Part shown: positions 1-64,000 of the stretch, in pieces
How positions within the stretch are numbered: the stretch's first letter is position 1
Layout of the letters: every line of letters starts with the position of its first letter
From: an uncultured Clostridia bacterium
Lineage (GTDB): Bacteria; Bacillota; Clostridia; TANB77; CAG-508
Assembly: GCA_934157035.1 (NCBI GenBank)
Contig: CAKPHG010000001.1
Location: forward strand, 137,342-201,341
Length of the DNA: 64,000 bases
Direction: 5' to 3'
Made by a program: the position numbers and the translations under genes
The notes under the pieces: generated by a model
What the model saw: the letters and a program-made list of their open reading frames with translations, nothing else
What the model was told of the DNA's origin: nothing
Databases searched by the model: none

Positions 1-949
1 ATTGTACTTTTTTGCCTAATTTATTTGTCAATTCTCTCCAACCATCCCAATCTTCTTCTGCTAACCCATCTTCTATTGATATTATTGGATATCTATTTAC
101 TAATTCTTCTAAATATTGTACCATCTCTTGTTCTGTTTTAAATATATCTGTTTTCCAAAAATAATATCCGTTTTTTCCAATTTTTTTTGCTTCTTCATAC
201 ATTTCTGTACTTGCTATATCTAAACTAAGTGCAACATCTATTCCTGGAACATAGCCTGCTTTTGTGATTGCTTCTACTATTAATTCTAAGGCTTCTTCTT
301 CATTTTTTAAATTTGGTGCAAAACCGCCTTCATCTCCTACTGCTACACTATAGCCTTTTTGTTTTAATACTTTTTTTAACGTATGATATACCTTTACTCC
401 TATTTCTAATTTTTCTCTAAATGTCTTTTTTCCTATTGGCATAATCATAAATTCTTGAATACTTATATTATTGTCTGAATGTTTTCCACCATTTAATATA
501 TTCATCATTGGAGTTGGTAATTTTTTTGCATTTACTCCACCTAAGTATTTATATAAACTCATTCCTAAAGAATTCGCTGCAGCCTTTGCACATGCAATAG
601 ATACTCCCAGTGTTGCATTTGCTCCTAAGTTTCCTTTATTTTCTGTTCCATCTAAACTTATTAAAGTTTGATCTATTTTTGTTTGATCATAAACATTTGT
701 ATCTAATAATGCTTTTGATATTTTTTTATTTACATTGTAGACTGCTTTTGTTACTCCTTTTCCCATTAATCTTTCTTCATTATCTCTTAATTCTATAGCT
801 TCAAAGCTTCCAGTAGAAGCCCCTGAAGGAACCATAGCCACTCCTGTAAATCCTCCATCTGTTACAACTTCCACTTGTACAGTAGGATTTCCTCTTGAGT
901 CAAATACTTCTATTGCATGCACACTTTTTATTGCTAAGTAATCTTTCAT
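1..949 (-). CDS. eno: Enolase (phosphopyruvate hydratase). The 5' part of the gene is present and the C-terminus runs off the window edge.
   Basis: The reverse-strand translation from the ATG at 949 starts [47 protein letters not shown]..., the canonical enolase N-terminus. The ORF continues to position 1. It belongs to the gap-pgk-tpi-gpmI-eno glycolytic context. Confidence 0.9.
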
Positions 950-1200
950 TTTCTCTTACCTCCTTAGAAATATTATTCACAATTAATACCAATATATTCA
1001 TAAGTTCTCTCTTGTTTTTTCTTTTCATTTGTGCTATTATAATTTTGTACATAAGCTACTCGTGACTATTTTTTTAATTTATTGGGGTATCGCCAAGCTG
1101 ATGTGGCTGTTCGAACGTATGTGAGTTACAGCATCAGTATGCAGCGAGCAAAGCGAGTCGCTGGTAAGTAAAGCTACTCGTGACTATTTTTTAAATTTAT

Positions 1201-1275
1201 TGGGGTATCGCCAAGCGGTAAGGCATCGGACTCTGACTCCGACATTCCTGTGTTCGAATCACAGTACCCCAGCCA
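1201..1275 (+). tRNA. tRNA-Gln, anticodon CTG
   Basis: GGGGTATCGCCAAGCGGTAAGGCATCGGACTCTGACTCCGACATTCCTGTGTTCGAATCACAGTACCCCAGCCA folds as a cloverleaf. The acceptor stem is TGGGGTA/TACCCCA, the anticodon stem is TCGGA/TCCGA with loop CTCTGAC (anticodon CTG), the T-loop is GTTCGAATC, and there is a 3' CCA. Confidence 0.85.
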
Positions 1276-1418
1276 AAACTTTAATATAAGAACAATAGTT
1301 ATTCTTATATAATTATAATAGTTAAACGAATTCTGTAATATACAAACACTTTTTATTACAGAATAAAAACAAAAAATTACAAAGTAAATATAATTAATTT
1401 ACTTTGCATTTTTTTATT

Positions 1419-1712
1419 TTAACCTATTTTCTTTCCTTGTAATTTAAATTCGCCCATATTTGTCTTAGCATAAATATTTAATATGTTCTGTGTTAATTGT
1501 CCCATTATTTCGTATTGTATGTTTAATGCACTATTTTTTATATTTCCTTTAAAATAACATTGATTTCCTTTTACTCTTCCTCCTGTCAAAGTGTTTTTGC
1601 CTCCCATTATTTCTAATACCCCATCTATATTTTCTCCATTTGTTTTTAAAGTAACTTTTCCGTTCATTGCCCCCATAGGTGTATTTAATTTTATTTCATA
1701 AATTCCATCCAT
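1419..1712 (-). CDS. Small hypothetical protein (97 aa)
   Basis: It is an ORF in the provided track. It has no recognisable motifs. A hairpin terminator lies downstream. Confidence 0.4.
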   Translation of the reverse strand: MDGIYEIKLNTPMGAMNGKVTLKTNGENIDGVLEIMGGKNTLTGGRVKGNQCYFKGNIKNSALNIQYEIMGQLTQNILNIYAKTNMGEFKLQGKKIG

Positions 1713-1772
1713 TTTTTACATTACCTCCTTATTAATTATATTCATTTAATAAGTAATGTTGAATAAAAAATT

Positions 1773-2471
1773 TTAATATGTTATTCCTTTTAATTCATTA
1801 TCTTTTTCTTCATAGTTTGGCATATATGTCTTTAACATATTATAGAAAGATTTTGTATGATTTTTATATTTTAAATGGCAAAATTCATGTAATATAATAT
1901 AATCTATTGTTTCTTTTGAATACATTGCTATACTTGGATTAATTGTTATTTTTTCATTTATACATTTTGCCATTATCTTATCCATTTTTACCAATTCGTA
2001 ATCTTCTGGAGCAAACCCTAACATAATTCTTGTTTTCTCCATTGCTCTTTCTATCTCTTTTTCCGCTATTTTTTCGTACATTTTATTCATTAATGTATTT
2101 ACTATATCTGAGCTTTCAATTTTTTTAAACTTTATAGGCAAAATAACTTGTATTTGATTATTTACAAAATTTAAACTTGGAAAATCTATTTTTTTATAAC
2201 TAATAACTATGTCGTAATCATTTCCTAATACTTTAACAGTTTTCAATTTTGTATAAATGTTTTTTTGTTCACATGCTATTTCATATTCTTTTATTTTGTT
2301 TAAAATCCATTGTCTCTTTTCTTCAACTACTCTTTGAATTTGACTACTTGTAATATACCAAGGAGCATTAATGACTACTTCTCCGTTTTGTACTGATATG
2401 CATAAATCTCTTGTTGATTCCTTATTAACTGTATATGTTATAATATTGTTTTTGTTTGAAAAAATATTCAT
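1773..2471 (-). CDS. M48-family / DUF45 (YgjP-like, SprT/WLM-like) zinc metallohydrolase
   Basis: It has an HEFCHLKYKNH (HExxH) motif near the C-terminus within a YgjP/DUF45-like architecture. Confidence 0.65.
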   Translation of the reverse strand: MNIFSNKNNIITYTVNKESTRDLCISVQNGEVVINAPWYITSSQIQRVVEEKRQWILNKIKEYEIACEQKNIYTKLKTVKVLGNDYDIVISYKKIDFPSLNFVNNQIQVILPIKFKKIESSDIVNTLMNKMYEKIAEKEIERAMEKTRIMLGFAPEDYELVKMDKIMAKCINEKITINPSIAMYSKETIDYIILHEFCHLKYKNHTKSFYNMLKTYMPNYEEKDNELKGITY

Positions 2472-2760
2472 TTAAACCACTCCTTAGTAAAATTTTGTTT
2501 TACAAATTCTTGTTCGCTTTTGTTGAACATATTTTATATTTTATTTTTAAGTTTGTCAATAGTTTTTTAAAATATTTTTCAAATTTTTGTTCGTATTTTT
2601 TATGTTGTTGTAAATGCCTATTTTACAGCATTGTTTTATTATACCTGTTATGTTCTTTTTTAAAATTTATATATAAAAATACACTTATTTATTTTTAATA
2701 AAATACTTTTTATTGTATTTAAAATAAATAAGTGTATTTCTAAATTTTTATTTATATTAA

Positions 2761-3480
2761 TTATTTTATTGCCCTTAATGCTTCTTTTGTTTCTTTATTC
2801 TTATCAAAAACATTTATAATTATTAAGAATATTGCTGTAATTACAAAAGTAATTGCATATACTATAATTGTTGTCTTTATATCTCCTACTGCTAGCTTTG
2901 CACCTGCTATTGTTGACGAAATTACAGATGGAAATCTTGCAAATGTAGATATTAGTATAAACCTTGATGGTTTTATTGGAAGTAATCCTCCTATATATAC
3001 TAACAAATCTTTTGGTGTTCCTGGTATAAAAAATAATATTGTCATTATTGTTTCTACTTTTCTAGGATCTTTTAAGATTTTACTATTTTCTATTTTGTCT
3101 ACTTTTTCTTTACTAAATGTGTCTTCTACAAATTTTCTTCCATATTTCTTTACTGTAAAAAATATTATTGTTGTTGTTATAAATACAGATACTGTTATAA
3201 AAATAGTTCCTCCTATGCTTCCATAGCACATTCCTGCAAGTATCTCTAACGGTTCCCCTGGTATTACTACAAAAAATATCTGTGCGACTTCTAATCCAAA
3301 TAGTATTAAAAATCCTAAAATTCCTAAATTATTTATTTTTTCTTTAAAAGCTAATTGCCCTTCTTTTGTTGATATATCTTTCATTATTGGTGCTAAATAA
3401 ATTATAGCTAATATGAATATTATTGCTACTATTGATAGTACTATATAGTTTATAATTCTCTTTTTCTTTTTTTCTTGCAT
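2761..3480 (-). CDS. TVP38/TMEM64 (DedA/SNARE-associated) family membrane protein
   Basis: It is a multi-pass membrane protein with the characteristic VIPGEPLEILAGM motif. Confidence 0.7.
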   Translation of the reverse strand: MQEKKKKRIINYIVLSIVAIIFILAIIYLAPIMKDISTKEGQLAFKEKINNLGILGFLILFGLEVAQIFFVVIPGEPLEILAGMCYGSIGGTIFITVSVFITTTIIFFTVKKYGRKFVEDTFSKEKVDKIENSKILKDPRKVETIMTILFFIPGTPKDLLVYIGGLLPIKPSRFILISTFARFPSVISSTIAGAKLAVGDIKTTIIVYAITFVITAIFLIIINVFDKNKETKEALRAIK

Positions 3481-3710
3481 TTTGTTTCTCCTTATGAAAA
3501 TTCTTATATATTATACTATAAATATTTTAATTTGTACAATAATTTTTGCGTATGTTCATATTTTGGTGAATTATTATTCTTAAATTTTGATTTAAGTCAT
3601 ATTTATATAGTGCAGAAATTCTTTATCCAAAAAACTTCTCCACTATAAAAAATTGCCAGATTTATTTTCCGGCAATTTTATATATTTTTTATAAAATTTT
3701 CTAAAGCTCT

Positions 3711-4709
3711 TTATTTCATAGCTTCTTCTACTGCTACTGCAACTGCTACTGTTGCACCAACCATTGGGTTGTTACCCATTCCTATTAATCCCATCATTTC
3801 TACGTGAGCTGGAACTGAAGAACTTCCTGCGAATTGTGCATCTGAATGCATTCTTCCCATTGTATCTGTCATACCATAAGAAGCTGGTCCTGCTGCCATA
3901 TTGTCTGGGTGTAATGTTCTACCTGTTCCTCCACCTGAAGCAACAGAGAAGTATTTTTTACCTGCTTCTAATCTTTCTTTTTTGTATGTACCTGCAACTG
4001 GATGTTGGAATCTTGTTGGGTTTGTTGAGTTACCTGTTATAGAAACATCAACATCTTCTAACCACATTATTGCTACACCTTCTCTAACATCATTTGCACC
4101 ATAGCATCTAACTTTTGCTCTTTCTCCATTTGAGTAAGCTATTTCTTCTACTACTTTTACTTTTCCTGTGAAGAAATCAAAGTCTGTTTTTACATACGTA
4201 AATCCATTTATTCTTGAAATTACTTGTGCTGCATCTTTTCCTAATCCATTTAATATAACTCTTAATGGCTCTTTTCTAACTTTGTTTGCAGATTTTGCAA
4301 TACCAATCGCACCTTCTGCTGCTGCAAAGCTCTCGTGTCCTGCTAAAAATGCAAAACATTTTGTTTCTTCGCTTAAAAGCATTGATGCTAAGTTTCCATG
4401 TCCTAAACCTACTTTTCTGTCGTCTGCAACTGAGCCTGGTATACAAAATGCTTGTAAACCTTCTCCTATTGCTTTTGCTGCTTCATGAGCTTTTGTGCAA
4501 CCTTTTTTTATTGCTATTGCTGCACCTAATGTATATGCCCAACAAGCATTTTCAAAACATATTGTTTGTACTCCTCTTGTTATTTCGTATGGATTAAATC
4601 CTTTGTCTGTGCATATTTTTAATGCATCGTCAAAATCTTTTATTCCGTATTTTTCCATTACTGGTTTAATTTGATCTATTCTTCTTTCATAACTTTCAAA
4701 TAATGCCAT
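3711..4709 (-). CDS. GGGtGRT-family conserved hypothetical protein
   Basis: It contains the literal GGGTGRT motif (SVASGGGTGRTLHPDNMAAGPASYGMTDTMG), which defines the uncharacterised GGGtGRT protein family. Confidence 0.6.
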   Translation of the reverse strand: MALFESYERRIDQIKPVMEKYGIKDFDDALKICTDKGFNPYEITRGVQTICFENACWAYTLGAAIAIKKGCTKAHEAAKAIGEGLQAFCIPGSVADDRKVGLGHGNLASMLLSEETKCFAFLAGHESFAAAEGAIGIAKSANKVRKEPLRVILNGLGKDAAQVISRINGFTYVKTDFDFFTGKVKVVEEIAYSNGERAKVRCYGANDVREGVAIMWLEDVDVSITGNSTNPTRFQHPVAGTYKKERLEAGKKYFSVASGGGTGRTLHPDNMAAGPASYGMTDTMGRMHSDAQFAGSSSVPAHVEMMGLIGMGNNPMVGATVAVAVAVEEAMK

Positions 4710-4732
4710 CTTTATTACCTCCTAAAATTTTT

Positions 4733-5443
4733 TTACTCTTCACGTGGGTCTATCTTTTTAACAGCTTCATCAAATCTTCCATAAGTTCCTGAAGCTTTTT
4801 CAATTGCTTCATTTGCATCTATTCCTGATTTTATGAAATCCATCATTTTTCCCATATTTACATATTTGTATCCAATTATTTGGTCATCTTTGTCTAAACC
4901 AATTTCTACTATGTAACCTTCAGCAAGTTCTAGGTATCTTGGTCCTTTTGAAAGTGTTGAATATATTGTTCCTATTTGGCTTCTATGTCCCTTTCCTAAG
5001 TCTTCCATTCCTGCTCCTATTGGAAGTCCGTTTTCAGAGAAAGCAGATTGTGTTCTACCATATACTATTTGTAAAAATAGTTCTCTCATTGCAGTATTTA
5101 TAGCATCACATACTAAGTCTGTGTTTAATGCTTCTAATATTGTTTTTCCTACTAATATTTCACCTGCCATTGCAGCTGAATGTGTCATACCTGAGCATCC
5201 TACTGTTTCTACTAATGCTTCTTGTATAACTCCCTCTTTTACATTTAATGTTAGTTTACAAGCTCCTTGTTGAGGTGCACACCAACCAATACCATGTGTT
5301 AAACCAGAAATATCTTTTATTTCTTTTGCCTTAACCCATTTTCCTTCTTCTGGAATTGGTGCTGGCCCATGGTCTACTCCTTTTGCAACTTTGCACATAT
5401 CTTCTACTTCTTTTGAATAAATCATTTTTATTTCTCCTTTCAA
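4733..5443 (-). CDS. Conserved hypothetical protein with Cys-containing motifs (GWCAPQQGAC, VGCSGMTH), possibly metal/Fe-S binding. It is the partner of the GGGtGRT gene.
   Basis: It is an ORF in the track and lies 23 bp upstream of the GGGtGRT gene on the same strand. It has conserved-looking Cys/His motifs. Function is not recognised. Confidence 0.45.
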   Translation of the reverse strand: MKGEIKMIYSKEVEDMCKVAKGVDHGPAPIPEEGKWVKAKEIKDISGLTHGIGWCAPQQGACKLTLNVKEGVIQEALVETVGCSGMTHSAAMAGEILVGKTILEALNTDLVCDAINTAMRELFLQIVYGRTQSAFSENGLPIGAGMEDLGKGHRSQIGTIYSTLSKGPRYLELAEGYIVEIGLDKDDQIIGYKYVNMGKMMDFIKSGIDANEAIEKASGTYGRFDEAVKKIDPREE

Positions 5444-5593
5444 TCAACTATTTTTTGCATTGTGCGATTGATTTTTCTATTATAGAATATGTTTGTCTTG
5501 AAGACGATATTATTATATATCTACTACTCAAAACTTTCAAGCTATTTTAAGACTTTTTACAATAAAAAATGACACAAAATTTTATTTTTTGTG

Positions 5594-6370
5594 TCAATAT
5601 GTTAATATTTGATTTATTTTAGTTTTTCCCTGTTCTTTTGTTATATTTGTTTCTATATTATTCATTTGTTTTTCTTTTTGCTTTTTTCTTTTATAAGCTT
5701 CGTATTTATCTAAATGCGTTTCTTTTTCCTCTTTCACTGATGGTACATCTTTATTTTGCATATTCAATCTATCATTTTCTGAAATATATTCTTGATTATA
5801 TTCTATAACATTATGAGTACCATTTTTATACATTCCTTCTGTATATGTTTGTTTTTCTTCATTAATAAATTTTCTTTCAAATAAATATGAGCTAATAATT
5901 TCCTGTTCTTTTTTAGAAAAACTTTCTATTGGTATACCTAAATATAAATATTTAAATATTAAATGTCTGTCTTCATTTGAATATTTTGAATTTAGTATAT
6001 TTTCATAATTAAATTCAATATTAAATTTGTAGTTTTCTATTGAAATGATAATGCTACTCCATAATTTTTCATTATTTTTCTCAAATTCTTTTCTTAATGA
6101 TTTAATAGTCGCATATAATTTATTTGCAAGTCTATTATATGCTTCTTCATCTATATTGAATTTACTTGGCACCTCATACACATTAATAGGATTCCTTTTT
6201 AATATTCCTTTTGGGAAATAATAAAAGTACATTTCTCCAGTTTCTACATTATTAATATTCTCTATAACAGAAGCATATAAGTACACTCTATCCAATTTTT
6301 CTGGTATCATATAAAATAACTCATTTTGGATTGTAGCATATATACTTCGCATTCTTGGTGTATTTTTCAT
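5594..6370 (-). CDS. DUF600/YezG-family immunity-like protein (T7SS/LXG toxin immunity family) with a Lys/Glu-rich C-terminal tail
   Basis: The N-terminal 160 aa match the DUF600 pattern: IPEKLDRVYLYASV..., FYYFPKG, VYEVP and LYATIKSLRKEFEKNNEKLWSS...FNIEFNYE. It sits 20 bp downstream of gpmI, and a terminator hairpin follows at 5557-5590. Confidence 0.55.
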   Translation of the reverse strand: MKNTPRMRSIYATIQNELFYMIPEKLDRVYLYASVIENINNVETGEMYFYYFPKGILKRNPINVYEVPSKFNIDEEAYNRLANKLYATIKSLRKEFEKNNEKLWSSIIISIENYKFNIEFNYENILNSKYSNEDRHLIFKYLYLGIPIESFSKKEQEIISSYLFERKFINEEKQTYTEGMYKNGTHNVIEYNQEYISENDRLNMQNKDVPSVKEEKETHLDKYEAYKRKKQKEKQMNNIETNITKEQGKTKINQILTY

Positions 6371-6390
6371 AATACTTTCCTTTACAAATG

Positions 6391-7923
6391 TTATTTTATA
6401 ATTAGACTTTTTCCTGTCATTTCTTCTGGCTTTTTCAAATTCATTATATCTAGCATTGTTGGTGCTAAATCAGCCAAACGTCCCTCTGCTAATTTAACAT
6501 TTTCCATTCCTACTAATATTAAAGGTACTGGATTTGTAGTATGTGCTGTGTGAGGTTCTCCTGTTTTATAGTCTATCATTTGTTCTGCATTTCCATGATC
6601 TGCTGTTATTAACAATACACCTTCTTGGTTATTTATTACTTCTACTACTCTTCCTACACATTCATCTATTGTTTCTATTGCTTTAATTGCTGCTTCTAAG
6701 TTTCCTGTGTGACCAACCATATCTGGATTTGCATAATTTAAAATTATACAATCATACTTTTTAGAGTTAATAGCTTCCACTACTTTGTCTGTAACTTCGT
6801 AAGCACTCATTTCTGGTTTTAAATCATAAGTTTCTACTTTTGGAGATGGTACTAGTATTCTATCTTCTCCTTTATAGCTTTTTTCTTCTCCACCATTAAA
6901 GAAAAATGTAACATGTGCATATTTTTCTGTTTCTGCAATTCTTAATTGAGTTAAACCATTATCTGAAATGTATTCTCCAAATGTATTCTTTAACTCTTCT
7001 TTTTTAAATGCTATATGAACATTTGGCATTGTTTCATCATAACTTGTCATACATACATAATATAAATCTAAGTCTTTTTTTGTTTCAAATTCATTAAATT
7101 CTTTGTCTACTAATGTTCTAGTTATTTCTCTTGCTCTATCTGGTCTAAAGTTAAAGAATATAACTGAATCATGTTTTCCTATTGTTGCAACTGGTTCTTC
7201 TCCATTAACTATTACTGTTGGTTTTATAAATTCATCAAATATTTCTTTTTGGTAAGAACTTTCTATTGCAGACATTGCTGATGCTGCCTTTTCACCTGTT
7301 CCATTTACTAAAGCATTATATGCTTCTTGGACTCTTTGCCATCTCTTGTCTCTATCCATTGCATAAAATCTTCCAGATATACTTGCTATTTTTCCAACGC
7401 CTTTTTCTCTCATTTTTTCTTCTAGCTTAGCAATATATGTTTCTCCTGATGTAGGTGCTGTATCTCTACCATCCATAAAACAATGTACATATACATTTTC
7501 AAAATCTTTACGTTTTGCAAGTTCTAATATAGCAAATAAATGGCGAATATGACTATGTACTCCACCATCAGATAATAATCCCATAACATGTAAATTAGAA
7601 TTATATTTTTTGCAATTTTCTATTGCTTCTGAAAATTCTTGTATGCTAAAGAAATCCCCATCTTCTATTGACTTTGTAATTCTTGTTAATTCTTGATATA
7701 CTATTCTTCCTGCTCCAATATTAGTATGTCCAACTTCTGAATTTCCCATTTGACCTTCTGGAAGTCCTACATCTAATCCACTTGTGTGTATGTCTGTTGT
7801 AGGACATGTTTTCATTAATTTATCAATATTAGGTGTATTAGCTAATTTTACTGCATTTGCTTTTTCATTTTCATTTTCTCCAAATCCATCTAATATCATT
7901 AACATTGTTAATCTATCTTTCAT
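6391..7923 (-). CDS. gpmI: 2,3-bisphosphoglycerate-independent phosphoglycerate mutase
   Basis: It is 510 aa and starts MKDRLTMLMILDGFG. This is a full-length iPGM in the glycolytic operon position. Confidence 0.9.
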   Translation of the reverse strand: MKDRLTMLMILDGFGENENEKANAVKLANTPNIDKLMKTCPTTDIHTSGLDVGLPEGQMGNSEVGHTNIGAGRIVYQELTRITKSIEDGDFFSIQEFSEAIENCKKYNSNLHVMGLLSDGGVHSHIRHLFAILELAKRKDFENVYVHCFMDGRDTAPTSGETYIAKLEEKMREKGVGKIASISGRFYAMDRDKRWQRVQEAYNALVNGTGEKAASAMSAIESSYQKEIFDEFIKPTVIVNGEEPVATIGKHDSVIFFNFRPDRAREITRTLVDKEFNEFETKKDLDLYYVCMTSYDETMPNVHIAFKKEELKNTFGEYISDNGLTQLRIAETEKYAHVTFFFNGGEEKSYKGEDRILVPSPKVETYDLKPEMSAYEVTDKVVEAINSKKYDCIILNYANPDMVGHTGNLEAAIKAIETIDECVGRVVEVINNQEGVLLITADHGNAEQMIDYKTGEPHTAHTTNPVPLILVGMENVKLAEGRLADLAPTMLDIMNLKKPEEMTGKSLIIK

Positions 7924-7953
7924 TTTATTTAACCTCTTTCTTACTTCTTTGTA

Positions 7954-8703
7954 TTACATTTGCTTTATTATTTCATTAAATTCCTCTACTTTTAAACTTG
8001 CTCCACCTATTAAAGCTCCATCTATATCTGATGTACTAAATAATTCTTTAGCATTTTCCTTTTTTACACTTCCACCATATAACAAACTTATATTTTGAGC
8101 TATATCTACACTATACAAATTTTCTATTTCTTTTCTAATGCATTTTAACATATTATTAGCATCTTCTTTTGTTGCAACCTTTCCTGTTCCTATCGCCCAA
8201 ATTGGTTCATAAGCGATTATAATTTTTTTAGCATCATCTTGTGAAATTTCACTTAATGCTTTTTTTATTTGTTCTTTTATTACTTCTTCTTGTATTCCTT
8301 TTTCTCTTTGTATAGCTGTTTCGCCTACACAAAGTATTGGTATTAATTCATGTTTTAATGCTGATTTTATTTTTTTATTAACTGTTTCATTTGTTTCTGC
8401 AAAATATTGTCTTCTTTCTGAATGACCAATTATAACATATTCTACATTTATACATTTAAGCATATTAGGTGATACTTCTCCTGTGTATGCTCCTGATTCC
8501 TCCCAGTGCATATTTTGTGCACCTATCTTTATATTTGTGTTTTGTGCTGTAAGTAAACTATAAAATAAATCTGTGTATGGAACACATAATATTATCTCAC
8601 ATTTTGCATTTTTAACATTTGGTTCTAACTCATTAATAAAGCTCATAGCTTCATTTGGAAGCATATTCATTTTCCAGTTTCCTGCAATTACTTTTCTTCG
8701 CAT
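7954..8703 (-). CDS. tpiA: Triose-phosphate isomerase
   Basis: It is 249 aa. It has the motifs AGNWKMN, IGHSERR and AYEPIWAIGTG. Confidence 0.92.
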   Translation of the reverse strand: MRRKVIAGNWKMNMLPNEAMSFINELEPNVKNAKCEIILCVPYTDLFYSLLTAQNTNIKIGAQNMHWEESGAYTGEVSPNMLKCINVEYVIIGHSERRQYFAETNETVNKKIKSALKHELIPILCVGETAIQREKGIQEEVIKEQIKKALSEISQDDAKKIIIAYEPIWAIGTGKVATKEDANNMLKCIRKEIENLYSVDIAQNISLLYGGSVKKENAKELFSTSDIDGALIGGASLKVEEFNEIIKQM

Positions 8704-9224
8704 TCCTCTTTTCCTTTTTCCTTTCTAGAATGCACTCTTTCTTCTAGTATTTGATACATTCTTTCAGTTTCTTCTGTATATTTAGTTCTAAATAATGATG
8801 TATTATTTTGTAACTTTCTTAACTCATTTATATTTTCTAAGTATAGTGCCTCTTCTATTTCACCATTTAATATACTTCTTATTCTTTCATTAATTTCTTC
8901 TATACTTAGATCAATTCCTACATTATAAATATGTGTTTTAGTATTTTCCAATTTTTCATGTGGAGTATTTATTGTTCCTAACAATTCAACATATTGTATA
9001 TCTACTAGATCTATTTTTAGCTCTTCTTTTATTTCTCTATATACTGTTTGCATAGGAGCTTCTCCTGTTTTCATGTGTCCAGAACACATATCATATTTAT
9101 TTGGATCTAGTTTTAATTCTTTTGATCTTTTTAGTAATAATACATTTCCTTTTGGATTTGTTATTATAGTTGAGATAAACTCTAATCTATCTCTATTATC
9201 ATTTTTTTCATTCATATTTAACAT
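8688..9224 (-). CDS. Nudix hydrolase
   Basis: It has a Nudix box, SGHMKTGEAPMQTVYREIKEELKI (Gx5Ex7REUxEExGU). It is inserted between pgk and tpiA. Confidence 0.7.
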   Translation of the reverse strand: MLNMNEKNDNRDRLEFISTIITNPKGNVLLLKRSKELKLDPNKYDMCSGHMKTGEAPMQTVYREIKEELKIDLVDIQYVELLGTINTPHEKLENTKTHIYNVGIDLSIEEINERIRSILNGEIEEALYLENINELRKLQNNTSLFRTKYTEETERMYQILEERVHSRKEKGKEECEEK

Positions 9225-9284
9225 CCTTTTTTGTTTCTATTTGTTTAAATATAATTTTTTAGTATCTTTTTTTATATCAAACTA

Positions 9285-10475
9285 CTAGTTATTATCTAAC
9301 AAACATTCAATTCCTGGTAATTTTTTTCCTTCTAGAAATTCTAGTGATGCTCCACCACCTGTAGAAATATGTGTCATTTTATCAGAAAGTCCCATTTTTT
9401 CTATGGCTGCTGCTGAATCTCCTCCACCTATAATTGTAATAGCATCTTCTTTTTCCGCTAAAGCTTGAGCTATTCTTCTTGTTCCATTTGCAAATTTTTC
9501 ATATTCAGATAATCCTACTGGACCATTCCATATAATTGTTTTTGCACCTTTTAGTTCTTTTTTAAACAATTCTACTGTTTTTGGTCCTATATCCAATCCT
9601 TCCCATCCATCTGGTATTTGATCTGAGTCTATTGCTTTAGCATTTGCATTTGGACTAAATTCATCTGCAATTATGTTATCTATTGGTAAAACTAATTTTA
9701 CATTTTTTTGTTTAGCTTTTTCCATTAAGCTTTTTGCTAATTCTATTTTATCTAATTCACAAATAGAATTTCCTACACTATATCCCATTGATTTAAAGAA
9801 TGTATAAGCCATTCCTCCACCAATTATTAATGTGTCTACCTTTTCTAATAAACTATCTATTACTCCTATTTTATCTGAAACTTTTTTTCCTCCAAGTATT
9901 GCGACAAATGGTCTTTTTGGATTTTCTAAAGTATTTCCTAAAAATTCTAATTCTTTTTCTATTAAAAACCCTGACACAGCTGGTAAAAATTCAGCAATTC
10001 CTGCTGTTGAACTATGTGCTCTATGCGCTGTTCCAAAGGCATCATTTACAAATACTTCTGCCATTGATGCAAATTCTTTTGATAAACTTTCATCGTTTTT
10101 TTCTTCTCTTGCATCAAAACGAACATTTTCTAATAAAACAATTTCTCCTTCTTTAACATTAGCTGTTAATTCTTTTGCTGAAGGTCCAACTACATCCTCT
10201 GCTAATTTTACTTCTTTACCTAATAATTTTGACAATTCTTTTGCCACTGGTTTTAATGAAAATTCTGGATTAAATTCTCCCTTTGGTCTTCCTAAGTGAG
10301 AAGCAAGTATTATTTTACAATTTTGCTCTAATAAATAATTTATAGTAGGAAGCGCAGCTACAATTCTTCTATTATCTGTAATGTTCCCATTTTCATCCAA
10401 TGGTACATTAAAATCACATCTAACAAATACTTTTTTACCTTTTAAATCTATATCTCTTACCGTTTTTTTATTCAT
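9285..10475 (-). CDS. pgk: Phosphoglycerate kinase
   Basis: It is 396 aa with the typical PGK sequence ([24 protein letters not shown]). Confidence 0.92.
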
Positions 10476-10602
10476 AAATTACCTCCATTATTTAAAATTA
10501 CATATAAGAAATTTATATTATTAATAAGTTTTTTATATCTAATTTTATTAAAGTTTGGAAGCTGAACTTTTAATTGTTCAACTTCCTACCTTATTTTATA
10601 TT

Positions 10603-11690
<1,088 letters not shown>

Positions 11691-11750
11691 TTTGTTTTCA
11701 AGTATTTCTTTCTATTCTTTTTAAGTTTTTTATTTTTTTTTAACATTTTC

Positions 11751-11779
11751 TTGACTTATGTAAAGTTGTGTGTTATACT
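11751..11779 (+). promoter_or_regulatory. Strong sigma-A-type promoter (TTGACT-17-TATACT), divergent from gap
   Basis: TTGACT is at 11751-11756, there is a 17-nt spacer, and TATACT is at 11774-11779. Confidence 0.55.
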
Positions 11780-11786
11780 TAAGTAT

Positions 11787-12157
11787 ATAAGTTGCCAAGA
11801 GCACTTATTCGTAACTTGTGTCAGTACTATTTAGTATTGATGTGTAAACCAATATTTCAACCTTTTAAAGGAGGGCAATTAATGACAAGAGGACATCCTA
11901 CAACCACATTTAATAATAATATTAAAAAAATGTGATCGGCAGCATCCGGCGCCCAGTTAAGGGCGGAAATCATTGGAGGTAAACCAAAATGAAAAAAATT
12001 TTACGGTTTCCTAGTGGTTTTGTTTAGCTTTTAAGTTAAACAAACAATCTTAAGAAGATCTGAATGTTACCAGCAGTAATTTGTTGGACAGGCTTACACA
12101 AAAATAATATCAGAAAGCGGCGCCATATAAAATGGCGCCGTTATTCTTTTGCTTTTT
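11787..12157 (+). ncRNA. Candidate small RNA or micro-ORF transcript of about 370 nt, unannotated. It contains two SD-preceded micro-ORFs: 11882-11935 (MTRGHPTTTFNNNIKKM) and 11989-12027 (MKKILRFPSGFV).
   Basis: It is bounded by the promoter at 11751-11779 and a GC-rich intrinsic terminator at 12117-12157 (GCGGCGCCAT-ATAAA-ATGGCGCCG followed by a T-tract). There are GC-rich islands (CCGGCGCCC, GGGCGG) in an otherwise AT-rich region. No protein gene of 60 aa or more is present. Confidence 0.4.
12117..12157 (+). terminator. Rho-independent terminator. It is strong on the + strand and may also serve addA on the - strand.
   Basis: There is a 9-10 bp GC stem with loop ATAAAA, followed by TTATTCTTTTGCTTTTT. 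Confidence 0.6.
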
Positions 12158-12204
12158 ATATTATAAATTATTATTAAACAATGTTTAATAATTGTGATAA
12201 GTTC

Positions 12205-15200
12205 CTATATGTTACATTCTACTTCTCCAATCCATGTTGAATATATAAGTACTTTATTTACTTTTCTTTCTAGTGAATTTTCTAATGCTTCTTTATATAA
12301 ATTTAATTGTTCTTTATATTTATCTATAAGCTTTTGTTCTTCACCTTTTTGTACATAATCAGTCTTATAATCTACCAATACTAATTCATTATCTTTATTT
12401 ATATAATACAAATCTATAATACCTTGCACTAAAATATTATCTTTTTTTGAATATTCCTTGTCTAATCTATCTGCTGTGACATTCATATAAAAAGGTTTTT
12501 CTTTATATATTTGTTTTGCTGTTTTTAAATCTTTCCATAAATCTGACTTTAGATATTTATTCAATGCTGTTATAGATATTGCTTCAGCTTCCTTTTCTAG
12601 TATTATTTCTCTTTCTACTAGTTCTTTTATCATCCTCTTTATATCTTCTTCATTGTATTCTTTACTGCTATCTAATTTTTGAAGGCACAAATGCATTAGA
12701 GTACCTTTTCTACTACTTGAAACATTACCTTCTTTTGTTGCAAAATTTGGTTTTCTAAATTCGGAACTTAATTGTTTTTTACTAATTAATTCTTCTATAT
12801 CAAAAATATTTTCTTCTTGTTTTTGCTCTTTTATTTTGCTTACAGATGTTTTCGTTGGTATTTTACATGAACTTTCAAACTCATACCCCCACTCTAACTC
12901 TTTTTGTAATTTTTCTAATTCTTCTTTGTCTATTTTTATTTTTTCTTGCTTTTCTTCAATTTTTTCTTCCTTTTCCTCAATTTCTTGAGTTTCATCAATT
13001 TTATGTATTTGTAAATTCATTATATTTTCATTTGCAATAAGTAAAATGAACCATTCTAAATATGACATATATTTTTTTACTACTGTATATTCTAATTTTT
13101 GCTTATTATATTGATTATACAATGAAAGAGTATCCTTTTTATCTTGTAAAGACTTTTGAAAATCTTTGCTTACACCTGTTATAATTAATTTTTCCTTTGC
13201 TCTTGTAAGTGCAACATATAAAACTCTCATTTCTTCCGAAATAAGTTCATTTTCTAATCTTATCTTTATAGCTTCTTTCGCTAAAGTCGGAAATTCTATT
13301 TTATTTTTTACATCTATATACTTAGGACCAAATCCTAAATCTTGATGTAATAAAACTAAATCATTTAAATCCTGCTTATTAAATTGTTTACCTGTATTAC
13401 ACAAAAACACAACTGGAAATTCTAGGCCCTTACTTTTATGAATACTCATAATTCTTATTACATTATCATTTTCACCGACTATTCTTGCTGCTGATAAATC
13501 TTTACTACTTATTTTTAGTCTGTTTAAAAAATTAATAAAATTATACAATCCTTTAAAACTAGCCGTTTCATATTGTTTTGCTCTTTCAAAAAGCATTTTC
13601 AAGTTAGCTTGTCTTAAATTTCCATTTGAAAGCAAACCTACATAATTATAATAATTACTTTCTTGATATATTTGCCAAATTAGTTCATCTAAAGGCTTTT
13701 CTTTTTCTAGTATTCTCCAATTTTCTATTTTGTTTATAAACTTTTCTATCTTTTTTCTTAATGTTTCTTCTACTGTTGTTCTAGCCTTTAAAAAAGCTTC
13801 ATAAAAAGAACAATTTCTATCTACTAAACGTATTTTTACTAATTCATTATCTGTAAAGTTTCCAAATGGAGACCTTAAAGTCGCAACAAATGGTATATCT
13901 AACATAGGGTTGTCTATAACTTTTAATAAAGATATTATCGTTTGTATTTCTAATGTCTCTAAATATTCTGATGAAGTATCACAAAAAACCGGAAATCCTT
14001 TACTAATTAACTCTTTTTCATATATAGGTGCATTATTTGCAGTTGAACGAAGTAATATTGCTATATCCTTATATTGTATTTTTCTCATTTCATTATTCTT
14101 TGAATCATATACCTCATATCCCTCTTTTATAAGTTCTTCTATTCTATTTGCCACTATTTTGGCTTCTTCTACATTTTTTTCTATTACTTCATTTGAAGTA
14201 ACATTTTCTTCTTGCTCATCACTTTCCGTTTTCCATATTGATGTATCTTCCTTCAAATCTAATATATGTAATTCTGGTTGTATTTTTTCAGTTTTAGGAT
14301 AGTTTGCTCCTAAATTTAAATATTCTTCTTCGTTATAATTAACATCACCTAATCTTTCACTCATTATTTTAGAAAAACAAAAATTAGTTATATTTAAAAT
14401 TTCTTCTCTACTTCTAAAATTTTTGAATAATTGTATTTTTCTGCCATACTGCTGTTCTTTTGTCTCTATTTCATTTTCTTCTATTTTTTTATAATTTCTA
14501 TATTTTTCTAAAAATAACTCCGGCATTGCTTGCCTAAATCTATATATACTCTGCTTTATATCTCCAACCATAAATATATTGTTTCCTTTTGAAACACTAT
14601 TTAAAATATATTCTTGAATCAAATTACTATCTTGATATTCATCTATTGCAATTTCTATAAATTTTTCCTGCAATTTTTTAGCCACTTGTGTTGGTACAAC
14701 TTTTCCTTCTTCATCTTGTTTTACCAAAATACTTAATGCTAAATGTTCTATATCATGAAAATCTATACGATTTTTTTCTCTTTTCTTTTTGTTAAATCTT
14801 TCTTCAAATTCTAATATAATATCTTTCAAGTTATTCAATATAGTATACATGTTATTTATTACTTCATTTGCTTGTTTTGAAGTATAAATCATACTTTTAT
14901 CTATTATATTATTTATATCTTTCTTTACTTTATCTCTTATGTTTTTTGCCTCATCTTTATAAAATATTTCTATTTTTTTGTTTATTGGCCAAGTATCAAA
15001 TTTTAAGTTTGCAATCTCTGCATAAACTTTATCCCAAGTATCCTCACTTTCATTTAATAAAATTTTTCTTATTCGTTCTATTTTTTCTTTATCTTTTTGT
15101 ATTGTTATTACATACTTTTCTAATTCTTCATATTTCTTTAAATTATTTTCTACTTTTTCTAATCTTAAATATGCTTCTTCAAATTCTTCTGATAATTGAT

Positions 15201-15856
15201 TTAATATAATTTTTCCCCATACTGTTTTTGAAAAATCTTCATCCATTTTTTCACTTAAATCAAACATTTTTGTTTTCTCTTCTAGCCAATTTTTTGGAAA
15301 TGGATTACTCTGAATTTGATTTTCTATTTTTAATATTAGTTCTTTTAAAGGCTCATCTCCTTTATAAGTTGCATATATATCAATTAACTCTAAAAAACCT
15401 TTATCTTTTTCTATATATTTTTCTTCAAAAAGATCATCTAATACTTCCTGTTTTAGAAGTTCCATTTCTGCCGAATCACCTATTTGAAAATTTGCTGACA
15501 TATCAATTTCATAAAAATAATTTCTAATTATATCTAAGCAAAAAGAGTGTATTGTACATATACTTGCTTTGTTCAATAACGTTATTTGTTTTTGTAAATG
15601 AGTATTATTTGGATTTTCTTCTATTTTTTTATAGATAGCATTTAATATTCTTTCTCGCATTTCTGAAGCTGCAGCATTTGTAAATGTTACAACTAATATT
15701 TTATCTATATCTACATTTTCATCTATTATTTTATGTATTATTCTTTCTACCAAAACTGCCGTTTTTCCGCTTCCGTGCAGCAGCTGCAACTAGCAAATTT
15801 GTACCTTTTTCATTTATTGCTTGAGTTTGTTCTTTAGTCCAATTTACGCTTGACAT
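12205..15856 (-). pseudogene. addA: ATP-dependent helicase/nuclease subunit A (AddA/RexA), interrupted by a +1 frameshift in the Walker A motif. The true N-terminus, MSSVNWTKEQTQAINEKGTNLLVAAAA, is in another frame (15856..~15775).
   Basis: It has a UvrD-like helicase plus a C-terminal PD-(D/E)xK nuclease (LVDYKTD). An N-terminal 27-aa ORF starts at ATG 15856 with RBS GGAGAA. An extra C, at plus-strand position about 15777 in GCA-C-GGA-AGC-GGA-AAA-ACG, breaks AAAGSGKT. Confidence 0.8.
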
Positions 15857-16003
15857 ATTTTTCTCCTTACATTTTTTCATATTTTATAATATTTAAAAGA
15901 ATTTTTCAACTGCTATTTACTCTTATATTATTTTGAAATAAAAATTGTCAAAAGGACACTCCTTAGTGAAAACTTTATTTCACTAAAGAGCATCCCTTTG
16001 ATA

Positions 16004-16801
16004 CTATTTTATAAAAATTTCTGGATTTAAGTATTCATCATTTTTAGTTATTTCAAAATGAAGATGTGGCTCATCTGCAATTTCAAATGTTGCTGTTGTT
16101 CCAACTGTTGCTATTGTTTGTCCTTTCTTTACTGTTTCTCCTTCTTTTACAAACTCTGCTGTTAATAAATTTGAATATATACTTTTAAATCCATTATTAT
16201 GCTCTATGACAACCGTTAAGCCATATCTAGGATCATTTTTTATTGATTTTATTGTTCCTTCTGATGAAGCTTTTACTATTGTTGTTTTTGGAGCTATAAT
16301 GTCTATCCCATTATGTGTTATCCATTCTTCAAGTGTATTTGAATATTGCAATGTATCTTTTGAATATTGTTTAGTAATGTTTCCTTCTACTGGTTTTATA
16401 AATGTAGGGTCAGGTAATTTTTCCTCTTTTTTCTCTACTACATTAGAAGTTTGTGTATTTGTATTTTCAGCTGTATTTTCCTTTACCATGTTTGATGTAT
16501 TTATTGCTATTTTGTCTATTTCTAGAACTGCATTTGTTTTACTTTCTTCTTCTACTTCATTTACTTTTTTTCCAATATTTGAACTTGCTTGCGTTGTTCC
16601 TTCTTGATTATTATTTATTAGTTGTGTTATTGCATTGCTCTTTTCTTTTGCTATTTCAGTACTATTTTTTATATAATTATTATAAGAAACAAAAGCTACT
16701 ATAAAGGTAATTACTGTAATAATTAAAACTATAAGAGAAATAATAACAATTTTTTTAGTTTCTCTTTCCTCGTTAAAATTCATCCTATTTCTTCTCCTCA
16801 T
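16004..16801 (-). CDS. M23-family peptidase with an N-terminal membrane anchor (sporulation-associated context)
   Basis: It has a C-terminal LytM/M23 domain (HNGIDI...HLHFE). It lies next to spoIID. Confidence 0.65.
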   Translation of the reverse strand: MRRRNRMNFNEERETKKIVIISLIVLIITVITFIVAFVSYNNYIKNSTEIAKEKSNAITQLINNNQEGTTQASSNIGKKVNEVEEESKTNAVLEIDKIAINTSNMVKENTAENTNTQTSNVVEKKEEKLPDPTFIKPVEGNITKQYSKDTLQYSNTLEEWITHNGIDIIAPKTTIVKASSEGTIKSIKNDPRYGLTVVIEHNNGFKSIYSNLLTAEFVKEGETVKKGQTIATVGTTATFEIADEPHLHFEITKNDEYLNPEIFIK

Positions 16802-16869
16802 ACATTTTCCTCCTTATTTTTTCTTTAGTTAAATTATTTCCTTAGTTTACCTTTTTATACATTTTTATT

Positions 16870-17868
16870 CTATAAGCTTTCTATTTCTACTCCTGTATAA
16901 AAATGTTTTATTATTTCTTCACAGCTACTTCCTTGTTTTGCCATACTATCTGCTCCAGTTTGACTCATTCCTACACCATGACCATACCCTATTACAGAAA
17001 ACTTTATATTATTTTCTTGTATTTCTATATTAAAGTTTGCTGATCTTAACCCTAAAATTGTTCTTACCTCTACTCCTGAAAGTTCTAAATTTCCTATTTT
17101 TATTTTCTTCACTCTATTACCGTCTGTATACTCTAAAACTTTTATGCAATCTTCTTTTGAAAAGTCTATAACAAAATCTGAATGTTTTTCTCTAAATTTG
17201 CTTATAAACTCTTCTTTTGAAATAGTTAATTCTGAAGCATATTGACTATATGTATCTTCTCCTGCTGTTTCTACTGTTTGCAAATATGGATAACCGCTTC
17301 CTCCCCATACATTAAGTGTTGTTTCTGTTTTACCACCACTATTTGAGTGAAAAAATGCATTAATTGCTTTCCCTTCGTAAGTTACTATTTTTCCACTAGT
17401 ACTATTTACTGCATCTACTATTTTATTCCAATTATTTTCTCTTTCTTCTTCGTTCCATCTTGCCATTCTATTTTCTTTAGAAATCCATGCTTGACAACAT
17501 GCTGAATTATCACATATATCTGCATCTTGATGTTTTCCATTATTGCTTTGCATTTTATATATTGTATATGTTCTTGCTACTATTGCTTGTGCTTTTAATG
17601 CTTCTTTTTCAAAACTAGCCGGCATTTCTGCTGATACAACTCCATACAAATATTCCTCTAATGGTACCTCTTCTACTGTATTTTCTTTTGTATGTAACAA
17701 TTTTATACTCTCATATTTTTTACTACTATTAATTATTTCTTCTTGTTTATTTTCCACATTATTTTCTAATATTGTGGACACTTCTTCACTTGATTTATTT
17801 GTTAAGACTATTGGAATTAAAAAACATATACTTACAAACAATAAAATATATAACAATATTTTTCTCAT
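16870..17868 (-). CDS. spoIID: Stage II sporulation protein D (SpoIID/LytB family)
   Basis: It is 332 aa with a SpoIID domain (AQAIVARTY, FHSNSGG, GHGVGMSQTGA). Confidence 0.8.
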   Translation of the reverse strand: MRKILLYILLFVSICFLIPIVLTNKSSEEVSTILENNVENKQEEIINSSKKYESIKLLHTKENTVEEVPLEEYLYGVVSAEMPASFEKEALKAQAIVARTYTIYKMQSNNGKHQDADICDNSACCQAWISKENRMARWNEEERENNWNKIVDAVNSTSGKIVTYEGKAINAFFHSNSGGKTETTLNVWGGSGYPYLQTVETAGEDTYSQYASELTISKEEFISKFREKHSDFVIDFSKEDCIKVLEYTDGNRVKKIKIGNLELSGVEVRTILGLRSANFNIEIQENNIKFSVIGYGHGVGMSQTGADSMAKQGSSCEEIIKHFYTGVEIESL

Positions 17869-17888
17869 TTTTCTCCTCTTTTATAATT

Positions 17889-18615
17889 TTATATTACGAG
17901 TTTTAGTTTCATTGAATCTAATATCTTCTTTTCTATTCTTGAAACTTGTACTTGGCTAATCCCTAATATTTTTGCAACTTGTGTTTGAGTCTTATTTTTG
18001 TAATATCTTAGTAGAATTATTTGTTTATCTCGTTCATTTAAATTTTCAATTAATTTTTTTAAAGCCAATTTGTTTGTTATATTTTCTGCTTCATCTATTT
18101 TTGTACTTAAAGTATCTAAAAAAGAAATTCCACCTTCTTCATTTGTGTAACTATCTTCGTATATTGAAATAGTTGGTTTTAAAGAATCTAAAGCAAGTGT
18201 TATATCTTCTGTACTTACCTTTAATTCTTTTGCAATTTCCGAAATTGTAATTTCTTTTCCTATAGTGTTTAAGTATTTAGTTTGTATGTCTCTTATTTTT
18301 ATTGCTAACTCCTTTATGCTCCTACTTATTTTTATATTTCCATCATCTCTTATGAATCTTTTAATTTCTCCTAATATATAAGGAACCGCATATGTAGATA
18401 ATTTTACATCGTAAGAACTATCAAATCTTTTTATTGATTTTATAAAACCAATTGTTGCAATTTGATACAAATCTTCTAGTTCATATCCTCTATCTTTAAA
18501 TCTTTTTACTATACTCCAAATAAGACCGTTATTTTCCTCTATCAATTTTGTCATTATATCTTGGTTTCCGATTTTGTGCCTCTATAATATCCTGAATTTT
18601 ATTTTCATATACCAT
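17889..18615 (-). pseudogene. sigF: RNA polymerase sporulation sigma factor sigma-F, interrupted by a +1 frameshift near the N-terminus
   Basis: The frame from ATG 18615 (RBS AGGAG) reads MVYENKIQDIIEAQN. The continuation GNQDIMTKLIEENNGLIWSIVKRF... is in the +1 frame. An extra C, at plus-strand position about 18570 in CAA-AAT-C-GGA-AAC, causes this. The gene sits in the spoIIAA-spoIIAB-sigF operon position. Confidence 0.8.
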
Positions 18616-18658
18616 TTGATGATAACTCCTCTTTCGTATTTATAATTTTTTTAATGCT

Positions 18659-19168
18659 TTAAACATCTTTATTTCCATTGTTTACTATCTTAGTTAAAAC
18701 CTCATTTATATCATCTTCTGAAATATTATCTTTTCTTATTACCTTTTTCATAGTTACTCTTGTTCCTAAATTAACAATTGATTCTACTTTTAATTCATCC
18801 ATAAAACTTTCCATTATTGTAAATCCCATTCCTGAACGTTCCAGATTTGCTTTTGATGTATACAAAGGTTTTCTTGCCTCTTCTACATTTTCTATTCCTT
18901 TTCCAGTATCAGAGATTTCAATACTTATTGAATTATCTAGAATTTTACATTTTACTTTTACTATTCCTTCTGTATCTTCATATCCATGGACAATGGCGTT
19001 TGTAACCGCTTCTGACACAGCTGTTTTTATGTCTGCAAGTTCTTCTACTGTTGGATCTAACTGTGCTGCAAATGCTGCTACACTTATTCTAGCAAAAGCC
19101 TCATTATTAGATTTGCTAATAAATTCTAATTTCATCTCATTTTCATAAATACTTTTCATTTTTTTCAT
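18659..19168 (-). CDS. spoIIAB: Anti-sigma F factor (serine kinase SpoIIAB)
   Basis: It has a HATPase_c domain and an N-terminal region similar to SpoIIAB ([33 protein letters not shown]). The true start is probably an internal Met near 19126-19153. Confidence 0.85.
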
Positions 19169-19235
19169 CCTTCCTACTAAACTAATAGGGACAGGCCTTT
19201 TTAGTTTAGCTCTATTAGTTTTGTTTTTTTAGAAA

Positions 19236-19541
19236 CTATTCTTCTTTCATTTCACATATTTTTGTTATTCCACTCATTTCGAATATCTTTTTTAGCATAG
19301 GAGAAATATTTATTAATTCTAAACTTCCGCCTATCATTTTAATAACCTTATATCTACCTAAAACCATTCCTATTCCTGCACTATCCATAAACTCAACACT
19401 ACTAAAATCAAGTATAACTTTTCTTGGCATATATCTAATAATTTCATCATCAATCTTCCTCCTAATCTTTTCTACTATATGATGGTCAATTTCTTCTGTG
19501 ATCTCTATAGTAAGAATTTTTTCTTTATATGTTGCATTCAA
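19236..19541 (-). CDS. spoIIAA: Anti-sigma F factor antagonist (STAS domain)
   Basis: It is 101 aa with a STAS domain and the conserved phospho-Ser motif DSAGIGMV. Confidence 0.85.
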   Translation of the reverse strand: MNATYKEKILTIEITEEIDHHIVEKIRRKIDDEIIRYMPRKVILDFSSVEFMDSAGIGMVLGRYKVIKMIGGSLELINISPMLKKIFEMSGITKICEMKEE

Positions 19542-19710
19542 AATATCCCCTCCTTTTTTTATATGCTTGTCCGATTATACTTTATTTTCCATATTTTTCC
19601 AATAGCAAATTGTAAGAAGTTTTGCCGATTTTTAAGAAATTTTCGACATTATTTTTGCTATTTTTCATAAAAAAGAATGTTAGAGCATATTACTCTAACA
19701 TTCTTTTTTA

Positions 19711-22362
19711 TTATCTTAAGCCTTCTAGTCTTTCTTTTGCTGTTTGTAACAAACCTTCATATTTAGCAAGTTTTTCTTTTTCTTCATTTATTTTTGCTTC
19801 TGGAGCTTTTGCTACAAATCCTGGATTTGAAAGCATCTTGCTTGCTCTTTCTACTTCACTTGTTAATTTCTTAATTTCTTCTTCAAGTCTTGTTCTTTCA
19901 GCTTCTTTATCTATTAAATCTCCAAGCTCAATTATTACTTCCATTTGTTTTGTCATAATTGATGTTGCATTTTCCATGTTTACATCATTTTCTTCTTTTA
20001 TTTCTAAATCTGTTGCAAATCCTAATTTTTCTATCATTGCTTTTGAAGTTTCTAACATTTCACTTAAGTTTTTAGTTATAAAGATTAATTTAGATTTTTT
20101 AGAAGGATGTATATTTTGAACTGTTCTTAAGTTTCTTATTCCTACTATTATTTCTTTTAATTCTTCTATAGCTTCTTCTTCATTTTCAAAAACCCATTCT
20201 TTATTATATTCAGGCCATTTTGAAATCATTATACTTTCATTATTATGATATAGCTTCATAAATATTTCTTCTGTCATAAATGGCATAACTGGATGTAATA
20301 ATTTTAATGAATTTATTAATACTTTGTTTAATGTCCATAAACATGCATCTTTTGTTTTGCAGTTTTCATCATATAAACGTGGTTTTACCATTTCTATATA
20401 CCAATCGCAGAATTCGTTCCAAATGAAGTCATATATTTTTTGAAGTGCAACACCCATATCATAGTTGTCTAAGTTTACACTTACTTCTTTTATAACATTG
20501 TTTAATTTAGATAAAATCCATTTATCTTCATAAGTTAAGTTTGCAGGTAACTCCTCTGTTTCTAAATATTTTTCATCTATATCTTCTTTTATATTACCAA
20601 GTACAAATTTAGAAGCATTCCATAATTTATTTGCAAAGTTTGATGCTACCTCTAGTTTTTCTGGCATATATCTAATATCATTTCCTGCTGAAATTCCATA
20701 TATTAAAGAGAAACGTAAGCTATCAGTTCCATATTTTGCTATTATTTCTAATGGATCTATTCCATTACCTAAAGATTTAGACATCTTTCTTCCTTGTGAG
20801 TCTCTTACTATTCCGTGAATTAAAACATCTTTAAATGGTTCTACTCCTGTATGTTTTATTCCAGAGAATATCATTCTTGCTACCCAGAAGAATATAATAT
20901 CATATCCTGTAACTAATGTTGATGTTGGATAAAAATATTTAAAGTCTTCTGTTTGCTCTGGCCAACCTAGTGTTGAAAATGGCCATAATGCAGAACTAAA
21001 CCATGTATCTAATGTATCTTCATCTTGGTGAATATGTGTACTTCCGCATTTACTACATTTTTCTGGAGCATTTTCTTCTACCATCATTTCATGACAGTCT
21101 TCACAGTAATATGCTGGTATTCTATGTCCCCACCATAATTGTCTTGAAATACACCAATCCTTTACATTATCCATCCAAGCAAAATATGTTTTATCATATT
21201 TTGAAGGTATAAATCTTACTTTTCCACTTCTTACTGCTTCATTTGCTGGTTTTGCTAAAGGCTCCATTTTTACAAACCATTGCTCTGAAATGTGTGGTTC
21301 TATTGTATTATGGCATCTGTAGCATTTTCCTACATTATGTGTATAATCTTCTATTTTTACTAAATCGCCTAATTCTTCTAGTTTTTCTACTATTTTTTGT
21401 CTAGCTTCTAATAAGTCCATTCCAGCATATTCTGGTACTAAATTTCCCATTTTAAAGTTTTCGTCAAATACTTCTATTATTTCTAGGTTGTGAGTCAATG
21501 CTGCTTGATAATCATTTGGATCATGGGCTGGTGTTAGTTTAACAGCACCTGTACCAAACTCTTTTTCAACAAATGGATCTGCTATAATTGGTATTTCTTT
21601 ATTCATAATTGGAAGTATAACTTTCTTTCCAACTAAATCTTTATATCTTTCATCGTCTGGATGAACTGCAACACCTGTATCTCCAAGCATTGTTTCTGGT
21701 CTTGTTGTTGCAACTATAATATATCTATCTTCGTCTTTTACTTTATAACGAATATGCCATAAATGTGTTGGTTCTTCCTCATATTCAACTTCTGCATCTG
21801 ATATAGATGTGTTGCAATATGGACACCAGTTTATCATTCTTTTTCCTTTATAAATTAATCCTTCTCTATAAAGTTTTATAAATACATATTTAACGGCATC
21901 TGATAATCCATCATCCATTGTAAATCTTTCTCTTGACCAATCACAAGAGCATCCTAATTTTTTAATTTGATTTACAATCGCTCCACCATATTCTTTTTTC
22001 CAATCCCATGCTCTTTCTAAAAATGCTTCTCTTCCCAAGTCTTCTTTTGTAATTCCAGCTTCTTTCATTTTTGCAACTATTTTAGCTTCTGTTGCTATTG
22101 CTGCATGGTCTGTTCCAGGGATCCATAAAGCATTAAAACCTTGCATTCTTTTATATCTAATTAATATATCTTGTATTGTTTCATCTAAGGCATGCCCCAT
22201 ATGAAGTTTTCCTGTAATATTTGGTGGTGGAATAACTATTGTATAAGGTATTTTTGTTCTATCATCTGATGGTTTAAAATATCCTTTTTCCTCCCAATTT
22301 TCATATAATTTTTCTTCAAATTCTTTTGGATTATACTTTCCTTCTAACTCATGTTTACACAT
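19711..22362 (-). CDS. valS: Valine--tRNA ligase
   Basis: It is a class I aaRS with a C-terminal coiled coil. The best start is the ATG at 22362 (MCKHELEG...) preceded by AAGGAGG. The track ORF extends to a TTG at 22395. Confidence 0.9.
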   Translation of the reverse strand: MCKHELEGKYNPKEFEEKLYENWEEKGYFKPSDDRTKIPYTIVIPPPNITGKLHMGHALDETIQDILIRYKRMQGFNALWIPGTDHAAIATEAKIVAKMKEAGITKEDLGREAFLERAWDWKKEYGGAIVNQIKKLGCSCDWSRERFTMDDGLSDAVKYVFIKLYREGLIYKGKRMINWCPYCNTSISDAEVEYEEEPTHLWHIRYKVKDEDRYIIVATTRPETMLGDTGVAVHPDDERYKDLVGKKVILPIMNKEIPIIADPFVEKEFGTGAVKLTPAHDPNDYQAALTHNLEIIEVFDENFKMGNLVPEYAGMDLLEARQKIVEKLEELGDLVKIEDYTHNVGKCYRCHNTIEPHISEQWFVKMEPLAKPANEAVRSGKVRFIPSKYDKTYFAWMDNVKDWCISRQLWWGHRIPAYYCEDCHEMMVEENAPEKCSKCGSTHIHQDEDTLDTWFSSALWPFSTLGWPEQTEDFKYFYPTSTLVTGYDIIFFWVARMIFSGIKHTGVEPFKDVLIHGIVRDSQGRKMSKSLGNGIDPLEIIAKYGTDSLRFSLIYGISAGNDIRYMPEKLEVASNFANKLWNASKFVLGNIKEDIDEKYLETEELPANLTYEDKWILSKLNNVIKEVSVNLDNYDMGVALQKIYDFIWNEFCDWYIEMVKPRLYDENCKTKDACLWTLNKVLINSLKLLHPVMPFMTEEIFMKLYHNNESIMISKWPEYNKEWVFENEEEAIEELKEIIVGIRNLRTVQNIHPSKKSKLIFITKNLSEMLETSKAMIEKLGFATDLEIKEENDVNMENATSIMTKQMEVIIELGDLIDKEAERTRLEEEIKKLTSEVERASKMLSNPGFVAKAPEAKINEEKEKLAKYEGLLQTAKERLEGLR

Positions 22363-22375
22363 ATTTTTTTCCTCC

Positions 22376-22543
22376 TTATCTTTCTTCTCTTTCAATTTTT
22401 CCGTTTGCTAACACTCCATACTTTCCAATTAATTTTTTATCTACAATTACATTTTTAGGTAATTTTTCCCCATATAATGGTGAACTTGTTTTCTCAGCTT
22501 TTAAGGTCATAAACTTCAATCCTTCTTTAAATAAATTACTCAT
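22376..22543 (-). CDS. Small ORF (55 aa, MSNLFKEGLKFMTLKAEK...) between the T-box terminator and valS. It may be a leader or a small protein.
   Basis: It has an ATG and an RBS (GGAGAGAAATATG). Its stop codon overlaps the valS RBS. It is not in the 60-aa-or-longer track. Confidence 0.3.
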   Translation of the reverse strand: MSNLFKEGLKFMTLKAEKTSSPLYGEKLPKNVIVDKKLIGKYGVLANGKIEREER

Positions 22544-22599
22544 ATTTCTCTCCTAACATAATTTAAATTCTTAAGTACATCTCTGAAATTTAAAAATTA

Positions 22600-22857
22600 C
22601 AAACAAAAAGCTCACCCTAATAATAAGGGTGAGCTTAAAATTTCTCACGGTACCACCTTAATTTATAAATAATTTTATTATTTATATCTTAGCTACAGTT
22701 AACGCCTGTTAAACGAGAATAACTACTATTATTTCACTATTCTAACAAAAAAGCTACCTTCTGTTTTCTTTTCTATAAGAAGCTTTCAGCGCAATCACTT
22801 CTTTTCTCTTTTCTAGTAAGTTAAAACATACTCCTCTTTTTTCTTGTTTTTCAATAT
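22600..22857 (-). promoter_or_regulatory. T-box riboswitch leader of valS
   Basis: The minus-strand sequence AATTAAGGTGGTACCGTGAGA (plus 22644-22663) matches the T-box consensus. The terminator hairpin AAGCTCACCC...GGGTGAGCTT plus a T-tract lies at 22605-22637. A promoter (TTGCAT-17-TATAAT) lies at about 22865-22893. Confidence 0.8.
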
Positions 22858-23002
22858 GTATTATATTATACAATACCTTTATGTTTTATGCAACTATTTT
22901 TATATAATTATTTTTACAAAACAATTATATTTTATTTTTAAAATAGGGAGCAAATAAAATGCTCCCTATTATCTTTCTCTTTGAATTTTTTCTACTGTCA
23001 GA

Positions 23003-23779
23003 TTATTCTTCTAACTTCAAGTTCTCTACTTTTTGCATTCGAATTACCGAAATTTCATAAGCTTCTCTAAATTCTCCGGCTTCTGAATTTGGTGAATACC
23101 TTTTGAAATACTCTCTGCTTTGAACTCTACCATAAAGTTTTATCCGATTTCCAATTTCAAGTTCACTTACCCATTGAGCAACTCGACCCCATGCAATACA
23201 TGGAATATAATCTGACTTTTTATACGGTCTGTTTACTGCAATAAGCAAATCTGTTATGTATCTTCCTGAAGGTGTGTTTCTGAATACCGGCTGTTTGCAA
23301 AGGTATCCCTCAAGATAGACTAAATTAGCATTTGTAGTTTCTTCAAGTTCACCTTCATCTTCATAGATGTTAATTGCCGTTGCAAATAAAAATAGCTCTA
23401 AATGATTACGACCATCTTCTCCTTTTTTATTATATGATCTGAACTGTCCCGCTACTTCTACCCATTTACCTTTGAGTAAGTTTTTCATTCTTTCTCGTCC
23501 TATTAGTAAATCAGATACAACTATTGGAACAAAATCTTCTGTTCCACTTAATCTTTCTACTATTACTCTTGTTCGATAGAATTTCTCCCACATTACTTCG
23601 TGACTGTACTCAAATTCAGCCTCAATTCTGCCACTAATAAACACTTTGTTAAATTCGCCAAAAAGTTTTTCAACAGTTGAAATTTCCTCCATTCTTGTTA
23701 TGACATTGTTTTCCCGTCTTACTACAGTTTCATCTGACATTGTACTTTCCTCCTGCTTATTTTTTTGCTTATAGCACAT
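23003..23779 (-). CDS. Single-stranded DNA-binding protein with two tandem OB folds (258 aa)
   Basis: The second half, LVYLEGYLCKQPVFRNTPSGRYITDLLIAVNRPYKK...IPCIAWGRVAQWVSE...LYGRVQSREY, matches bacterial SSB. The first half is a second SSB-like OB fold. GC content and codon usage are atypical (CGA, CCG). It is flanked by hairpin terminators at about 22940-22970 and 23925-23965. Confidence 0.65.
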   Translation of the reverse strand: MCYKQKNKQEESTMSDETVVRRENNVITRMEEISTVEKLFGEFNKVFISGRIEAEFEYSHEVMWEKFYRTRVIVERLSGTEDFVPIVVSDLLIGRERMKNLLKGKWVEVAGQFRSYNKKGEDGRNHLELFLFATAINIYEDEGELEETTNANLVYLEGYLCKQPVFRNTPSGRYITDLLIAVNRPYKKSDYIPCIAWGRVAQWVSELEIGNRIKLYGRVQSREYFKRYSPNSEAGEFREAYEISVIRMQKVENLKLEE

Positions 23780-23986
23780 TCAGTAGAAAAATCATTCTAA
23801 ATTACTTACATACAAAAATTCTGTGTATGTGTTTGAATCAAGAAATAAATTCTTCATCTTTATATATATAAACAATATAGTTATTATATCACTGTTTTAC
23901 ATTTTTGTAAAGTTATGTAAATAGTAAAAACTCCACCAGATACATCTAGTGGAGTTTTTACTCAATACCAAGATTGCAATATTACA

Positions 23987-25267
23987 TCATTGGGTAAAGT
24001 CTGAGAAATTTTCAATTTCACTCTCAAACATAATAATTTTCTGCAATTCTGAAAGAAAAGTCAAAAGTTTTACTTTTTTACCACTTTCATATTTTTGCAC
24101 AAAATCATTGACAAATTTTGAGAAAGTCATACGAACTGTCATTGTCTGTTCAATAGGAATATTAGTCTCTATAAAAATAATATCAAAAGCTATTCTTTCC
24201 TTTTTCACAGCTGTACTTGCGATTTCAACAATTTGTTCCTGCTCTTTTACAGTCATCTTGTTTAATCCCATTGCTTCCAAGACATAACGGATTCGTTTCT
24301 CAACAGGCTGTGTTTTATCAACACTTGCTAATGTTTCCTCAAAATCTCTAATTTCTGGCATACATTCCATTTTTACTCTTGGTTTAGTAATGGTTTTTCC
24401 ATCATCAAACTCGTCAATTTTTTCTTTAACATTCGTCGTCTCTTCTATTTCCTGTTTATTGGAGTTTTCTTCCGTAGAATGATCTTCTACCCCTTTAAAC
24501 GAGTACTCTTTATACTGTTTAGTTACATTTAGAAACGACAATATTGTTATTGAATATTCCTTTAGTCTTTCGGAAACTTGCTTACTAGACCAAACTTTGT
24601 CCCACTGTGTATAGAAAACTTTTTTGTTTTTTAGAGCATTTTCTAATTCTTTCCATGTAATCTTATCAACTTTCGTAGATATGATTACCAAATTCGTGAA
24701 AAAATCTTCCCTTTGACCCATTTCTAACCATTCTGACACTAATTTTGCAAAATTTTCAAAAGAAGTTGCTATTTTTGCAATTTCTTCTAATTTTGGAATG
24801 TTTATAGTTGTCAAACCTCGGTTTATTTTTTTAGGCTGCACCTTTTTTTGTAGTTCAGTCTGCTTGAAACTTTTACTTTCTGCATTCGCCTGTTCAGCTT
24901 TTTCACTCTTTGCATTCGCCTGTTCAGCTTGTTCAGATTTTTCACTCTCTGCATTTGTCTGTTCAGTCTCTTCGGAATCTTCTCCTCCTACATTTCCATA
25001 TTCATAGTCATTTTCTGTGTCAACCTGTATTTTTTCATCTTCTTCGTACCCTTTCAAGTTCTTTCCGTAGTTCAATTCAATGACTTCACAATGGCTTATT
25101 GCATCAATAATTGCCATAGGAGGCTGCCGAAAAACAATTTCAAGTTTTGCCTCTTTACCTCTTACCACAATACTACTTTCAGGATTAAAATCCTGAAAAA
25201 ACGCTCTAATTAAGTATTCTGCATTTTTATCCTGCTTAATCCTTACCTTTGCCCAAAACTTACTCAT
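23987..25267 (-). CDS. Hypothetical protein with an internal acidic tandem-repeat linker (426 aa)
   Basis: It is an ORF in the track. The DNA has a tandem repeat at about 24870-24960 encoding SEKAEQANA units. There are no recognisable catalytic motifs. It shares the same-strand, higher-GC block with the SSB gene. Confidence 0.45.
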   Translation of the reverse strand: MSKFWAKVRIKQDKNAEYLIRAFFQDFNPESSIVVRGKEAKLEIVFRQPPMAIIDAISHCEVIELNYGKNLKGYEEDEKIQVDTENDYEYGNVGGEDSEETEQTNAESEKSEQAEQANAKSEKAEQANAESKSFKQTELQKKVQPKKINRGLTTINIPKLEEIAKIATSFENFAKLVSEWLEMGQREDFFTNLVIISTKVDKITWKELENALKNKKVFYTQWDKVWSSKQVSERLKEYSITILSFLNVTKQYKEYSFKGVEDHSTEENSNKQEIEETTNVKEKIDEFDDGKTITKPRVKMECMPEIRDFEETLASVDKTQPVEKRIRYVLEAMGLNKMTVKEQEQIVEIASTAVKKERIAFDIIFIETNIPIEQTMTVRMTFSKFVNDFVQKYESGKKVKLLTFLSELQKIIMFESEIENFSDFTQ

Positions 25268-25462
25268 TGTGTTTCTCCTTTCATTGCTAAAAAGTTTAAT
25301 AGGTATAGATTTATCTTGATATTTCCATTTTTTTGATATTTAGCAAATTAAAGAATTGCTAATATACATAAATACCTTGGAAATATTCCAACACAGCTTA
25401 TATTATACTACTATTTTACATAATTTGCAACACAAAGAAGAAAGATAACTATATTGATATAG

Positions 25463-26353
25463 TTATCTTTCTTCTTTGTCCATTATTGATTGTAATTCCT
25501 TTTTGTTTCTTTCTAATTCTGGGTTTATACTAATAATATCCTTTAATTGTTTTATTATTTCTTGTTCATCTTTTTCTTCTTTTGCTATAGCTATTAGTTG
25601 TTCTCTAATTTCAATACTATCAGGAAATTTATCCAGTGCTTCATAAGCCCATAATTTTGCATCATCTAAATTTTTCATATTTTTTTCAATATGTACTAAC
25701 TGTCTATATGCAGTATAGTTACCTGTTTCTTCTATTAATTTTTCCAACTCTTCTATTGCTTCACTGATTCTTCCTGATTTAAAATACGCAAAAGCTAACA
25801 AATTTCTTTTTCCTTGTGCTTTTTGTGGGTTAGCTACAATTTCAGATTTATATCTATTTATTGTTTCTTCATAATCCGGTTTTATATTCTTCTGTTTGAC
25901 TTCTTTATGTTGTTCTTTAATTGGTTTTTTCTTATATTTTGTTGCTCTTTTTTTTCTAATATTGCTACTTTTTCTTTTTGGTATTTGTACATTTAGTTCT
26001 TCTAAGATCTTATCAATACTGCTTGAAAATCCCAACCTTTTTCTTTCTTCTTCTATCTCTAATAAATCTTCTTTATTAACAGTTGTTCTATTTATATATG
26101 AATTTAATTTTAATAGAATTGCTCTTTCTATACTATTATTATCTGTTGTTTCTATAAAATCGTTTAATTTATCTATTGCCTCTGCTACTTTTCCATTTTC
26201 TATTGATTCTTTTGCAAATCGTCTAAGTTCTAGCCTTTCTTTATATTCTTGTAACTTTTCAATAGATATATCTAATTCAAAAGATAATAATTCTAAATCA
26301 AATCCATTATTAATTAATCTTATTATTTCTTCTACTTCGTTTAGTCTTATCAT
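25463..26353 (-). CDS. TPR-like repeat protein
   Basis: It is 296 aa and helical-repeat rich (AYFKSGRISEAIEELEK..., AYRQLVHIEKNMKNLDDAKLWAYEALDKFP). Confidence 0.5.
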   Translation of the reverse strand: MIRLNEVEEIIRLINNGFDLELLSFELDISIEKLQEYKERLELRRFAKESIENGKVAEAIDKLNDFIETTDNNSIERAILLKLNSYINRTTVNKEDLLEIEEERKRLGFSSSIDKILEELNVQIPKRKSSNIRKKRATKYKKKPIKEQHKEVKQKNIKPDYEETINRYKSEIVANPQKAQGKRNLLAFAYFKSGRISEAIEELEKLIEETGNYTAYRQLVHIEKNMKNLDDAKLWAYEALDKFPDSIEIREQLIAIAKEEKDEQEIIKQLKDIISINPELERNKKELQSIMDKEER

Positions 26354-26474
26354 AACATTTCATTTTTCCTTCTACATTAATTCTATTTTCGTTATCTCTT
26401 TTTTTCTTAATTATTGAATTAAGTATTTTTATTTTCTACATAATTATAAATGCGTTTCAATAATATAAATTTTT

Positions 26475-26687
26475 CTATTTTACATTTAGAAATACTACTA
26501 CAAATCCTACTACAAATAGCAAAAATCCACATATTTTAAACCATTTAGCTCCTTCATTTTGATCATGAAAGCTAAACCATTTTTTAGTTTGTTTTCTTGC
26601 ATCATATATCATAATAACACCTAACATTGTAAGTAAACTTCCTATTAATATACTAATTATCTTTATTATTTCCATTTTTTTCAACAT
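26475..26687 (-). CDS. Small membrane protein (70 aa)
   Basis: It has two predicted TM helices. Confidence 0.4.
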   Translation of the reverse strand: MLKKMEIIKIISILIGSLLTMLGVIMIYDARKQTKKWFSFHDQNEGAKWFKICGFLLFVVGFVVVFLNVK

Positions 26688-26691
26688 CCTT

Positions 26692-27555
26692 TTAGAAAAA
26701 TTCTACTGTATATTTACATTCATATTCTTGCTTTGGTGGCAATAATAATATATCTGTTTTTTGTCTAAATACCCCTGAACCATTTACATTATCCGCTGTT
26801 GTCATCCAAGGTTCTATACATATAAATGGCGCTTTTGGTTTTGTCCATACGGCAAGATATGGAAAGCCTGTAAAATCCATTGTAAGTATTGTTTTTCCGT
26901 TGTTTTTTAAGCTTACTTTATTTGATTTTAGCCCTTTCATAATAATTGCATCATTATCAAAAGAATGTATATCTAATGGAATTGTTTTTTGGTTTTGTAT
27001 AATATTTTTTGCATACTCTGTTCCTATTAATCCATCTACTAAATATAAAAAGTGAATTTTATCTTCTTCTTCTTCAAATTCTAAATAGTAGTTTCCTTTA
27101 TCTAATTGTTCTCTATCTATTTTAAAAGCTGGATGTCCACCTATACCAAAAGGCATATCTGTATCTCCCTCATTTATTACTTTATATATTGTTGTTAGTT
27201 TATTTTCATCTGTTCTATATGTTACTGTTAGAGAAAATTCATACGGATATTTATCTATTAGCTTTTTATCACTTTTAAATACATAAGAATGAAAATTATC
27301 TAACTTTGTTAATGGTTCAAATTCCATATCTCTAGCAAACCCATGTTGTTGCATTTCATAAGTTCTACCATTTATAATTGTCTGATTTTTTTTACATTTT
27401 CCAACCGTAGGAAATAATACTGGCCAATGTCTTTTCCAGTATATTCTTCCGTTTTCATCTGCACAATTTTCACCTTGATGTACTTTTTCTTCTCCATTTA
27501 TTTTAAAACTTACTAACTCTGCACCATATTTTGAAGTTAGCATTTGTGTATACAT
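26692..27555 (-). CDS. Aldose 1-epimerase (mutarotase) family protein (LacX-like)
   Basis: It is 287 aa with a galactose-mutarotase-like fold. Confidence 0.6.
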   Translation of the reverse strand: MYTQMLTSKYGAELVSFKINGEEKVHQGENCADENGRIYWKRHWPVLFPTVGKCKKNQTIINGRTYEMQQHGFARDMEFEPLTKLDNFHSYVFKSDKKLIDKYPYEFSLTVTYRTDENKLTTIYKVINEGDTDMPFGIGGHPAFKIDREQLDKGNYYLEFEEEEDKIHFLYLVDGLIGTEYAKNIIQNQKTIPLDIHSFDNDAIIMKGLKSNKVSLKNNGKTILTMDFTGFPYLAVWTKPKAPFICIEPWMTTADNVNGSGVFRQKTDILLLPPKQEYECKYTVEFF

Positions 27556-27810
27556 AGAATTTTTCTCCTTTTTTCTTTATTTTTTCACTATTATATTATT
27601 ATTTTTTTATGTAAATGTCAATATTTTTAAAGAAAAATGTAGCAAATTATACTATGAAATTTAATTACTTTTAATCTCTTCTATTAGTAATCTTCTTATT
27701 TTAATAATATCTGAAAAAACTAAATTTTTATATCCTTTTTCCACTAGTTTTAGTATTTTTAAGCACAAAAATAGAGGCTAATTATTTTATAAATTAGCCC
27801 CTATAATAAT

Positions 27811-27906
27811 TTGTTCATTAGACTTTATTTTATTTGCTCTCTAATTAGCAAAACTTATTTGTTCATTAGACTTTATTTTATTTGCTCTCTAATTAGCAAA
27901 ACCTAT
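27811..27906. repeat. Two tandem direct copies of a 48-bp unit, each with an internal palindrome (TTGCT-N8-AGCAA)
   Basis: TTGTTCATTAGACTTTATTTTATTTGCTCTCTAATTAGCAAAAC[T/C]TAT occurs at 27811-27858 and 27859-27906, with one mismatch between copies. Confidence 0.8.
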
Positions 27907-27996
27907 TTGTTATAAATAATACTAACATATAGCAATAACATTGTCAATATTATTACTAATATATTTTATGTAAATTTTTAAAAATTATTACATCTT

Positions 27997-30064
27997 TTAA
28001 ATTTCAATTCTATCTGTAAATTTCTTACTAACTAATACTTTTAATGGTTTATTTTTTTCAAGTTCTAATTTTGGATCTTCTTGTTCAATTTTTATTGCTA
28101 GGCTTTGTACCATTTTTAATGTAGGCATATCTTCAAACAAATTTGCTATTTTAAGTTCTGGAAGTCCATGTTGCCTTGTTCCAAAAAATTCTCCACTTCC
28201 TCTTAATTCTAAATCTTTTTCTGCAATAACAAATCCATCATTTGTTTCTTGCATAGTTTTCATTCTTTGCCTTACTACATCAGACTTGCTATCATATTTT
28301 AAGATACAATAAGACTTATATTCTCCACGTCCTACTCTTCCTCTTAGTTGGTGAAGCTGTGCTAAACCAAATCTTTCCGCATTTTCAACTACCATTATAC
28401 TTGCATTAGGTACATTTACACCTACTTCTATAACTGTTGTTGAAATAAGTATATCTATGTTTCCATCTTTAAATTCCTGCATAATAGCATCTTTTTCTTT
28501 TGGTCTCATTTTTCCATGAAGATATTCTACTCTATAATTTTTAAATATTTCATTTTTGTATTTTTCTGTAAGCTCTAACACTGCTTTTGCATCTATTTCT
28601 TCTGTTTCTTCTACTAATGGGCAAACAACATACACTTGTCTTCCTTCATCTATTTGTTTTTTTATAAAATTATTAATTCTTTCTTCCATAGTTTTTGTAA
28701 CTGCATACGTATCTATTTTCTTTCTATTTGGTGGAAGTTCATCTATTATAGATATATCTAAGTCACCATATAAAATTAATGCTAGTGTTCTTGGAATTGG
28801 AGTTGCTGTCATAACTAATACATCTGGATTTTCTCCTTTTTTACTTATAGTAGCTCTTTGCCTTACTCCAAAACGATGTTGTTCATCTGTTACAACTAAA
28901 CCCAAATTTTTAAATACTACATTTTCTTCTAATAAAGCATGCGTTCCAATTAATACATCTATTTCTCCATTTTTTAACTTTTCTAAAATCTCTTCTTTTT
29001 TCTTTTTAGTAACACTACCTATTAGTAATTCGCACTTTATTTTATATTTTTCTAATATCTCATTAAATGATTCTAAATGTTGACTTGCAAGTATTGCTGT
29101 TGGTGCCATTATTGCTACTTGATATCCACATTTTACTGCTTTATAAGCTGCACACATTGCAACAACAGTTTTTCCGTGAACCAACATCCCCTTGAAGAAG
29201 TCTATTCATAGCTTTTTCATTTTCCATGTCATTATCTATTTCTTCTAAAACTTTTAATTGTGCCTTTGTTAATCTAAATGGCAATTCATTTATTACTGTA
29301 CACATTTTTATATCTTTACTAAAACTAATACCCTTTTCTTCATTTGTGTAACTGTTTTTTAAACTCATTAATGCTAATTGCATAGAAAGTAATTCTTCAA
29401 AAACTAGACGTTTTCTTGCTTTTTCAAATTCTGTAAAATCTTTTGGAAAGTGAATTTGATTAATTGCTGTATTTACATCTTCTAATTTATATTCTTGCAT
29501 TATATAATCAGGAAGAGTTTCTTCTAATAATTTTTCTTGATTTACTACCTTTAAACCATTTTCCATAACTTGTCTTATTGTTGTTTGGTATAAACCAAAT
29601 GTTGCTGGGTAAAGTGGTATAATTTTTCCCGTATTTTTATTTGTCTCTTCACTATCGTAAACAGGCGAATTCATTTCTATCTTTCCATATTTAATAGATA
29701 CTTTTCCATAAAATTTATATTTTTGTCCTAATATAAATTTGTTTTTTAAATAACTTTGATTAAACCACGTAAGAAGGCAAGTTCCTGTTTCATCCCTAAC
29801 TATTAGTTTATAAATAGCCATATTTTTACGAATTCGTTGTTCACTCATTCTGCTTACTACCATTGCTTCTATTAGTGCTTCTTCTCCATCTGTTAAAGAA
29901 GCTATCATTTTTGGTTTGCTTCTATCTTCGTAATCTCTTGGAAAATATGTAATTAAATCTTCTAAAGTATTTATTCCTAATTTATTCAAAAGTTTTGCTC
30001 TGTTTGGACCTACTCCTTTTATAAATTGAATTTTTTTTTCTAATTCTTGCATTTTTATCTCCAT
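27997..30064 (-). pseudogene. recG: ATP-dependent DNA helicase RecG, split by a +1 frameshift in Walker A
   Basis: The N-terminal ORF (30064..29141) ends ...LLQGDVGS-RKNCCCN. The C-terminal ORF reads HGKTVVAMCAAYKAV..., containing the DEQHRFGV helicase motifs. The expected sequence is GDVGSGKTVVA. An extra C lies at plus-strand position about 29176 (TCA-C-GGA-AAA-ACT). Confidence 0.8.
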
Positions 30065-30223
30065 TTTTTGTTTAATTGTATCATGAAGTTTTTAAATTTA
30101 AAAGAGAGAATTTAATCTTTTTTCTAAAATTTGACATATAATTAAATATATTGATTTTTCAGTTTATTGTGCTATAATAAATTTATAAACGCAAAAGAAT
30201 AAATAATAAAAGGAGTTTTAAAA

Positions 30224-40217: not shown

Positions 40218-40802
40218 TTATTTCTCCTTTTTTTGTAATTTATTTATAAACGCTTTTTCTATCTCTTTATATAATTCCATAACTTCAATGTTTTCGTTAT
40301 TTCTTAATTTATATATTAAACTAGAACATACAAAACCAAATATTCCTGAAGCAACTACATTTGAATCTAAATTACTTATTTCTCCTTTTTTTATTCCTTC
40401 TTTTACTATTTGTTCTATCATTTCTATATATTCAAATACAATGCTTCTACACATTTTCGAACGCTCACTTGTACCCCATATTTCACTTAATATTATTGTT
40501 ATAAAATTTTCATATTTTACTAATACCTTTATTTGTATTAATATTATTGCTCTTATTTTATCTATAGAATTTGTCATTTTGTCTGTTTTTATTTCTATAC
40601 TATTTTTTAAAAGCTTTACTCCTTCTTCTACTAAGAACTTAAATATTTCTTCTTTACTAGAAAAATGATAATATAATGTACCTTTTGCTACACCTACCGT
40701 TGCTGTTATTTCTTCTACCGATGTCGCATCATATCCTTTTTCTGCAAATAATTTCATTGATGTTTCAAATATTTTTCTTTTTGTTTTATTCATTATTCTC
40801 AC
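40218..40802 (-). CDS. TetR/AcrR-family transcriptional regulator
   Basis: It has an N-terminal HTH (FAEKGYDATSVEEITATVGVAKGTLYYHF). Confidence 0.75.
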   Translation of the reverse strand: MRIMNKTKRKIFETSMKLFAEKGYDATSVEEITATVGVAKGTLYYHFSSKEEIFKFLVEEGVKLLKNSIEIKTDKMTNSIDKIRAIILIQIKVLVKYENFITIILSEIWGTSERSKMCRSIVFEYIEMIEQIVKEGIKKGEISNLDSNVVASGIFGFVCSSLIYKLRNNENIEVMELYKEIEKAFINKLQKKEK

Positions 40803-40924
40803 CTTTATAAATAAAATCTTTATTAATTATATATTTTTATCTGCTTTTTTGCAAGTATCTTTTGTTTTTTTGACTACGTGTTCAAATACATTTAAAGGGA
40901 GATTTAAAATCTCCCTTTTGTCTT

Positions 40925-41926
40925 TTATCTTCTTTTTCCATCTAAAGAATCTAAATTATCCAATGCTTTTCCTGTACCTAATGCTACACATGACACTGCA
41001 TCTTGTGCAATCATTACATTTATTCCTGTTTTTTCTTGTAATAATTTATCTAATCCGTCTACTAAACAACCTCCACCTGTCATATAAATTCCTTTGTCAC
41101 TAATGTCTGCTGCAAGTTCTGGTGGTGTTTTTTCTAATACTGAATGAACTGCGTCTACTATCATCATAGCTGGTTCCATTAATGCTTCTAACATTTCACT
41201 TGATTTAACTGCTATTGTTCTTGGAAGTCCAGTAGTTAAATCTCTTCCTCTTACATCCATTTCTACATCTTGTATTTTTGGATATACACATCCTATATTA
41301 ATTTTTAAATCTTCAGCTGTTCTTTCACCAATTATCATATTATATTTTTTCTTTATATATTTTACTATATATTCGTCAAATTTGTCTCCAGCAACCTTTA
41401 AAGATGTGCTAACAACACTTCCTCCTAAAGAAATAACTGCTATGTCTGTTGTTCCTCCTCCTATATCTACAACCATATTTCCACATGGTTTAGAAATATC
41501 TATTCCTGCTCCTATTGCTGCTGCTATTGGTTCTTCTATTAAATATACTTTTCTTGCTCCCGCTTGTGAAGCTGCATCTATTACTGCTTTTTTTTCTACT
41601 TCTGTAACTTGTGAAGGTATACATATCATAATTCTAGGTGCAAAAATAAACCTTCCACATACTTTATTTATAAAATATTTTAACATTTTCTCTGTCTCTG
41701 TGTAGCTAGAAATAACTCCTTCTCTTAAAGGTCTTGTAGCTACTATGTTTCCTGGTGTTCTTCCAAGCATTCTTCTTGCTTCTTTTCCTACTGCTAGTAC
41801 ATTTCCTGTATTATTATCTACAGCTACTACTGATGGCTCGCGAAGTACTATTCCTTTTCCTTTTACGTATGCAATAACTGTTGCAGTTCCTAAATCGATT
41901 CCTATATCTTGTCCAAAATCAAACAT
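40925..41926 (-). CDS. Rod-shape-determining actin homologue MreB/Mbl
   Basis: It is 333 aa with MreB motifs (GIDLGTATV, VDIGGGTTDIAV). Confidence 0.85.
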   Translation of the reverse strand: MFDFGQDIGIDLGTATVIAYVKGKGIVLREPSVVAVDNNTGNVLAVGKEARRMLGRTPGNIVATRPLREGVISSYTETEKMLKYFINKVCGRFIFAPRIMICIPSQVTEVEKKAVIDAASQAGARKVYLIEEPIAAAIGAGIDISKPCGNMVVDIGGGTTDIAVISLGGSVVSTSLKVAGDKFDEYIVKYIKKKYNMIIGERTAEDLKINIGCVYPKIQDVEMDVRGRDLTTGLPRTIAVKSSEMLEALMEPAMMIVDAVHSVLEKTPPELAADISDKGIYMTGGGCLVDGLDKLLQEKTGINVMIAQDAVSCVALGTGKALDNLDSLDGKRR

Positions 41927-42111
41927 CTAAATCTTCCTTTCAGTATTATATTCTTCTCATTTTATTTCTTTTTTATTACATTTCTGTTGCAATTATATTA
42001 CAGTTTTCTTAAAATAGCAATGTTTTTTTGTTAATTTAAATATAAAATAAAAGACTATTTATATAAATCTAAAACTCTCAAAGTTTTTTATTTATATAAA
42101 CAGTCCTAATT

Positions 42112-42606
42112 CTAAAACATTATACAGTATTCCAAAATTAAATATGCAGATGTACCAATAGCTATTGCATTTTCTAGATTAATATTTCTTTGTATTACTA
42201 AGAATATATTATCTATTTTTTGTTGTGGCTTTTCAGTTATAATGTCTACTTCTGCCTTTTCTACTTTATTAAATTTAAAATGAACTTCAAATTCTTTTTC
42301 TTCTTTTGCGTTTAATTCATCTATTTCTACATATTTAGTTCCCATTAAAATATCATTTTTTGAATAAAGTTTAATCTCTAGATATTTATTTTTTATAATA
42401 TTTTCTGTATCATTTATTATTTTTCCTTTTATAAACCCATTTACTGAAGATGCTTGTAATTCTGTTTCCATTTTTATTGGAGTCTTTACTACAACTGTTT
42501 TATATTCAAACATTGTATCTAGTGTAAAATAAATAACTACTTGTGAAAATATATAAAAAAGAACTACTAATAAAAAATAGATAAAAAATGTTTTCATTCT
42601 TGCCAT
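42112..42606 (-). CDS. Hypothetical membrane-anchored protein
   Basis: It is an ORF in the track with an N-terminal TM helix. It lies downstream of lexA. Confidence 0.4.
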   Translation of the reverse strand: MARMKTFFIYFLLVVLFYIFSQVVIYFTLDTMFEYKTVVVKTPIKMETELQASSVNGFIKGKIINDTENIIKNKYLEIKLYSKNDILMGTKYVEIDELNAKEEKEFEVHFKFNKVEKAEVDIITEKPQQKIDNIFLVIQRNINLENAIAIGTSAYLILEYCIMF

Positions 42607-42632
42607 TTTTTATTCTCCATTCTATTTTATTT

Positions 42633-43289
42633 TTACATTTTTCTAAATACTCCTGCTACTTTACCTAAAATTTCACAATTTGGAACTATTATTGGATCCA
42701 TTGTACTGTTTTCTGGTTGTAAACGTATATGATCTTTTTCTTTATAAAAAGTTTTTACTGTTGCTTCATCTCCAATTAAAGCTACTACTATTTCTCCATT
42801 ATTAGCTACATTTTGTTTTTTTACTAAAATATAGTCTCCATTTAGAATTCCCGCTTCTATCATACTTTCTCCACGAACTGTAAGCATAAAGCTTTCTGAA
42901 TTTCCGACAAAATCGATTGGTATTGGGAAAGTATCTGTAACATTTTCTACAGCTAAAATTGGTTCTCCAGCTGTTATTTTGCCTATGACTGGTACTTCTA
43001 CCATTTCTCTTCCTGAATAGAAATTTTTGTCTTCTTTTATTTTCTCTTTATTGTCTGCTCCTTTTAATAAACGAAGTGTTCTTCCTTTTTGATCTTCTTT
43101 CTTAATATAACCTTTTTCAGCAAGTTTAGCTAAATAGCCATGCACTGTTGCTGTTGAACTTAACCCAACAGCTTTTCCTATTTCTCTAACTGATGGTGGA
43201 TATCCTTTTTCATTAACTTGTTTTTCAATGAAATTTAATATTGATTTTTCTCTTTTATTTAATTGCATAGGATCTTTCTTTGCTTTCAT
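42633..43289 (-). CDS. lexA: LexA repressor
   Basis: It has an HTH ([15 protein letters not shown]) and a peptidase S24 domain (VRGESM, Ala-Gly cleavage context). Confidence 0.9.
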
Positions 43290-43392
43290 TTACATCACTC
43301 CTAATTTTAATTTCTTATATAATATCATACAAACAAAAGAATGTCAAACAAAAGTTTTAATTTTGTTTGACATTTTTCATTTTATTTATATT

Positions 43393-45002
<1,610 letters not shown>

Positions 45003-45049
45003 TGTTTCTCCTTACCCAGGACAAAAATTGACCCGTCCCCAAATGTCCT

Positions 45050-46057
45050 TTAATAATCTAGTCTCATCGCTTTTTTTACCTTTTTCATCGTTTCTTTTGC
45101 TGTTTTTTGAGCTTTTAAAGTTCCTTCCATTAATATTTTATCTACTATTTCTGGATGTTCTTCATAATATGCTCTTTTTTCTCTTATTGGTTTTAATGTG
45201 TCTGATATATTTTTAGCAAGTTCACGCTTACATGCTACGCATCCTCTTGCTCCTGCTTTACATTCTGCACATACTGTATTTACTTCTTCTTCCTTGCTAA
45301 ATAATTTGTGATAATAATATACCATACATATATCTGGGTTTCCTTTATCATCTTTTTTTATTCTTCCTGGATCTGTTACTGCGCTCATTACTTTTTTAGT
45401 TATTTCTTCTTCTGAATCTGATAGATATATTGCATTTCCTAAAGATTTACCCATTTTTTCGTTTCCATCTAATCCTTTTATTCTTCCTGCACTTGATAGT
45501 ACTGGTTCTGGTTCTACTAAAGTTTCCCCATATATTGAGTTAAATTTTCTTACTATTTCTCTACATTGTTCAATTAATGGAAGTTGGTCTTCTCCTACTG
45601 GTACTAATTCTCCTTCAAAACATGTTATATCTGCTGCTTGACTTACTGGATATCCTAAAAAACCATACGTAACACTTTCTCCAAACAAATCTTTCTTTTG
45701 AGCTATTTCTGTTTTTACTGTTGGGTTTCTTTGAAGTCTTGCTATTGTTACTAAATTTGAATAAAATACTGTAAGTTCTGCAACTTCTGGTATCATTGAT
45801 TGGATGTATATTGTTGTTTTTTCAGGATCTATTCCACACGCTAAATAGTCCATTGCTACTTCTCTGACATTTTTTCTTACTTTATCTGGATTATTAAAGT
45901 TATCTGTTAATGCTTGAACATCTGCTATTAATATGTATGGATCATATAATCCTGAATTTTGCATTTCTACTCTCTTTTTTAAAGATCCAAAATAATGTCC
46001 TATATGTAATCTTCCTGTTGGTCTATCTCCTGTTAATATACGTTTTTTATCTGCCAT
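45050..46057 (-). CDS. trpS: Tryptophan--tRNA ligase
   Basis: It has a HIGH motif (TGRLHIGHY) and a KMSKS motif (KMGKSLGN). Confidence 0.9.
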   Translation of the reverse strand: MADKKRILTGDRPTGRLHIGHYFGSLKKRVEMQNSGLYDPYILIADVQALTDNFNNPDKVRKNVREVAMDYLACGIDPEKTTIYIQSMIPEVAELTVFYSNLVTIARLQRNPTVKTEIAQKKDLFGESVTYGFLGYPVSQAADITCFEGELVPVGEDQLPLIEQCREIVRKFNSIYGETLVEPEPVLSSAGRIKGLDGNEKMGKSLGNAIYLSDSEEEITKKVMSAVTDPGRIKKDDKGNPDICMVYYYHKLFSKEEEVNTVCAECKAGARGCVACKRELAKNISDTLKPIREKRAYYEEHPEIVDKILMEGTLKAQKTAKETMKKVKKAMRLDY

Positions 46058-46074
46058 AAGTATTCCCCCTGTAT

Positions 46075-47325
46075 TTATTTCATATTTTCTTCTACATTTT
46101 GTTTTAATATGTTTAATCCTTTTAGCAATGTTTCTTCGTCTATTGTTAATGGTGGCATTATTTTTACAACAGAATTATTTCTTCCTGCACGTTCAACTAT
46201 TAGTCCTGATTTAAAACAATCTGTTGAAATTTTCTTAGCTATAGTCTCATTATGAGTCTCTATTCCCCATATTAAACCAATTCCTCTTATTTCTATATTA
46301 GAATTTATTGGTTTTATTTCTTTTTCTAAGAATTCTTTAACTATTTCACCTTTTTGTCTTACTTTTTCTTCTATATGATTTTGTTTCATAAATTCTAATC
46401 CTGCTTTTGAAGCAACCATTGCTAATTGATTTCCTCTAAATGTTCCATTATGTTCTCCTGGTGCCCATATATCTAACTCTGGTTTTATTAATGTTAATGC
46501 AAATGGCATTCCATATCCACCTATTGATTTTGAAAGTGTTACCATATCTGGCACAATGTTTGCTCTTTCAAATGAGAAAAATGTTCCTGTTCTTGCATTT
46601 CCAACTTGAACATCATCTACTATTAATAAAATGTCGTTGTCATCACATAATTTTCTAAGTCTTTGTAGATAATCTTTTTCAAATACCCAAATTCCACCTT
46701 CTGCTTGTACTGTTTCTATTATAATTGCTGCTGGTTTTTCTATTCCAGAATGATCATCATCTAATATTGTTTGCATATAGTCTATTGTATCTAAATCTTT
46801 AAACATATATGGAGCTGGTATATGTGTAACATTTTCTAGGCTAACTCCTGCTCCTTGTCTAGATTCTTTATCACTAGTTAAAGCTAGAGAACCTAATGTC
46901 ATACCATGGAAACATCCCATTAAGCACCATATATTATTTCTTTTCTTTACTTTTCTAGCTAATTTTAGTGCTGCTTCTATTGCATTTGTACCTGTTGGTC
47001 CAGGAAATTGAATTTTATAATTTAAATTTCTTTCTTTTAATATTTCTTCTTCAAAATATTCAATAAAGTCTTTTTTAGCTTTTGTATACATATCTAAAGC
47101 ATGCATTATTCTATCATCTTGTAAATATTTTATTACTTTTTCTTTTATATAATCGTTATTGTGTCCATAGTTTACTGCTCCTGCTCCACAAAAGAAATCT
47201 ATATATTCTTTTCCATTTGTATCTTTTATGATAGATCCTTTTGCATAATCTAATACTTCTGTAAATACTCTACAATAAGATCTTACTTCTGATTCATATT
47301 TTTCAAAAACTTCTTTTTCTTCCAT
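46075..47325 (-). CDS. Class-III PLP aminotransferase (diaminobutyrate--2-oxoglutarate transaminase-like)
   Basis: It is 416 aa with the motifs GAGAVNYGHNN and DDVQVGNARTG and the Lys motif TLSKSIGG. Confidence 0.65.
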   Translation of the reverse strand: MEEKEVFEKYESEVRSYCRVFTEVLDYAKGSIIKDTNGKEYIDFFCGAGAVNYGHNNDYIKEKVIKYLQDDRIMHALDMYTKAKKDFIEYFEEEILKERNLNYKIQFPGPTGTNAIEAALKLARKVKKRNNIWCLMGCFHGMTLGSLALTSDKESRQGAGVSLENVTHIPAPYMFKDLDTIDYMQTILDDDHSGIEKPAAIIIETVQAEGGIWVFEKDYLQRLRKLCDDNDILLIVDDVQVGNARTGTFFSFERANIVPDMVTLSKSIGGYGMPFALTLIKPELDIWAPGEHNGTFRGNQLAMVASKAGLEFMKQNHIEEKVRQKGEIVKEFLEKEIKPINSNIEIRGIGLIWGIETHNETIAKKISTDCFKSGLIVERAGRNNSVVKIMPPLTIDEETLLKGLNILKQNVEENMK

Positions 47326-47338
47326 AATTTTTCTCCTT

Positions 47339-48049
47339 CTAATTAAATTCTCTATCTAATTTTTCAAATTCTTCTAACCTTTTTTTATAGGTTTCTATTG
47401 CTACATCTTCAAATGCCACACTTTCTTCTTGCCCCATTAATTTTAATATATATTTTGTAAAGTATGGATTTAGTACTAGTATTGGTCCTAGTAAATATGT
47501 TCCTATAAAATTATTTACTCTATATCCTTCATATTTTGATTCTGTATTTATTCCACTACCTTTTATAGATTCAAAAACATAATTATTTGAGTTATCTCCA
47601 TAGCTCATGCTAAATTGCGCTTTAAATCCTACTATTTTTATATCTTCTATTTTCCCTAAAAATAGTGAATTAAATCTATTCATCATTCTTCTTTTTGCAT
47701 ATATAGGTATTATATCTAGTCCATCAATTTTTGTTCCATCTTCATTTTCAATATATTTTCCAAATACTTCAAAGGCATTTCCTGTTAGTAAAAACACTTT
47801 ATTCTTTTCTATCAATTCTTTAATTCTATCTTTATATGGTTTTAATTTTTGTATTACTATTTCTTGTGTCTTTTCTGTCATAGGTGCCATATAAATTAAA
47901 TCTACATCTTCTTTCACAAATTTTGGTTCATCTGTTAAAGAAGTATATACGCATTCTACTTCTTTAATACTTTTTTGTAAATACTTTATATTAAACAAGT
48001 CTCCATATAAATTACATACTTCCGAAAATAAAACTTCAATTTTAATCAT
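47339..48049 (-). CDS. gatD: Lipid II isoglutaminyl synthase glutaminase subunit GatD (CobQ-like GATase)
   Basis: It is paired with and overlaps murT. It has a type-1 GATase fold. Confidence 0.6.
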   Translation of the reverse strand: MIKIEVLFSEVCNLYGDLFNIKYLQKSIKEVECVYTSLTDEPKFVKEDVDLIYMAPMTEKTQEIVIQKLKPYKDRIKELIEKNKVFLLTGNAFEVFGKYIENEDGTKIDGLDIIPIYAKRRMMNRFNSLFLGKIEDIKIVGFKAQFSMSYGDNSNNYVFESIKGSGINTESKYEGYRVNNFIGTYLLGPILVLNPYFTKYILKLMGQEESVAFEDVAIETYKKRLEEFEKLDREFN

Positions 48050-49430
48050 TATTAGTAGCCTCCTTTTTCTCAGTTAGTAATTTTTCAATGCTTTCTTTTA
48101 CTTTTCTTGCTGTTGGATCTGCATATAGTTCAAATAAAATATACACTGTTTCTCCTTTTTCTAATGATAGGTATTTTACAGTATCTAATTCATTTTCAGT
48201 ACATACAATTTTTTCTGCTGGAACTCCTGCTAGTAATAGTCTTAAATAATAATCCTTAGATCTAATTCCTCCTATTACTATTTTTTGTATATCTTCTGAA
48301 TTTAAAAATTCAAAGTCACAATCATAAAGCCATGTTATATTTTCTGTTGATGATTTTGCATCAAACACATCATCTAGCATTAAAATTATTTCTTTTTTTC
48401 CTTTTTCTTTTTTTACATAATCAAATACACATGAACAAGCTATTGGGTTTTGTCCCTTTGCCATATTGTATACTATATTTACTCCATTTAATTCTTCTTT
48501 TTGATATCTTGTCCCAGTTATATTTATTTTTTTAAATGTTTCTTGTATATTTTCTGTTGATAGTCCAAATTCTTTTAAAAGTGTAATTACTGCTATCATA
48601 TTATATATATTAAATATACTATTAGAAGATACCATTTGAAATTCTTTATGTTCTTCTTTATGGTTTACTGTTATTTTTTCATTTTCATAATCTATTTTTT
48701 CTACTGTATAATCCGGAGTTGGAGACTTAAAATTACAATTCGGACAATATGCATTTCCTATATGATGATATCTTACATAATTATATTGTAATTTAGTATT
48801 GCATTTAGGGCATATTCTCATATCATTTATTATATTTATTGATTCGTTTAAGTCTGTATCTAATTTATTTATAGCAAAATAAACTTTCTTATTCTCACTA
48901 GTTCCTAATGAACTACTTATTAAGTCATCTGCATTTAAAATTAAAGTTGTTTCTTTTGGCAACTCTTTATTTATTATTCCATGAATATATTCTGGATGAG
49001 CATTTCTTCTAATTGAATCTCTAAATAAATTTGTACAAATTAAGTATGTTGGTTTAATGTAAGGATATACTTTTAAAGAACTTCTTTCATCAATTTCAAA
49101 TACTGCTATTTCATACTTTTCTTTTTGTAGCCATGACATACCACTTATAAGACTACTTGCTATTCCAGAATTTACATTTGAACCGAATTTATTATTTAAC
49201 ACTTTATATCCATTTACTTGTAATGAATCTATTATTAAATTACATACTGTGGTCTTTCCATTTGTTCCCGTAACCCCTATAATCGTTTTAGGCTTTTTTA
49301 CTTTTTTTAAGAAATCTGGACATATTTTTATTGCTAATTTTCCTGGAAATTGAGTCGCATTTCTTCTTAAAATCTTTAACATTAATTGTATAAGCTTTGC
49401 AATATAAAAAGCAAAATAATATCTTAGCAT
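48042..49430 (-). CDS. murT: Lipid II isoglutaminyl synthase MurT (Mur ligase domain + DUF1727)
   Basis: It has the Mur ligase motif GVTGTNGKTT and a Cys4 zinc ribbon, CPKCNTKL...CPNCN. Confidence 0.7.
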   Translation of the reverse strand: MLRYYFAFYIAKLIQLMLKILRRNATQFPGKLAIKICPDFLKKVKKPKTIIGVTGTNGKTTVCNLIIDSLQVNGYKVLNNKFGSNVNSGIASSLISGMSWLQKEKYEIAVFEIDERSSLKVYPYIKPTYLICTNLFRDSIRRNAHPEYIHGIINKELPKETTLILNADDLISSSLGTSENKKVYFAINKLDTDLNESINIINDMRICPKCNTKLQYNYVRYHHIGNAYCPNCNFKSPTPDYTVEKIDYENEKITVNHKEEHKEFQMVSSNSIFNIYNMIAVITLLKEFGLSTENIQETFKKINITGTRYQKEELNGVNIVYNMAKGQNPIACSCVFDYVKKEKGKKEIILMLDDVFDAKSSTENITWLYDCDFEFLNSEDIQKIVIGGIRSKDYYLRLLLAGVPAEKIVCTENELDTVKYLSLEKGETVYILFELYADPTARKVKESIEKLLTEKKEATNND

Positions 49431-49553
49431 ATTTTTATTCCTCCTAATTTTAACGATTTTATTTTAGCACATTTTAATATAAAAAAATAGCTTTTGCATA
49501 AAAATAAATAAAAAAAATGAGTAAATTATATATAATCTACTCATTTTTCTTAT

Positions 49554-49823
49554 TTACGCTTTTGCATCCTCTACTGGATAAACACTGACTTGTTTTTTGT
49601 CTCTTCCAAGTCTTTCAAATTTTACATTTCCATCTACTAATGCAAATAATGTATCATCGCTTCCGATTCCTACATTTGTTCCTGGATGGAATTTAGTTCC
49701 TCTTTGTCTTACTAGAATGTTTCCAGCTAATACAAATTGACCATCTGCTCTTTTTAAACCAAGACGTTTTGATTCACTGTCTCTACCGTTTTTAACACTA
49801 CCTTGACCTTTCTTATGAGCCAT
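49554..49823 (-). CDS. rpmA: 50S ribosomal protein L27
   Basis: It starts [25 protein letters not shown]. Confidence 0.9.
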
Positions 49824-49878
49824 GTTTTCTCACTCCCTTCGTGTTTTATATATCCGTTTATAAATTTCTAAATTAAAT

Positions 49879-50280
49879 TTATTCTTCAACTTTTTCTGCT
49901 TTTTTTGCAGTTGTTTTTTTAGTTGTTTCAGCTTTTACTTCTGCTTTTTCTGCAGTAGCTTTTGCTGCTGGCATAGCTATTTTAGTAATTTCTACTTTTG
50001 TAAATGGTTGTCTATGTCCTTGTGTTCTTCTGTAGTTCTTTTTAGCTTTATATTTGTAAACGATAATTTTTTTACCTTTACCATTTTCAACTACTTTACC
50101 TTCTACTTTAATACCTTTTACATAAGGAGCTCCAACTTCTACTTTCTTGTCATCAGATACTAAAACTACTTTATCAAAAGTAACTTTTTTACCTTCTTCA
50201 GCATCTAATTTTTCGAAGAATACTACATCTCCTTCTGCTACTTTGTATTGTTTTCCACAGCTTTCAATTATTGCGTACAT
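49879..50280 (-). CDS. rplU: 50S ribosomal protein L21 with a Lys/Ala-rich C-terminal extension
   Basis: It starts [20 protein letters not shown]. Confidence 0.85.
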
Positions 50281-50400
50281 TAATTGTACACCTCCTCTTA
50301 TATGTATACTCGCTAAGCATAAAATACTAGGCAGTTAAAGTTAAACTTTAACATTTTAGGCCCGACCCAGGCGGCTTACAGATAAATATTTTAACATATT
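50281..50400 (-). promoter_or_regulatory. Probable ribosomal protein L21 leader (structured 5' UTR of rplU)
   Basis: There is a GC-rich structured segment (GCCGCCTGGGTCGGGCC) in the AT-rich UTR, in the position of the Firmicute L21 leader element. Confidence 0.4.
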
Positions 50401-50405
50401 AGGTT

Positions 50406-51122
50406 TTATTTGTCAATCTTTTCTAATTTAAATTTTAAATAATCTCCACTAATTAATTTAAAATCTATTCCTTCTATATTACCTTCTATAGCATCCTTAT
50501 GTGATGCACCATGTAAATGACCATAATAGCATTTACTTACATTATATTTTTTCATAATGTCTAAAAATTCTGAATTGTATGTATATATATTTTTCATACA
50601 AGATGCAAGAATTGGTGGATAATGCATAATACAAATTATTTCTTTTTCTTCTCCATATTTTTTTATTGCATCTTTTAAAGAAAGTTCTAATCTACCTGCT
50701 TCCCTTTTTACCATTTTTCTACTATTTTCTGTATCTAAAAGAGCCCAACCTCTTGTTCCAACAATTATTTTTTCTTCTATTAAAAAACTATTATTGTATA
50801 GAAAATCTATGTTTTCAAAGTTATTTTCTTCTAAATACTTTTTCATAGAAGTTACTGTAGTCCACCAATAATCATGATTACCTTTTAACATAATCTTATT
50901 TCCTGGAAGAGCACATAAATATTCAAAATCTTTATATGTATCTTCTAAATATGTAGCCCAAGAAAAATCTCCTGCAAGTATTACTGTATCTTCTTTCTTT
51001 ACTTTTTTGTTCCAATCTTCTTTAATTTTATCGGTGTAGCCTTGCCATCCATCGCCAAATATATCCATTGGTTTTTCTACTCCAAAAGGCAAGTGCAAGT
51101 CACCCATTACATATATTGACAT
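50406..51122 (-). CDS. Calcineurin-like metallophosphoesterase
   Basis: It has the motifs GDLH, GDFS, GNHD and GHLH. Confidence 0.7.
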   Translation of the reverse strand: MSIYVMGDLHLPFGVEKPMDIFGDGWQGYTDKIKEDWNKKVKKEDTVILAGDFSWATYLEDTYKDFEYLCALPGNKIMLKGNHDYWWTTVTSMKKYLEENNFENIDFLYNNSFLIEEKIIVGTRGWALLDTENSRKMVKREAGRLELSLKDAIKKYGEEKEIICIMHYPPILASCMKNIYTYNSEFLDIMKKYNVSKCYYGHLHGASHKDAIEGNIEGIDFKLISGDYLKFKLEKIDK

Positions 51123-51196
51123 ATTCCCTCCTTGTTAGTAGGGACGCTTCTTACTGACAGTTTTTTAAGTCAATAAGAATACTCCTTCCTTTACTT

Positions 51197-51448
51197 TTAT
51201 CTATTCTTCTTATACTCTTCTAACGCCATTGCAACTTGATCTGGGCAAGATGTTCCTTTATCTCTACATTGAATTCCTTTTAATATTTCTATTACTTCAT
51301 CTACTTTTCTATTTTGTACTAATTTTGAAACTCCTACAGTATTTCCAGGACATCCCCCTACTATTTTTAAACTCTTGATTATGTCATTTTCTATTTCTAA
51401 TATTATTTCTCTTGAACAAACTCCCTTTGGAGTGTATCTATATTCCAT
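51197..51448 (-). CDS. TSCPD-domain (TIGR03905-like) small Cys-rich protein
   Basis: It contains a literal TSCPDQ motif and conserved Cys residues. Confidence 0.6.
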   Translation of the reverse strand: MEYRYTPKGVCSREIILEIENDIIKSLKIVGGCPGNTVGVSKLVQNRKVDEVIEILKGIQCRDKGTSCPDQVAMALEEYKKNR

Positions 51449-51483
51449 CTTTTTCTCCTCGCTAATTAAATTTCTACCTTTTA

Positions 51484-52242
51484 TTATTTATTTTTAATAA
51501 TATCTTTTATAACTTCTCCTGCCATTGATAATCCTGCAACTGATGGTACAAATGATATACTTCCTGGAACTTGATTTCTTTCAGCACACTTTCTTTTTGT
51601 TCCAGGAGGACATATACAATTCGTTTTGCAACTACATTCTAATGTCTCATCTGGCTTTATTGGTTCTTCTTTTGAATAAATAACCTTTAGACTATCTATA
51701 TTTCTTTTTCTTAATTCTTTTCTCATTACTTTCGCTAGTGGACATATACTTGTTTTATAAATATCTGTTATTTCAAATTGCAATGGATCAAGTTTATTTC
51801 CTGTGCCCATTGATGAAATTACAGGAATATTCATTTTTTTGCATTGTTCTATAATTTCAATTTTAGCTGTAACTGTATCTACACAATCAACTACGTATGA
51901 CAAGCTTTCATCTATAATTTTCGTTTCAGAATCTGGCATAAAAAATTCTTGATATGTCTGAACATTTGCATTTGGATTTATTTCTAATATTCTTTCTTTC
52001 ATTATATCTACTTTGTATTTTCCTATTGTTTTTCTTGTTGCTATTATCTGTCTATTTAGGTTTGTTAAGCAAATTTTATCATCATCAATTAAAACAAAAT
52101 TATTAACTCCTGCTCTTACTAACCCTTCTACTACAAATGAACCTACTCCACCTATTCCAAATATTGCTACCTTTGCGTTTTGTAATTTTTCTATTCCTTC
52201 TTTTCCTATTAATAGTTCTGTTCTTGAAAATTGATTTAACAT
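51484..52242 (-). CDS. tcdA: tRNA threonylcarbamoyladenosine dehydratase (E1-like ThiF/MoeB family)
   Basis: It has the nucleotide-binding motif GIGGVGS. Confidence 0.7.
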   Translation of the reverse strand: MLNQFSRTELLIGKEGIEKLQNAKVAIFGIGGVGSFVVEGLVRAGVNNFVLIDDDKICLTNLNRQIIATRKTIGKYKVDIMKERILEINPNANVQTYQEFFMPDSETKIIDESLSYVVDCVDTVTAKIEIIEQCKKMNIPVISSMGTGNKLDPLQFEITDIYKTSICPLAKVMRKELRKRNIDSLKVIYSKEEPIKPDETLECSCKTNCICPPGTKRKCAERNQVPGSISFVPSVAGLSMAGEVIKDIIKNK

Positions 52243-52292
52243 CCTATTTTCCTTTCTATTTTTTCATTTTTTGTCAATAAAAAGTTTCCTTA

Positions 52293-53285
52293 CTAACATA
52301 TTTTTAAATTTGGCACAGCATTTAATTCCAAATTTGATCTTACTCCATTTATGTAATTGTAGTATCCTGCTGATGCTATCATTGCTGCATTGTCTGTACA
52401 TAAAACTGGCTCTGGATAATAAACTTTTATTCCTTTTTCTTTTTCTAATTCTTGAAATCTGCTTCTTATATAGCTATTTGCAGATACTCCACCCGCTAGT
52501 GCAATTGTTTTTAAATTTAATTGTTCACACGCTTTTAATGCATTTTCTACCAATACATCTGTTACTGCTTTTTCAAAACTTGCCGCTAAATCTGCTTTGT
52601 TTACATCTGGATTTTTATGATGTAAGTTTATTACTGCTGTTTTTATTCCACTAAAACTAAAGTCTAAATTTTCAAAATGTGTTTCTGGAAGTTTTATATT
52701 TGCTTTTCCTTCTTTAGCAAGTTTGTCTATTTTAGGACCTCCTGGATAACCAAGTCCTATTACTCTTGCTACTTTATCAAACGCTTCACCTATTGCATCA
52801 TCTCTAGTTTTTCCTAATATTTCAAATTCTTTGTAGTCTTTTATATGTACTAAATGAGTATGCCCACCTGATACTACTAAAGCTAAAAATGGTGGTTTTA
52901 AATCTTTATGTGTTATGTAATTAGCTGCAATATGGCCTTCTATATGGTTTGTTCCAATTAAAGGTTTATTTGCAGCGTATGCAAGTGCTTTTGCATAAGA
53001 AACTCCTACTAAAAGCGCTCCTACTAAACCTGGTCCATACGTACAAGATATTGCTTCTATCTCATTTAAATTTATATTTGCCTCTCTTAGTGCTTTTTTT
53101 GTAACATTAGAAATAGCCTCCACATGATTACGAGACGCTATTTCTGGCACTACTCCACCAAATTTTTCATGAATTGGTACTTGTGAACTTATTATATTAG
53201 ATAAAACTTCTCTTCCGTTTTTTACTACAGATACTGATGTTTCATCACAACTTGATTCAATTCCTAATATATATATATCTTTCAT
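52293..53285 (-). CDS. tsaD: tRNA N6-adenosine threonylcarbamoyltransferase
   Basis: It is a Kae1/YgjD family protein ([10 protein letters not shown]). Confidence 0.9.
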
Positions 53286-53327
53286 TTTATTTCCTTCTTT
53301 ATTTTAGAATTTTTTTAACTTATATTT

Positions 53328-54065
53328 TTACATTCCAAACAAATGACCTACTACACCTACTATTCCTTTGTACACTGCACTTATAACTGGTGAAATAATT
53401 ACTCCTGCTAAATCTGTAATCCATAATACTACAAATAAAATATAAAATATTTGTGAATAATTTTCAAACCAATTTCTTATATTATTTGGTAAAAAGTTTT
53501 TTAATACCTTTGACCCATCTAATGGTGGAAGTGGTATTAAATTGAATACTCCTAGACCAATATTAATAATAATTGTCATTTGAATTAATGTCAATATTAT
53601 TAACCCTACTTGTGTTAAACAAAATGCCGTAGCAAATTTAGCAATTACAAAATACAAAACTGTAAATATAATGGCTAATAATAAGTTCATTGCTGGCCCT
53701 GCTATTGAAACAATGGCTTCTCCTTTTGACATACTTATTGTTCTTTTAAAATTACTTGGATTTATTTCTACTGGTTTTCCCCAACCAAATCCTGCAAATA
53801 CAAGCATTAAAGAACCTACTGGATCTAAGTGAGCTAAAGGATTCAATGTTAATCTTCCTTGTCTTCTTGGAGTATCATCTCCCAATTTATCTGCTGCAAA
53901 TGCATGTGCAAATTCATGAAATGTTATTGCAATTAATACTGCTGGTAATGTTAATAATAAATTTAATAATTCCTCGGTATTTCTCAAATATCTTCCTAAT
54001 GATAGTATTACTATTATTGCAATTACAATATATAAAGTTCTTTTGTCAGTTCCAAAATTATACAT
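53328..54065 (-). CDS. Site-2 protease (M50) family membrane metalloprotease
   Basis: It has the motif HEFAHAFAA and is a multi-TM protein. Confidence 0.7.
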   Translation of the reverse strand: MYNFGTDKRTLYIVIAIIVILSLGRYLRNTEELLNLLLTLPAVLIAITFHEFAHAFAADKLGDDTPRRQGRLTLNPLAHLDPVGSLMLVFAGFGWGKPVEINPSNFKRTISMSKGEAIVSIAGPAMNLLLAIIFTVLYFVIAKFATAFCLTQVGLIILTLIQMTIIINIGLGVFNLIPLPPLDGSKVLKNFLPNNIRNWFENYSQIFYILFVVLWITDLAGVIISPVISAVYKGIVGVVGHLFGM

Positions 54066-54230
54066 TATCTATTTTTCCTTTCTACATTGGCTTTATCTAA
54101 TCTTAAACAATTTCTTTATAATTATACCATAATTTTAAAATTTATCAATTATTAACTATAATAATTTGATTTTTGTAGAAAAAACTGTTATTATAGTATA
54201 TATTGTAAAATAAAAGGAGATTATATAATT

Positions 54231-55079
54231 ATGTTTGGTTATAGGAGTGACGGAGTAAAATTAAAAAATATACCACCGTTTTTCAAGGTTATACCTTTGT
54301 TAATGAAAACAAGAAATGACTCTCAAGTATATTATTCAGAAGATTTACCTATTTCTTCTCTTGATGAATATATTGCTGAAAAAGCAAGTGAAGGTATAAA
54401 AATTACATATATGCATATTTTTTATGCTGCTTTAGTTAGAATGATGGCTATTCGCCCTCATTTAAATAGATTTGTAATTAATGGTAGAACTTATTCTAGA
54501 AATGGAATTTTCATTTCTTTAGCAATAAAAAAAGGATTAACTGATGAAGGAGACGAGACTACTCTAAAAATAGAGTTTGATGGCTCAGAAAATATTTTTC
54601 AAGTAAAAGAAAAATTAGAAAATGAAATCTTAATTAACAAAGATAAATTAGCTTCTAACAACACAGATGGTTTAGCTAAAACTCTTTCTCATATTCCTCA
54701 CTTTATTATGGAATTTACTGTTAATTTCTTAATTTTCTTGGACAAACATGGTATGTTGCCTAAGTCTATTATAGCTCTTAGTCCTTTTCATACAAGTGCA
54801 TTTTTAACAAATGTTGGATCTATTGGTATAGATGCAATATATCATCACTTGTATAATTTCGGAACTACTAGCCTTTTCTTAGCTATGGGGAAAAAGAAAA
54901 AAAGCTTTGTATATGGTGACGATAGTATTAAAGAGGAAAAATGTATTTCTATTGCTTTAGTTGGTGACGAAAGAATTTGTGATGGTTTTTATTTTGCAAG
55001 TTCTATTAAATCATTTAAAAAGTATATTAGAAATCCAAAATTATTAGAAGAAAATATTGCTAGACTTGAAGATATCTAG
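54231..55079 (+). CDS. 2-oxoacid dehydrogenase E2-type acyltransferase catalytic-domain-like protein. The catalytic His is replaced (DERICDG).
   Basis: ALVGDERICDGFYFA aligns with the E2/CAT motif LSxDHRxxDG, with Glu in place of His. Confidence 0.5.
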   Translation: MFGYRSDGVKLKNIPPFFKVIPLLMKTRNDSQVYYSEDLPISSLDEYIAEKASEGIKITYMHIFYAALVRMMAIRPHLNRFVINGRTYSRNGIFISLAIKKGLTDEGDETTLKIEFDGSENIFQVKEKLENEILINKDKLASNNTDGLAKTLSHIPHFIMEFTVNFLIFLDKHGMLPKSIIALSPFHTSAFLTNVGSIGIDAIYHHLYNFGTTSLFLAMGKKKKSFVYGDDSIKEEKCISIALVGDERICDGFYFASSIKSFKKYIRNPKLLEENIARLEDI

Positions 55080-55139
55080 TTTTTTATAAAAAAGAAAATA
55101 GTTTTTTTATTAAACTATTTTCTTTTTTGCTCTATAATT

Positions 55140-56624
55140 CTAATTTAATGGTTTCATTGTAGGGAATAGTAATACATCTCTTATTGAAGCTGAATCTGTA
55201 AGTAACATTACTAATCTATCAATTCCTATTCCTAGTCCACCTGTTGGAGGCATTCCATACTCTAAAGCTGTAACAAAGTCTTCATCCATCATGTTTGCTT
55301 CTTCATCTCCAGCATCTCTTGCTTCCATTTGTTTTTTGAATCTTTCATATTGGTCTATTGGATCATTTAATTCTGAATAAGCATTTCCATATTCTCTTGC
55401 ACCAATAAATACTTCAAAACGTTCTGTTAAACGTGGATCTGATGGTTTTCTCTTTGTAAGTGGAGAAACCTCTACTGGATAATCATATATAAATGTTGGT
55501 TGTATTAAAGTTTCTTCAACTTTTGCTTCAAATACTTGATTTATTATTTCTCCTCTTGTTAGTTTTAATTCATCTAATTCTACATGTAGTTCTTCTGCTG
55601 CTTTTTTAGCTTCCTCGTCAGTTTCAATTTTATTAAAATCTACTCCTGTTACTTCTTTTATAGAATCTATCATTGATATTCTTTTCCAAGATGGTGTTAA
55701 GTCAATTTCTGTTCCTTGGTATGTTATTTTTGTTGTTCTAAGTACTTTTAAAGCTACCTTTGATATAATTTCTTCTGTTATATCCATCATATCATTGTAG
55801 TCTTCATATGCTGCATATAGTTCTATGTTTGTAAATTCTGGGTTATGTTTTATATCCATTCCTTCATTTCTAAACATTCTACCCATTTCATATACTTTGT
55901 CAAATCCACCAACTATTAATCTTTTTAGATATAATTCGTTAGCAATTCTTAAGTACATGTCCATGTCTAAAGTATTATGATGTGTAATAAATGGTCTAGC
56001 TGCTGCTCCACCTGCTATTGTGTTTAATATAGGTGTTTCAACTTCTAAATAACCTTTTTCATTTAATATATTTTTAACTTCTTGTAATATTTGAATTCTT
56101 TTCAAGAATGTATCTTTTACTTCTGGGTTCATTATTAAATCTACATATCTTTGACGATAACGTAAATCTGTATCTTTTAGTCCATGGAATTTTTCTGGAA
56201 GTGGTCTTAAAGATTTTGAAAGAAGTGTTACTTCTTTTGCATGTATTGATATTTCTCCAGTTTTTGTTTTAAATACAAAACCTGTTATTCCTATAATATC
56301 TCCAATATCATCTTCTTTAAAATGTTTATAGCTATCTTCTCCTAATTCATTTATACTAACATAACTTTGTATTTTTCCATCTCCATCTTGTATATGACAA
56401 AATGATGCTTTTCCCATTATTCTTTTTGCCATTAATCTTCCAGCAACTGTTACATCTTTTCCTTCTAATTCATCATAGTTTTCCACAATTTGTTTACTTG
56501 TGTGTGTACGATTAAATTTTGTTATTTCAAAAGGGTCATTTCCTTCTTCTTTTAATTTAGCTAATTTATCTCTTCTAATTTGCATTAATTGATTTACATC
56601 TACTTCTGGTTCTTGATTTTCCAT
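55140..56624 (-). CDS. lysS: Lysine--tRNA ligase (class II)
   Basis: It is 494 aa with an OB anticodon-binding domain and a class II catalytic core. Confidence 0.9.
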
Positions 56625-56764
56625 AAGTTACAACCTACTTTCTCTTTCAAATTTACCAATATATTATATAGCATATTTTAGAAAAAGTAAACCTTTATTT
56701 AAATAAAACCTTATAAAAAGGAGAAAACAAGGAAAAGCATTGCTATTTCCTTGTTTTTGTTGTC

Positions 56765-57577
56765 TTATGGAATAAATACATAAGCTTCTAATGTTGTTCT
56801 TCCATAATTTAAAGCCTCATCATGAGAACCTAAAAATATGTCTAACTTTCCATTAGTAATGGCTCCACCTCGATCTTCAACTGTAAACCATCCTTCATTT
56901 GGCATATCCGCAAGTGCCGGAATATAAATTATTGTTCCAAACGGATATTTTTTTCCAGCTGCTACAGTAGACCATTCAGTTGCCTTTTTTCCTGATGCTG
57001 TAATTGCATCTGTTTTTCCACAACAAATCTCGCAAGCACAATATGCTGAAGTATCAAAATTCTCAGATATTGGTGTAATTCCCTCTATTTTAGAATTTAT
57101 GTCTTCGGGTATTTCTTGTGGTAAAACTATTTCTTTTGGCTGCTCAATACTACTTTCCACTAAAACTGTTTTTTTTGTTGTCACCTCTTCTTGATTTAAT
57201 TGCATTGCCTCTGTTACTTCTGTTGTGTCTGTTACTTTTACTTGCTCATTGATTGCATTAGATGTTGCTTGCTCTTCTTTTGTTTGGTAATAAAGATTAT
57301 CTTCCCGTAACATTTGTATTTCTTCTTCTGGGATTGAAAGCATGTATGCTTTTACCATATCTTGAACAGTTTTGGGTTCATTTTCTATGTTTTGCATATT
57401 AGCTCTTTCATACTCTTCAATCCTTTGATCCATTTTTTTCATTTCTATTTCGAAATCTACTATTGTCTTAATCGTAAAACCAAATAGAAACAAACTTATT
57501 ACTACCAAAGCTTTAATTAACACAGTTTCAATAAAATCGCAAGCATTTACAATGTCTAACCGTGAAATTTTTTTCAT
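56765..57577 (-). CDS. 3D (Asp-Asp-Asp) domain protein with an N-terminal TM helix
   Basis: The C-terminus contains a 3D domain: WSTVAA...YPFGT...VEDRGGAI...LDIF. Confidence 0.6.
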   Translation of the reverse strand: MKKISRLDIVNACDFIETVLIKALVVISLFLFGFTIKTIVDFEIEMKKMDQRIEEYERANMQNIENEPKTVQDMVKAYMLSIPEEEIQMLREDNLYYQTKEEQATSNAINEQVKVTDTTEVTEAMQLNQEEVTTKKTVLVESSIEQPKEIVLPQEIPEDINSKIEGITPISENFDTSAYCACEICCGKTDAITASGKKATEWSTVAAGKKYPFGTIIYIPALADMPNEGWFTVEDRGGAITNGKLDIFLGSHDEALNYGRTTLEAYVFIP

Positions 57578-57670
57578 TTTCTACTATTCTCCTTTTCTAA
57601 TACCATTTGGTATTTTAGTAAAAAAAACTTATATTTTATATTATACCACATTTTCCATCTTTTTGCAATT

Positions 57671-59299
57671 TTATACTGCCATGCGTAGTTGTTTTGCATG
57701 TTGTATTGAAACTTCATTTATATCTCCACTTGCAATTCTTGCAATTTCTTTTATTGTTCCTTCTTCGTTTAATTTCTCTACTTTTGTTCTTGTTTTATTA
57801 TCTTCTATAGCCTTGCTTATATAGTAGTTATATGTTCCTTGTGCTGCTATATTAGCCAAATGTGTAATACAAAGAATTTGATGATTTTTTGATATTTTCT
57901 TCATTTTGCTTCCTACTGATTTTGCAGCTATTCCACTAATTCCTGTATCTATTTCATCAAAAATTAAAGTTGGAATTTTATCTACTTCACTAAGAACAGA
58001 TTTTATTGCAAGCATTATTCTTGACATTTCTCCTCCTGAAGCTATTTTTATAATAGGCTTTTCTTCCTCTCCAATATTAGTAGAAATAAGAAATTCTATT
58101 TCATCTAATCCATTTTTATTAAAGAATTCTTTATCATTATATTCTACTTTTACATTAAATTTTGCGTTTTTCATTTCTAGTTCTGTTAATTCTTTATTTA
58201 TTTTTTGAGATAGTTCATTTGCTTTCTCTTTACGAATTTGATGCATCTTATCTGCTAATAACTTCATCTGTTTTCCTGTTTCTATTAATTTACTTCTTAA
58301 TTTTTCATTAATTTCATCTAAATTTTCTATTTCATATATTTCATTTTCTACTTTTTCTTTATATTTTAATATCTCTTTAATGCTATTTCCATACTTTCTT
58401 TTCAACGAAAATATAGTATCTAGTCTCTCTTCTATTTCATTTCTTTCTTCTTCATCAAAATATACATCTTCTTTCATTGAACTTATGTCTCTTGAAATTT
58501 CTTGTATATCATAATATATATTTTTTAACTCTGTTAGTTTTTTACTGTATATTTCATCTATACTTTCTATTTTTTCCAATGCTCTTATTGCTGAGTTTAT
58601 ATTGTCTACCGCTTCATTTGACAAACTATTATCTGCTATTTCTATATTTTCTATTATTTTTTCTGAATTGATTATTTTTTTCCTTTGTTCTTCTAATTTT
58701 TCATCTTCACCTTCTTTTAAATTTACCTCTTTTATTTCATCTAATTGGTATTTTAGTAAATCCAATTTTCTTTGCTTTTCCGTTTCATCTCCATAATTAT
58801 TTTTTAATTCTAACTTTATTTCATTATATATATTGTACAAATTCTTATATTCTGTTTTTATTAAAGATATTTCTTTTCCAATAAAACTATCTAAATATTC
58901 TATATGAGACGCTTTATCTAAAAGCATTTGATTATCATTTTGACCATGTATGTCTATTATTTGTTTCATAAATTCTTTTAATTCATTAACTGTTACTAAT
59001 CTTCCATTTATTTTGCAAGAATTTCTTCCATTAGCATATATTTCTCTTGAAACAATTATATTTCCATCTATTGAATTTTCGTTTTCTGGCAAATATATAC
59101 ATGCCTCTATATATGAGTATTCTTCACCTTTTCTTATCATTTCTTTAGAAAATCTATTTCCACAAATTATTCCTAAAGAGTCTATAATTAATGTTTTTCC
59201 CGCTCCAGTCTCTCCTGTTAATACATTAAATCCATTTTCTAAATTTATACTTAAGTTATCTATTATTCCTATATTTTTTATTTGAATCGTACTAATCAT
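57671..59299 (-). CDS. recN: DNA repair protein RecN
   Basis: It has an SMC-like ATPase, with LTGETGAGKT at the N-terminus and a coiled-coil middle region. Confidence 0.85.
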   Translation of the reverse strand: MISTIQIKNIGIIDNLSINLENGFNVLTGETGAGKTLIIDSLGIICGNRFSKEMIRKGEEYSYIEACIYLPENENSIDGNIIVSREIYANGRNSCKINGRLVTVNELKEFMKQIIDIHGQNDNQMLLDKASHIEYLDSFIGKEISLIKTEYKNLYNIYNEIKLELKNNYGDETEKQRKLDLLKYQLDEIKEVNLKEGEDEKLEEQRKKIINSEKIIENIEIADNSLSNEAVDNINSAIRALEKIESIDEIYSKKLTELKNIYYDIQEISRDISSMKEDVYFDEEERNEIEERLDTIFSLKRKYGNSIKEILKYKEKVENEIYEIENLDEINEKLRSKLIETGKQMKLLADKMHQIRKEKANELSQKINKELTELEMKNAKFNVKVEYNDKEFFNKNGLDEIEFLISTNIGEEEKPIIKIASGGEMSRIMLAIKSVLSEVDKIPTLIFDEIDTGISGIAAKSVGSKMKKISKNHQILCITHLANIAAQGTYNYYISKAIEDNKTRTKVEKLNEEGTIKEIARIASGDINEVSIQHAKQLRMAV

Positions 59300-59323
59300 A
59301 ATATATTTTGCCTCCTATTTTCA

Positions 59324-59378
59324 CGAATTATTGTTCGTTTGTATTTTTATTATATAATCGAATATTTGTTTTGTCAAT
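59324..59378 (-). promoter_or_regulatory. recN promoter (TTGACA-17-TATAAT) with LexA (Cheo-box-like) operator CGAACAATAATTCG
   Basis: The minus-strand TTGACA is rc of 59373-59378 and TATAAT is rc of 59351-59356. CGAATTATTGTTCG at 59324-59337 matches CGAACRNRYGTTCG at 12-13 of 14 positions. A weaker second half-site is CGAATATTTGTTTT at 59359-59372. Confidence 0.5.
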
Positions 59379-59517
59379 ACATTTTTCATACTTTTATTTT
59401 TTTATTATTTAAAGGAAAAAAGTAACCAGTTTCCTAATGTCTTTTGTTCTTGACAAATATGTTTTTATGGAATTATAATGTATTTGTAAACACGCATAAA
59501 ATAAGGAGTTTTTTATA

Positions 59518-61974
59518 ATGCAAAATTATTTAAATAAATTAGAATATGATAAAATTTTAACTTTACTTTCAAGTAATTCAAAGACATATTTAGGTAAAGA
59601 ACTTTGTTTAGATTTAAAACCTTCTAATTCAAAAGATAAAGTTGTAACTTTATTAAAAGAGACTGATGAAGCTTGCACTCTTTTGTTACGTAAGGGTAAT
59701 TTGCCTATATCAGATTTTGAAGATATTTCTTTATCTGTTAAAAATTTGGAGAGTAATATTTCTTTAAGTGCAAAAGCCTTGCTTGATATTGCAAATGTTT
59801 TAAGGATTTCGAGAGATTTAAAAGAATATTTTTATAAAGATGAAGATTTTGATTTATCAAATTTTTCTATTTTAGATTCATATTTTAGTAGATTATACTC
59901 AAATAAAACTATAGAAGATAAAATTTTTACTTGTATTATAGATGAAAATACTATAGCTGATGATGCTTCAACAGTTTTGGCTAATTTGAGAAGAAATAGA
60001 AGAAAATTAGAAAATCAAATTAAAGACACTTTAAATAAAATAATTCACTCTAACACTAAAGCTATAATGGATCCTATTGTTACTATTAGAAACGATAGAT
60101 ATGTTATTCCTGTAAAAGAAGATTTTAAAGGTCAAATTAAAGGCTTTGTTCATGATGTATCTGCTAGTGGTTCTACCGTATTTGTTGAACCTATGGCTGT
60201 TTTTGAATTAAACAATAGTATTTCTAATATTAAAGTAGAAGAGTCTATTGAGATTGAAAAAATATTAGCTAATTTATCTTCTTTATTGTTTGATTTAACA
60301 GCCGAATTAAATAATGATGTATACCTTTTAGGAAAATTAGACTTTATTTTTGCTAAAGCTAGTTTCTCAAAAAGTATAAGTGCAATTTGCCCTATCGTTA
60401 ATGATAATAAATGCATTAATTTAATAAAAGCACGTCATCCATTAATAGACAAGGATAAAGTAGTTCCTATCGATGTAGAAATTGGCAAAAATTATTCTTC
60501 TTTAATTATTACTGGTCCAAATACTGGTGGAAAAACTGTCACTTTAAAAACTGTTGGACTTCTAACTTTAATGGCTTGTAGCGGTTTGTTTATTCCTGCT
60601 GAAGAAAATAGTAGTATATATGTTTTTGATAATGTCTTTGCTGATATTGGTGATGAACAAAGTATTGAAGAATCTTTAAGTACTTTTTCTTCTCATATTA
60701 GCAATGTAGTTCACATTATTAATAATTCTACATCTAATAGCCTTATTTTATTAGATGAGTTAGGCTCTGGTACAGATCCTATTGAAGGTTCTAGCCTTGC
60801 AATTAGTATTTTAGAACATTTTCATAGTATAGGAGCTATCACTTTTGCAACTACTCATTATCCAGAAATTAAAAATTATGCATTAGTAACCGATGGTTTT
60901 GAGAATGCAAGTTCAGATTTTGATATAGAAAATTTAAAACCTACCTATAAATTATTAATTGGTATTCCAGGTAAGAGTAATGCCTTTGCTATTAGTAAAA
61001 AACTTGGCATTTCTAATGATATTTTAGATAGAGCTAAAAGTTTTCTAAAGGAAGATGAAATAAATATTGAAGAGCTTCTAAAAAATATTTATGATGATAA
61101 ATTAATTATTGAAAGTGAAAAAGAAGAGATTACAAAAAATAAAAATCAGATTGAACTTTTAAGAAAAAGTTTAGAACAAGAAAAAAATACTCAAAATGAT
61201 TTAAAAGAAGATAAGATTGAAAAAGCTAAAATTGAAGCAAAAAATCTCCTTTTAGATGCTAAAGAAGAAGCTAATAGCACTATTAAGGAATTAAATACTT
61301 TGTATAATAACTTGAAAGACTTTGAAGAAGTTGATTTAGATAATTGGTCCGACACTCAAATTGCTAATTTTGTAAAAAGCCATTTTAAAAAGGGAACTTT
61401 AAAGCAAGCTAATTTATACAGAAATAAACTAAATTCTTCTTTGGATAAATTTAATAGTACTAATTCAAATATTGAAAATATAAATAATTCTGAGATTAAG
61501 CATTTTTCTAAAGATGATTTATGTATTGGTATGAAAATTAAGTTATCTAACTTTAACGATATTGCAACTATTATTTCTTTATCTGGCAAGAAAAATATTC
61601 TTCAAGTTCAAGTAGGAAATATTAAAACAAATATTTCTTTAGATGATATTGTAGAAATTAATATTAAAGACAAAGGCATAAATAATACTAGCTCTAAAGC
61701 ATCTTCTGTGACTTCATTTAAATCAAAGGAAGTTACTCCAGAAATAAATGTTATTGGTCAAAATATTGAAGAAGCATGTTTTGTAATAGACAAATATTTA
61801 GACGATTGTGCAATTGCAAAACTTAGCCCTGTGCGCATTGTTCACGGAAAAGGCACAGGTAAATTAAGAGAAGGAATTCACAATTTTCTTCGAAAAAATT
61901 CTCATGTAAAAAGTTTTAGACTTGGTACTTTTGGTGAAGGTGAAATGGGAGTTACTATTGTTGAGCTAAAATAA
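59518..61974 (+). CDS. mutS2: Endonuclease MutS2 (MutS domain + C-terminal Smr)
   Basis: It has Walker A GPNTGGKT and a C-terminal Smr domain (VIGQNIEEA...RIVHGKGTGKLR). Confidence 0.85.
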   Translation: MQNYLNKLEYDKILTLLSSNSKTYLGKELCLDLKPSNSKDKVVTLLKETDEACTLLLRKGNLPISDFEDISLSVKNLESNISLSAKALLDIANVLRISRDLKEYFYKDEDFDLSNFSILDSYFSRLYSNKTIEDKIFTCIIDENTIADDASTVLANLRRNRRKLENQIKDTLNKIIHSNTKAIMDPIVTIRNDRYVIPVKEDFKGQIKGFVHDVSASGSTVFVEPMAVFELNNSISNIKVEESIEIEKILANLSSLLFDLTAELNNDVYLLGKLDFIFAKASFSKSISAICPIVNDNKCINLIKARHPLIDKDKVVPIDVEIGKNYSSLIITGPNTGGKTVTLKTVGLLTLMACSGLFIPAEENSSIYVFDNVFADIGDEQSIEESLSTFSSHISNVVHIINNSTSNSLILLDELGSGTDPIEGSSLAISILEHFHSIGAITFATTHYPEIKNYALVTDGFENASSDFDIENLKPTYKLLIGIPGKSNAFAISKKLGISNDILDRAKSFLKEDEINIEELLKNIYDDKLIIESEKEEITKNKNQIELLRKSLEQEKNTQNDLKEDKIEKAKIEAKNLLLDAKEEANSTIKELNTLYNNLKDFEEVDLDNWSDTQIANFVKSHFKKGTLKQANLYRNKLNSSLDKFNSTNSNIENINNSEIKHFSKDDLCIGMKIKLSNFNDIATIISLSGKKNILQVQVGNIKTNISLDDIVEINIKDKGINNTSSKASSVTSFKSKEVTPEINVIGQNIEEACFVIDKYLDDCAIAKLSPVRIVHGKGTGKLREGIHNFLRKNSHVKSFRLGTFGEGEMGVTIVELK

Positions 61975-62074
61975 AAAAATTAAAGGAATGAATACTGTTT
62001 GATTCAGAATTCATTCCTTAATAATTATTGAATATTTTACTTTAAATTTAATAGTTTTAAAATAAATTTCTTTT

Positions 62075-62584
62075 TTATTTTAAGTCTATTTTTATTTCTC
62101 TTTCTTCTTTTAATTCTATCTTTTTATATGTAACATTACATTCATCAAAAAGTCTTCTAGATGCAATATTGTTTTCAGAATTTGCATATTTGTCAGATAA
62201 ATATATTACTTCCTTTATTCCTGATTGAATAATTATTTTAGCACATTCATTACATGGAAATAAATCAACATATATTTTAGAGTTTTCTAAATCTTTTTTG
62301 CTTCCTCTATAATTCAAAATTGCATTTAATTCTGCATGACACACGTATGGATATTTAGTATCCAAATTTTCACCATCTCTACCCCATGGAAATTTTTCAT
62401 CACAAAATCCATTTGGTGCTCCATTATATCCTATTGATAAAATACGATTGTCATTACTTACTATACAAGCTCCAACTTGTGTAGAAGGATCTTTACTTCT
62501 CATTGCAGAAAGTTTCGCTATTGCCATAAAGTATTCATCCCAACTAATGTAATCATTCCTTTTTTTACATTTGTTTTCTTCCAT
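62075..62584 (-). CDS. dCMP deaminase (ComEB-like cytidine/deoxycytidylate deaminase)
   Basis: It has the zinc-binding motifs HAELNAI and PCNECAK. Confidence 0.8.
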
Positions 62585-62736
62585 ATTTTAACACTCCTTT
62601 TCTAAAAAGTATAAATTAAATATATTATTTATATAAAATTTATTTTCTATATTTATCTTCCTTTAGAACTTTTTATTTATAAAACAAGAGACACCAAAAA
62701 TATTTTTAACTTAACTGATGTCTCTTTTGTTTATTT

Positions 62737-63555
62737 TTATTGATTAAAACTAGAACTATAATATCTCATTAAATAATTATAGTAATTAAATGGTTCCACT
62801 GTTTCTGGCTCACCATAATCTACTCCATAGGTTTCAACATTAATGCTTGTAATAACTGGTTTGTTAATTGGCATATCTGCTGTTAATTTGTTTCCTTTCT
62901 CATCTTTTGGAGCTTCTTCACCTTCTTTTAAATCTTCACTTCTATATGTTACTTCTGTATTAGCTATTTTATCTACAACATCCATTCCTTCTATTACTTT
63001 TCCAAATCCTGCATATAATCCATTTAAAGAAGTGTTTGATTTATGCATAATAAAGAATTGTGAACCTGCTGAATTGTATCCCTCTTCTGTTAAACTACTG
63101 CTTATACTGCTATAATCTGAACGAGCCATTGCAATAACGCCTTCTTCTAATTTTATTTTATTTTTTGTAAAATTATTAGCAATCATTTCTCCTTTTATGG
63201 CGTATGTAGATGTGTCACCATTTCCTTTTAAATCATTAATTGTTGGTGTTCCTGTACCATTTCCATTTTTATCTCCACCTTGAATCATAAAACCTGGTAT
63301 TGTTCTATGAAATGTAAGTCCATTATAAAATCCACGATTTGCTAAAGCTATAAAGTTTGTTACTGTGTTTGGTGCTTGATCTGGATATAACTCTATTTTA
63401 ATTGTTCCATAATCTTGCACTTCTATTGTTGCTATTGGATTTTGAACCTTCTTGGTAATTTTTATATATATTCCATATCCTACAAATCCTATTGCTATTA
63501 TAACTAATATTATAGCAATTATTAAAATTATTTTAATTAATAAGTCTTTTTTCAT
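62737..63555 (-). CDS. Cyclophilin-type peptidyl-prolyl isomerase with an N-terminal membrane anchor
   Basis: It has the motifs FHRTIPGFMIQGGD and FFI. Confidence 0.8.
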   Translation of the reverse strand: MKKDLLIKIILIIAIILVIIAIGFVGYGIYIKITKKVQNPIATIEVQDYGTIKIELYPDQAPNTVTNFIALANRGFYNGLTFHRTIPGFMIQGGDKNGNGTGTPTINDLKGNGDTSTYAIKGEMIANNFTKNKIKLEEGVIAMARSDYSSISSSLTEEGYNSAGSQFFIMHKSNTSLNGLYAGFGKVIEGMDVVDKIANTEVTYRSEDLKEGEEAPKDEKGNKLTADMPINKPVITSINVETYGVDYGEPETVEPFNYYNYLMRYYSSSFNQ

Positions 63556-63577
63556 TTTCTTTCCTACTTTCCTTTGT

Positions 63578-64000: not shown

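What the first reader, a model, noticed from the sequence alone, without database searches (positions are those of the whole stretch)
11751..12157. Unannotated transcript of about 370 nt, divergent from gap, with its own promoter and terminator and two micro-ORFs
A near-consensus promoter (TTGACT-17-TATACT) fires away from gap into a region with no ORF of 60 aa or more. The region ends in a very GC-rich intrinsic terminator.

The transcript contains GC-rich islands (CCGGCGCCC, GGGCGG) that could pair with the terminator's GGCGCC arm, giving an antiterminator-like alternative structure.

Two tiny ORFs have good SD sequences: MTRGHPTTTFNNNIKKM and MKKILRFPSGFV. The second contains an in-frame CGG.

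This is a candidate sRNA, a dual-function RNA, or a small-protein operon. It matches no housekeeping RNA I can recognise (not tmRNA, RNase P, SRP or 6S).
Basis: seen in the sequence. Interest (0 to 1): 0.6.

Follow-up and report, generated by a model that had tools for sequence, protein, structure and literature searches.

The report
Small RNA encoding conserved FPSGF micropeptide
Between the addA and gap genes of an uncultured, AT-rich gut Clostridium-like bacterium sits a small, structured, apparently self-contained RNA gene whose 12-codon reading frame (…FPSGF-x-stop) has been kept by protein-level selection in related species, so it is a previously uncatalogued micro-peptide gene whose function is still unknown.

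Summary
There is a promoter (TTGACT-17-TATACT, TG-extended), a GC-rich terminator, no long ORF, and two SD-led micro-ORFs at the stated coordinates. There is no Rfam, Pfam, phage or plasmid match.

Nine further species-level relatives (Gap 92-98 %, AddA 61-86 % identical) carry a homologous unit in the same addA-gap spacer; two relatives have lost it.

Conserved parts:
- an identical 14-nt promoter core;
- two covarying 5' hairpins;
- ORF1;
- two GC hairpins;
- an SD-masking hairpin;
- ORF2;
- a hairpin over the ORF2 stop codon;
- a terminator.

ORF2 (9-13 aa) always ends FPSGF-x-stop. In 11 copies only third codon positions vary (CCT/C/A/G, GGT/C/A, TTT/C). This shows that it is translated and selected as a peptide.

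The rare CGG codon is kept because its GG pairs with the spacer between the SD and the AUG.

Best reading: a structured micro-peptide mRNA, or dual-character sRNA, with gated ORF2 translation. Whether the peptide acts free or as a nascent arrest-type sensor is unresolved.

Side finding: the neighbouring addA carries a conserved +1 frameshift (GCA-C-GGA) inside its Walker A motif.

The parts
11751..11779 (+). Sigma-A-type promoter: -35 TTGACT, 17-nt spacer, TG-extended -10 TATACT. The inferred transcription start is near 11786.
   Evidence: The 14-mer TTGACTTATGTAAA is identical in all 10 lineages whose 5' end is on the contig. The start site is inferred from the position of the -10 element.
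11787..11808 (+). P1, a 5'-terminal hairpin (AUAAG-U-UGC / GCA-CUUAU, loop CAAGA) that begins 1-2 nt from the predicted 5' end.
   Evidence: In the model-based alignment of 7 sequences, 96 % of cells are paired, with one compensatory pair and several G-U changes.
11818..11843 (+). P2, the second leader hairpin (10 pairs).
   Evidence: Seven of its 10 pairs show changes on both sides, and 97-100 % of cells are paired against 22-46 % in slid controls.
11870..11935 (+). SD1 (GGAGGG, 11870-11875) and ORF1 (11882-11935, MTRGHPTTTFNNNIKKM).
   Evidence: The N-terminal M-T/S-R-G/A-x-P is kept in 8 of 10 lineages, with Pro codons CCT/CCC/CCG. The C-terminal half and the length (8-23 aa) are not conserved, and L121 and L124 have different peptides.
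11936..11965 (+). H1 (UCGG-CAGCAU-CCGG, overlapping the ORF1 stop and the conserved GAUCGG) and H2 (CGCCC-AGUUAA-GGGCG).
   Evidence: Equivalent hairpins have different sequences in relatives: H1 is AUCAG/CUGAU in L121 and L124; H2 is CGGCC/GGCCG, CUGGCA/UGCCAG or GGCGAA/UUCGCU. Fold z-scores for this segment alone are weak (-0.4 to -1.7).
11975..12012 (+). SD2 (GGAGG, 11975-11979) and the hairpin that masks it. AGG pairs with the Pro codon CCU. AAACC pairs with GGUUU, which is the GG of CGG plus the Phe codon.
   Evidence: The same SD2:UUUCC pairing is predicted in 7 of 9 lineages. L121 and L124 mask SD2 with a local AGGA/UCCU hairpin instead.
11989..12027 (+). ORF2, MKKILRFPSGFV. It contains the rare Arg codon CGG at 12004-12006, the FPSGF core at 12007-12021, one variable codon, and the stop TAG.
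   Evidence: In 11 copies from 10 lineages the core TTT CCN AGT GGN TTY varies only at third positions. Every copy has an SD, an in-frame ATG, and exactly one codon before the stop.
12016..12049 (+). Hairpin whose 5' arm is the Gly-Phe-Val-stop codons of ORF2.
   Evidence: A hairpin over the ORF2 stop is predicted in most lineages (not in L121; weak in L117). By eye on those folds, the Gly wobble base changes together with its partner (U-A in the window and L095, C-G in L122 and L123, A-U in L124).
12050..12115 (+). Variable 3' region with local hairpins. It is not alignable even with the nearest relatives.
   Evidence: It is replaced by 45-450 nt of unrelated sequence, tandem hairpin arrays or extra micro-ORFs in other lineages.
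12116..12157 (+). Intrinsic terminator (GCGGCGCCAU-AUAAA-AUGGCGCCGU plus a U-tract). It is probably bidirectional and may also end addA.
   Evidence: One search finds it on both strands. Every relative ends the unit with a terminator of different sequence.

Best explanation
This is an independently transcribed, highly structured small mRNA. It is about 370 nt here and 330-920 nt in relatives. Its selected product is the ORF2 micropeptide: 9-13 aa with an invariant FPSGF core, then one free residue, then the stop codon.

Proposed mechanism:
1. A strong sigma-A promoter fires away from gap.
2. The RNA starts with a protective 5' stem-loop (P1), followed by a second hairpin (P2).
3. A perfectly SD-led leader ORF1 loads ribosomes and ends inside hairpin H1.
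4. The ORF2 ribosome-binding site is locked in a hairpin formed with ORF2's own codons 5-8 (CGG-UUU-CCN). Peptide output is therefore gated by RNA structure, and probably by upstream translation.
5. A hairpin covers the ORF2 stop codon, and a terminator ends the RNA before the convergent addA.

Shown here: the sequence features, their conservation, covariation of P1 and P2, and the coding-type substitution pattern of ORF2.

Inferred: transcription, translation, the gating, and 5' protection.

I favour the released peptide as the effector (about 45 %) over a purely cis, nascent-chain role. Its target is unknown.
For: Conservation:
- The unit recurs in the same addA-gap spacer in 9 other lineages (31/33, 34-38). 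The promoter 14-mer is identical in every copy whose 5' end lies on the contig (L090's contig ends inside the element), and the order of parts is the same.

ORF2 coding signal:
- All 11 copies keep an SD, an in-frame ATG, FPSGF, one codon and a stop, although N-terminal length varies from 3 to 7 codons.
- The 15-nt core changes only at three third positions. That means at least 6 substitution events, all synonymous, and none at the 10 first or second positions. The flanking codons change freely.
- By my calculation, only about 20 % of random single-base changes in these five codons are synonymous. Six of six synonymous therefore has p of about 6e-5.
- The +1 frame would read C[N]A as Leu/Pro/Gln/Arg, so only the FPSGF frame is conserved.

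Structure:
- Leader hairpins P1 and P2: 97.6 % of cells are paired against 22-46 % in slid controls. Eight pairs changed on both sides, and 0 of 500 shuffles reached the observed values.
- The 5' UTR fold has z = -1.5 to -3.5 in 8 of 9 lineages.
- SD2 masking is predicted in 7 of 9 lineages.
- Terminators are present in all relatives, with different sequences.

Negative searches:
- No known RNA or protein family matches, and there is no mobile-element match.
Against: - There is no expression data of any kind.
- A 9-13-aa primary product would be among the smallest known bacterial gene products. It has no export signal and no partner gene nearby.
- The family is narrow: one clade, with Gap at least 92 % identical. 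It has been lost in two lineages (L091 with a decayed promoter, and L096), so it is dispensable.
- Part of the nucleotide conservation in ORF2 also serves RNA pairing (SD2 mask, stop-codon hairpin), so coding and structural constraints are entangled.
- The covariation alignment was fitted to the model. It has only 7 sequences, 4 of them close.
- The fixed 'one codon then stop' spacing and the TAG bias (9 of 11) fit a ribosome-bound, termination-linked role at least as well as a free peptide.
Confidence: 0.5

Rival explanations
1. ORF2 is a stand-alone regulatory (arrest-type) micro-ORF. The nascent FPSGF-x peptide, still inside the exit tunnel, slows elongation or termination, possibly in response to a small molecule or antibiotic. 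The stalled ribosome melts the hairpin over the stop codon. This changes the fate of the RNA itself: its stability, its cleavage, exposure of its 3' part, or read-through into antisense addA.
For: - At 9-13 aa, ORF2 is in the size range of known drug- or ligand-sensing leader peptides.
- Conservation is confined to the C-terminal residues next to the peptidyl-transferase centre, and the N-terminus is free.
- Exactly one codon separates the motif from the stop in 11 of 11 copies.
- TAG is the stop in 9 of 11 copies, although TAA dominates in this genome (32 TAA, 11 TAG).
- A hairpin sits on the stop codon.
- There is a Firmicute precedent: the 17-aa SpyA ORF stalls at its UAG stop in a peptide-dependent way and triggers Rae1 cleavage (PMC12407103). 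MsrDL stalls at its stop codon (PMC10314930).
Against: - No cistron lies downstream in any lineage.
- No conserved antiterminator or second masked SD follows ORF2.
- The region 3' of ORF2 is not conserved even between close relatives, so there is no obvious conserved output.
- From general knowledge, peptides this short usually need a tunnel-bound ligand to stall, and none is suggested here.
Confidence: 0.25
2. It is a purely non-coding, base-pairing or protein-binding sRNA, and the micro-ORFs are incidental.
For: - The fold is strong (z = -6.1).
- The leader hairpins covary.
- In L122-L124 there are tandem arrays of GC hairpins, and there is a weak CsrC-like hit in L124 (26.9 bits against a gathering score of 61).
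- The first codons of ORF1 (ACA AGA GGA) are conserved at the nucleotide level.
Against: - The third-position-only variation in ORF2, together with the invariant SD/ATG/stop architecture across indels, is not expected for a non-coding element.
- No single-stranded seed is conserved across clades.
- The CsrC hit is carried by the terminator and one GGA loop, and it occurs in only one lineage.
- By my hand count from the sequence, GGA motifs are not enriched in the window's RNA: 5 observed against about 4 expected.
Confidence: 0.08
3. One reading: a riboswitch- or attenuator-like leader in which the upstream GC island (CCGGCGCC) competes with the terminator stem.
For: CGGCGCC at 11947-11953 is identical to part of the terminator's 5' arm and could pair with the 3' arm. 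The same 7-mer pairing is possible in L095, allowing one G-U pair.
Against: - In L093, L097, L117 and L121-L124 the best complementarity to the terminator arms lies elsewhere and is no better than chance.
- In those lineages both the terminator and the GC hairpins have different sequences.
- Nothing is encoded downstream on that strand.
- The GC island already forms the local hairpins H1 and H2.
Confidence: 0.03
4. It is not a gene at all. The region would be only the addA terminator plus the upstream or 5'-UTR region of gap, with chance promoter-like and ORF-like strings.
For: - Promoter-like matches are frequent in this AT-rich DNA (11 against 7.1 expected).
- The hairpin at 12118-12140 also scores as a minus-strand terminator for addA.
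- The minus-strand fold is also below shuffles.
Against: - Relatives that lack the element (L091, L096) keep the about 150 nt upstream of gap intact, so gap's promoter and UTR do not need this region.
- The plus-strand promoter, the SDs, the ORFs and the terminator U-tracts are conserved in orientation and order across 10 lineages.
- The ORF2 substitution pattern is specific to the plus-strand frame.
Confidence: 0.03

Closest known systems
spyTA (yrzI) small-peptide mRNA of Bacillus subtilis, with the 17-aa SpyA/S1025 ORF
   Same: - A short Firmicute transcript carrying several SD-led micro-ORFs.
- One tiny ORF ends in UAG.
- Its amino-acid sequence, not just its nucleotides, matters.
- The ribosome pauses at the stop codon (PMC12407103).
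   Different: - There is no sequence similarity.
- SpyA is 17 aa and acts as an antidote to a co-encoded 49-aa-class toxin. No toxin-like ORF exists here.
- Rae1 involvement is untested.
Dual-function sRNAs, e.g. SR1/SR1P of Bacillus
   Same: - An sRNA-sized, independently transcribed, structured RNA with a conserved small ORF.
- SR1P binds GapA (PMC5013986, PMC3526287), and the present unit sits next to gap.
   Different: - There is no homology: no Rfam hit, and the peptides are unrelated (39 aa against 9-13 aa).
- No base-pairing function is shown here.
- Adjacency to gap reflects addA-gap synteny, which is kept even where the element is absent. It is therefore not evidence of a functional link.
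Short leader or arrest peptides (MsrDL 6 aa, ErmDL 14 aa, TnaC 24 aa)
   Same: - Comparable length.
- A conserved C-terminal motif and a free N-terminus.
- RNA hairpins that overlap the ORF.
- Proximity of the motif to the stop codon (ErmDL and TnaC from my own knowledge). ErmDL (MTHSMRLRFPTLNQ) even shares LRFP-S/T with MKKILRFPSGFV, which I take to be coincidence.
   Different: - Those peptides always precede a regulated gene and work through an alternative terminator or a masked SD for that gene.
- Here nothing follows ORF2 except a terminator.
Leaderless short peptide pheromones (SHP, ComS/XIP) and the microcin C heptapeptide gene mccA
   Same: Very small primary translation products encoded by tiny stand-alone ORFs (from my own knowledge).
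   Different: - Those genes lie next to their receptor or modifying genes.
- SHP and ComS are 17-25 aa and hydrophobic, and pheromones diversify quickly.
- Here no partner gene is adjacent, and the motif is invariant across species.

Membership tests
Any Rfam 15 RNA family | Covariance-model score at or above the family's gathering threshold | tested here: not met
   - No hit in the window region at gathering threshold. At E up to 10, the best hit is L20_leader at 22 bits against 58.7.
- No gathering-level hit in 8 homologous loci.
- L124 gives only a sub-threshold CsrC hit, 26.9 against 61.
Dual-function sRNA (SR1-like) | Independent transcript with its own promoter and terminator | tested here: inconclusive
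   Sequence signals are present and conserved. No transcript data are available.
Dual-function sRNA (SR1-like) | A translated small ORF under peptide-level selection | tested here: met
   ORF2 shows only synonymous third-position changes in FPSGF across 11 copies. Translation itself has not been observed.
Dual-function sRNA (SR1-like) | Base-pairing regulation of a target mRNA through a conserved seed | not testable with these tools
   No conserved unpaired segment is shared across clades apart from the SDs and ORF2. Whole genomes were not available for target prediction.
Leader-peptide attenuator (erm/msr/tna type) | A short ORF with a conserved C-terminal stalling motif | tested here: inconclusive
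   A conserved C-terminal motif is present. Stalling cannot be tested here.
Leader-peptide attenuator (erm/msr/tna type) | A regulated cistron downstream on the same transcript | tested here: not met
   In every lineage the terminator is followed by the 3' end of the convergent addA. There is no credible ORF of 30 aa or more on that strand.
Leader-peptide attenuator (erm/msr/tna type) | A conserved alternative pairing (antiterminator or anti-SD) that a stalled ribosome would switch | tested here: not met
   The GC-island to terminator complementarity occurs only in the window, L095 and L090.
Type I toxin-antitoxin | A hydrophobic membrane peptide (about 19 aa or more) and an overlapping antisense RNA | tested here: not met
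   ORF2 is 9-13 aa and partly charged, and ORF1 is not conserved. No conserved minus-strand promoter was seen (window only).
RRNPP / Rgg-type peptide pheromone gene | An adjacent receptor or regulator gene, and a hydrophobic exported precursor | tested here: not met
   The neighbours are addA and gap-pgk-NUDIX-tpi-pgm. The 'IIVIG' endings of ORF1 in L090, L093 and L097 arise from the conserved nucleotides GAUCGG, which are read in another frame in the window.
CsrB/RsmZ-type protein sponge | Many GGA motifs displayed in hairpin loops | tested here: not met
   Only the recent 60-nt tandem array in L124 shows GGA loops. By my hand count, the window RNA has 5 GGA against about 4 expected.

The most novel reading that the evidence does not exclude
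ORF2 is a stand-alone ribosome-level sensor or effector tied to decoding of the rare CGG codon. This reading rests on three observations.

1. The neighbouring addA needs a conserved +1 frameshift at GCA-CGG-A inside its Walker A motif.
2. CGG is the rarest Arg codon in this genome.
3. ORF2 keeps a CGG codon in 9 of 11 copies.

Every one of the 8 frameshift-bearing lineages also carries the micro-ORF RNA. A highly expressed CGG-containing micro-ORF followed by an arrest-like peptide could report or modulate tRNA-Arg(CCG) supply. That would tune how much full-length AddA helicase-nuclease is made.
Probability: 0.06. Interest if true: 0.85.

Novelty: new member of a known kind. Interest (0 to 1): 0.5.

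Why it matters
If the peptide is real, it is one of the shortest conserved bacterial gene products. One lineage encodes only 9 aa (MKAFPSGFT). It lives in common but uncultured human-gut Clostridia, where gene callers and RNA-family libraries both miss it.

Its invariant motif, fixed distance to the stop codon and masked ribosome-binding site make it a clean test case. It can help answer whether very short conserved ORFs act as free peptides or as ribosome-bound sensors without a downstream gene.

Work on this locus also exposed a conserved, probably programmed +1 frameshift in a DNA-repair helicase-nuclease. From my own knowledge, programmed +1 frameshifts are rare in bacterial chromosomal genes, the textbook case being prfB.

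Tried and rejected
- **Rfam.** Gathering and E-value scans of the window and of 8 homologous loci found nothing usable.
- **Pfam.** Scans of the extended 47-aa ORF, the 38-aa minus-strand ORF and two ORF1 variants gave no family.
- **Mobile elements.** blastn against plasmids and phages gave no match.
- **Repeats.** A self-search of the window found no second copy. The only notable hit is a 23-nt match of the ORF2 start to the start of an unrelated gene at 57558-57580, judged to be chance.
- **Gap-guided scan of species genomes.** The nearest genomes (84 % Gap) lack both addA-gap synteny and the element.
- **Metagenome pattern scan.** The ORF2 core pattern gave 22 hits, of which only one (L117) is genuine. 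The rest are chance matches in unrelated contexts. The viral scan gave one chance hit.
- **Strand assignment by folding energy.** This failed, because both strands fold well. The strand was assigned from the promoter, SD/ORF and U-tract orientation.
- **Plain MAFFT plus RNAalifold on the leader.** This misaligned P2. It was replaced by a covariance-model alignment, which still failed to recruit L093, L121 and L124.
- **Literature.** A search for FPSGF found nothing relevant.
- **SHP-like reading of ORF1.** Rejected, because the apparent 'IIVIG' ending is a frame artefact of the conserved GAUCGG.
- **Antiterminator.** Rejected.
- **Pseudogene remnant.** Rejected, because the SD-ATG-stop architecture is retained across indels in all lineages.
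Full report
**Observation**

The region 11751-12157 lies between two minus-strand genes. One is gap (10603-11610). The other is a 1194-codon UvrD/PD-(D/E)XK helicase-nuclease of the AddA type (12205-15789).
- A TG-extended sigma-70-type promoter, TTGACT-17-TATACT, at 11751-11779 on the plus strand.
- A GC-rich stem-loop at 12116-12142 followed by a U-tract.
- No ORF of 60 aa or more on either strand.
- Two micro-ORFs with strong Shine-Dalgarno (SD) sequences: ORF1 at 11882-11935 and ORF2 at 11989-12027.

The unit is divergent from gap and convergent with addA. GGCGCC occurs three times in the 64-kb window, and all three are here. GC content rises to 34-37 % against 16-21 % in the adjoining spacer. 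The plus strand folds far better than shuffles (z = -6.1).

A promoter-like match alone means little in this 27.6 % GC DNA: 11 sites were found against 7.1 expected. The case therefore rests on comparison with relatives.

**Known families**

- There is no Rfam hit at gathering level in the window. Nothing in the region exceeds 23 bits at relaxed thresholds.
- There are no tRNA or tmRNA genes here.
- There is no Pfam family for any ORF product long enough to test.
- There is no similarity to plasmids or phages, and no second copy in the window.

**Relatives**

Nine contigs carrying an identical Gap protein are the same species and are almost identical here. One of them (L003) differs at a few positions.

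The nearest species genomes found through Gap (84 % identity) have neither addA-gap synteny nor the element.

Searching with AddA and then fetching the contigs of its 57-86 % identical clusters was productive. A homologous unit lies in the addA-gap spacer of L090, L093/L094, L095, L097, L121, L122, L123 and L124. A metagenome pattern scan added L117; the other 21 hits of that scan are chance.

Gap is 92-98 % identical and AddA 61-86 % identical to the window in these loci.

Two lineages lack the unit. L091/L092 keep only a decayed promoter remnant, and L096 has a 124-nt spacer. In both, the roughly 150 nt upstream of gap are intact. The element is therefore not part of gap's promoter or UTR, and it is dispensable. 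At 57 % AddA identity the synteny is gone.

**Conserved anatomy**

1. The promoter 14-mer TTGACTTATGTAAA is identical in all ten lineages with a complete 5' end.
2. Hairpin P1 starts 1-2 nt after the inferred start site. Hairpin P2 lies about 30 nt further on. The leader is a constant length of about 100 nt.
3. ORF1 has a perfect SD.
4. ORF1's stop lies in or next to a conserved GAUC(G/A)G that forms hairpin H1. A GC-rich hairpin H2 follows.
5. SD2 is paired with ORF2's own codons.
6. ORF2.
7. A hairpin has the last ORF2 codons and the stop as its 5' arm.
8. A variable 3' region follows.
9. An intrinsic terminator of lineage-specific sequence ends the unit.

Transcript length is 328-917 nt.

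A covariance model built from four close sequences recruited L097, L122 and L123. On that alignment P1 and P2 pair in 97.6 % of cells, against 22-46 % when partners are slid. Eight pairs changed on both sides, and none of 500 shuffles reached the observed values. Three caveats apply: there are only seven sequences, the alignment was fitted to the model, and L093, L121 and L124 were not recruited, although they fold into equivalent hairpins.

H1 and H2 differ in sequence between clades but keep hairpins at the same place, for example UCGG/CCGG against AUCAG/CUGAU. Their fold z-scores are weak on their own.

**ORF2 is coding**

The eleven copies are:
- window: MKKILRFPSGFV
- L090: MKNIVRFPSGFT
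- L093: MKAFPSGFT
- L095: MKKILRFPSGFT
- L097: MKNTKRQFPSGFT
- L117: MKKLSRFPSGFT
- L121: MTILRMFPSGFE
- L122: MKTKMRMFPSGFV
- L123: MKTKMWMFPSGFV
- L124, two copies: MTILRMFPSGFL and MTILRMFPSGFQ

Every copy has an SD, an in-frame ATG, FPSGF, exactly one further codon and a stop, which is TAG nine times and TAA twice.

In the 15-nt core the only variable sites are three third positions: CCT/CCC/CCA/CCG, GGT/GGC/GGA and TTT/TTC. The ten first and second positions never change, while the codons on either side change freely. That is at least six substitution events, all synonymous. Only about one in five random changes in these codons would be synonymous, so by my calculation p is about 6e-5. 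In the +1 frame the same variation would be non-conservative. I conclude that ORF2 is translated and that its C-terminal peptide sequence is under purifying selection.

ORF1 is weaker. M-T/S-R-G/A-x-P is kept in eight lineages with three different Pro codons. Its length (8-23 aa) and C-terminus are free, and L121 and L124 encode unrelated peptides. The similar '...IG' endings in L090, L093 and L097 come from the conserved nucleotides GAUCGG, which the window reads in another frame. ORF1 looks like a translated leader rather than a conserved product.

**The CGG codon**

CGG is the rarest Arg codon in the window: 6 of 554 Arg codons, or 0.37 per 1000. Yet 9 of 11 ORF2 copies keep it one or two codons before FPSGF.

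Folding explains this. In the window, SD2's AGG pairs with the Pro codon and AAACC pairs with GGUUU, so the GG of CGG pairs with the CC between SD2 and the AUG. The same GG:CC contact recurs with different partners in L097, L122, L123 (where the codon is UGG) and L121/L124.

ORF2's ribosome-binding site is thus masked in every lineage by its own coding sequence. The rare codon is a structural by-product; any additional pausing role is untested.

The CGGCGCC complementarity to the terminator exists in the window and L095, and by eye in L090. In the other lineages the best match to the terminator arms lies elsewhere and is short.

No gene follows on that strand in any lineage. The long spacers of L122 and L124 contain only tandem hairpin arrays and more micro-ORFs. 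An attenuator or riboswitch is therefore not supported.

**Interpretation**

The best-supported description is a small, structured, independently transcribed mRNA. Its selected product is the ORF2 micropeptide, and its translation is gated by an SD-masking hairpin and probably by the upstream leader ORF.

Two readings of how the peptide works remain open.
- **Free peptide with a conserved cellular target.** For: invariance across species. Against: tiny size, no export signal, no partner gene.
- **Nascent-chain, termination-linked regulatory ORF.** For: size, C-terminal conservation, the fixed one-codon spacing to a mostly-TAG stop, and a hairpin on the stop. There is also the Firmicute precedent of SpyA, which stalls at UAG and triggers Rae1 cleavage (PMC12407103). 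Against: there is no downstream cistron and no conserved output.

I put these at roughly 0.45-0.5 and 0.25. A purely non-coding sRNA, a non-gene and the antiterminator model are each below 0.1.

**Comparison with known systems**

It works like the small-peptide and dual-function RNAs of Firmicutes: spyTA, and SR1/SR1P, which binds GapA (PMC5013986, PMC3526287). It shares no sequence with them. The position next to gap reflects a synteny that persists without the element.

It resembles erm/msr/tna leader peptides in ORF design, but it fails their defining feature, a regulated downstream gene. It is not a type I toxin, an RRNPP pheromone gene or a Csr-type sponge. The only Csr-like signal is a sub-threshold hit on a recent tandem array in L124.

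I therefore file it as a new member of a known kind: small-ORF-bearing sRNA-like genes. It is absent from Rfam 15 and Pfam, and it is restricted to one clade of uncultured gut Clostridia.

**Side finding: addA frameshift**

The neighbouring addA is split by an extra C inside its Walker A motif.

The first 27 codons start at the ATG at 15856 and read MSSVNWTKEQTQAINEKGTNLLVAAAA. They are in the -1 frame relative to ...GSGKTAVLVERIIHK. The site is GCU-GCU-GCA-C-GGA. The 0-frame codon there is the rare CGG, and the +1 codon is GGA, the commonest Gly codon.

The same extra C is present in eight lineages, with synonymous differences around it. It is absent in L091, L095, L096, L117 and L125. In L093, L122 and L124 no start codon exists that could rebuild the P-loop by re-initiation. 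This looks like a programmed +1 frameshift at a hungry codon.

All eight frameshift lineages carry the micro-ORF RNA. Of four lineages without the frameshift, two carry it. By my calculation Fisher p is about 0.09, and the lineages are not phylogenetically independent. L093 and L123 lack CGG in ORF2 despite having the frameshift. A functional link is therefore only a low-probability speculation.

Noticed in passing
window 15772-15856 (minus strand); the same site is present in L001-L009, L090, L093/L094, L097 and L121-L124: addA is interrupted by a conserved extra C inside its Walker A motif (GCU GCU GCA C GGA AGY GGA AAA AC). The first 27 codons (MSSVNWTKEQTQAINEKGTNLLVAAAA) are in the -1 frame relative to GSGKTAVLVERI... 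The 0-frame codon at the site is the rare CGG, and the +1 codon is the common GGA. Eight lineages share the extra C with flanking synonymous variation. L091, L095, L096, L117 and L125 lack it. This is probably a programmed +1 ribosomal frameshift.
   Followed up: partly
L093 about 8000-8140 (minus strand of the locus), between gap and the element: A second small unit has a near-duplicate promoter (TTGACTTATATAAA...TATAAT). It carries a roughly 110-nt sequence with a long GCUACGU/ACGUAGC stem and its own terminator. There is no ORF and no Rfam hit. It may be another sRNA.
   Followed up: partly
L124 6021-6214; L122 6415-6525; L123 6431-6443 (inside the homologous RNAs): Lineage-specific tandem arrays of GC hairpins occur inside the homologous RNAs. 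L124 has a 60-nt unit in 3.2 copies at 96 % identity, with hairpins joined by AAUGCGAAAA. L122 has four GCGCARAURGCGC hairpins between ORF1 and ORF2. They occur nowhere else in the fetched loci. L124 also gives a sub-threshold CsrC hit. L124 additionally has a duplicated ORF2, and L122 and L123 have a third micro-ORF, MKKN(N/Y)TS(N/K).
   Followed up: partly
window 57558-57580 (minus strand): The start of a 271-aa gene (MKKISRLDIV..., with an N-terminal hydrophobic segment) matches the start of ORF2 at 22 of 23 nt, including the rare CGG codon (AAAATGAAAAAAATTTCACGGTT). I judged this a chance match of A-rich 'MKKI' starts.
   Followed up: partly
L105 116-136, L110 and L115 (JGI metagenome contigs): Three related contigs contain TTTCCGAGTGGGTTTACTTAG followed by a complementary CTTAAGTAA, a stop-codon hairpin like the one here. 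The sequence lies upstream of a secreted-protein gene but has no start codon or SD. It is probably a chance pattern hit.
   Followed up: no
window 8688-9224 (minus strand) and the homologous loci: A NUDIX hydrolase gene is inserted between pgk and tpi in the gap-pgk-tpi-pgm glycolytic operon of this clade.
   Followed up: no
window 22622-22853 (minus strand): A T-box leader scores just above Rfam's gathering threshold (94.2 against 93 bits). It is unrelated to the finding.
   Followed up: no
L091 about 7830-7880 (minus strand of the locus): This lineage lacks the element but keeps a decayed copy of its promoter (CTTCAATTTATGTAAATTTATATGTTTATTTC). This indicates secondary loss by deletion.
   Followed up: partly

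What the first reader, a model, noticed from the sequence alone, without database searches (positions are those of the whole stretch)
22990..25300. Higher-GC two-gene module: tandem-OB-fold SSB plus an acidic-repeat protein, bracketed by terminators
The region has visibly higher GC and different codon usage (CGA, CCG, CGG) from its surroundings. It encodes two proteins:
- A 426-aa protein with an N-terminal domain, a Glu/Gln/Ala/Ser/Lys repeat linker (encoded by a DNA tandem repeat) and a roughly 270-aa C-terminal domain of unknown function.
- An SSB of 258 aa with two OB folds in one polypeptide, unlike the usual 110-170-aa Firmicute SSBs.

Both ends have hairpin terminators, and there is no integrase or replication gene.

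This could be a horizontally acquired ssDNA-handling module: a recombination, anti-defence or defence function.
Basis: partly seen in the sequence, partly recalled or inferred. Interest (0 to 1): 0.55.

Follow-up and report, generated by a model that had tools for sequence, protein, structure and literature searches.

The report
Tandem-OB ssDNA protein plus orphan partner

Summary
Two minus-strand genes, p426 (23987-25267) and a tandem-OB protein (23003-23740; 245 aa from the likely start, not 258), each have their own sigma-70-type promoter, a ~130-nt leader and a terminator hairpin. A 39-bp repeat encodes the acidic linker. Their GC3 (0.27, 0.24) ranks 2nd and 3rd of 56 ORFs.

The "SSB" belongs to a described family, NF004476/PRK05813 (EndoTT, TtePriB, PDB 4GS3). 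p426 is an orphan: three confidently folded domains, no sequence-family match and no significant fold match.

A recent island is not supported. Five strains share the locus. More than 20 related species carry p426 beside a 458-aa gene (p458), often with a TPR gene, and the tandem-OB gene lies between p426 and p458 in a subclade.

The GC3 excess recurs in nearly all of these species, even at 25% protein identity. The flanking cluster genes and highly expressed genes stay at ~0.12. A non-stationary substitution model finds no decay.

The locus does exchange alleles. One 4.3-kb block is 98% identical between genomes whose neighbouring genes are ~70% identical, and the tandem-OB gene alone was replaced in one of them. 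Within-species diversity is several-fold to ten-fold above most flanking genes.

Function is inferred only: an ssDNA-handling accessory pair. A conflict or defence role remains possible.

The parts
25463..26353 (-). TPR-repeat protein gene (296 aa). It is the upstream member of the conserved cluster. Its first ~42 aa form a domain shared with the 458-aa protein (p458) found downstream in relatives.
   Evidence: Pfam TPR_14/TPR_19. Found upstream of p426 in most relatives. The N-terminal domain matches p458 at 64% over 42 aa. GC3 is 0.118, i.e. background.
25432..25479 (-). Terminator-like 23-nt perfect hairpin at the end of the TPR gene. It abuts the -35 box of the p426 promoter.
   Evidence: Inverted repeat I1, 100% complementary. 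A hairpin is present at this position in all relatives in the upstream alignment.
25402..25430 (-). p426 promoter: TTGCAA, 17-nt spacer, TATAAT.
   Evidence: Promoter scan, 10 of 12 matches. Nearly invariant across 16 species. The spacer shares the motif ATGTAAAAyAGT with the SSB promoter.
25268..25401 (-). Conserved ~130-nt 5' leader of p426 with two hairpins (TTGGAA/TTCCAA and TAGCAA/TTGCTA) and a possible long-range stem.
   Evidence: Promoter plus leader is 77-91% identical to the window across species, against 62-84% for the CDS. RNAalifold predicts 23 pairs, 3 of them with compensatory changes, and a weak energy of -9.8 kcal/mol. No Rfam family matches.
25058..25267 (-). p426 N-terminal domain (aa 1-70): beta-alpha-beta-beta-alpha-beta, ferredoxin-like.
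   Evidence: AlphaFold pLDDT 93-96. Only generic ferredoxin-fold matches, E about 0.07.
24806..25051 (-). p426 acidic disordered linker 1 (aa 73-154, pI 4.4). It contains the 39-bp tandem repeat at 24891-24966. Length and repeat number vary between strains and species. Most orthologues carry an AT-hook-like K/R-GRP motif here; the window copy is degenerate (KKINRGL).
   Evidence: pLDDT below 50. TRF. pI. Alignment A1. L009 has about 17 copies of a 13-aa unit plus PKKKRGRP. Protein lengths of 416, 426 and 429 aa occur among strains.
24500..24805 (-). p426 middle helical domain (aa 155-256, six helices).
   Evidence: pLDDT 90-97. Conserved motifs IPELxEIAKKxxSFExF and KIxWKE. No significant Pfam, PDB or BFVD match.
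24374..24499 (-). p426 acidic disordered linker 2 (aa 257-298, pI 4.6).
   Evidence: pLDDT 41-49. pI.
24032..24373 (-). p426 C-terminal helical domain (aa 299-412).
   Evidence: pLDDT 91-98. Conserved motifs KMxCMPEI, VDKTxPIEERV and FSxFINDFV.
23987..24031 (-). p426 acidic C-terminal tail MFESEIENFSDFTQ plus the stop codon.
   Evidence: pI 4.05, 4 acidic and 0 basic residues. The motif ExEIExFxDF recurs in close homologues.
23923..23962 (-). Terminator hairpin after p426.
   Evidence: Inverted repeat I3, 19 nt, 95% complementary, followed by a T run. Conserved in relatives.
23883..23911 (-). Promoter of the tandem-OB gene: TTTACA, 17-nt spacer, TG-extended TATAAT.
   Evidence: Best promoter-like site in the scanned region, 11 of 12 matches with TG. 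Conserved in 12 species.
23741..23882 (-). Conserved ~140-nt 5' leader of the tandem-OB gene, with hairpins AAGAA/TTCTT and ACATACA/TGTATGT.
   Evidence: Promoter plus leader is 75-94% identical to the window, against 69-86% for the CDS. Sequence.
23003..23740 (-). Tandem-OB ssDNA-binding protein gene of the NF004476/PRK05813 family (EndoTT/TtePriB type), 245 aa. OB1 is aa 31-126 (nt 23363-23650). OB2 is aa 139-237 (nt 23030-23326). The EndoTT-type motif GNRIKLYGRVQSREY is aa 197-211 (nt 23108-23152). There is no acidic SSB C-terminal tip.
   Evidence: NCBIfam 238 bits against a cutoff of 171. phrog_26861 at 1e-32. PDB 4GS3 at E=6e-15. AlphaFold and Foldseek. Motif compared with PMC2887958; invariant G197, G204, Q207, S208 and R209.
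22942..22970 (-). Terminator hairpin after the tandem-OB gene. It marks the end of the module.
   Evidence: Terminator scan reports it on the + strand: 11 pairs, 5 of them G-C. Read on the - strand, it is followed by a T run.
22622..22853 (-). T-box leader of valS. This is context only. In relatives this position is occupied by the 458-aa cluster gene p458.
   Evidence: Rfam RF00230, 94.2 bits. p458 is absent from the window.

Best explanation
What it is. The region holds two separately transcribed chromosomal genes. They belong to a fast-evolving cluster specific to a lineage of uncultured, spore-forming, ~27%-GC gut Clostridia. The cluster order is TPR protein, p426, tandem-OB protein (in some species only), then p458.

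Shown:
- The tandem-OB protein is a member of the NF004476/PRK05813 family. That family's Thermoanaerobacter member has been described both as an ssDNA-specific endonuclease (EndoTT) and as "PriB" (TtePriB, PDB 4GS3).
- It folds as two OB barrels packed as an intramolecular pseudo-dimer.
- It keeps the residues reported as needed for EndoTT cleavage and binding.
- It lacks the acidic C-terminal tip that canonical SSBs use to recruit partners.
- p426 is an orphan protein. It has a ferredoxin-like N-terminal domain, two helical domains without detectable relatives, two acidic disordered linkers of variable repeat number (with an AT-hook in most orthologues) and an acidic, Phe-containing tail.

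Inferred mechanism:
- The tandem-OB protein binds, and possibly nicks, ssDNA intermediates.
- p426 acts as its adaptor, and the adaptor of p458. Its AT-hook and helical domains would tether it to AT-rich duplex DNA.
- Its acidic linkers and tail would supply in trans the kind of acidic, SSB-tail-like element that the tandem-OB protein lacks, contacting the basic OB2 domain (pI 9.5).
- Both genes are controlled through conserved promoters and ~130-nt leaders.

Origin and composition:
- The pair is inherited with the cluster, but alleles are swapped between lineages by homologous replacement.
- Its GC-richer, non-optimal codon usage is a maintained property of these genes, not a leftover of recent import. 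The force that maintains it was not identified.
For: Family membership and fold. EndoTT motif: (PMC2887958). TtePriB description: (PMC12614216).

p426 architecture and orphan status. The family is limited to 266 clusters at 50% identity.

Synteny:
- TPR-p426-(SSB)-p458 in 18 genome loci.
- p426-SSB adjacency at 51-52% p426 identity in L021 and L023.
- p426-p458 adjacency at 25-32% identity.

Same locus in five strains.

Co-divergence: p426 and p458 divergences are correlated (Spearman 0.80).

Codon usage:
- GC3 excess in every relative, with normal GC3 in TPR and p458.
- Pooled codon shift, for example CAG 0.10 in the background against 0.71 in p426 and 0.56 in the tandem-OB gene.
- The unalignable linkers are as GC3-rich as the folded domains.
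- Maximum-likelihood equilibrium GC3 is 0.31, about equal to current and root values. An equilibrium of 0.13 is rejected (2dlnL=48).
- Within the species, polarised changes are S>W 20 against W>S 21.
- Highly expressed genes have GC3 0.10-0.13 and no CAG.

Regulation: leaders are more conserved than the coding sequence.

Allele exchange. Local diversity several-fold to ten-fold above most flanks.
Against: - No experiment or homology links p426 to the tandem-OB protein physically. Seven to nine relatives have p426-p458 with no SSB between them, so p426 does not need an adjacent SSB.
- The AT-hook is degenerate in this window's copy.
- EndoTT nuclease activity was shown only in vitro, at high protein:DNA ratios, for a 39%-identical thermophile protein.
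- The "PriB" name could not be checked, because that paper is not held.
- The substitution model also overestimates the flank equilibrium (0.22 against an observed ~0.13). The stationarity result is therefore suggestive, not exact. The difference between pair and flank equilibria is only modestly significant (LRT about 5.4).
- In L021, and partly in L017 and L018, the GC3 excess is small.
- The interaction between the acidic tail and OB2 is pure inference.
Confidence: 0.5

Rival explanations
1. Conflict or defence system. The cluster would be an unrecognised anti-phage or anti-mobile-element system (or a counter-defence). The tandem-OB protein would be the ssDNA-targeting effector (an EndoTT-like nuclease), and the TPR, p458 and p426 proteins would act as sensors or adaptors. 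It would evolve under diversifying selection and spread by allele exchange.
For: - The proteins evolve fast: dN/dS is 0.2-0.57 between species, and pN/pS is 0.7 for the tandem-OB gene within the species.
- Local nucleotide diversity is several-fold to ten-fold above most flanks.
- A 4.3-kb block is 98% identical between genomes whose neighbours are ~70% identical. The SSB gene alone was also replaced.
- The cluster sits in at least six different genomic contexts. Xre-type regulators and a MazF toxin lie nearby in some.
- The residues linked to EndoTT nuclease activity are conserved.
- Tandem-OB homologues occur in gut phages.
Against: - No PADLOC model matches any of the four proteins.
- The cluster is present in every relative examined, in contrast to the patchy presence usual for defence genes.
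- The promoters are of the sigma-70 housekeeping type.
- No NTPase, known nuclease or other typical effector domain is present apart from the OB folds.
- p426 is absent from the phage collections searched.
- The neighbours in this window are housekeeping and sporulation genes.
Confidence: 0.2
2. Housekeeping replication-restart or recombination factor. The tandem-OB protein would be the Clostridial functional analogue of PriB, working with PriA. p426 and p458 would be lineage-specific primosome or mediator partners, playing a DnaT- or DnaD-like role.
For: - The closest solved structure was deposited as PriB (4GS3).
- Like PriB, the protein has no acidic tail.
- The PRK05813 family is widespread in Clostridia chromosomes.
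- Phage homologues sit in replication and recombination modules.
- The promoters are of the sigma-70 type.
Against: - The proteobacterial PriB model scores 20 bits against a cutoff of 72.
- Essential replication factors do not normally show pN/pS of 0.7, allele replacement and a variable location.
- The tandem-OB gene is missing from the cluster in 7-9 relatives.
- p426 shows no similarity to DnaT, DnaD or DnaB.
Confidence: 0.15
3. Recent horizontally acquired island. The two genes would have arrived together from a GC-richer donor, and their composition would be the un-ameliorated donor signature.
For: - GC3 and codon usage are outliers in the window.
- Each gene carries its own promoter and terminator.
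- Tandem-OB homologues exist in phages.
- Inter-lineage transfer of the block is documented elsewhere.
Against: - Five strains have the same locus.
- The orthologous cluster, with the same anomaly, occurs across the lineage down to 25% identity.
- No net GC decay is seen.
- There is no integrase, flanking repeat or tRNA target.
- Genes of the same exchanged block (p458) have background composition.
Confidence: 0.07
4. Domesticated remnant of a phage replication module. The tandem-OB gene would have been captured from a phage into a pre-existing p426-p458 cluster and retained.
For: - The tandem-OB gene is present only in a subclade, inserted between p426 and p458.
- There is a full-length match to phrog_26861, and gut-phage homologues are 42-47% identical.
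- The phage homologues are also GC3 outliers in their own genomes.
Against: - The score against the chromosomal equivalog model NF004476 is well above its cutoff.
- No other phage gene lies nearby.
- This origin would not explain the GC3 of p426, which has no phage relatives.
Confidence: 0.08

Closest known systems
EndoTT / TtePriB (Tte0829, Thermoanaerobacter tengcongensis; PRK05813 = NCBIfam NF004476; PDB 4GS3 is the N-terminal OB)
   Same: - Same curated family: 238 bits against a cutoff of 171.
- Two consecutive OB folds in one chain of about 220-245 aa.
- OB1 is 39% identical to 4GS3, rmsd 1.7 A.
- The motif G-x-R-x4-G-R-VQSREY in OB2 is conserved.
- There is no acidic C-terminal tip.
   Different: - The window protein has a ~28-residue N-terminal extension predicted as two short helices at low confidence.
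- D171 of EndoTT is Asn here.
- It comes from a mesophilic gut organism.
- It lies next to p426, which has no counterpart beside the one distant PRK05813 gene examined (L029, a gene split into two ORFs).
- Neither activity (nuclease, primosome) has been tested for this protein.
Deinococcus-Thermus two-OB SSBs (PDB 2FXQ, 2IHF, 2CWA, 1SE8, 3UDG)
   Same: Best whole-chain structural matches (Foldseek E=3e-16 to 5e-14, TM 0.63-0.78). They share the tandem OB arrangement acting as a built-in dimer.
   Different: - Only 18-22% identical.
- Those proteins are the cell's main SSB and keep a flexible tail with the acidic tip.
- They belong to a different NCBIfam family.
Phage tandem-OB SSBs (phrog_26861; Dulem virus 39, Enterocloster phage PMBT24)
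   Same: - Full-length homology at 31-47% identity.
- They are also GC3 outliers within their genomes.
   Different: They are encoded inside phage replication and recombination modules, next to DnaB, primase, RecJ-like, RecT and PolIII alpha genes. The window gene is chromosomal, monocistronic and has no phage neighbours.
E. coli PriB with DnaT (replication-restart primosome)
   Same: An OB-fold ssDNA binder without an acidic tail, working with a partner protein of no enzymatic domain. This is an analogy only.
   Different: - PriB is a homodimer of single-OB chains.
- The PriB model is not matched: 20 bits against a cutoff of 72.
- p426 has no similarity to DnaT.
Canonical bacterial SSB with its intrinsically disordered linker and acidic tip (SsbA, SsbB, EcoSSB)
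   Same: OB2 matches the Pfam SSB model (7e-16). The acidic disordered linkers and the acidic, Phe-containing tail of p426 resemble in character the SSB linker and tip.
   Different: - The score is below the TIGR00621 cutoff: 33.6 against 53.95.
- The oligomeric logic differs.
- The tail-like elements are on a separate protein. This resemblance was noted by eye and is a lead, not a test.

Membership tests
NF004476 / PRK05813 tandem-OB ssDNA-binding proteins (EndoTT, TtePriB) | Score above the curated NCBIfam cutoff over the full model | tested here: met
   238.3 bits against a cutoff of 171. Model positions 7-210 of 219 are matched.
NF004476 / PRK05813 tandem-OB ssDNA-binding proteins (EndoTT, TtePriB) | Two consecutive OB folds in one polypeptide | tested here: met
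   AlphaFold model with pTM 0.79, OB1 31-126 and OB2 139-237. Foldseek matches two-OB SSBs over about 220 columns.
NF004476 / PRK05813 tandem-OB ssDNA-binding proteins (EndoTT, TtePriB) | N-terminal OB homologous to the solved TtePriB N-domain (4GS3) | tested here: met
   phmmer E=6.2e-15. Foldseek 39% identity, rmsd 1.7 A, TM 0.89.
NF004476 / PRK05813 tandem-OB ssDNA-binding proteins (EndoTT, TtePriB) | EndoTT residues G170, R172 and G177 (cleavage) and R178 (binding) in the motif GDRIRLWGRVQSREY | tested here: met
   The window has GNRIKLYGRVQSREY. G197, G204, Q207, S208 and R209 are invariant in 33 homologues. The motif is taken from PMC2887958. D171 is Asn here.
NF004476 / PRK05813 tandem-OB ssDNA-binding proteins (EndoTT, TtePriB) | ssDNA binding and ssDNA-specific endonuclease activity | not testable with these tools
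   This needs purified protein.
Canonical bacterial SSB (TIGR00621) | Score above the family cutoff | tested here: not met
   33.6 bits against a cutoff of 53.95.
Canonical bacterial SSB (TIGR00621) | Disordered C-terminal linker ending in an acidic tip (D-D-D-I-P-F type) | tested here: not met
   The protein ends ...MQKVENLKLEE directly after OB2.
Proteobacterial PriB (TIGR04418) | Score above the cutoff, and a single-OB homodimer architecture | tested here: not met
   20.4 bits against a cutoff of 72. The protein has two OB folds in one chain.
Proteobacterial PriB (TIGR04418) | Functional partnership with PriA and DnaT in replication restart | not testable with these tools
   There is no priA or dnaT context in the window. 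The paper that named TtePriB is not held.
Known anti-phage defence systems (PADLOC-DB 2.0) | Any component matching a defence-system model | tested here: not met
   No hit for the tandem-OB protein, p426, TPR or p458 at E<=0.01.
Recently acquired genomic island | Atypical composition relative to the host | tested here: met
   GC3 z-scores of 3.1 and 4.0, and among the worst codon fits in the window: worst and third worst of 56 ORFs.
Recently acquired genomic island | Absent from close relatives, or present at a variable site within the species | tested here: not met
   Same locus in strains L025-L028. The orthologous cluster occurs in more than 20 related species.
Recently acquired genomic island | Mobility genes, flanking direct repeats or a tRNA target site | tested here: not met
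   There is no integrase or transposase within about 10 kb. No flanking repeats were found.
Recently acquired genomic island | Composition relaxing toward the host value (amelioration) | tested here: not met
   Maximum-likelihood equilibrium GC3 is 0.31, about the current value, and 0.13 is rejected at 2dlnL=48. Within-species changes are S>W 20 against W>S 21. Caveat: the model overestimates the flank equilibrium.
Any curated protein family, for p426 | Match to Pfam, NCBIfam, PHROGs, PADLOC, PDB sequences, or PDB/BFVD folds | tested here: not met
   Only generic ferredoxin-like fold matches (E about 0.07) were found, for the N-terminal domain.

The most novel reading that the evidence does not exclude
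The cluster TPR-p426-tandem-OB-p458 would be a previously unrecognised genetic-conflict system of gut Clostridia. It would target ssDNA: entering conjugative or transforming strands, or replication intermediates of ssDNA or rolling-circle phages.

Its alleles would sweep between species. Its two core genes would be held at a non-optimal, GC-richer codon usage as part of their control, for example through dependence on rare-codon tRNAs such as the tRNA-Gln(CUG) encoded at 1201-1275, or through escape of their mRNAs from binding by their own ssDNA/RNA-binding product. The conserved 130-nt leaders would provide post-transcriptional regulation.
Probability: 0.12. Interest if true: 0.75.

Novelty: new variant of a known kind. 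Interest (0 to 1): 0.42.

Why it matters
The tandem-OB protein adds little on its own. It is one more member of a family already described biochemically and structurally. Three results matter more.

1. The PRK05813 family's cellular role is still unsettled (nuclease or PriB). Here a member is tied to a conserved orphan partner cluster, which gives a concrete set of candidate interactors to test.

2. Two adjacent genes hold GC3 near 0.3 in genomes whose other genes sit at 0.12. They do so across species whose proteins have diverged to 25% identity, while other genes of the same exchanged block do not. Atypical composition is routinely read as evidence of recent horizontal transfer, and this is a clear counter-example to that reading. 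Phage copies of the same family show the same excess, which points to a property of the gene itself.

3. The locus combines vertical persistence with inter-species allele exchange and raised diversity. That pattern is usually linked to conflict genes, so it is a reasonable candidate for experimental screening in gut Clostridia.

Tried and rejected
- **Profile searches for p426.** The profile of 46 p426 homologues against PDB sequences gave nothing below E=0.4. Pfam scans of all 46 members found no family shared by more than one member.
- **p426 in viruses.** tblastn against 50,697 phage records gave no match.
- **Wider PRK05813 sampling.** Using the 4GS3 fragment as query returned only 26 short fragments. 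Two context look-ups were of limited use: L029 shows a split gene next to a ParA-like gene, and L030 is a low-coverage contig.
- **Parsimony polarisation of GC3 changes.** The three-agreeing-taxa and majority-rule versions were clearly biased in the AT-rich flanks, where W>S exceeded S>W three- to five-fold. I replaced them with a maximum-likelihood two-state non-stationary model.
- **Saturation test.** I first assumed synonymous sites were saturated across the 18 species. NG86 showed dS of only 0.2-0.9 in the core clade, so the amelioration argument had to rest on the substitution model and on the very distant homologues.
- **Global MAFFT alignment of L001 and L003.** It suggested unrelated flanks. 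ORF clustering and blastn showed the upstream flank is syntenic but only ~70% identical.
- **High-expression explanation for GC3.** Rejected. GAPDH, L21 and MreB have GC3 0.10-0.13 and no CAG.
- **Flanking repeats.** The search for repeats marking a mobile element found none.
- **TtePriB paper.** It is not in the library.

Full report
**1. What is in the sequence**

The window is a ~27%-GC Firmicute chromosome with almost all genes on the minus strand. Read in the direction of transcription, the region contains the following.

- A TPR-repeat gene (25463-26353), ended by a 23-nt perfect hairpin (25432-25479).
- A TTGCAA-17-TATAAT promoter (25402-25430), a ~130-nt leader and the 426-aa ORF "p426" (23987-25267), followed by a hairpin (23923-23962).
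- A TTTACA-17-TG-TATAAT promoter (23883-23911), a ~140-nt leader, the tandem-OB gene, and a hairpin (22942-22970).
- The T-box leader (RF00230, 22622-22853) and valS.

The 258-aa ORF is the maximal reading. An AGGAGG precedes the ATG at 23740, and all homologues start MSDET (245-246 aa). The protein is therefore most likely 245 aa.

TRF confirms the 39-bp repeat (24891-24966, 1.9 copies) that encodes the acidic linker.

Neighbouring genes are recG, an aldose epimerase and spoIVA on one side, and valS, spoIIAA-spoIIAB-sigF and spoIID on the other. The host is therefore a spore-forming Clostridium-like organism. Its nearest named relative is the human-gut MAG "Clostridium sp. 28_17".

**2. Composition**

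In 1-kb windows the region (GC 0.32) is not exceptional. At gene level it is.

- GC3 is 0.269 for p426 and 0.239 for the tandem-OB gene, against a mean of 0.137 (sd 0.04) for 56 ORFs. These are ranks 2 and 3.
- Fit to the window's synonymous-codon usage is worst and third worst of 56 ORFs.
- The adjacent TPR gene is ordinary (0.118).
- p426 alone holds 16 of the 47 CAG codons in the 56 ORFs.
- This is not the codon set of highly expressed genes. GAPDH, ribosomal protein L21 and MreB have GC3 0.10-0.13 and no CAG.

**3. The tandem-OB protein is a known kind**

- It scores 238 bits on NCBIfam NF004476 (PRK05813; cutoff 171). It falls below the cutoffs of canonical SSB and proteobacterial PriB models.
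[quoted passage not shown] Its second OB matches SsbA-type OB domains.
- The AlphaFold model (pLDDT 82.8, pTM 0.79) shows two packed OB barrels. Its best structural matches are the two-OB SSBs of Thermus and Deinococcus.
- Zhang et al. (PMC2887958) characterised the same family's Tte0829 as EndoTT, an ssDNA-specific endonuclease in vitro. In the motif GDRIRLWGRVQSREY, G170, R172 and G177 were needed for cleavage and D171 and R178 for binding.
- The window protein has GNRIKLYGRVQSREY. The glycines and the QSR residues are invariant in 33 homologues.
- A later paper notes that TtePriB has two consecutive OB folds and that the full-length heterodimer-like arrangement is unproven (PMC12614216).
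- The protein has no acidic C-terminal tip.
- Full-length homologues (31-47% identity; phrog_26861) occur in gut phages, where they sit in replication and recombination modules.

**4. p426 is an orphan**

- It has no hit in Pfam, NCBIfam, PHROGs or PADLOC, including when all 46 aligned homologues are scanned.
- An exhaustive phmmer search finds 266 clusters at 50% identity, all with the same architecture.
- AlphaFold (pLDDT above 90 in the folded parts) gives three domains:
  - a ferredoxin-like N-terminal domain (aa 1-70);
  - a six-helix middle domain (158-254);
  - a six-helix C-terminal domain (307-412).
- Two acidic disordered linkers separate the domains, and the protein ends in an acidic tail, MFESEIENFSDFTQ.
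- Foldseek finds nothing significant in PDB or BFVD.
- Linker 1 is hypervariable. Strains have 416, 426 or 429 aa, and one species has about 17 copies of a 13-aa unit. In most orthologues it carries an AT-hook-like K/R-GRP motif, which is degenerate in this window.

**5. Relatives: a conserved cluster, not a two-gene island**

In 18 species-level genome loci the order is TPR, p426, tandem-OB (present in only some), then a 458-aa protein (p458). The first ~42 residues of p458 are homologous to the N-terminus of the TPR protein.

- The tandem-OB gene lies between p426 and p458 in the closer species, and also in L021 and L023 (p426 51-52% identical). It is absent there in 7-9 others.
- p426-p458 adjacency holds even at 25-32% identity.
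- p458 is absent from this window. valS follows instead.
- Five strains of the window's species (98.4-99.9% DNA identity) have exactly the same arrangement.
- Across species, the cluster sits in at least six different genomic contexts.
- No integrase or flanking repeats are seen.

**6. The codon anomaly is a conserved property of the two genes**

In nearly every relative, p426 (GC3 0.20-0.37) and the tandem-OB gene (0.23-0.36) stand above a background of 0.11-0.18. TPR and p458 in the same cluster do not. L021 is the main exception (0.165 and 0.18).

- Pooled over species, Gln CAG rises from 0.10 to 0.71 in p426 and 0.56 in the tandem-OB gene. Ile ATA falls from 0.60 to 0.23 and 0.33. Leu TTA falls from 0.64 to 0.36.
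- The unalignable, fast-turnover linkers are at least as GC3-rich as the folded domains (0.306 against 0.279).
- Synonymous divergence in the core clade is only 0.2-0.9, so conservation alone does not exclude slow amelioration.
- Parsimony counts were biased in the AT-rich flanks, so I fitted a two-state non-stationary model to independent species triples.
  - For the pair, the equilibrium GC3 is 0.31, and root estimates equal present values. An equilibrium of 0.13 is rejected (2dlnL=48).
  - The flanks give 0.22 against an observed ~0.13. The model therefore overestimates, and the difference between pair and flanks is only modestly significant (about 5.4).
- Within the species, polarised changes in the pair are balanced: S>W 20, W>S 21.
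- Together with the 25-32%-identity homologues that keep GC3 of 0.28-0.32, this argues for a maintained state, not a fading import.
- The phage homologues are also GC3 outliers in their genomes: 0.385 against 0.09-0.23 in Enterocloster phage PMBT24, and 0.51 against 0.29-0.44 in Dulem virus 39.
- A dedicated tRNA-Gln(CUG) is encoded at 1201-1275.

I could not identify the force that maintains the state.

**7. Regulation**

- The promoter and leader of p426 are 77-91% identical to the window across species whose coding sequences are 62-84% identical (47-76% at third positions). The tandem-OB leader behaves the same way.
- RNAalifold proposes two hairpins and a long-range stem. Three pairs show compensatory changes, but the energy is weak.
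- No Rfam family matches.
- The two promoters share a spacer motif, ATGTAAAAyAGT, which suggests common control.

**8. Evolutionary dynamics**

- All four cluster proteins evolve fast, with dN/dS of 0.08-0.57.
- Within the species, TPR, p426 and the tandem-OB gene differ by 0.9-2.4%. Most flanking genes differ by 0-0.3%; spoIIAB reaches 0.8% and recG 0.6% in one comparison.
- pN/pS is about 0.7 for the tandem-OB gene.
- Between L001 and L003, a single 4.3-kb block runs from the p426 promoter to the end of p458.
  - It is about 98% identical in p426 and p458.
  - The syntenic upstream genes are only 64-72% identical.
  - Inside the block the tandem-OB gene alone is 15% diverged (dS 0.81 against 0.03-0.04).
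- Chimeric metagenome assembly is a caveat. If the assemblies are sound, this shows recent inter-species exchange of the block and separate replacement of the tandem-OB allele, presumably by homologous recombination within the cluster.

**9. Interpretation**

Shown:
- a PRK05813-type tandem-OB protein;
- an orphan, multi-domain acidic partner;
- a conserved cluster;
- a conserved codon anomaly;
- conserved leaders;
- allele exchange.

Inferred:
- The pair handles ssDNA.
- p426 acts as an adaptor whose acidic linkers and tail substitute for the tail that this SSB-like protein lacks.

The fast evolution, exchange and variable location fit a conflict or defence role about as well as they fit a dispensable accessory role in DNA repair. 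No known defence model matches. The recent-island reading is largely refuted for this genome.

**10. Verdict**

Novelty is moderate: a known protein family in a new, uncharacterised partnership, with an unexplained and persistent compositional signature.

Noticed in passing
window 1053-1275 (+): A tRNA-Gln with anticodon CUG (1201-1275) lies alone on the plus strand. CAG is only about 10% of Gln codons in this genome. About 45 nt, made up of the upstream sequence and the first 17 nt of the tRNA, are duplicated at 1053-1097. About 75 nt of unrelated, GC-richer sequence separate the two copies, as if something had inserted or recombined at the 5' end of the gene.
   Followed up: partly
window 27997-30064 (-); also L025, L027, L028: recG is read as two overlapping ORFs: 307 aa (303 aa as called in the strains) with the wedge domain, and 396 aa with the helicase domains. 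They overlap by about 47 nt. The same split occurs in every strain of the species. It is therefore either a real split or frameshifted gene, or a programmed frameshift, not a sequencing error.
   Followed up: partly
window 22376-22543 (-): A 55-aa ORF lies between the T-box terminator and valS. Its stop codon overlaps the valS ribosome-binding site. It is called as a gene in all strains and has no Pfam match.
   Followed up: no
window 36154-36516 (-): A 120-aa ORF has the highest GC3 in the window (0.306), no Pfam match and an acidic SDSEEEEE tail. It lies next to tRNA-Tyr and tRNA-Met. It is another compositional outlier of unknown function.
   Followed up: partly
window about 27556-27996, compared with L025-L028: The window strain lacks a 408-bp segment between recG and the aldose-epimerase gene. 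The other four strain contigs carry it, where it is called as a 173-aa ORF with no Pfam match. A 48-nt tandem repeat (2.1 copies, window 27809-27911) lies beside the breakpoint.
   Followed up: partly
L025 4178-5067 and L026 1900-2789: In two strains of the same species the TPR gene of the cluster is split into 185-aa and 94-aa ORFs. This suggests it is dispensable or decaying there. L001 lacks the TPR gene altogether.
   Followed up: no
L001 9818-14102 and L003 9818-14097: A 4.3-kb block (p426 promoter to the end of p458) is about 98% identical between two species whose syntenic upstream genes are 64-72% identical. Inside the block, the tandem-OB gene is 15% diverged. This points to recent inter-species exchange plus a separate single-gene replacement. 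Assembly chimerism has not been excluded.
   Followed up: yes
L020 5962-6741 (Enterocloster phage PMBT24); L019 5986-6612 (Dulem virus 39): The phage homologues of the tandem-OB protein are GC3 outliers in their own genomes: 0.385 against 0.09-0.23, and 0.51 against 0.29-0.44. They mirror the chromosomal anomaly.
   Followed up: partly
window 25268-25430 and 23741-23911 (-): The promoters of p426 and the tandem-OB gene share a spacer motif, ATGTAAAAyAGT. Both have ~130-140-nt leaders that are more conserved across species than the coding regions. They may be an undescribed cis-regulatory element or operator. No Rfam family matches.
   Followed up: partly
L009 1892-3727: One orthologue of p426 has expanded the acidic linker to about 17 tandem copies of a 13-aa unit (SENSEQTEQEVAK). 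This gives a maximal ORF of 611 aa, or about 570 aa from the conserved MSKFW start. 29 of the 30 linker Gln codons are CAG.
   Followed up: no
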